44,666 bases of DNA from Candidatus Anoxychlamydiales bacterium (GTDB lineage: Bacteria; Chlamydiota; Chlamydiia; Chlamydiales; SM23-39): NCBI GenBank assembly GCA_011064875.1, contig JAAKFV010000003.1, positions 1 through 44,666 of the forward strand, in the 5' to 3' direction. The notes under the pieces were generated by a model that was not told where the DNA came from, did no database searches, and was given only the letters and a program-made list of their open reading frames with translations. Of the stretch, positions 1 through 44,666 are shown piece by piece (within the stretch, counting starts at the first letter, position 1; every line of letters begins with the position of its first letter). The translations under genes were made by a program, and so were the position numbers.

Positions 1-60
1 TCTTTTATGCTCTTTGTTAGTTATATCCATTGTGTAACGTTTTGTGTTAACAGACATCAT
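1..60 (-). CDS. 5' end of a gene running off the window; possibly a ribbon-helix-helix (CopG/ParG-like) antitoxin or regulator
   Basis: Minus strand AGGAG RBS, then ATG at 60 giving MMSVNTKRYTMDITNKEHKR...; the alternating 'KRYTMDI' strand followed by a helix resembles RHH N-termini. Confidence 0.45.
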   Translation of the reverse strand, partial: MMSVNTKRYTMDITNKEHKR

Positions 61-132
61 CTATTCTCCTTTATTTCTAATGATATCCAAAATACTACGG
101 CACTGCAAGCAGTAAAGCAAATTTCTTTATCT

Positions 133-358
133 CATCCAATTGATTTATTAATTGAAACTCTTTATTCATCACATTAGATTTCACAATTTTTACACATTGC
201 ATAAAAATAAACAGCAATATATTACAAAAAGCTACAAAAGAAAAAATTTGCTTAACATATTAAAAGTTATTTTGTTATAGTTTGTAGCTTGTTGTGGATT
301 ATTGTATTAAAACCGAATCATAATCAGGGTGTTGTTGGTTCGAGTCCGACTACCGCTA
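133..358 (+). repeat. ~220-bp direct repeat, copy 1 (att-like element end terminating in a tRNA-Met 3' fragment)
   Basis: Aligns by eye with 4892-5107 (TATTAATTGAAACTCTTTATTCATCAC ... ATATTACAAAAAGCTACAAAAGAAAA ... CTTAACATATTAAAA ... TGTGGATTATTGT ... TCATAATC). Confidence 0.9.
313..358 (+). pseudogene. tRNA-Met(CAT) 3'-half remnant, copy 1 (att-like)
   Basis: TCATAAT anticodon loop, GTTGGTTCGAGTCCGAC T-arm, TACCGCTA acceptor 3' strand; no 5' acceptor strand or D-arm upstream. Confidence 0.8.
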
Positions 359-479
359 TTTTTGTTAACCTTTGATTTTCAGCTAATTAAGAATAAAATT
401 AATATCGATAAAAGTTCTTCTTCAAGGCACACTTAAATTATTAATTTAAAAAACTTGTAAATTTATTGTAAAAATAGTT

Positions 480-527
480 TTCTAACAAAGGTACTCGCTT
501 GACATTATTGTGTACCTTTATTAGAAT
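480..527 (+). promoter_or_regulatory. sigma70/66 promoter of abiE with a 15-bp inverted-repeat operator
   Basis: TTGACA(499-504)-17nt-TAGAAT(522-527); IR TTCTAACAAAGGTAC (480-494) / GTACCTTTATTAGAA (512-526), 1 mismatch. Confidence 0.8.
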
Positions 528-534
528 AAGTTTT

Positions 535-1131
535 ATGAGAAAGCATAAATATTTACACAAACTTCAACTCTTTTTAAATCGTCCTTTTTTTACGGCTAAA
601 GAAGCTAAAAAAGGTGGCATCCCTTCATATGAATTAAGTTATTTTTGTAAAATTGGCATAATAGAAAGAATTGCTAGAGGAATTTACAAATCTGTTAAAT
701 ATGATCTAAAAGTTGATTTTCATCTAGAAGAATTAGTGTTGATTGCTTCAAGTATTTCGAAAGGAGTAATATGTCTTATTTCTGCATTATGTCTTTATGA
801 TTTAACTGATCAAATGATGCATGAATATTGGATTGCAGTTCCTAATTCTTCTAAACCTCCTAAACGTCCTCATACTCGAATTATTCGAATGAGAAATATG
901 ACTCTTGGGAAAGAAAAAATAAAGTTAGGAAAATATTCATTAAATATTTTTAATCGAGAAAGAACTATTATTGATTCATTTCGTTTTTTAAATAAAGAAA
1001 TAGCAATAAAAGCTTTGCAAGCTTATTTATCTCCAAAAGGTGAAAATAAACCTGATTTAATAAAACTACAAAAATATGCTAAATTGCTTAGAGTTAATAT
1101 TAATGATTATATACTTAGCTTAACAACATGA
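535..1131 (+). CDS. abiEi: Type IV TA antitoxin, AbiEi family (N-terminal wHTH)
   Basis: 'IERIARGIY', 'GVICLISAL..YDLT', 'ERTIID' AbiEi motifs; overlaps the downstream toxin (ATGA). The ORF-track TTG start at 499 coincides with the -35 box, so ATG 535 is preferred. Confidence 0.88.
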   Translation: MRKHKYLHKLQLFLNRPFFTAKEAKKGGIPSYELSYFCKIGIIERIARGIYKSVKYDLKVDFHLEELVLIASSISKGVICLISALCLYDLTDQMMHEYWIAVPNSSKPPKRPHTRIIRMRNMTLGKEKIKLGKYSLNIFNRERTIIDSFRFLNKEIAIKALQAYLSPKGENKPDLIKLQKYAKLLRVNINDYILSLTT

Positions 1132-1997
1132 ATGAAAATCTAGAAAAATCTATAAAAGCGAAGCTTAGGCAAATAGCTAAAATTGAAAATAAAAATCCTT
1201 CAATACTTTTGCAGAATTTCTTTTTAGAAAGATTTTTGGTTCGTCTCTCTTATTCATCTTATTGTGATAATTTTGTTCTAAAAGGAGGTCTTTTATTATC
1301 AAAATATATTGATATTGGCAGACAAACACAAGACTTAGATTTTTTTGCTAAAAATTTAAAAAACAAGACAAAAGTCATTGAAAATATTTTTCAAGAAATA
1401 GCTTATATAAAAACAGAAGATGGCATAATTTTTAAAGATATTCGAGCCAGTGAGCTTTTTCATCCTCATATGAATTATCTGGGAGCTCAAGTTTCAATGT
1501 TTGGATATTTTGGTAAAATACGAGCTAAACTTAGCATTGATCTTGGTTTTGGGGATGTTGTTAAAGAAATCAAAAAAGAGATTGTTTTAATGAAAAGCTC
1601 CAAAGGGCCTCTTTTTGAAAATTCAATTACACTAAATTGTTATCCTCGTGAGTTCATTTTTGCTGAAAAATTAGAAACAATTATTTTTAGGGGAGCTGCG
1701 AATAGTAGAATGAAGGATTTTTATGATGTTTATCTCATGATGTTAGAAGACAAAGGTATAGAGAAAAAAGTTCTTGAAAGTGCTATTTTAGAAGTTTTCA
1801 ATCATAGAAAAACTCCATTAAATATTCCTATTTCTTTTTCAGATGCTGATTTTTTTCATTTAGAAATTTATTGGAAGGCTTTTTTTCAAGGATTAAATCT
1901 AAAAGCGATAAGTTATGCTATCCCTAAACAAATTACTGAAATAGTTTTCGAAATAAATAAATGGTTAAAAATAAATACAGATTTATCTAACAAATAA
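1128..1997 (+). CDS. abiEii: Type IV TA toxin, AbiEii/AbiGii nucleotidyltransferase
   Basis: 'FVLKGG', 'RQTQDLDF', 'AEKLE', 'NSRMKDFYD' motifs; coupled to abiEi. Confidence 0.9.
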   Translation: MNENLEKSIKAKLRQIAKIENKNPSILLQNFFLERFLVRLSYSSYCDNFVLKGGLLLSKYIDIGRQTQDLDFFAKNLKNKTKVIENIFQEIAYIKTEDGIIFKDIRASELFHPHMNYLGAQVSMFGYFGKIRAKLSIDLGFGDVVKEIKKEIVLMKSSKGPLFENSITLNCYPREFIFAEKLETIIFRGAANSRMKDFYDVYLMMLEDKGIEKKVLESAILEVFNHRKTPLNIPISFSDADFFHLEIYWKAFFQGLNLKAISYAIPKQITEIVFEINKWLKINTDLSNK

Positions 1998-2013
1998 TGA
2001 TTATAAAAAAACA

Positions 2014-2075
2014 TATATTTCATGACATAGTGGTGACACACTAAGAGTCTATATTCATCATTATATTTCATGACA
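2014..2075 (+). repeat. 14-bp direct repeat TATATTTCATGACA x2 (plus a third TGACA); possible recombinase arm sites
   Basis: Identical copies at 2014-2027 and 2062-2075, about 80 bp upstream of tRNA fragment 2. Confidence 0.55.
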
Positions 2076-2153
2076 AATCATTTGCCCAAATAACAAAGTC
2101 ATTCTATTATAGTGCTGTAAATTACTGATGAGTAATGAGGTATTAGGGATTAA

Positions 2154-2201
2154 CTCGGAGTCATAATCCGGGTGTCGTTGGTTCGAGTCCGACTGCCGCT
2201 A
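2154..2201 (+). pseudogene. tRNA-Met(CAT) 3'-half remnant, copy 2 (best preserved, att-like)
   Basis: CTCGGAGTCATAATCCGGGTGTCGTTGGTTCGAGTCCGACTGCCGCTA; upstream sequence cannot pair with TGCCGCT and has no D-arm. Confidence 0.85.
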
Positions 2202-2290
2202 TTTTGATTCTTAAGAACTAAGAAATCGCAAGTGATAATTTCATGTGGGGTTCAAATTCGAATTAGAAGCGCTCTAAAAATACTTCTTTC

Positions 2291-2439
2291 TTATACAATC
2301 TCATATAATCTTATATAGTTAAAATATAACATTCTTAAACTCCTGTTTATAAAGTGTTTAGTTTTTGCGTTAGCAAGATAGAACATGCGAAAATTGACGT
2401 TTATTATACAATCTTATATAATCTTATATAGTTAAAATA
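2291..2439 (+). promoter_or_regulatory. fic promoter with a duplicated 36-bp operator-like block
   Basis: TTGACG(2394-2399)-17nt-TATAAT(2417-2422); block TTATACAATCTYATATAATCTTATATAGTTAAAATA at 2291-2326 and 2404-2439 (35/36 identical). Confidence 0.75.
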
Positions 2440-2449
2440 AAAGGTTCTT

Positions 2450-3508
2450 ATGGTTAAAAATCGTTTTGAACAAAGATTAAATTCTCTATCTTCTGAGCTC
2501 TGGACAAAAATAGCACAAATTGACGAATTAAAAGGACGATGGATTGCTGGTATTCAGCTAAGCTCTCAAGTTCTGGGCCGTCTAAAGCGTTCTATTCTGA
2601 TCACTTCTACTGGTGCATCGACTCGCATTGAAGGAGCTCGACTATCTGATGAAGACGTAGAAAAACTTATGCGTGGCTTAGACATTCAAAAATTTACTGA
2701 TCGTGACAAACAGGAAGTGAAAGGCTACTTTGAGCTGTTGGAAAATGTTTTTAATTCATGGAAATCTATTAAATTATCAGAAAGTACAATTAAACATTTT
2801 CATAAAGAACTTTTAAACTATGTAAAAAAAGATAAAATTCATCGAGGGGAATATAAAAAAAATGAGAATAAAGTACATATGATCGACAAAGCTGGCAAAT
2901 CTATTGGAGTTCTCTTTGATACAACCAAAGCTTTTTTAACCCCAAAAGAGATGCAAGAATTAGTAGAATGGACTAGAGATGCTTTTCTTGAAAAAAAAAA
3001 TCATCCTCTTTTGATCATAGCAAATTTCATTGTTGAGTTCCTGCAAATTCACCCCTTTCAAGACGGCAATGGACGACTTAGCCGTATTCTGACAAACTTG
3101 CTTTTGCTCAAAACAGGTTATTTGTATATGCCTTATGTTTCACATGAAAAGCTAATAGAAGATAACAAACCTGATTATTACATGGCGCTTAGGAAAAGCC
3201 AAAAAACTTTCAAAACCTCTCATGAAACCATTACATCTTGGCTGGATTTCTTTTTAGAAATTTTGCTTCAACAATCAAAAATAGCCATAGAACTTCTTTC
3301 ACAAGAAAACATTGAAAAAATTTTATCTGTTAAACAATTAGCTATATGGCAATATCTCCAAACCGTTGATGAAGCTACACCAAAAGAAATAATGCAAAAA
3401 ACCAAAATATCCCGACCTACTGTTAATCAGGTACTTGATAAATTAATTCGCCTAAAAAAAATCGAACGTCTTGGCCTCGGTAGAAGCACAAGATATCGTA
3501 AATTATAA
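2450..3508 (+). CDS. Fic family protein (class II, autoinhibited) with C-terminal winged HTH
   Basis: Canonical HPFQDGNGRLSR motif; N-terminal inhibitory STRIEG (S/TxxxEG/N); C-terminal 'SRPTVNQVLDKL...G.GRSTRY' wHTH. Confidence 0.93.
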   Translation: MVKNRFEQRLNSLSSELWTKIAQIDELKGRWIAGIQLSSQVLGRLKRSILITSTGASTRIEGARLSDEDVEKLMRGLDIQKFTDRDKQEVKGYFELLENVFNSWKSIKLSESTIKHFHKELLNYVKKDKIHRGEYKKNENKVHMIDKAGKSIGVLFDTTKAFLTPKEMQELVEWTRDAFLEKKNHPLLIIANFIVEFLQIHPFQDGNGRLSRILTNLLLLKTGYLYMPYVSHEKLIEDNKPDYYMALRKSQKTFKTSHETITSWLDFFLEILLQQSKIAIELLSQENIEKILSVKQLAIWQYLQTVDEATPKEIMQKTKISRPTVNQVLDKLIRLKKIERLGLGRSTRYRKL

Positions 3509-3513
3509 AAAAA

Positions 3514-4815
3514 GTGACAAATGCTATTTTGAAAAAATTAATCTCAGTTATATTAATTTTATCAATTGGTTCTTATATTTCATGGTTTTTGATAAATAAA
3601 CATAACAAATATTTATTTAAAGAAACTTTTGTTAAAGAATTAAACAAAAAAGTTTTTAAATCTAAAATTAAAGATAAACCTCCAACGTGGATGATTGAAC
3701 AAATTCAAGAAGAATTTGAACCTTTTGTTTCAAATGGCATCACATCTAAAAGAGTAGATGAGACATTTAAAAAAATAAGAAAGACTTTTCTCTGCAATGA
3801 AATAATTCGTTATCGTATTATAAATAATGAACTTTTTCGTTATTTTAATAATGCTGAAACTGTATCTCTAAAAGATAGTTCTCTTGAGAAAGCTATAAAA
3901 ACCATATTGTATTTTGAACCTATAAAAGATATCGATATTATTATTTCTCACCAAGATGGTATTCCCATTGGAGAACAATCTGAGGGATTTTATATTACAG
4001 AAAAAGAAGAGATGCAAGCACCGATTTTATGTTCTGCAAAAAAGAAAGATTTACCCTTAGTAATTTTAATCCCAGATTGGCGCTCCATTTCCAGATGGTG
4101 GTGTAAAGAAATAAAATGCGTTTTAAAGGCTATTGATAAAAATAGCTGGGAAAGTAAAAAAAATTATGCTTTTTGGAGAGGGAGTTTAACCAATGGTATT
4201 CGCTCGAAATTATGCAAGATGGCGCTGCAATATCCAAATCATTTATATGCGAAATTAAATGCAAAAGTTGAAAATAAGGATTTGCAAACACAACTAGAAC
4301 AAGAGGGGATTTATTGTGCTAAAGGGTGGTATCCTATGGAAAAGATACTAGAAAATAAATATTTACCCCTAATGGATGGAGTTATGTCAGCAGCTCCAGC
4401 CTTTCAGTCTCGTTTATTATCTAATTCTTTAACTCTAAAGCAGGATTTTCCTGGGGTTCAATGGTTTTTTAAGCCATTGAAACCTTACGTTCATTATGTT
4501 CCTTTAAAACATGATATTAGTGATTTGATAGAAAAGATTGAATGGGCAAAAAAAAATGATAATTTATGCAAAGAGATCTCTAAAAACGCTACTGATTTTG
4601 CTTTGAACAATTTAACGTTTGAAGATGTTTATCTTTATTTATATCTCGTTTTAAAAAAATATTCTTCTCTATCTTTAATAAATAGTGAAGAAATAAAAAA
4701 AGATATAAAAAATGATTCTAACTGGATTAATATTCAAAAAAGAGAAAAATTGAAAAAGAAATTATTAAAAAGCAGCTTTAGAAAAGTCTGTAATTTTGCT
4801 ACCCCTGATTTTTAA
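3514..4815 (+). CDS. Glycosyltransferase family 90 (CAP10/POGLUT-like) with N-terminal membrane anchor
   Basis: 'WESKKNYAFWRGS', 'KY...DG', 'RLLSNS', 'WFFKPLKPYVHYVPLK.D.SDL.EKIEWAK.ND' typical of the GT90 C-terminus. Confidence 0.82.
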   Translation: MTNAILKKLISVILILSIGSYISWFLINKHNKYLFKETFVKELNKKVFKSKIKDKPPTWMIEQIQEEFEPFVSNGITSKRVDETFKKIRKTFLCNEIIRYRIINNELFRYFNNAETVSLKDSSLEKAIKTILYFEPIKDIDIIISHQDGIPIGEQSEGFYITEKEEMQAPILCSAKKKDLPLVILIPDWRSISRWWCKEIKCVLKAIDKNSWESKKNYAFWRGSLTNGIRSKLCKMALQYPNHLYAKLNAKVENKDLQTQLEQEGIYCAKGWYPMEKILENKYLPLMDGVMSAAPAFQSRLLSNSLTLKQDFPGVQWFFKPLKPYVHYVPLKHDISDLIEKIEWAKKNDNLCKEISKNATDFALNNLTFEDVYLYLYLVLKKYSSLSLINSEEIKKDIKNDSNWINIQKREKLKKKLLKSSFRKVCNFATPDF

Positions 4816-4891
4816 AAATAATATATATATTTTTTTCTTTAACGACTTGTTAAGTTTCTAGAAAATCCATTTAACAAATTTTATATTTTTC

Positions 4892-5107
4892 CATTCTATT
4901 GATCTATTAATTGAAACTCTTTATTCATCACGATAAATTTTTACACAATTGGCTAAGAATAACAAGCAACATATTACAAAAAGCTACAAAAGAAAAGTTT
5001 TACTTAACATATTAAAATTTATTTTGTTGTATTCTTAGATTTATGTGGATTATTGTTTTAAAATGGGATCATAATCCAGGTCGTTGGTTTGAGTTAGACT
5101 GCCGTTA
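4892..5107 (+). repeat. ~220-bp direct repeat, copy 2, ending in decayed tRNA-Met 3' fragment 3 (5065-5107)
   Basis: Aligns with 133-358; ends GGGATCATAATCCAGGTCGTTGGTTTGAGTTAGACTGCCGTTA. Confidence 0.88.
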
Positions 5108-5142
5108 TAAATTTCTTAAAAAGCTTTGTCTTAGAATTGTTT

Positions 5143-5182
5143 AAAAAAAAAATGAGCAATATTTTTTATATATTGCTCATTT
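5143..5182 (-). terminator. Rho-independent terminator of the 5209-5949 gene
   Basis: AATGAGCAATA / TATTGCTCATT hairpin with an A-run on the left (U-tract on the minus strand). Confidence 0.75.
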
Positions 5183-5208
5183 AATTGATTAAATCTTAAT
5201 TAGATTAT

Positions 5209-5949
5209 TTACTCATCATCTGCAGGATCCGTAATATCAGCCATTCTCGCTCTTGATCCTGATCTAGGCGATGCTGGTTCTGCTGGTGCCGCCGGAGCAG
5301 CTGGTGCTGCGGCTAAATCAGCCGGTATAAATGAAGCTGTTTCTACTGGTACTGATTCTACTCGTGGTGCTGGTGCATATGCAGATGGATCTGCTGCTGC
5401 ATTATTTTCATCACTAATGTACTTTCTCCAAAGCCTACTACCTAAACTTTTTATCCAACTAGCTGGTTTTGATCCAAGTCCAATTAAGGCAGGTCCAGAA
5501 ATTGATCCAAGGAATATTGCTGCTGTTGATGAAATTTTAACAGACGTTAGGGTTGATATTAATACTGAACCAAATCCAAATGTACCTCCTCCTATTAATG
5601 CAGCTAAAAGAGCTTTATCCCATTTTGTTACGTTACCGGTTTTATACCAATCTTTGGCTCTTTTTAATAATAAATATGAACCCATTGTTGAGCCTAAACT
5701 ACTAGTAACTCCTAAAGTAAGATTTAAAGCTCCTCCTACAGAAACGAAATGAAAAAGTGAAGTTACACCTCCTGCAACTCCAAAAGCTGTTAATCCTACA
5801 GTTAAGGCGATGAGTACAATGGCTTTTATTCTATCCTTCTCTGTTTTAGTAAATGGCTGGTCACCAGCTTTTGAAAAATGATCAGAATGTAACGGTGCTG
5901 GCTTTGCAGTAGGACTACCGTATGCTGGAACTGGACTAGTTGCTGACAT
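5209..5949 (-). CDS. Inc-like membrane protein / putative T3SS substrate
   Basis: Two bilobed hydrophobic segments, S/T/P-rich N-terminus (MSATSPVP), Ala/Pro-rich C-tail, AGGAG RBS. Confidence 0.6.
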   Translation of the reverse strand: MSATSPVPAYGSPTAKPAPLHSDHFSKAGDQPFTKTEKDRIKAIVLIALTVGLTAFGVAGGVTSLFHFVSVGGALNLTLGVTSSLGSTMGSYLLLKRAKDWYKTGNVTKWDKALLAALIGGGTFGFGSVLISTLTSVKISSTAAIFLGSISGPALIGLGSKPASWIKSLGSRLWRKYISDENNAAADPSAYAPAPRVESVPVETASFIPADLAAAPAAPAAPAEPASPRSGSRARMADITDPADDE

Positions 5950-6360
5950 AATAAATTCTCCTTTTTTTTTAATTATTAAATTATTAGTTTCTTATTAATT
6001 TAACTTTATTTATATGTTTTAAATTATCAACTATTATTATATTCAATTATTAAATTTTAGTAAAGAAATATTAAGTTTATAAATAAAAAAAATATAAATT
6101 ATTACATATAAAAAACAACCTTTACAAGAATCTATAATGATTAAATTATTTAATTTTTATACTTAAAAATTTAATTTAACATAGTTAAAATAAAAATATT
6201 AATATAATAACTAGAATATTTTTTTGAAATATTAAGCGAAAGTTAAAAAAAGGGGAGAAAGGTGGGTGAATATCATTCAAATTTTTACTTGATTAAAAGG
6301 CTATAGATTGAAATTAGTCATTAATAACCTATCTACTCAATTCAAAAACCACAAAAACCT

Positions 6361-6753
6361 CTAAACAGCAAATCTTGGTATAGAATCGACAAGCTCATCT
6401 ATAGCGCTAATTATCCTATCTCTTACTGATATAGCACGCGCTCTCGCAAAGTCTTTACAACCATTGATAACCCCTTGAAAAAAGAGGGTAAAATGGTTAT
6501 ATGCAATTCTATCGATCAAGCCTATTGATAAACCAAACATATTATAGGCAATAAAGGGAAAAATTAGCGCTACAAACCAAGATAGTGCTTTTATAGCCAC
6601 AGAATAGACAATAGCTCTAATAGGGTCATTTAAGACCTTATGTAATGGATCTAGCCAATAACCCTTAAGATCATCTTGTATCATTTGTGATATTCTCACA
6701 TCTTCAGCGTCTACTCTAGGCCCCAGTACAGGGGCGGGAGCTGCAGCTGCCAT
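6361..6753 (-). CDS. Hypothetical membrane protein, Inc-like
   Basis: GGAGG RBS, MAAAAPAP N-terminus, central hydrophobic stretch. Confidence 0.55.
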   Translation of the reverse strand: MAAAAPAPVLGPRVDAEDVRISQMIQDDLKGYWLDPLHKVLNDPIRAIVYSVAIKALSWFVALIFPFIAYNMFGLSIGLIDRIAYNHFTLFFQGVINGCKDFARARAISVRDRIISAIDELVDSIPRFAV

Positions 6754-6966
6754 GTTTTGGCCTCCATAAATTTAAATTCCGTAAGTATATAAAAAATGTT
6801 TTTAAATACTATAGAAATATTTTTATTTGATTAATTAATCTTATGGAAATATCTAACAATCAATAGTTTATAGAATGAGATATCTCCTTGATTTTAAAGA
6901 ACTTAAACGAAGGTTAGGATTGATCTTTCAAATAGAGATTTATTGACTTATTTTCAAGACAACATA

Positions 6967-6994
6967 ACGTCTGATAATACATGTTATGTTATAC
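6967..6994 (+). other. dif-like XerC/XerD recombination site
   Basis: ACGTCTGATAA-TACATG-TTATGTTATAC: 11-6-11 layout, XerC arm ends ATAA, XerD arm TTATGTTA matches consensus TTATGTTAAAT; intergenic. Confidence 0.6.
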
Positions 6995-7073
6995 AAGAAA
7001 ACTTTTTATCGATTGCCAAAGCAATATTTTACAAAGTTAAAAGTGATCCCAGATTCACATCAATTTACTTTAC

Positions 7074-7445
7074 TTATCTATAAAGTCCATATGGAGTTTG
7101 AAGAATATCTTTATGCCCCTGCATTGCGTCTGTAACATTACTAAATTCTCTAGATTTTTCAATATATTCGTCATCTACTTTAACTTTAGATGGCTCTATC
7201 TCTAATTCCAAAATTCGAAAAATATCTTTTCCTGGTGTAGTTGCTTGCACAATGGTAAATTTATTTTTACTATCTGCATTTGGTAAAATTATATAAACGC
7301 CCTTTTCCCTTCTTTGCAAACGAGATTGAGCTCTTTCAATATCTAGATCATCTCTATAAGCTCTATTTTTCTTAATCTCAGCTATTTGAGCCTCTGTCTC
7401 AGGCTCGTACTGTAAACTAGAGCCTTTTAATGATACTGAAGCCAT
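7074..7445 (-). CDS. Hypothetical protein
   Basis: 123-aa ORF with AGGAG RBS. Confidence 0.6.
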   Translation of the reverse strand: MASVSLKGSSLQYEPETEAQIAEIKKNRAYRDDLDIERAQSRLQRREKGVYIILPNADSKNKFTIVQATTPGKDIFRILELEIEPSKVKVDDEYIEKSREFSNVTDAMQGHKDILQTPYGLYR

Positions 7446-7595
7446 TTTTTACTCCTTTTATATTAATTGTTTTATTAAAATGTAATTCATTCAATTTCAA
7501 AAGCTTAGCTATCAATAACATCAGATTTTTAATATTTAGTATTTAAGTTGTTAATAATAAGACGCTTAAATCCGCAAGATTTAGAAAACCTTGGA

Positions 7596-7871
7596 CTAAA
7601 AAATAGTAATTTCAGGAGTATAATGCTCCTTTACCAAATGTTCTGCTGTAGGCTCTTTAACTTCTATATTTTCTTTTAAGGGTAAATATCTAAAAGATAG
7701 TTTTCTGGAATTTTCCATATTGCATTCAAGAGGAAGTCTCCAATCCAATACACACTCATATATATCAAAAACACCTTTATACGTTCGGAGACCGGGATTG
7801 GCTGTCATAAAAACCCACTTTTTTTTAACTTTATAAAAAGTTTTCAAAACTATATGTCGATTGACTAACAA
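7596..7871 (-). CDS. Hypothetical protein (start uncertain)
   Basis: ORF track only; TTG start, no recognisable motif. Confidence 0.35.
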   Translation of the reverse strand: MLVNRHIVLKTFYKVKKKWVFMTANPGLRTYKGVFDIYECVLDWRLPLECNMENSRKLSFRYLPLKENIEVKEPTAEHLVKEHYTPEITIF

Positions 7872-7955
7872 GTGACAAGTAAATATTTTAATTTTTTACT
7901 ACTTTTTCATATAAGCTGCTAATGTTTAATTATTTATACAGAGAGATTAGAAAAA

Positions 7956-26606: not shown

Positions 26607-29321
26607 TCAAAGCTTTAAGCTAAGCCTTATGACAGGTTGATCTTTTACTTTCTCAAAAGAAAATCCAAAAGATTTACATAGGTTTTTAATAGCAATATTA
26701 TCTTCTAACATCTGAGATATTAAATACTCTCTTTTTTCTTCTTTTGCTATTTTTATAATATTATCTAGTAGTTTTTTTCCAAGTCCTTTTTTATGCCAGT
26801 TATCTTTAACAAGAAGTGAGAAAAAACCATCATTTGAGTTTTTCAATTTAGTAAATCTACCTATCGCTATAATTTCTCTGCTGTCTTTTAGTTCTGCAAC
26901 TAAAGTTATTTCTCTATCGTAATCTATGAAACACATTCTAATTAGTCTTTCATGAGCAACTAAATCATCGTAGTGAAGCGATTTAAAATACTCTTCTTTT
27001 AAAGATTTTTCAGAAACATCTTTATAAAATTCTCTCATAAGCGGTTCGTCATCAGGATGTATCGGTCTAATTACAATTGGAGTTTCATCTTTTAATTTAT
27101 AGTCCATCACTAAATGAAGAGGATATGGTCTTATAGCGAGTTTTGGATATTTTTCTTGCTTTTCATGAAGTATTATTCGAGCGTCTAAAGCTATAATCTC
27201 GTTCTTCGAGGCTAAAAGAGGATTAATATCACACTCTTTTATCTCGGGATATTGAGCTATGAGAGAGCTAAACTCGACTACAATTTTCTCTAATTTATCT
27301 AAATCTACAGCTTTTTTCCCTCTAACCCCTTGCAGAGCTTGATAGATTTTTGTTCTCTCCATTAATCTTTTTGCAAGAGTAATTGTGAGTGGAGGAAGAG
27401 CTATTGCTTTATCTTTAAATACCTCTACGAGCTCACCTCCTGTACCGAAAAGCATAATTGGTCCAAAATCTGAATCAACAGTGCTTCCAAGTATCAATTC
27501 ATATCCATCTAAAAGAACCATCTCTTGAACTGTTACGCCATCAAAATCCTTTTCTTTTCCAAGATCTTTTAAAGATTTTTGAATTTCTAAAAAAGCATCT
27601 TTCACTTCACTCTCATTGTGTAAATTGAGCTTTACTCCCCCAACATCCGTTTTATGAGTAATTTCTTTAGAAAATACTTTTAAAACAACTGGGTAGCCTA
27701 TTTTTTTAGAAAGTTCAATTGTCTCTTCCAGATTTTTTGCAATAAAAGTCTCAACTATCGGAATATCAAAGACTTTTAAAATATTTTTTGATTCAAATTC
27801 ATCTAAAAGAACTCTATTTTCATCTCTTGCTTTTTTTATTATCTCGTTAATTATATTTTCTTGTTTTTTGATTTTTTTTTGAGTTGCTATTGAAGATTGA
27901 ACTTTAGCTGTCTCATATATACCTATCATATTATAACAATATGACCACATGTAACCAAAAGATCGACAAGCTTGATCTGGAAATTCAAAATCAGGAATAT
28001 TGCTAGCTGCTAAAATATTCCTACCCTCTTCTACAGATTTTGCTCCCATCCACGCTGCAAAAATAGGTCTACCTATATCTGCAAATTCTTTAATTTTATT
28101 AGCAACTAAAGTAGCGTCCGTCATAAATTGAGGGGTTAAAATAACCAAAATACCTTCTACATTTTCATCTTCAACTAATACTTTTAGAGTCTTATGATAA
28201 AGATCAGCTGTAGCATCTCCTAAAATATCGATCGGATTATTATGAGACCAAGCCTGAGGTAAAAATTCGTTTAATTTTTCATATGTACTATCTTGAAGCG
28301 TTGCTATTTTTGCTCCATGAATTATTAAACTGTCTGTTGCTATAACAGCTGGTCCTCCAGCATTTGTCACTATAGCAAGATGAGGTCCTTTTGGAATTGG
28401 CTGCTTTGATAAAATCTCATTCATACTAAATAGATCATTAATAGTATTAACTCTTAAAACCCCTACCCTTTTTAAAGCCGCATCTAATACCTCATCACTA
28501 CCAGCTAGCGCTCCTGTATGTGACTTAGCTGCATGCGCTGATTCTTTGGTTCTTCCGGCTTTTATTAAAATAATCGGCTTTGTTAAAGCGACCTCTCTTG
28601 CAGCAGACAAAAAAGATCTAGGATCTGAAATGTTTTCCATATACATCAAAATACTTTTGGTATTTGGATCATCCCCAAAATAGTTAATCAAATCGCCCCA
28701 ATCTACATCAATCATAGAACCTATCGATACAAATGCACTAAATCCTATTTTTTCTTTTACGCTCCAATCTAATACAGCTGTCCCTAATGCTCCAGATTGA
28801 GAAATAAAAGCAATATTTCCACTCTTTGGCATATCTTTTGCGAAAGTAGCATTAAGGTTTAAACTTGGATTCATTATTCCTAAACAATTTGGCCCAATAA
28901 TTCTTATCTTTTTTTTATTTAGAAGAATCTGATCTTCTAATTCTTTGCCACTCTTGCCGAGTTCTTTAAATCCTGCAGATATTATTATAGCTGCGCTTAC
29001 ATTTTTTTCTTCTAACTGGGCAATAATACCCGGGACTGTTTTAGATGGAGTTGCTATAATTGCTAAATCAATTTTTTTTTCTATCTTATCAATACTAGGA
29101 TATGCTTTTTGCCCTAAAATACTATCTCTTTTAGGGTTAACTAAAAATATTTCACCTTTAAAAGATGAGTTCACTAAATTTTCTACTAGAGTTTTTCCAA
29201 CGCTATTTTCTTTATCAGTAGCACCAATTATTGCAATGGTCTTGGGATTAAAAATATAATCTAAGTTATTGAGCTCTTTATATAAAATATTTAAAGAGGG
29301 ATCAAATTTATACTCTTCCAT
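26607..29321 (-). CDS. NDP-forming acyl-CoA synthetase family protein fused to a C-terminal GNAT (Pat/Pka-like)
   Basis: CoA-binding domain, 'IGPNCLG', 'SQSGALG', 'SHTGALAG', ATP-grasp 'HKTDVGGV', GNAT 'IRPIHPDDE...IDYDRE...GLG'; GAGG RBS favours ATG 29321. Confidence 0.9.
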
Positions 29322-29388
29322 CTTGATATACCTCAATAATTCGATATATATTATGTAAAAGCTTAAGTAAACTATTTTTTCTTGAAAT

Positions 29389-30030
29389 TTATCTAGATAT
29401 TTTTAAGGTTTTATCTATTTGCTCTTTTGATATAGACCCAATTCTCAATATCTTATATGGCTTTTCAACTAAAGAAATAATAGTAGATGGGATTTTAAGC
29501 TCGCACTCTCCCGTATCGATAATTGCTGGTATCTTATTTAAAAAAGCATCTAAAACCATCTTAGCATTAACTGGACTTTTTCTATTTGAGATATTAGCAG
29601 ATGTTCCAACTATTGGAGATCCTAATAGATTAATTAGTTTTTGAGTATAGTAATTATCTGGCATTCTAAGAGCTATTGTTAAGTCTGAAGATATTAAAGA
29701 TGAAATTTTTGGGTTTTTCTTTAAAATGATGGTTAAAGGTCCTGGGAAAAATCTATTTGCTAAAATATAAAAATCATTTGGAATCTTAATAGCTACTCTT
29801 TTGACATCTTCAATTGAACCTAGATGAACAATCAATGCTTTATTTTTATCTCTTTTTTTTAAAGTATATATTTTTTCGATAGCTTCTTCCTTAAACATAT
29901 GAGCGCCAAGACCATAGACAGTTTCTGTTGGAAAAGCAATTACTTTAGATTCATTTAAGTAATCTACAATATTTTTAAAATTTTGATCTGTTAGATTTTT
30001 TTTTGAAAAAATTTTCGTTTTCATCTTCAT
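29389..30030 (-). CDS. tsaC: L-threonylcarbamoyladenylate synthase (TsaC/Sua5)
   Basis: '[10 protein letters not shown]', 'K.R', 'PGPLT', 'SANIS', 'PSTI', 'LR.G'. Confidence 0.92.
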
Positions 30031-30164
30031 TTTTTTTGAAATTTTACAGCTATTTTACACTAAAATTTCAATGTTTTGAACACATAAAATAAAATTGTTT
30101 GTTGAGAAAAAATTTGAATAGGATATCCCCTCTATTATATGATTAAAAAAAATATTAAAATCTT

Positions 30165-30662
30165 ATGCAAAGCAGTTTTTATAATAAAATTTTTCAAAGA
30201 AGCTTAGCCGAAAAGCTCTTGAGCTTTTTCATTTTTTTAACGATCTCTTTGCTTTTCTGGTCAATCTTAGTGTTTATCTTATCTAAAAGCTCTTGGAGCT
30301 TTATTGGATCTAATTGGGTCTTTAAAAAGCTATATACCACCCTTTATCTAACATATTTTATCCTTCTTTCGCTCTCCTCTTTTTTGCTTTGGCAAAAGTT
30401 TTCTTTTAAAAAACTTAAATTAGAGATAAGCTTTTTTTTGAGTATCTTTTTTCTATCCACCTTTTGGAATTATACTTTCCTTTTCAAACATGATTATTTT
30501 ATTAGTTTAATCACTATCCTATTTACTCTTTTCTTTTCTATTGTCTTAAATATGCTTATCTGGAAAAAAACAAAAGTTGCAGCAATTATTTTCAGTAATT
30601 GTAGTCTTTGGATTTTATATTTATTTATTTTAAATATGGTTGCATCTATTACAAATTATTAA
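30165..30662 (+). CDS. TspO/MBR-like membrane protein
   Basis: About five TM helices with 'W...F' and 'W..Y...LN' pattern; divergent. Confidence 0.55.
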   Translation: MQSSFYNKIFQRSLAEKLLSFFIFLTISLLFWSILVFILSKSSWSFIGSNWVFKKLYTTLYLTYFILLSLSSFLLWQKFSFKKLKLEISFFLSIFFLSTFWNYTFLFKHDYFISLITILFTLFFSIVLNMLIWKKTKVAAIIFSNCSLWILYLFILNMVASITNY

Positions 30663-30675
30663 AGGAGAAAAATTT

Positions 30676-31002
30676 ATGAAAACAACCGCTTACATTTCAC
30701 TTATCTATGGATTGATTATAATCTTAAGTGGGATTATGGCTTTTAGATTTACTGACAAGCTTGCACCTCTTGTAGTTGAAGTGTTTCTTGGAATCGTAAT
30801 ACTTGCAAATGTCTTTTTTATGATGATGGAAAAAAAACCTTCATTTTACGTTCTTTTAGTTTTATCTTTCTTACTTGCAATATTTTACGGATATAACTTT
30901 TCTCAGACACATCAGTTTTTTCAAGGGGTTTTGACAGGTATTAGTTTTTTTGTTTTTATTTATGAACTTTTAAAGCTTTTTAAAGTTACTGGAGCTGAAT
31001 AA
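30676..31002 (+). CDS. TMEM14-like small membrane protein
   Basis: AGGAG RBS before ATG 30676; 'YG.II..GIM.F' and four TM helices. Confidence 0.6.
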   Translation: MKTTAYISLIYGLIIILSGIMAFRFTDKLAPLVVEVFLGIVILANVFFMMMEKKPSFYVLLVLSFLLAIFYGYNFSQTHQFFQGVLTGISFFVFIYELLKLFKVTGAE

Positions 31003-31040
31003 AAAAAAACCGAGCTCGACCTAGCGGTCTTACTCGATTC
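31002..31040 (-). terminator. Imperfect terminator hairpin of the histone-like gene
   Basis: CGAG..GACC-TAGC-GGTC..CTCG next to an A-run. Confidence 0.5.
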
Positions 31041-31068
31041 TTTTATTAAAAACTTAAAACCAAAAGAC

Positions 31069-31242
31069 TTAAGCTTTTGCTTTTCTTCTTTTTCTTCTTT
31101 TAGTAGCTTTTTTAGCAGGAGCTTTTGTAGCTTTTCTTTTTGTAGCTTTTCTTTTAGTTGTTTTTCTTTTAGCTGGTTTTTTAGCTGTTTTTCTTTTAGC
31201 TGTTTTTTTAGCAGCTTTTCTTTTTTTTCTTCTTAAAGGCAT
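31069..31242 (-). CDS. 57-aa histone H1-like basic nucleoid protein (Hc2-like repeats); not in the ORF track
   Basis: AGGAGG RBS; MPLRRKKRKAAKKTAKRKTAKKPAKRKTTKRKATKRKATKAPAKKATKRRKRRKAKA*. Confidence 0.88.
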   Translation of the reverse strand: MPLRRKKRKAAKKTAKRKTAKKPAKRKTTKRKATKRKATKAPAKKATKRRKRRKAKA

Positions 31243-31629
31243 AGTGTCCTCCTTGTTGTTTTTTTAATGTCAATTGTAACATTTGGGTAAATACCCTTTT
31301 ATTCTATTTATCTCTTATACTTTTAAATATAATAAATTATATATAAAAAACAAATAATTTTTATTATTTTTTCAAACTAAATAATTACTAAATTAATAAA
31401 TAGCCTTTATAAACATTTCTCAAGGCTGTTTTTCAAAAAAAAAAATTAAAAAAAAAATTAAAATTATCTATTTTTTTTCTAATTATTCATAAAAATTATT
31501 AAATGCTGTTCTTTAGGGATCAATTTCACTTTTAAATAATCATTAATTATAAAATGAGTAATATTAAGTTATCTTTATCAATATTGGATGTATAAGATTT
31601 TAAAAGTAAGATCTTTAAAGAAATAAAAA

Positions 31630-31666
31630 GGGTTCTTTAAAAGCAATAATTGATTTTAAAGAACCC
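31630..31666 (-). terminator. Terminator hairpin downstream of the DUF378 gene
   Basis: GGGTTCTTTAAAA / TTTTAAAGAACCC 13-bp IR with an A-run on the left. Confidence 0.75.
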
Positions 31667-31682
31667 AAAAAGGATTAGATTA

Positions 31683-31889
31683 CTATTTTTTCTTCCCAAA
31701 GCAGCAGAAGCATTTCCATCTGAACAATGCGTAAAATGCACTCACACCAACTAAGAAGTAGATTACTTTGTCAATCCAAAGTCTTCCAAATATATAATCT
31801 ATGATGTTGAAATCAACAACACCCCAGAATCCCCAGTTAATTCCACCAATAATTAGTAAAATTAATACAAAAACATCGATTTTTTTCAT
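31683..31889 (-). CDS. DUF378 family small membrane protein
   Basis: 'L.IIGGINWG..G..DFN....IFG....IY.LVG.SA'. Confidence 0.85.
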   Translation of the reverse strand: MKKIDVFVLILLIIGGINWGFWGVVDFNIIDYIFGRLWIDKVIYFLVGVSAFYALFRWKCFCCFGKKK

Positions 31890-32067
31890 AATACATTCCT
31901 TCATTAAAATTAGAAGTTCCTCACACTTTATTAACTCTCAAATATCAAATTATTAATCAAGTATTTTTTTTATTTAATTGTTGAAAATAACTGAATATCA
32001 GAAACTTATTGATTTTATTTTTTTTTTAATTTTTAATAGTTATTAAATTGAACAAACAAATAATTAT

Positions 32068-33324
32068 ATGAATAGACCACTTTCTGATTTATTAAGACCG
32101 TTATCATTCGATGATGTTTTTGGACATGAAAAGGCTATTTTTTGGCTAAAAAAAGTAATTGAATCAAAAAAGCCTGTCTCAATTTTATTTTTTGGACCTG
32201 CTGGATCTGGAAAAACAACGCTTGCTAAGCTATATGCGAAAGCGTTTAAAGCAAATTTCATTAAGATGAGCGCTGTATTTGGGTCTACATCTGAGATAAA
32301 AAAAATAGCCTCTGATTCAAAGAAAAATACTCTTTTTAATATCCCAACTATCTTATTTGTTGATGAAATTCACAGATTTAATAAAGCTCAGCAAGATTCA
32401 TTTTTGCCATTTATTGAAGATGGAACAATAACATTAATTGGAGCTACAACTGAAAATCCATCCTTTTCTTTGAACAACGCCCTCATTTCTAGATTTAGAG
32501 TAATTGAGCTATTGGCTCTTGATATTAAAGACTTAAGCAAAATTTTAATGAACTATGAGAAACAACATGGATCTCTCAATTTAACTGAGAGAGCAAAAGA
32601 ATATCTTTTAGAAGAGTCTTTAGGAGATGCTCGTCATTTAATCAATATGATTGAAAATCTCGAAAATCTAAAAGAAAATAAAAAAAATGATTTAGATGAA
32701 ATTGTAAAATTTCTACAAAAAAAACCATCAAATTATGATAAAGCATCTGATATTCATTATAATTTGATATCAGCTTTGCATAAATCGATTAGAGGATCAG
32801 ATGTAGATGCAACCCTGTATTGGCTCTTAAGAATGTTAAACGGTAAAGAAGACCCTTTATACATCACAAGAAGGCTCATTCGAATCAGCCTTGAAGATAT
32901 ATCACTTGCAGACCCTAATGCTTTAAAAATAACGATGCTAGCGGATGAAACTTACAGAAGACTTGGCTCTCCAGAAGGAGAGCTTGCTATCGCTGAGGCA
33001 GCTGTTTATCTATCTTTAGCTCCTAAAAGCAATAAAGTCTATGAAGCTTTTAAAAAGGCACAAAAGCTTGCTGAAAAAACTTCCCATCTTTTACCTCCCA
33101 AACACATATTAAATGCTCCAACAAAACTTATGAAAGATCTAGGTTATTCAAAAGGATACAAATATGATCATGATGAAAAAGATAGTTTTTCAGCACAAAA
33201 TTATTTCCCTGAAGATCTTTCACAAGAGCAATTTTATTTTCCAAAAGATATAGGTTTTGAAAAAGAAATGAAAAAAAGATATGTATATTTTGACAAATTA
33301 AGGAAATTAAAATCGAAAAGTTAA
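32068..33324 (+). CDS. rarA: Replication-associated recombination protein A (MgsA/RarA AAA+ ATPase)
   Basis: GPAGSGKTT, 'VDEIHRFNKAQQD', 'GATTENP', 'ISALHKSIRGSD', 'NAPTKLMKDLGY'. Confidence 0.95.
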   Translation: MNRPLSDLLRPLSFDDVFGHEKAIFWLKKVIESKKPVSILFFGPAGSGKTTLAKLYAKAFKANFIKMSAVFGSTSEIKKIASDSKKNTLFNIPTILFVDEIHRFNKAQQDSFLPFIEDGTITLIGATTENPSFSLNNALISRFRVIELLALDIKDLSKILMNYEKQHGSLNLTERAKEYLLEESLGDARHLINMIENLENLKENKKNDLDEIVKFLQKKPSNYDKASDIHYNLISALHKSIRGSDVDATLYWLLRMLNGKEDPLYITRRLIRISLEDISLADPNALKITMLADETYRRLGSPEGELAIAEAAVYLSLAPKSNKVYEAFKKAQKLAEKTSHLLPPKHILNAPTKLMKDLGYSKGYKYDHDEKDSFSAQNYFPEDLSQEQFYFPKDIGFEKEMKKRYVYFDKLRKLKSKS

Positions 33325-33414
33325 TTTTTTTCTTTAAAATAACTTTAAATTATAACTTGATTCAAAACACCAATTTAACTTATATTGCATCTAGGTACTA
33401 GCTCAATTGTAAAT

Positions 33415-34818
33415 ATGCAAGAAATAACACAGATTCGTAAAAATAAGATTTGTCTTTTAGACTATGATTATAAACAAGATATCGAAAATAGAGTAATGCT
33501 ATCTAAACTCACTGAGTTTGAACTAAGCATTTTAGAAGAAATTTTATATAGTTCTATTAAAACATCACTGAGCAGACTATCCAAAGATTTAGAGACTTCC
33601 GAGAAAAAACTTTTATCTGTTTTAGAAAAATTTGAAAAAGCAAATCTTTTAAAAATTGATGGAGAGATCATTGATATCGATAAAAAAATGCGTAAGTATT
33701 TTGAATTTGAATATCAAAGGTTTGAAGAAAATTTTAAACCTGATCTTTTATTTATAAATAATCTTTTACACAAAATTCCAATCCATATTTTACCGATTTG
33801 GTATTCAATTCCAAAATCTTCTAACAATATTTTTGCATCTATTATTGATAAATACCTTCTAACTCCCCAAATATTTCAAAGGCATTTAGAAAATATTGAA
33901 TGTGAAAACTCAACATTTTTAGGTATTGTAGAAGATGTATATAACTCTGAAAACTTTGAAGTAACATCAGCAGATCTGCAAAAAAAATACTCTTTAGAAA
34001 AAGAAACCTACTTAGAGATTATACTTTTATTAGAGTTTAACCTTTTATGCTTTCAGTCTTATAAAAAAACAAAAAATGGATACGTTGAGATAATAACTCC
34101 CTTTCATGAATATAAAGATTATCTTCAATATCTAAATCAGACTAAAACCCTTAGTATAAAAGATACAAAAAAGCTAATTCGTAAAAGAAAAAATCCTTTT
34201 GGATTTGCAGAAGATTTGTGCTCAGTTTTAAAGATGGCAAAAAAACCACTATCCAAAGCTACCGTAGAAAAAAACATCAAAATTGAGCTCTCAATTAAAG
34301 ACTCCGCTATAATAGTTTCAAAATCTTACATAGACTCTATTATTAATAAATTATTAAAAATTGAATTTTTATCCCAAAAAAAAGACCTACTTCAAACTAC
34401 AATTTCTGGAAAAAAATGGTTAGATTTCAATTTAGAAAACAAAGCTCTGCATCTTTATTACCATACTTTAAATACTCTTGATGAAGAAGAGTCTTTCAAA
34501 CATTTAATAAATGAAAAATCTATAAGAGAAGCTGAAAAAAGTATAATAAGAGTTTTAGATTCTACTTGGGTATATTTCGATGATTTTTCCAAAGGCATTA
34601 TAGCAGCTATTACAGATGAGCATCTTGTTAAAATTAAGCACTCTGGAAAAGCTTATAAATACTCAATTGCTTCTTATAGTAAAGAAGAGATATTATTTAT
34701 AAAAAAAATTATTTTTGAAAGACTTTTTGAAGCAGGTTTTGTATCTGTTGGTTCTTTAAATGGCAGAGATTGTTTTTCAGTGACAAAGCTAGGTCAAAAG
34801 CTTTTTGAAATTAGTTGA
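33415..34818 (+). CDS. Conserved hypothetical protein with putative winged-helix segments
   Basis: Long ORF coupled to smpB; N-terminal MarR-like HTH pattern. Confidence 0.6.
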   Translation: MQEITQIRKNKICLLDYDYKQDIENRVMLSKLTEFELSILEEILYSSIKTSLSRLSKDLETSEKKLLSVLEKFEKANLLKIDGEIIDIDKKMRKYFEFEYQRFEENFKPDLLFINNLLHKIPIHILPIWYSIPKSSNNIFASIIDKYLLTPQIFQRHLENIECENSTFLGIVEDVYNSENFEVTSADLQKKYSLEKETYLEIILLLEFNLLCFQSYKKTKNGYVEIITPFHEYKDYLQYLNQTKTLSIKDTKKLIRKRKNPFGFAEDLCSVLKMAKKPLSKATVEKNIKIELSIKDSAIIVSKSYIDSIINKLLKIEFLSQKKDLLQTTISGKKWLDFNLENKALHLYYHTLNTLDEEESFKHLINEKSIREAEKSIIRVLDSTWVYFDDFSKGIIAAITDEHLVKIKHSGKAYKYSIASYSKEEILFIKKIIFERLFEAGFVSVGSLNGRDCFSVTKLGQKLFEIS

Positions 34819-34826
34819 GGTTTTTT

Positions 34827-35258
34827 TTGAAAGATTTAGTATCTAATAGAAAAGCTTTTCATGACTATGAAATTTTAGAGACTTATGAAGCTGGAATAGC
34901 TCTACTCGGCTCTGAAATCAAATCTCTTAGAGATCATTCAGGATCACTTCAAGATTCTTATGTAGATATAAAAGATGATGAGCTTTGGTTAGTAAATTGT
35001 TATATTGCTCCCTATAAATTTGCTACAACCACTGCGCATAAAGATAGAAGAAGAAGAAAACTTTTGATGCATAAAAGAGAGATCTTAAAAATAAAAAGAC
35101 AGACCCATGAAAAAGGAACCGCCTTGATTCCTCTTTCTATATATATAAAAAAATCTAAAGCCAAAGTAAAAATAGCAGTCGCTAGAGGCAAAAAAGCTTA
35201 CGATAAAAGAGCAAAGCTCAAAGAAAAAGCTGAGAAAAAAGAAATTAGAAATATTTGA
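34827..35258 (+). CDS. smpB: SsrA-binding protein
   Basis: 'NRKAFHDY', 'EAGIAL.GSEIKS.R', 'RKLLMHKREI', 'GKKAYDKR'; TTG start after GAGG. Confidence 0.95.
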   Translation: MKDLVSNRKAFHDYEILETYEAGIALLGSEIKSLRDHSGSLQDSYVDIKDDELWLVNCYIAPYKFATTTAHKDRRRRKLLMHKREILKIKRQTHEKGTALIPLSIYIKKSKAKVKIAVARGKKAYDKRAKLKEKAEKKEIRNI

Positions 35259-35315
35259 ATAAAATTTAACAAACCGTCTAAAATATATTTTTAATAAAAA
35301 AAAGGGTGAAAATAG

Positions 35316-36539
35316 ATGAGTACTTTATCAGATATTAGCTCAACCAATAGACACGTATACGCTCCTTCTACTCTCCTTATTGCTAATGCTGAAAAAGCAA
35401 AAATATCAGCTAATTTAGTAGATCAAAAATTTAAAATATTTAATTTAACTACTGCTAAAAATTTAGCTATCAAGGTTGTTAAAATTGCTGCCATTATTTT
35501 AGCAACTTCTGCTATTTTACATCTAATTTCTATAGGAATGATACAAGCATCTACTCTTTTATCTACTAAATCAGTTTCGTATCCTCTTTCAAAACTATCT
35601 AATATATTGATGCAAGTTGGCTTGAAAATACAAAAACTTGCTGAAGCTTTATTTTTAAGTGTCTCTGTGCCGACTTATATGATTTTTTATAAGTTTCCGA
35701 AATATCTTGTACTGAAAATTCCAGCATTAATCAAAAAGATTAACACCTATATATCTAAATTTATTGATTTATCAATGAAACATGTAATCAGACCAATTAT
35801 AAATCAAATCACCAAATTTATTAATTTTTTGAAACCGCATATCATTTCTTTAATAAATAAAATCGCTAAAGTTATCAATTTTATTGGAGATTTTTTTTTT
35901 AAACCTCTGTTAACTTGGACTTGGAAAGTAATCTCAAAAGCAATCTCTAATATATATAATAAAGTGATCTATCCTCTTTTAGATCTCACAAGAAACGCTT
36001 TAGTTTGGATTAGTAATAATATTGTTAGACCATTTGCAAGATGGAGCTATAGAGTAATCTCAACTGTTTTGTCTAACCTATATAATAAAGTAATCTACCC
36101 TCTTTTAAAGCTTACTAAAGATAGTTTTGTTTGGTTTGGGAATAACATTGTCAAACCATTTGTAAAATGGAGCTGGAAGATAATTTCTACGGCTTTATCT
36201 AATCTATATAGTAAAATGATCTATCCTCTTTTAAAGCTCACAAAACAAGTTTATAACTGGCTTACTACAAAAATTATTTTCCCTCTTTTAAAATGGAGCT
36301 GGGAAATAACTTCAAAAGCAAGCTCAATTATATATAGAAATGTTATCCATCCAGTGGCTCATAAATGTTTTTTAGTACTGAAATTTATAGCTCAAAAAAC
36401 AGCTGAAATCTCAACATTTTTATACAAAAAAACAATCGGGCCTCTAGTTACTATAACCATTAATGCCATACAGAAAATCATTAAAAAAATTGTAGAAGAA
36501 GCAAATAGAATAATAAGCATCGTAACAGTAAAAATTTAA
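35316..36539 (+). CDS. Hypothetical amphipathic-helix repeat protein (3.5 x 42 aa)
   Basis: Repeat unit 'xPxxxWxWxxISxxxSNxYxKxIYPLLxLTxxxxxWxxxxIx'; S/T-rich N-terminus. Confidence 0.7.
   Translation: MSTLSDISSTNRHVYAPSTLLIANAEKAKISANLVDQKFKIFNLTTAKNLAIKVVKIAAIILATSAILHLISIGMIQASTLLSTKSVSYPLSKLSNILMQVGLKIQKLAEALFLSVSVPTYMIFYKFPKYLVLKIPALIKKINTYISKFIDLSMKHVIRPIINQITKFINFLKPHIISLINKIAKVINFIGDFFFKPLLTWTWKVISKAISNIYNKVIYPLLDLTRNALVWISNNIVRPFARWSYRVISTVLSNLYNKVIYPLLKLTKDSFVWFGNNIVKPFVKWSWKIISTALSNLYSKMIYPLLKLTKQVYNWLTTKIIFPLLKWSWEITSKASSIIYRNVIHPVAHKCFLVLKFIAQKTAEISTFLYKKTIGPLVTITINAIQKIIKKIVEEANRIISIVTVKI
35901..36353 (+). repeat. 126-bp intragenic tandem repeat (~3.5 copies)
   Basis: Units begin at 35901, 36027, 36153, 36279; shared TCTAA.CTATATA.TAAA.T.ATCTA.CCTCTTTTA. 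Confidence 0.8.
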
Positions 36540-36673
36540 AAACACGGTTTTTATTGCTTAATTTTTAAAGTTCGTTTTCTGATCTATTTTTTTTTAGATT
36601 CTTCTTGACATAACTAAAAAAAATGACGTATCTTTTAATATTAATATAAATGAATTTACAAAGGAACTTATCC

Positions 36674-37822
36674 ATGAAAGTTGTAATATCAAAACATGAA
36701 CTTACTCAACTAATTGGGAAAATTCAAAATATCGTGGCTAATAAGCCAGCTATTCCTGTTTTATCCAATGTCTTAATAGAAGCTAGAGATGGGCAACTAT
36801 ATCTGAAAGCAACCGATTTAACAACGAGTATGGTATGCTTTTCTGAAGCTAAAGTTGTAGAAGAAGGAGCGATTGCTCTTCCTGCAAAACGATTTTTTCA
36901 TCTGATAAAAGAACTTACTTCTCCACAAATCAAAATCACTTGTCCAAGCTCTGATGTAGCTGAGATCACTTCTGTATCTTCTCATTTCAAAATCAACGGT
37001 ATGGTAAAATCAGAATTTCCATCTCTTCCTGATATTGCTAAAGCTACTCAAATTCCTATTTCATCAACTACTCTAAAAGAAATGCTATATAGAACATATT
37101 TTTCAGCAGCAAGAGAAGATTCTAGATTTGTATTAAATGGTATCTACATGAAAGTAGATAAAAAAATCGCATCTTTTATTTCTACAGATGGAAAAAGACT
37201 CTCTAAAATGTATACAAATATTGATATTGATCCATCCTTTCAAGGATCTTATATATTACCATTAAAAGCTGTAGAAGAAATGGTTAAATTACTTTCTGAT
37301 GATGAGCAATTAGTAAATCTATCTTTAATGCATGATAAAGTGTTTTTAGAAAGCTCAAATCTTACCCTTATAACAAAACTTCTCTCTGGAGAATACCCTG
37401 ATGTTGAAAAAGTAATACCTTCAAAGGCAACTACTACAATGACACTACATAGAGAAGAGCTAATTACACTTCTTAGACAAGTATCTCTATTTACTCCAGA
37501 TAGCTCTGGATCAGTTAGGTTTATCTTTGATCAAGGTGAGTTACAACTTACAGCTATGAGCTCAGATATTGGAGAAGGTATTGTTTCAATGCCAGTTGAT
37601 TATTCAAAAGAAAAACTAGAAGTCGCATTCAATCCATTCTATTTTATGGATATTTTAAGACACTCCAAAGATGAGACTATCAACTTTTCTATTCAAGATG
37701 CATATAACCCAGGAATGATAACAGACTCTACATCTGCTACTTTTGTTATCATGCCAATGAGATTAAACGATCTCAAAACTGATAGCGAAGCTGATGTTTC
37801 TCAAAACCCTGCGTTTGCGTAA
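36674..37822 (+). CDS. dnaN: DNA polymerase III beta clamp
   Basis: 'P.LSNVLI', 'ATDL', 'R.VLNG', 'TDGKRL', 'GEYPD', 'IMPMRL'; AAGGA RBS before ATG 36674. Confidence 0.95.
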   Translation: MKVVISKHELTQLIGKIQNIVANKPAIPVLSNVLIEARDGQLYLKATDLTTSMVCFSEAKVVEEGAIALPAKRFFHLIKELTSPQIKITCPSSDVAEITSVSSHFKINGMVKSEFPSLPDIAKATQIPISSTTLKEMLYRTYFSAAREDSRFVLNGIYMKVDKKIASFISTDGKRLSKMYTNIDIDPSFQGSYILPLKAVEEMVKLLSDDEQLVNLSLMHDKVFLESSNLTLITKLLSGEYPDVEKVIPSKATTTMTLHREELITLLRQVSLFTPDSSGSVRFIFDQGELQLTAMSSDIGEGIVSMPVDYSKEKLEVAFNPFYFMDILRHSKDETINFSIQDAYNPGMITDSTSATFVIMPMRLNDLKTDSEADVSQNPAFA

Positions 37823-38867
37823 TTTTAGAAATTACTCTAATTTTACAATTAATTTCTCTGAACATCTAAACGTAATATGCGGGCAAAATGCTATTGGAAA
37901 AACCAATCTATTAGAAGCTATTAATTTTATTTCCACTGGAAAATCCTTTAGAACTCTAAATTTAAAAGAGCTTATAAAACATGGGACAAACTTTTTTTTT
38001 ATAGAAGCTGAATTTTTTATAAAAAACATCTCTCAAATCATTAAAATATACTACGATGGTACTACAAAAAAAATAACTCATAATGCAAATTCTTATCCTT
38101 CTTTTACCTCTCTTTTAGGAATTTTACCCACAACACTCCACTCCCCTGATGATCTAAACTTAATTAAAGGAAAGCCAACTGCGAGGCGTAAATTTTTAAA
38201 TCTATATCTAGCTCAAGAAGATCCTTTATATGTTCATCACTATCTTCGCTTTACAAAAGCTTTAAAACATAGAAACCATCTTTTAAAAAGCAAAAAATCT
38301 CATCTATTAAAACCATTTAATATTGAGCTAGCAAAATCTGCAGCTTATCTAACAACTAAAAGAAAAGCATTTTTAAAAACCCTTCAAAAACCATTAAATG
38401 AAATTTTAAAAAATCTATCAGATGTAATCGATAAACCTAAAATTTATTATCTTTCATCTATTCAAGATGAAAATGATATAGAAAAAACAAATCTTTCATA
38501 TCTAAAAGCTTTAGAGCAAAATCAAAAAAAGGATCTAGATTTTAAAACAACTCTAATCGGCCCTCACAGAGATGATTTTTCTATTAATTTTTCAGGAAAA
38601 GCAGCTAAAAGCTTTGCTTCAGAAGGTCAGAAAAAAATTCTATTATATGCTATTCGATTCGCTGAGTGGGAGCTTCTACATTCTAAATACGAACAGAAAC
38701 CTCCTTTTTTAATCGATGATTTTGATGCACATTTAGATGAAAAACATAAAAAAAACCTTAAGCAAGCTTTTAAAAAATTCTCTCAGGTTTTTATCACTAT
38801 GCCTAAGACAACCGAAAGCTTTGAAAATGCTCATTTTATTAATTTAAAAGATCAAATGTTTAAATAA
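37794..38867 (+). CDS. recF: DNA replication/repair protein RecF
   Basis: 'NFRNY', 'GQNAIGKTNLLEAI', 'SFR', 'GPHRDD', 'SEGQ', 'LIDD...HLD'. Confidence 0.95.
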   Translation: MFLKTLRLRNFRNYSNFTINFSEHLNVICGQNAIGKTNLLEAINFISTGKSFRTLNLKELIKHGTNFFFIEAEFFIKNISQIIKIYYDGTTKKITHNANSYPSFTSLLGILPTTLHSPDDLNLIKGKPTARRKFLNLYLAQEDPLYVHHYLRFTKALKHRNHLLKSKKSHLLKPFNIELAKSAAYLTTKRKAFLKTLQKPLNEILKNLSDVIDKPKIYYLSSIQDENDIEKTNLSYLKALEQNQKKDLDFKTTLIGPHRDDFSINFSGKAAKSFASEGQKKILLYAIRFAEWELLHSKYEQKPPFLIDDFDAHLDEKHKKNLKQAFKKFSQVFITMPKTTESFENAHFINLKDQMFK

Positions 38868-38874
38868 AAAATAT

Positions 38875-39519
38875 TTATTTATGATCTTTATTTAAAAATT
38901 TATCTTTTTTAAGTTTATTTTCAACCATAGCTCTTTTTTTACTACTTAAAATCCCTCCTGTTTTTTGTATCTGCTCTAAAGCAACTTTAGGAAACCTTAC
39001 AAATATTTCTAGACGTTTCATTATTTCTTTTCCTGATTCATCCATTTGTTCAATTTTATTCAAAGAACTCCTCGGTAGATCAAAACAACTTGCAAATTCT
39101 CTTTGGGTAAGATTCAACCATTTTCGAAATTCACAAACATCTTTGCCATCAAACTTTTGATAAAAAAAAGGCTCAAAAATGAAAGAAGAAGGTCCTCTCT
39201 TTCCAATTGAAACTAAAAGGACTAAAGGATCTTTTTCTTCTTTTGAAATTCCAGAAGATTTACAATATTCTTCATAAGCTGGATTTTGAGAACTTGGAAT
39301 TCTATCTTGAAAAGATGGAAAAAGTTTTTTTGAACGATGAATTTTACGAGTTAGAGGAAGTTCCTCTCCAACTGGTATTACATGTTTAGCATATAGATAC
39401 TTTTGGTCATATTCAAAAATGTAATCACCCTTCTTGCGATACAGCTTACCTACAAAAACACGGGTTTTTCGCTTTTTTAAATAAACTTCTACAGCTTGTA
39501 TAGTTTTATTCTTATTCAT
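38875..39519 (-). CDS. HipA N-terminal (HipS-like) domain fused to a C-terminal XRE-HTH; putative antitoxin/autorepressor
   Basis: 'VYL......VG.L......Y.FEY...Y', 'LPLT', 'LFP.F.DRIP' (couple_hipA-type) plus 'RKWLNLTQREFA..F.L....L.KIE' HTH. Confidence 0.8.
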   Translation of the reverse strand: MNKNKTIQAVEVYLKKRKTRVFVGKLYRKKGDYIFEYDQKYLYAKHVIPVGEELPLTRKIHRSKKLFPSFQDRIPSSQNPAYEEYCKSSGISKEEKDPLVLLVSIGKRGPSSFIFEPFFYQKFDGKDVCEFRKWLNLTQREFASCFDLPRSSLNKIEQMDESGKEIMKRLEIFVRFPKVALEQIQKTGGILSSKKRAMVENKLKKDKFLNKDHK

Positions 39520-40402
39520 TTAATTCCTCTATTCTGCGATTAATTAAGGCAGCAAAAGCTTTTTTTCTTTTATTACTCATGAAACTATCGTTAATTAATT
39601 GAAAAATTCTGCTTTTAGATTTCAATACAAGAGTCTTGAATTTTTCTACAACTCTCTGGCGTTTTAATCTTTTCCATTCTCGAACATAGTCACTTAAACT
39701 AGGTTCATTTGTATGATATGTTGCAATAGTACCTTTCGGCTCATGAATGGCTCCTAAAAGCATTTTAATTTCAATTGCCAAATAACTAGGATTATCATAA
39801 GCAGGAGCTAGTTGAAATCCAAAAGGAGTTTGAATAAGAGCAAGATTCCTTCCATGTCTATCATGATTTCCTATTAATGAATCAAAAAGAGAAATTTGAA
39901 TAAATTTTTCAACATCATTTAATCTATTAGTCTTATTTTCAATAATTTGCGAAATCGTTTCACAATCAAAAGAATTATCTCCTAAAAAATGGTAGATATG
40001 AATCAAAGAACTATTAGGAATATTTTGTATAAAATTTTTGCTAACAAAAGTATCTAATTTATTTTGAAAACGAATAAAATAAAACTGTGGAACTTCAATT
40101 TTAAGAAGTTGAGCTATTTGATTGCATAGATATTCACAAGCAGGCAACTCCGGATAATCTTTTTGTTGAACTTTTAGGATATAATTTTTTCCTCCTAAAC
40201 TTCCTGAATATTTTCGAAATTTACCATGAAAAAAGCTCGAATTTATCTTTTCAAAAACTTCTTTTCCTAAATAGCTATTTCTAACAACTATATTGCTAAA
40301 CTCCTCTTTTATTCCAAACCACTTGATAAAGCATTCTGAATGCAGCCCTGATAAAATAGGATCTTTTCTTAAAATCTCTTTTTTGCAGCAATAACAAAAC
40401 AT
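39512..40402 (-). CDS. HipA-family (HipT-like) Ser/Thr kinase toxin
   Basis: 'SSFFHG', 'YILK', 'EYLC', 'IGNHDRHGRN', 'LAPAYD'; start at MFCYCC (40402), because the longer ORF-track extension runs through the promoter/operator. Confidence 0.85.
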   Translation of the reverse strand: MFCYCCKKEILRKDPILSGLHSECFIKWFGIKEEFSNIVVRNSYLGKEVFEKINSSFFHGKFRKYSGSLGGKNYILKVQQKDYPELPACEYLCNQIAQLLKIEVPQFYFIRFQNKLDTFVSKNFIQNIPNSSLIHIYHFLGDNSFDCETISQIIENKTNRLNDVEKFIQISLFDSLIGNHDRHGRNLALIQTPFGFQLAPAYDNPSYLAIEIKMLLGAIHEPKGTIATYHTNEPSLSDYVREWKRLKRQRVVEKFKTLVLKSKSRIFQLINDSFMSNKRKKAFAALINRRIEELNE

Positions 40403-40435
40403 CTTATATTCCAACGTTTTTAAATAATTAATATC

Positions 40436-40527
40436 AATATAACAGATAATGATTTTGGCGTCAAATTGGACCATAAAGTTTATGGTCCAATTTGAGACCA
40501 TGTTTTATATGGTCCAAATTTGGACCA
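40436..40527 (-). promoter_or_regulatory. hip operon promoter and palindromic operator array
   Basis: Minus TTGACG(40464-40459)-17nt-TATATT(40441-40436); IR TCAAATTGGACCATAAA-G-TTTATGGTCCAATTTGA (40461-40495), GACCAT..ATGGTC (40496-40514), TGGTCCAAATTTGGACCA (40510-40527). Confidence 0.8.
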
Positions 40528-40582
40528 AGATAATCTTCTTTATTGTTGATTTATAGCTATTTAAGATAAATATATATTTTGG

Positions 40583-42160
40583 CTAGAGTTGTAAAAATTT
40601 CAAATATTCTTTTCCAATATCAAAATCCACATCTTTTTTAGCAAATAAATCTAAAAACTTATTTGCTAAAATCTTACCTAATTGAACGCCTTCTTGATCA
40701 AACGAATTTATATCCCAAATAAAACCTTGGAAAGCTACTTTGTTTTCAAAGTAAGAGAGCAAAGCTCCTAAAGTATAAGGATCTAATTGATTAGCTAATA
40801 AAATATGATTAGCTCTATTTCCTGAAAAGTTTTTGTTAGGATTTTTATTTTTTTGTCCTTGAGCTAAGGTTATGCTTTGAGCAAACATATTAGATAAGAG
40901 TTTTTCTTGAGATTTTGTTTCTTTTACTTTTAAATCTTTTTGATATTGCGATTTTTTAAATCCTATAAATTCAATAGGAATTATATCAGTGCCTTGATGA
41001 AGGAGCTGAAAAAATGAGTGCTGAGCATTTGTTCCAATATCCCCAAAAATTATAGGTCCACTTTTATATGAGATTTTTTCACAATTTTTATCGATAGATT
41101 TACCATTTGATTCCATATCAAGTTGTTGTAGATGCAAGGGAAAATATAAAAGCGCTTGAGAATATGGAATAATAGCCTCTGTAGAATAACCTAAAAAGTT
41201 TCTATTCCAAATCCCTAAAAGAGCTGAAAATAGTGGTAAATTATTTTGATCCTCTTCAAGAGCTATTTTATCCATATAAGATGCGCCCTTTAGAAAATCT
41301 TTAAAAGTATCTATTCCAAAACAAAATCCAAGTAAAACACCGCCTACCATAGACGAGGCTGAATATCTACCACCAACGTAGTCCCAAATATAAAATGATT
41401 CTAGATACTTGGAGGGATCATCCATAGGAGAGTTTTTACCTGTAACAGAGGCCATGTGATCTTTTGGATTTAAACCTTTTTTATGCAAAAAATCTTTTAC
41501 TATTTCTTCATTGGTTAAAGTCTCTAGAGTAGTTCCTGATTTTGAAACTGATACAAAAAGTGTTTTTGAAAGATCAATACTATCCAATATTTGAGAGCTA
41601 TCGTCTGGATCAACATTTGAGATAAAATAAAATTCTCTATTTTTTAGAGTATATTTTTTTAAAGCTGTTGCTAAAGCTTTAGGTCCTAAAAAAGATCCGC
41701 CAATTCCTATTTGAACAATATTTTCAAATTTGTTGTCTTTATTGATTTTTTCTAAAAATTTATCTAATTTTTCAATCTCTTTATAAGCTAAAGAGCTTGC
41801 CTCTTTTGCTTCTTTAGAAGGATTTTTTTGTTCAAAAAAATCTCTCATTGCTGTATGCAAAACTTTTCTATTCTCAGATTCACACCCTTTTAGAGAATTT
41901 ACAATTTTGCCATCTTGCATATCTTTCATTTTTGAGATTGCATTTGTATCTTTTGAAAGTTCAAAAAGAGAATCGATTACATCTTTAGTAACTCTCTCAG
42001 TTGCATATAAAAGTCTTAGGTCAAGTTTTTTTTCTCGAGTAGAACTAGATATTTGCATTTTTTTGATTCTATCGAGAGTAAATATATCTTTATTCGTTAG
42101 ATCAATTGGATCAGAGCCAAGCTTTTTTAATTTTTCATAGCTCTTTAGTTTGGTAAACAT
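40583..42160 (-). CDS. pgi: Glucose-6-phosphate isomerase
   Basis: 'GIGGSFLGP', 'SKSGTTLET', 'VGGRYS', 'QQLDMESNGK', 'QHSFFQL.HQG', 'FDQEGVQLGK'. Confidence 0.96.
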   Translation of the reverse strand: MFTKLKSYEKLKKLGSDPIDLTNKDIFTLDRIKKMQISSSTREKKLDLRLLYATERVTKDVIDSLFELSKDTNAISKMKDMQDGKIVNSLKGCESENRKVLHTAMRDFFEQKNPSKEAKEASSLAYKEIEKLDKFLEKINKDNKFENIVQIGIGGSFLGPKALATALKKYTLKNREFYFISNVDPDDSSQILDSIDLSKTLFVSVSKSGTTLETLTNEEIVKDFLHKKGLNPKDHMASVTGKNSPMDDPSKYLESFYIWDYVGGRYSASSMVGGVLLGFCFGIDTFKDFLKGASYMDKIALEEDQNNLPLFSALLGIWNRNFLGYSTEAIIPYSQALLYFPLHLQQLDMESNGKSIDKNCEKISYKSGPIIFGDIGTNAQHSFFQLLHQGTDIIPIEFIGFKKSQYQKDLKVKETKSQEKLLSNMFAQSITLAQGQKNKNPNKNFSGNRANHILLANQLDPYTLGALLSYFENKVAFQGFIWDINSFDQEGVQLGKILANKFLDLFAKKDVDFDIGKEYLKFLQL

Positions 42161-42290
42161 TATTTAACCTCTTTTTATAAAAAATGACACATCTAGTTTC
42201 TTTAGACAAGTAAATTTTAGATATTTTAATAAAAAAAAAAATTTGAATTGATCAAAAGACTTATTTTGATATAAAATAGTCTTTCATAAT

Positions 42291-42365
42291 CGGGGTATAG
42301 CGCAGCTTGGCTAGCGCGGCTGGTTTGGGACCAGTAGGTCGGGGGTTCAAATCCCTCTACCCCGA
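42291..42365 (+). tRNA. tRNA-Pro(TGG)
   Basis: Full cloverleaf: CGGGGTA/TACCCCG acceptor, GCGC D-stem, loop TT-TGG-GA, GGTTCAAATCC T-arm. Confidence 0.95.
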
Positions 42366-42426
42366 TCCATTTAAACAAACTCTACTTTTTTAAACTAAAA
42401 GGTTACTTCTCGAAAAGACTCTATAT

Positions 42427-42471
42427 TCTGAGATCCTAGATCCTCGGATCTTAGATTCTCAGATCTAGATC
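42427..42471. repeat. Hairpin built from degenerate AGATCYT heptamers (five GATC); probable bidirectional terminator
   Basis: TCTGAGATCCTAGATCCTCGGATCTTAGATTCTCAGATCTAGATC between convergent tRNA-Pro and trmB. Confidence 0.55.
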
Positions 42472-43127
42472 TTCGCAAATTTAATGTAATTTATAGCTTT
42501 GCCTTTAGATTGAAACAGACTCAAAAAAAAAGAAGATCCAAAATCTTTTGCATCTTGAACAAAATACGGTTTTTTAAAAATAGCTTTATATTCTTCAACT
42601 TTTAAAAATTCACTTATAATTTCATCTCTATAATCTTCATTATCGGTTATTATAGTGATTGTTTCATCTTTTTTTTGAACTCTATTCACTTCTTGTAAAA
42701 ACTCTTTTTTAAGGAGTCTATTTTTAGCATGCTTTTTTTTAGGCCAAGGATCTGGAAAATTTATAAAAACATCCATGGCAAAATAATCTTCTAAATAATG
42801 TTTTGTGAAAACAAATGCCTCTGATTGAACAACAAATAAATTTTTCAGATTATCTTTATGCATCTTAAACCAGATTTGTCTCGCTCTTAAAAATTTCATC
42901 TCAACTGCTATAAAATTTATATTTAGATTTTTTTTTGCTTTTTCAATTATCCACTCACCATTTCCCGAGCAATACTCAATATTTATCTCATTATCATTTT
43001 CAAAGGTTATTTTATCTGTAAACTGATCATGTGCATCATAATTATCTGGGACATATAAATACCGATTTAAGATAATCGGTCTTCTATCTTCATACTTAAA
43101 TGGAATTACTAAATCACTTTTTTTCAT
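42465..43127 (-). CDS. trmB: tRNA (guanine-N7)-methyltransferase
   Basis: 'IEYCSGNG', 'FIAVE', 'NFPDPWPKKKHAKNRL', 'TD'. Confidence 0.92.
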   Translation of the reverse strand: MKKSDLVIPFKYEDRRPIILNRYLYVPDNYDAHDQFTDKITFENDNEINIEYCSGNGEWIIEKAKKNLNINFIAVEMKFLRARQIWFKMHKDNLKNLFVVQSEAFVFTKHYLEDYFAMDVFINFPDPWPKKKHAKNRLLKKEFLQEVNRVQKKDETITIITDNEDYRDEIISEFLKVEEYKAIFKKPYFVQDAKDFGSSFFLSLFQSKGKAINYIKFAKI

Positions 43128-43246
43128 AGCTATAAAGTATAAAAGAACCTAATCTAGATATCCATATCTAAATTTTTGCTTGCAGATTTAAAAAACAAAT
43201 TGCTACTATGCAAAAAGCCCCATTAATGAATGGAGATTAATACTTT

Positions 43247-43996
43247 ATGAGAAGAATAAAAAATTTTAAACTTTTAGCTATCTTTTTTACCTTATCAAAT
43301 CTTTTTATATTCCCTATTTTTTCAGAAGAAAATACAAACATTTTAAAAGAGACTTTCACCACTACTCTAGATGTAAAAGAAATATTTTCAGCATCCCCTG
43401 TTATCTATGCAACTTTAATTGTATTATCTGTAGCCGCTGTTAGCGTTTGGATGTATTGTCTATTTACCTTTAGAGAAAAAAATAATATGAGCACTCAAGT
43501 CATTAAAGATGTGAAAACATATCTTTTAAATAAAGAGTTTGAAAAGGCAATAAATTATTGCAACTGCCACGGACATCTATTTGCGAGCATTATATCTTCT
43601 GCTCTTTGTGTTAGATCACATGGCCCGCAATTTGTTGCTCAAACTATGAAATCAGAGGGACAAAGATTCACAACTAAATTTTGGCAAAAAATAGGTCTTT
43701 TAAACGACATAGTGATAATAGCCCCGATGTTAGGTCTTTTAGGAACTGTAATCGGAATGTTTTATGCTTTTTATGATATCAATAGATCAATAGATACTAT
43801 CTCATCTCTATTTGATGGTCTAGGTATCGCTATTGGGACAACAGTCGCTGGTTTAATTGTTGCGATTATTGCTATGATCTTTCATGCAACTCTAAAGTAT
43901 CGCCTCGTAAAAATGTTGAATGCTGTAGAAAATGAAGCTTTTGGCTTGTGTCATCTAATAAATCCAAAAAATAAACGTAAAGGAGATGAGCTATGA
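43247..43996 (+). CDS. exbB: MotA/TolQ/ExbB proton channel family protein
   Basis: 'APMLGLLGTVIGM..AF', 'G...A..TTVAGL.VAI'. Confidence 0.88.
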   Translation: MRRIKNFKLLAIFFTLSNLFIFPIFSEENTNILKETFTTTLDVKEIFSASPVIYATLIVLSVAAVSVWMYCLFTFREKNNMSTQVIKDVKTYLLNKEFEKAINYCNCHGHLFASIISSALCVRSHGPQFVAQTMKSEGQRFTTKFWQKIGLLNDIVIIAPMLGLLGTVIGMFYAFYDINRSIDTISSLFDGLGIAIGTTVAGLIVAIIAMIFHATLKYRLVKMLNAVENEAFGLCHLINPKNKRKGDEL

Positions 43997-44475
43997 GTCT
44001 TATCCCTGAAGAAAATCTAAAATCTAGATCAAATTTTAATTTTGCTCCTATGATTGATTTTCTATTTTTGATGCTAGCTTTTTTCGCAACACTTGCTGTT
44101 TCTCGCGCATCTTTATACGATACAAAACTAAATCTCGTTCAATTAAAAACAGAAGAAGGTGCTCAGCCAATAAAACAAGCAGATGAATCTCATCAAATCA
44201 ATTTAAGTGTTACGGACTCTGGAAGTTATCAGTGGATTACAGAAATTCAATCATACCCTATGGAAGATCTACAAAGAATAAAAAAAGAGTTAAACTACCA
44301 ACATCAAATTGGCTTACTTCCTAAAGACAAACGCCAAACTCAAGTTCTATTGCATATTGATAAAAATGCTTCTTGGGATCCCGTTGCAAAACTTATTTTT
44401 GCAATTAGAGAAGAAGGCTTTGATGCTTTTCCTGTATATGAGCCTGATGAAATTGTAAGTTCTGAAGAAAAGTGA
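43993..44475 (+). CDS. exbD: ExbD/TolR family protein
   Basis: 'N.APMIDFLFLML.FF', 'L.IDK.A.W'; coupled to exbB. Confidence 0.88.
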   Translation: MSLIPEENLKSRSNFNFAPMIDFLFLMLAFFATLAVSRASLYDTKLNLVQLKTEEGAQPIKQADESHQINLSVTDSGSYQWITEIQSYPMEDLQRIKKELNYQHQIGLLPKDKRQTQVLLHIDKNASWDPVAKLIFAIREEGFDAFPVYEPDEIVSSEEK

Positions 44476-44575
44476 AATATTTTTTATATTTTTAAAAATA
44501 AAAAATATAGCTGCAAATATCGGATTTCTTGACTAAAACCTAAAAAAATCATAAATTATATTCTTATTCTTTTAC

Positions 44576-44657
44576 GCCCAGGTGGTGAAATTGGTAGACA
44601 CGCCAGACTTAGGATCTGGTGCCGCGAGGTATGTAGGTTCGAGTCCTATCCTGGGCA
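44576..44657 (+). tRNA. tRNA-Leu(TAG)
   Basis: GCCCAGG/CCTGGGC acceptor, CCAGA-CT-TAG-GA-TCTGG anticodon arm, long variable arm, GGTTCGAGTCC. Confidence 0.95.
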
Positions 44658-44666
44658 TTATTGGTT

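Follow-up and report, generated by a model that had tools for sequence, protein, structure and literature searches.

The window analysed here, a stretch of 44,666 nt, makes up the entire contig C31 of genome G000, and its left end (positions 1–5108) carries an array of tRNA fragments and small gene modules. Three 3' parts of a tRNA-Met(CAT) gene were identified on the forward strand at 313–359 (part 1), 2156–2202 (part 2) and 5063–5108 (part 3), all oriented alike and near the positions given in a preliminary description of this DNA. Repeat families D3/D4/D5 fall at 285–359, 2128–2202 and 5036–5108. Compared with the intact tRNA-Met gene of the same genome, part 1 is identical at 41 of 47 positions (nt 30–76 of the intact gene), part 2 at 44 of 47, and part 3, which forms the outer boundary of the array, at 36 of 48 columns with a 2-nt deletion. 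The outermost part is therefore the most decayed, in agreement with the preliminary description. BLAST searches against the intact tRNA gave E values of 4e-15 for part 2 and 4e-9 for part 1, and part 3 lies within a 228-column alignment of 133–359 with 4892–5108 (80.7% identity, E 1e-52). As had been reported, the 5' half is absent from all three parts: ARAGORN called no tRNA gene in 1–5400, and the Rfam tRNA model reached only 17.4 bits at 2136–2201 (cut-off 29). Homology to the intact gene had been thought to start at the anticodon loop; it starts at nt 30–34, in the 5' strand of the anticodon stem. As a control for the pattern search, the reversed pattern returned 0 matches in five genomes and the forward pattern returned three in G000, the intact gene included. 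The segment that follows part 2 (2203–2233, forward strand) shows homology to the intact gene's trailer, and 2156–2233 is 88% identical over 78 nt to contig C29 across the end of the tRNA. A hairpin in this trailer was read from the sequences.

The tRNA parts, of which 1 and 2 are read as att junctions, delimit two complete modules and the remainder of another. At the left edge, the 5' end of a ParD/DinJ-like antitoxin gene (1–60, reverse strand) is cut by the contig end; this is the gene previously noted as RHH-like and assigned to a probable third module. Window positions 1–359 have 93% DNA identity to positions 2504–2862 of contig C16 in genome G003, where a dinJ-yafQ module encodes an 80-aa ParD-like protein and an 88-aa YafQ toxin (PF15738, 3.8e-31), and by homology the fragment is the right part of such a module. 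Its missing left part had no match on any G000 contig. Between parts 1 and 2 lie, on the forward strand, abiEi, the antitoxin/regulator (535–1131; PF13338 1.3e-8; PADLOC AbiEi 3.9e-81, full length), and abiEii, the nucleotidyltransferase toxin (1128–1997; PF08843 1.1e-34; PADLOC AbiEii 4e-72). The two genes are adjacent with a 4-nt overlap (1128–1131) and constitute a predicted AbiE type IV toxin-antitoxin/abortive infection system.

Between parts 2 and 3, also on the forward strand, a fic gene (2450–3508; PF02661 4.9e-18) encodes a SoFic-like protein with a C-terminal winged helix (wHTH families), and the Fic motif can be seen in its translation. Matches to SoFic models were 6.9e-43 in PADLOC (residues 23–348) and only 53 bits for the NCBIfam SoFic equivalog (cut-off 550). 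The fic leader (2287–2450, forward strand) contains two 51-bp direct repeats (2287–2337 and 2400–2450; family D6, 90%), which are kept in G002, G003, G052, G015 and G037. Downstream is a gene for a family-90 glycosyltransferase (GT90) with an N-terminal hydrophobic segment (3514–4815, forward strand; PF05686 1.5e-34; no PADLOC or NCBIfam match). The gene content given in the preliminary description was thus recovered by Pfam, and by PADLOC for abiE and fic, and its assignment of the cargo to toxin-antitoxin (TA) and defence functions agrees with AbiE, the SoFic-like Fic and, by homology, dinJ-yafQ. Each complete module holds only two ORFs with family matches. No recombinase ORF was found between the tRNA-Met copies in the ORF list or by Pfam, and no primase, helicase or polymerase genes were found in the window's modules. 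Two promoter-like sites rank as the best in this part of the window, at 499–527 and 2394–2422 on the forward strand (each matching 11 of 12 consensus positions, and identified by consensus match only); they lie just upstream of abiEi and within the leader of fic. The earlier suggestion that each module has its own promoter agrees with this placement. The total of 32 promoter-like sites is not above that of shuffled sequences (28.6 ± 5.7).

Conserved arms directly precede the tRNA parts. A type-A arm, a non-coding element-side P arm, lies just upstream of part 1 (133–312, forward strand), where it shows 74–85% identity to sequences in three other genera (G052, G061 and G032). An 18-mer (window 179–196) is common to this arm and the spacer that separates tRNA-Asn from its integrase on contig C27, and the shared 9-mer count between the two was reached by 1 of 300 random genome windows. 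The second type-A copy (4892–5062, forward strand) lies in the 80.7% identical, 228-column alignment noted above, which includes the tRNA part; because they are only 81% identical, the two type-A arms of G000 would have diverged long ago. A second kind of element-side arm, type B (2018–2153, forward strand), lies just upstream of part 2 and is 81–89% identical in G002, G037 and G047, always adjoining a tRNA-Met part, compared with at most 71% identity for abiE coding DNA in the family outside G000. Both arm types recur 5' of tRNA parts across genera with different cargo.

The preliminary description had proposed a search for an intact cognate tRNA-Met and an integrase, and both were found on a separate contig of G000, C29. 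Because they exist, the lack of an intact tRNA-Met, which it had held to count against its reading, does not apply here. The intact gene lies at C29:16990–17065 and is preceded by tRNA-fMet and waaA. G004, of the same genus as G000, has the order waaA, tRNA-fMet, tRNA-Met and a fic remnant, then homologues of window positions 5209–5949, 7956–8879, 8952–9785 and 10445–11257; G015 retains waaA, the tRNAs and homologues of window genes 7956–8879 and 10445–11257. Given the gene order in these two relatives, C29 and C31 flank one locus. Their physical linkage in G000 rests on that gene order, as the junction is unassembled there, with no end overlap of 15–127 nt found. The description of the array as integrase-free consequently holds for its two complete modules and not for the locus, which has an integrase at its tRNA-proximal end. 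Backbone chromosomal DNA common with relatives starts at about 5145; the first such sequence outside the array is a terminator hairpin (5145–5184; 13-pair stem and T run) of the reverse-strand backbone gene 5209–5949, which is kept in G002 and G004. A completely empty tRNA-Met site was not seen among the relatives examined; G004 and G015 hold remnant or other DNA between the flanks.

The gene on C29 encodes a 352-aa tyrosine integrase (C29:17372–18430) and starts 306 bp downstream of the intact tRNA-Met. It matched Phage_integrase (PF00589, 2.1e-34) over the full length of the profile (positions 2–171 of 172). Including this one, G000 contains three full-length integrase paralogues, each directly 3' of a tRNA gene: tRNA-Met, tRNA-Asn (73% identity) and a second CAT tRNA (42% identity). 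Displaced 3' parts of these tRNAs number three, five and one, respectively, and all start at nt 28–34. Other genomes yielded 25 integrase relatives, and a similar arrangement was seen among the 12 best of them. A tRNA lies 291–401 bp upstream of the integrase in seven of these 12, and in four of the seven a displaced tRNA copy starting at nt 29–36 lies 4–11 kb downstream, with two displaced copies at one of the four loci. Integrase directly 3' of an intact tRNA, with far-end repeats of the 3' part from the anticodon stem-loop, is the arrangement of a tRNA-integrated island, and it supports the earlier proposal that the tRNA-Met copies are att relics of tyrosine-integrase integration at that site. 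The T stem also varies: the intact tRNA carries one variant in G000, G002 and G003, and the variant that the intact tRNA has in G004, G001 and G052 is the one present in displaced parts 1 and 2. This pattern is predicted if an incoming element replaces the 3' half of the gene.

Module content was compared among relatives, as the preliminary description had proposed, and the module sets differ. The tRNA-proximal side is different in each genome of the genus: G000 has an integrase and an ankyrin gene there, G003 has an island of 7.4 kb that lacks an integrase and carries ankyrin, amine-oxidase and NUDIX genes, and G001 and G002 have other sequence. Signs of decay were frequent. In G002 and G052, the abiEi promoter and first codons are fused to the fic leader, which is a deletion scar; in G004, only the C-terminal half of fic is left; one type-A arm in G052 lacks its tRNA part; and G002 has an integrase remnant of 25 aa. 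A possible abiEii-like stub before the fic remnant of G004 was read by eye. An intact member of the C29 integrase family was not found in G002, G004 or G052, where other matches were ~28–30% identical. In G047, a single 303-kb contig contains an intact tRNA-Met and, spread over 16 kb after it, four fragment sites (approximately four modules); this array had no integrase match, no recombinase was seen by Pfam among the 10 ORFs examined of the 21 with ≥70 aa, and an intact member of the integrase family is encoded elsewhere in the genome. G052 belongs to another genus. Its Fic shows 92% protein and 86% DNA identity to that of the window, against 46% for waaA, and this points to recent inter-genus transfer into the same tRNA-Met locus.

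The best account of these observations is probably that integrative islands accreted in tandem at a tRNA hotspot and then decayed to modules resembling cis-mobilisable elements of the CIME type, and the observations support the stacking at one tRNA that had been proposed. Window 1–5108 would then represent the end of an integration hotspot that lies farthest from its target, an elongator-type tRNA-Met(CAT). The integrase family would recombine within the anticodon stem-loop, and each incoming element would supply its own tRNA 3' part and trailer, so that the gene is rebuilt and the earlier 3' part displaced outward. Repeated integration would stack elements in tandem, the present integrase-bearing element being the one that adjoins the intact tRNA on C29. 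In the order that we infer, older elements lost their integrase ends by deletion, which would leave cargo, a conserved arm (A or B) and a tRNA part; the three units of the window (part of dinJ-yafQ, abiEi-abiEii and fic-GT90) would be such att-flanked, recombinase-free remnants, and any mobility at present would be putative. Composite arrays also moved between genera en bloc. Selection against deletions that take out addictive or protective loci would be the best explanation for the survival of TA and defence genes. This argument is not general, because the cargo at the tRNA-Asn fragments (methyltransferase/ArsR, ankyrin/TPR, DUF2059 and B3_4) is not TA-rich. The simple order in which the outermost unit is the oldest may also fail at one point. 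The second type-A arm and part 3 are absent after fic/GT90 in G002 and G004, so part 3 may have arrived later than fic-GT90, which may be older, backbone-like DNA.

The preliminary description had instead proposed dedicated, non-autonomous cassettes of 2–3 kb, each composed of cargo, an arm and an attC-like tRNA half, and excised and inserted in trans by an integrase encoded elsewhere. Several features have this appearance: every unit ends in a conserved arm and a tRNA part with varying cargo, as an ORF does in attC; the type-B arm is better kept across genera than abiE coding DNA; small units of 1.3–2.9 kb also occur on contig C91 of G000, contig C16 of G003, in G037 and at locus L025; the G047 array has no integrase in cis and a family member elsewhere; and G000 has three intact integrases. 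We nevertheless consider such cassettes unlikely. Beyond the tRNA trailer, the modules show no conservation at their left ends, so a complete two-armed attP is not evident, and no unit was found at two positions or at two different tRNAs. The inter-genus transfer ignored unit boundaries, with the abiEi stub and fic accompanied in G052 by other downstream genes, and arrays persist in G002, G004 and G052 despite having no intact integrase of this family. Evidence that the modules are deletion remnants had been named as counting against cassettes; scars are common in relatives (G002, G004 and G052), but none is visible inside G000's own modules, where the ORFs are intact and each module has a promoter-like site.

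The comparison with integrons, also made earlier, did not stand. Integron cassettes end in attC, are mostly promoterless and are expressed from a common promoter. Like an integron, the array is an ordered series of small cargo units with a recombination site at the end of each. It is unlike one in that the C29 integrase scored only 55.1 bits against the integron-integrase model TIGR02249 (cut-off 265) and 27 bits against NF011946 (cut-off 435), the sites that bound its units are tRNA halves with arms where an integron has attC hairpins, the platform is a tRNA gene, and the best promoter-like sites are internal to the units, ahead of abiEi and fic.

Two further explanations concern the origin of the repeats. 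A single composite island, accreted and mobilised in cis, could have arrived en bloc with its internal tRNA parts, and these would date from events in earlier hosts and not at this locus. The abiE-to-fic order, or its scar, in G000, G002 and G052, the 86% identical fic region in a different genus, the 81% identity of G000's type-A arms and the transfer of CIME-ICE tandems documented in the available text of PMC5704250 are in line with this. We regard it as quite improbable as a full account because the genomes of the genus all differ on the tRNA-proximal side and some events at least were therefore local, and it is a variant of accretion rather than a true alternative. It is hardly credible that the repeats are due to chance similarity, or to segmental duplication or gene conversion with no site-specific recombination involved: parts 1 and 3 do lie inside the 228-bp repeat and could have been block-copied, but all parts begin at nt 28–34, at three tRNAs of G000 and similarly in integrase relatives from other phyla, an integrase adjoins each intact tRNA, and the reversed-pattern control was empty.

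Stepwise accretion with subsequent decay is a known kind of structure, found here in a little-studied bacterial group. In the available text of PMC5704250, CIMEs are defined and a three-step accretion model is given; in the ICESt1 family of Streptococcus, and in comparable tandems at tRNA genes, att-flanked units without integration genes accumulate in tandem, decay by deletion and can be transferred as whole tandems. The window has the corresponding flanks, of attL/attR type, around abiE (parts 1 and 2) and fic-GT90 (parts 2 and 3). Unlike those elements, the units here measure only 1.8 and 2.9 kb, the host appears to be of a Chlamydiota-like lineage with a small genome, and conjugation or mobilisation genes are not in view. 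Prochlorococcus islands at seven tRNA genes, as far as described in the text of 10.1101/2020.12.28.424599 available to us, are similar in having tandem elements separated by partial tRNAs, newer elements that displace older ones outward, scattered degenerate remnants with extra partial tRNAs, and modular cargo. Tycheposons, which built these islands, are defined by a recombinase clade and replication modules of their own, and unlike their nutrient-uptake cargo, that of the window consists of TA/defence and effector-like genes. Tandem islands of Dehalococcoides at the tmRNA gene ssrA, in the part of PMC3146451 consulted, likewise show that site-specific integration at a small-RNA gene yields island-bearing regions, with another target gene and other cargo than at the tRNA-Met locus.

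Three displaced 3′ parts of a tRNA-Met(CAT) gene, all in direct orientation, were found in the window, which is one contig (C31; 44,666 bp) of the 107-contig, 1.58-Mb, 29% GC assembly of the source genome (G000). Against nucleotides 30–76 of the intact gene, copy 1 (313–359) matched at 41/47 positions, copy 2 (2156–2202) at 44/47, and copy 3 (5063–5108), which has a 2-nt deletion, at 36/48 aligned positions. This confirmed the three same-orientation halves reported in a preliminary description, which had placed the start of the shared sequence at about the anticodon loop; the fragments all begin at nt 30–34, the 5′ strand of the anticodon stem. Integrases are known to cross over within the loop that separates the two halves of the tRNA anticodon stem, and the fragment start points fit such a crossover. 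Sublocation classes of tRNA integration sites were reportedly described by Williams in 2002. BLAST comparison with the intact tRNA gave E-values of 4e-15 for copy 2 and 4e-9 for copy 1, copy 3 is held within a 228-column repeat (133–359 vs. 4892–5108; 80.7% identity, E 1e-52), and a reversed-pattern control returned zero matches in five genomes, which together argue that the copies are not due to chance. ARAGORN called no tRNA in window 1–5400, and Rfam gave no match above the curated threshold in window 1–6000, its tRNA model reaching a sub-threshold 17.4 bits at 2136–2201. The psbA-UTR-like Rfam matches at 5144–5184 were rejected, as they correspond to a terminator hairpin. Downstream of copy 2, ~30 nt correspond to the intact gene's trailer (88% identity over 78 nt), and from its sequence this trailer looks like a small hairpin.

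The G000 genome contains three CAT tRNAs, of which the two non-initiator genes are on contigs C29 and C53, and either one may be tRNA-Ile2. The intact cognate of the fragments, which had been sought, is present at C29:16990–17065, and copy 2 is 94% identical to it over 48 nt. The order on C29 is leuS, waaA, tRNA-fMet, tRNA-Met, a 352-aa integrase ORF, an ankyrin-repeat gene, and the contig end. The integrase ORF begins 306 bp past the tRNA-Met and contains a full-length tyrosine-recombinase domain (PF00589, 2.1e-34) as well as integrase N-terminal domains; identification as an integron integrase or a Xer protein was rejected by NCBIfam cut-offs. The cassettes had been described as integrase-free; this does not extend to the locus, which has this gene beside the intact tRNA-Met.

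C29 and C31 appear to be two sides of one locus, linked by the gene order of relatives and not joined directly. In G004, a relative of the same genus, waaA, tRNA-fMet, and tRNA-Met are followed by a fic remnant (88% identical to Fic residues 183–352) and homologs of window 5209–5949, 7956–8879, 8952–9785, and 10445–11257, and in G015 the tRNAs are followed by homologs of 7956–8879 and 10445–11257. From this order, the array would span the C29 tRNA, an unassembled gap, and copy 3 at 5108, and the chromosomal backbone common to relatives restarts at ~5145. No exact end overlap of 15–127 nt was found between the C29 end or the C31 start and any contig, and no G000 contig matched the left part of the dinJ-yafQ module of same-genus relative G003 (G003:C16 1205–2504). 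Assembled contigs of four of the 16 listed public runs break at 196–219, 2066–2201, and 4967–4994, which are the repeats. These contigs, which drop rare forms and are uninformative on circles, contained no 2202→360 or 5108→2203 joint. Weak joints that skip part of the array, aligned at 90% likeness, were seen at 3502→5144 (side 30) and 4771→5147 (side 23); they resemble G004-like and G002-like arrangements and probably come from other strains. The first backbone genes past the array, at 5209–5949 and 6361–6753 (both on the minus strand), encode proteins rich in Ala and Pro that match no Pfam family and whose long hydrophobic segments come in pairs; they recall chlamydial inclusion-membrane proteins.

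Only four genes lie between the tRNA-Met copies of the window, and none is a recombinase, which bears out what had been said of the complete modules. The first unit holds abiEi (535–1131; PADLOC 3.9e-81) and abiEii (1128–1997; PADLOC 4e-72), and the second holds a gene for a Fic protein that has a winged helix at its C terminus (2450–3508; PADLOC SoFic 6.9e-43) and a family-90 glycosyltransferase (GT90) with an N-terminal hydrophobic segment (3514–4815). SoFic is reportedly a defense gene, as described by Millman in 2022. Family-90 glycosyltransferases are better known from eukaryotes, and G000 carries a 28%-identical paralog of this one at C75:7230–8210. A metagenome scan with AbiEii returned 199 relatives, the best only 40% identical. 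Directly upstream of abiEi and of fic, whose modules had each been credited with a promoter of their own, lie the region's two best-matching promoter-like sites; the total of such sites was not above shuffles. The fic leader contains two 51-bp direct repeats (2287–2337 and 2400–2450; 90% identical), which are kept upstream of fic in G002, G003, and G052 and also occur near the G015 tRNA-Met and in G037. The pair probably represents an operator or promoter for the winged-helix Fic that has been duplicated.

Element-side arms of two types lie directly upstream of the tRNA parts. The type-A arms (133–312 and 4892–5062) had 74–85% identity in three other genera and 93% in G003, and the type-B arm (2018–2153) had 81–89% identity in G002, G037, and G047. 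Conservation of the arms exceeds that of the abiE coding DNA: a search of 103 family genomes, with matches to the AbiE module in 38, found this coding part at most 71% identical outside G000. The arms are joined to differing cargo in different genomes, and no conserved left ends of the units were found beyond the tRNA trailer. The type-A arms share 9-mers above random with the C27 spacer at the tRNA-Asn integrase (the count was reached by 1/300 and 0/300 random windows), a likeness that is suggestive only; 9-mers shared with the C29 and C53 spacers were not above random windows, and the type-B arm had none in common with the integrase spacers. Two T-stem variants, both of which keep stem pairing, were observed: variant 1 in the intact tRNA of G000, G002, and G003, and variant 2 in displaced copies 1 and 2 and in the intact tRNA of G004, G001, and G052. 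This pattern is as expected if incoming elements replace the tRNA 3′ half.

The relatives differ in cassette content, and they also show decay and transfer. In G003, the intact tRNA is followed by a 7.4-kb integrase-less island (ankyrin proteins, an amine oxidase, and a NUDIX protein) ending in a fragment. Another G003 contig has a 1.66-kb unit set between two further fragments; it contains a 183-aa ORF along with genes for a YafQ toxin and a ParD/DinJ-like antitoxin. Unrelated DNA of 426 bp separates this unit from fic-GT90, and abiE is missing. Window 1–359 is 93% identical to the right end of this unit, and thus the gene cut at the window's left edge would be the antitoxin of such a pair; the third module suspected there stands, with its RHH-like gene now read as ParD/DinJ-like. 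In G002, a type-B arm and a fragment precede a fusion of the abiEi promoter and initial codons with the fic leader; fic-GT90 comes next, and the type-A arm and copy 3 are absent. G052, of a different genus (waaA 46% identical), has the intact tRNA-Met, a small gene pair, an abiEi stub, fic, and other genes replacing GT90, as well as a type-A arm without its tRNA part. Its fic (L056; G052:C17 3299–4354) matches window 2450–3508 at 92% protein and 86% DNA identity, which, compared with waaA, is a clear sign of recent horizontal transfer between genera into the same tRNA-Met locus, of a piece that did not respect unit boundaries. In G047, a single 303-kb contig carries the intact tRNA together with four fragment sites, which span 16 kb and include one of just 17 nt, with units of HIT and AbiEii; a methyltransferase, a HAD-like protein, and GNAT; YcaO and radical SAM; and an ABC transporter and M1 peptidase. 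This array gave no integrase match, and Pfam, run on 10 of its 21 ORFs of at least 70 aa, showed no recombinase. G002, G004, and G052 had no intact integrase of the family found at the G000 tRNAs, other matches being recombinases ~28–30% identical, and G002 had a 25-aa integrase remnant.

G000 itself has three full-length integrase paralogs, each directly 3′ of a tRNA. The one at tRNA-Asn (C27:4955–5028; integrase C27:3594–4649) is 73% identical to that at tRNA-Met, and the one at the second non-initiator CAT tRNA (C53:10167–10240; integrase C53:8945–9991) is 42% identical. Five displaced tRNA-Asn 3′ parts (nt 30–74) were located on four contigs (C91:2827–2871, C91:1064–1108, C6:851–895, C8:3090–3134, and C30:16883–16916), the C91 pair being 1.76 kb apart, and one displaced part of the second CAT tRNA lies at C36:618–664; all begin at nt 28–30. 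Neighbors of the tRNA-Asn fragments include a methyltransferase with ArsR, an ankyrin/TPR protein, a DUF2059 protein, a B3_4 protein, and unknown genes, and this system is a second, larger array. Other genomes yielded 25 integrase relatives, with Chlamydiae-labeled, Desulfuromonadales, and gammaproteobacterial records among them, and the 12 best were examined. A tRNA lies 291–401 bp upstream of the integrase in seven; four of these seven have a displaced copy (start nt 29–36) 4–11 kb downstream, and one has two copies 1.6 kb apart. Such a pair is seen in L025, a Desulfuromonadales-labeled MAG whose related integrase (48% identity) lies at tRNA-Gln; its displaced parts, at 18624–18670 and 20280–20319, are 1.6 kb apart, so small tandem units occur outside the G000 lineage too.

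The classical account of repeated integration is the simplest for these observations. Integrative elements targeting the tRNA-Met anticodon loop would arrive repeatedly, each arrival would rebuild the tRNA and push the earlier 3′ part outward, and older elements would later lose their integrase ends, with the window array as the old, distal end of the stack. The outermost fragment had been called the most decayed and the oldest; copy 3 does have the lowest match, but G002 and G004 lack both it and its arm, and such an order may be too simple. Toxin-antitoxin (TA) and defense genes would survive because deletions removing them are selected against, although such retention is not general, since the tRNA-Asn fragments adjoin methyltransferase/ArsR, ankyrin/TPR, and unknown genes.

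The preliminary description had instead read the modules as an integron-like stack of dedicated units moved in trans. Each unit does have a conserved arm at its end, the genes within are intact, and three intact integrases are available in G000, but no unit was found at two different positions and the units have no conserved left end, and we consider this reading unlikely. It is likewise doubtful that the arm and tRNA half act as a portable, attC-like recombination end through which family integrases elsewhere in the genome shuffle integrase-less defense/TA units in and out of the tRNA-Met and tRNA-Asn arrays; if true, this would amount to an integron-like, tRNA-based cassette platform for small-genome intracellular bacteria. 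The earlier observation was confirmed and its interpretation only partly supported. Under the repeated-integration account, the array belongs to a type already described, in which elements accrete in tandem at a tRNA hotspot and leave remnants resembling cis-mobilizable elements (CIMEs), and it is not a new mechanism. CIMEs are defined as having kept attL and attR and lost integration and transfer genes, and a three-step accretion model is published; the window units fit both (PMC5704250). Prochlorococcus islands offer a close parallel, with elements side by side, separated only by the partial island tRNA, and older remnants further in (10.1101/2020.12.28.424599). For Chlamydiae, a title-level literature search turned up no publication describing arrays of this kind, which is not proof of absence.

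The main value of the system lies in its density in a small genome, its transfer between genera, and its recurrent arms. With one integrase family at three tRNA genes and nine displaced tRNA halves, this genome of 1.58 Mb and 29% GC is busy with integration at hotspots, and in the tRNA-Met array AbiE, a SoFic-like Fic, and probably DinJ-YafQ have been retained. For the study of environmental relatives of chlamydiae, it illustrates the gain, stacking, and erosion of defense/TA genes and of ankyrin-type effector candidates, with modules crossing from one genus to another. To mobile-element biology it adds one more case of accretion with CIME-like decay, and the recurrent conserved arms provide a convenient system for testing the mobilization of integrase-less units.

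Other features of the assembly were also noted. A tRNA-Leu(TAG) lies at 44576–44657 of the window, with the contig end 9 bp beyond, and tRNAs lie at the ends of C16 (Gly, 115–185), C35 (Gln, 6–77), and C43 (Ser, 12–98); contig breaks of this kind may reflect additional islands that vary between strains. A hairpin-containing short repeat is 88% identical between L019 (G003:C16) 2975–3043 and G000 C26:21282–21349, and a 43-nt sequence occurs in inverted copies on G000 C14 (1026–1068 and 26195–26236). Both may be small mobile repeats.
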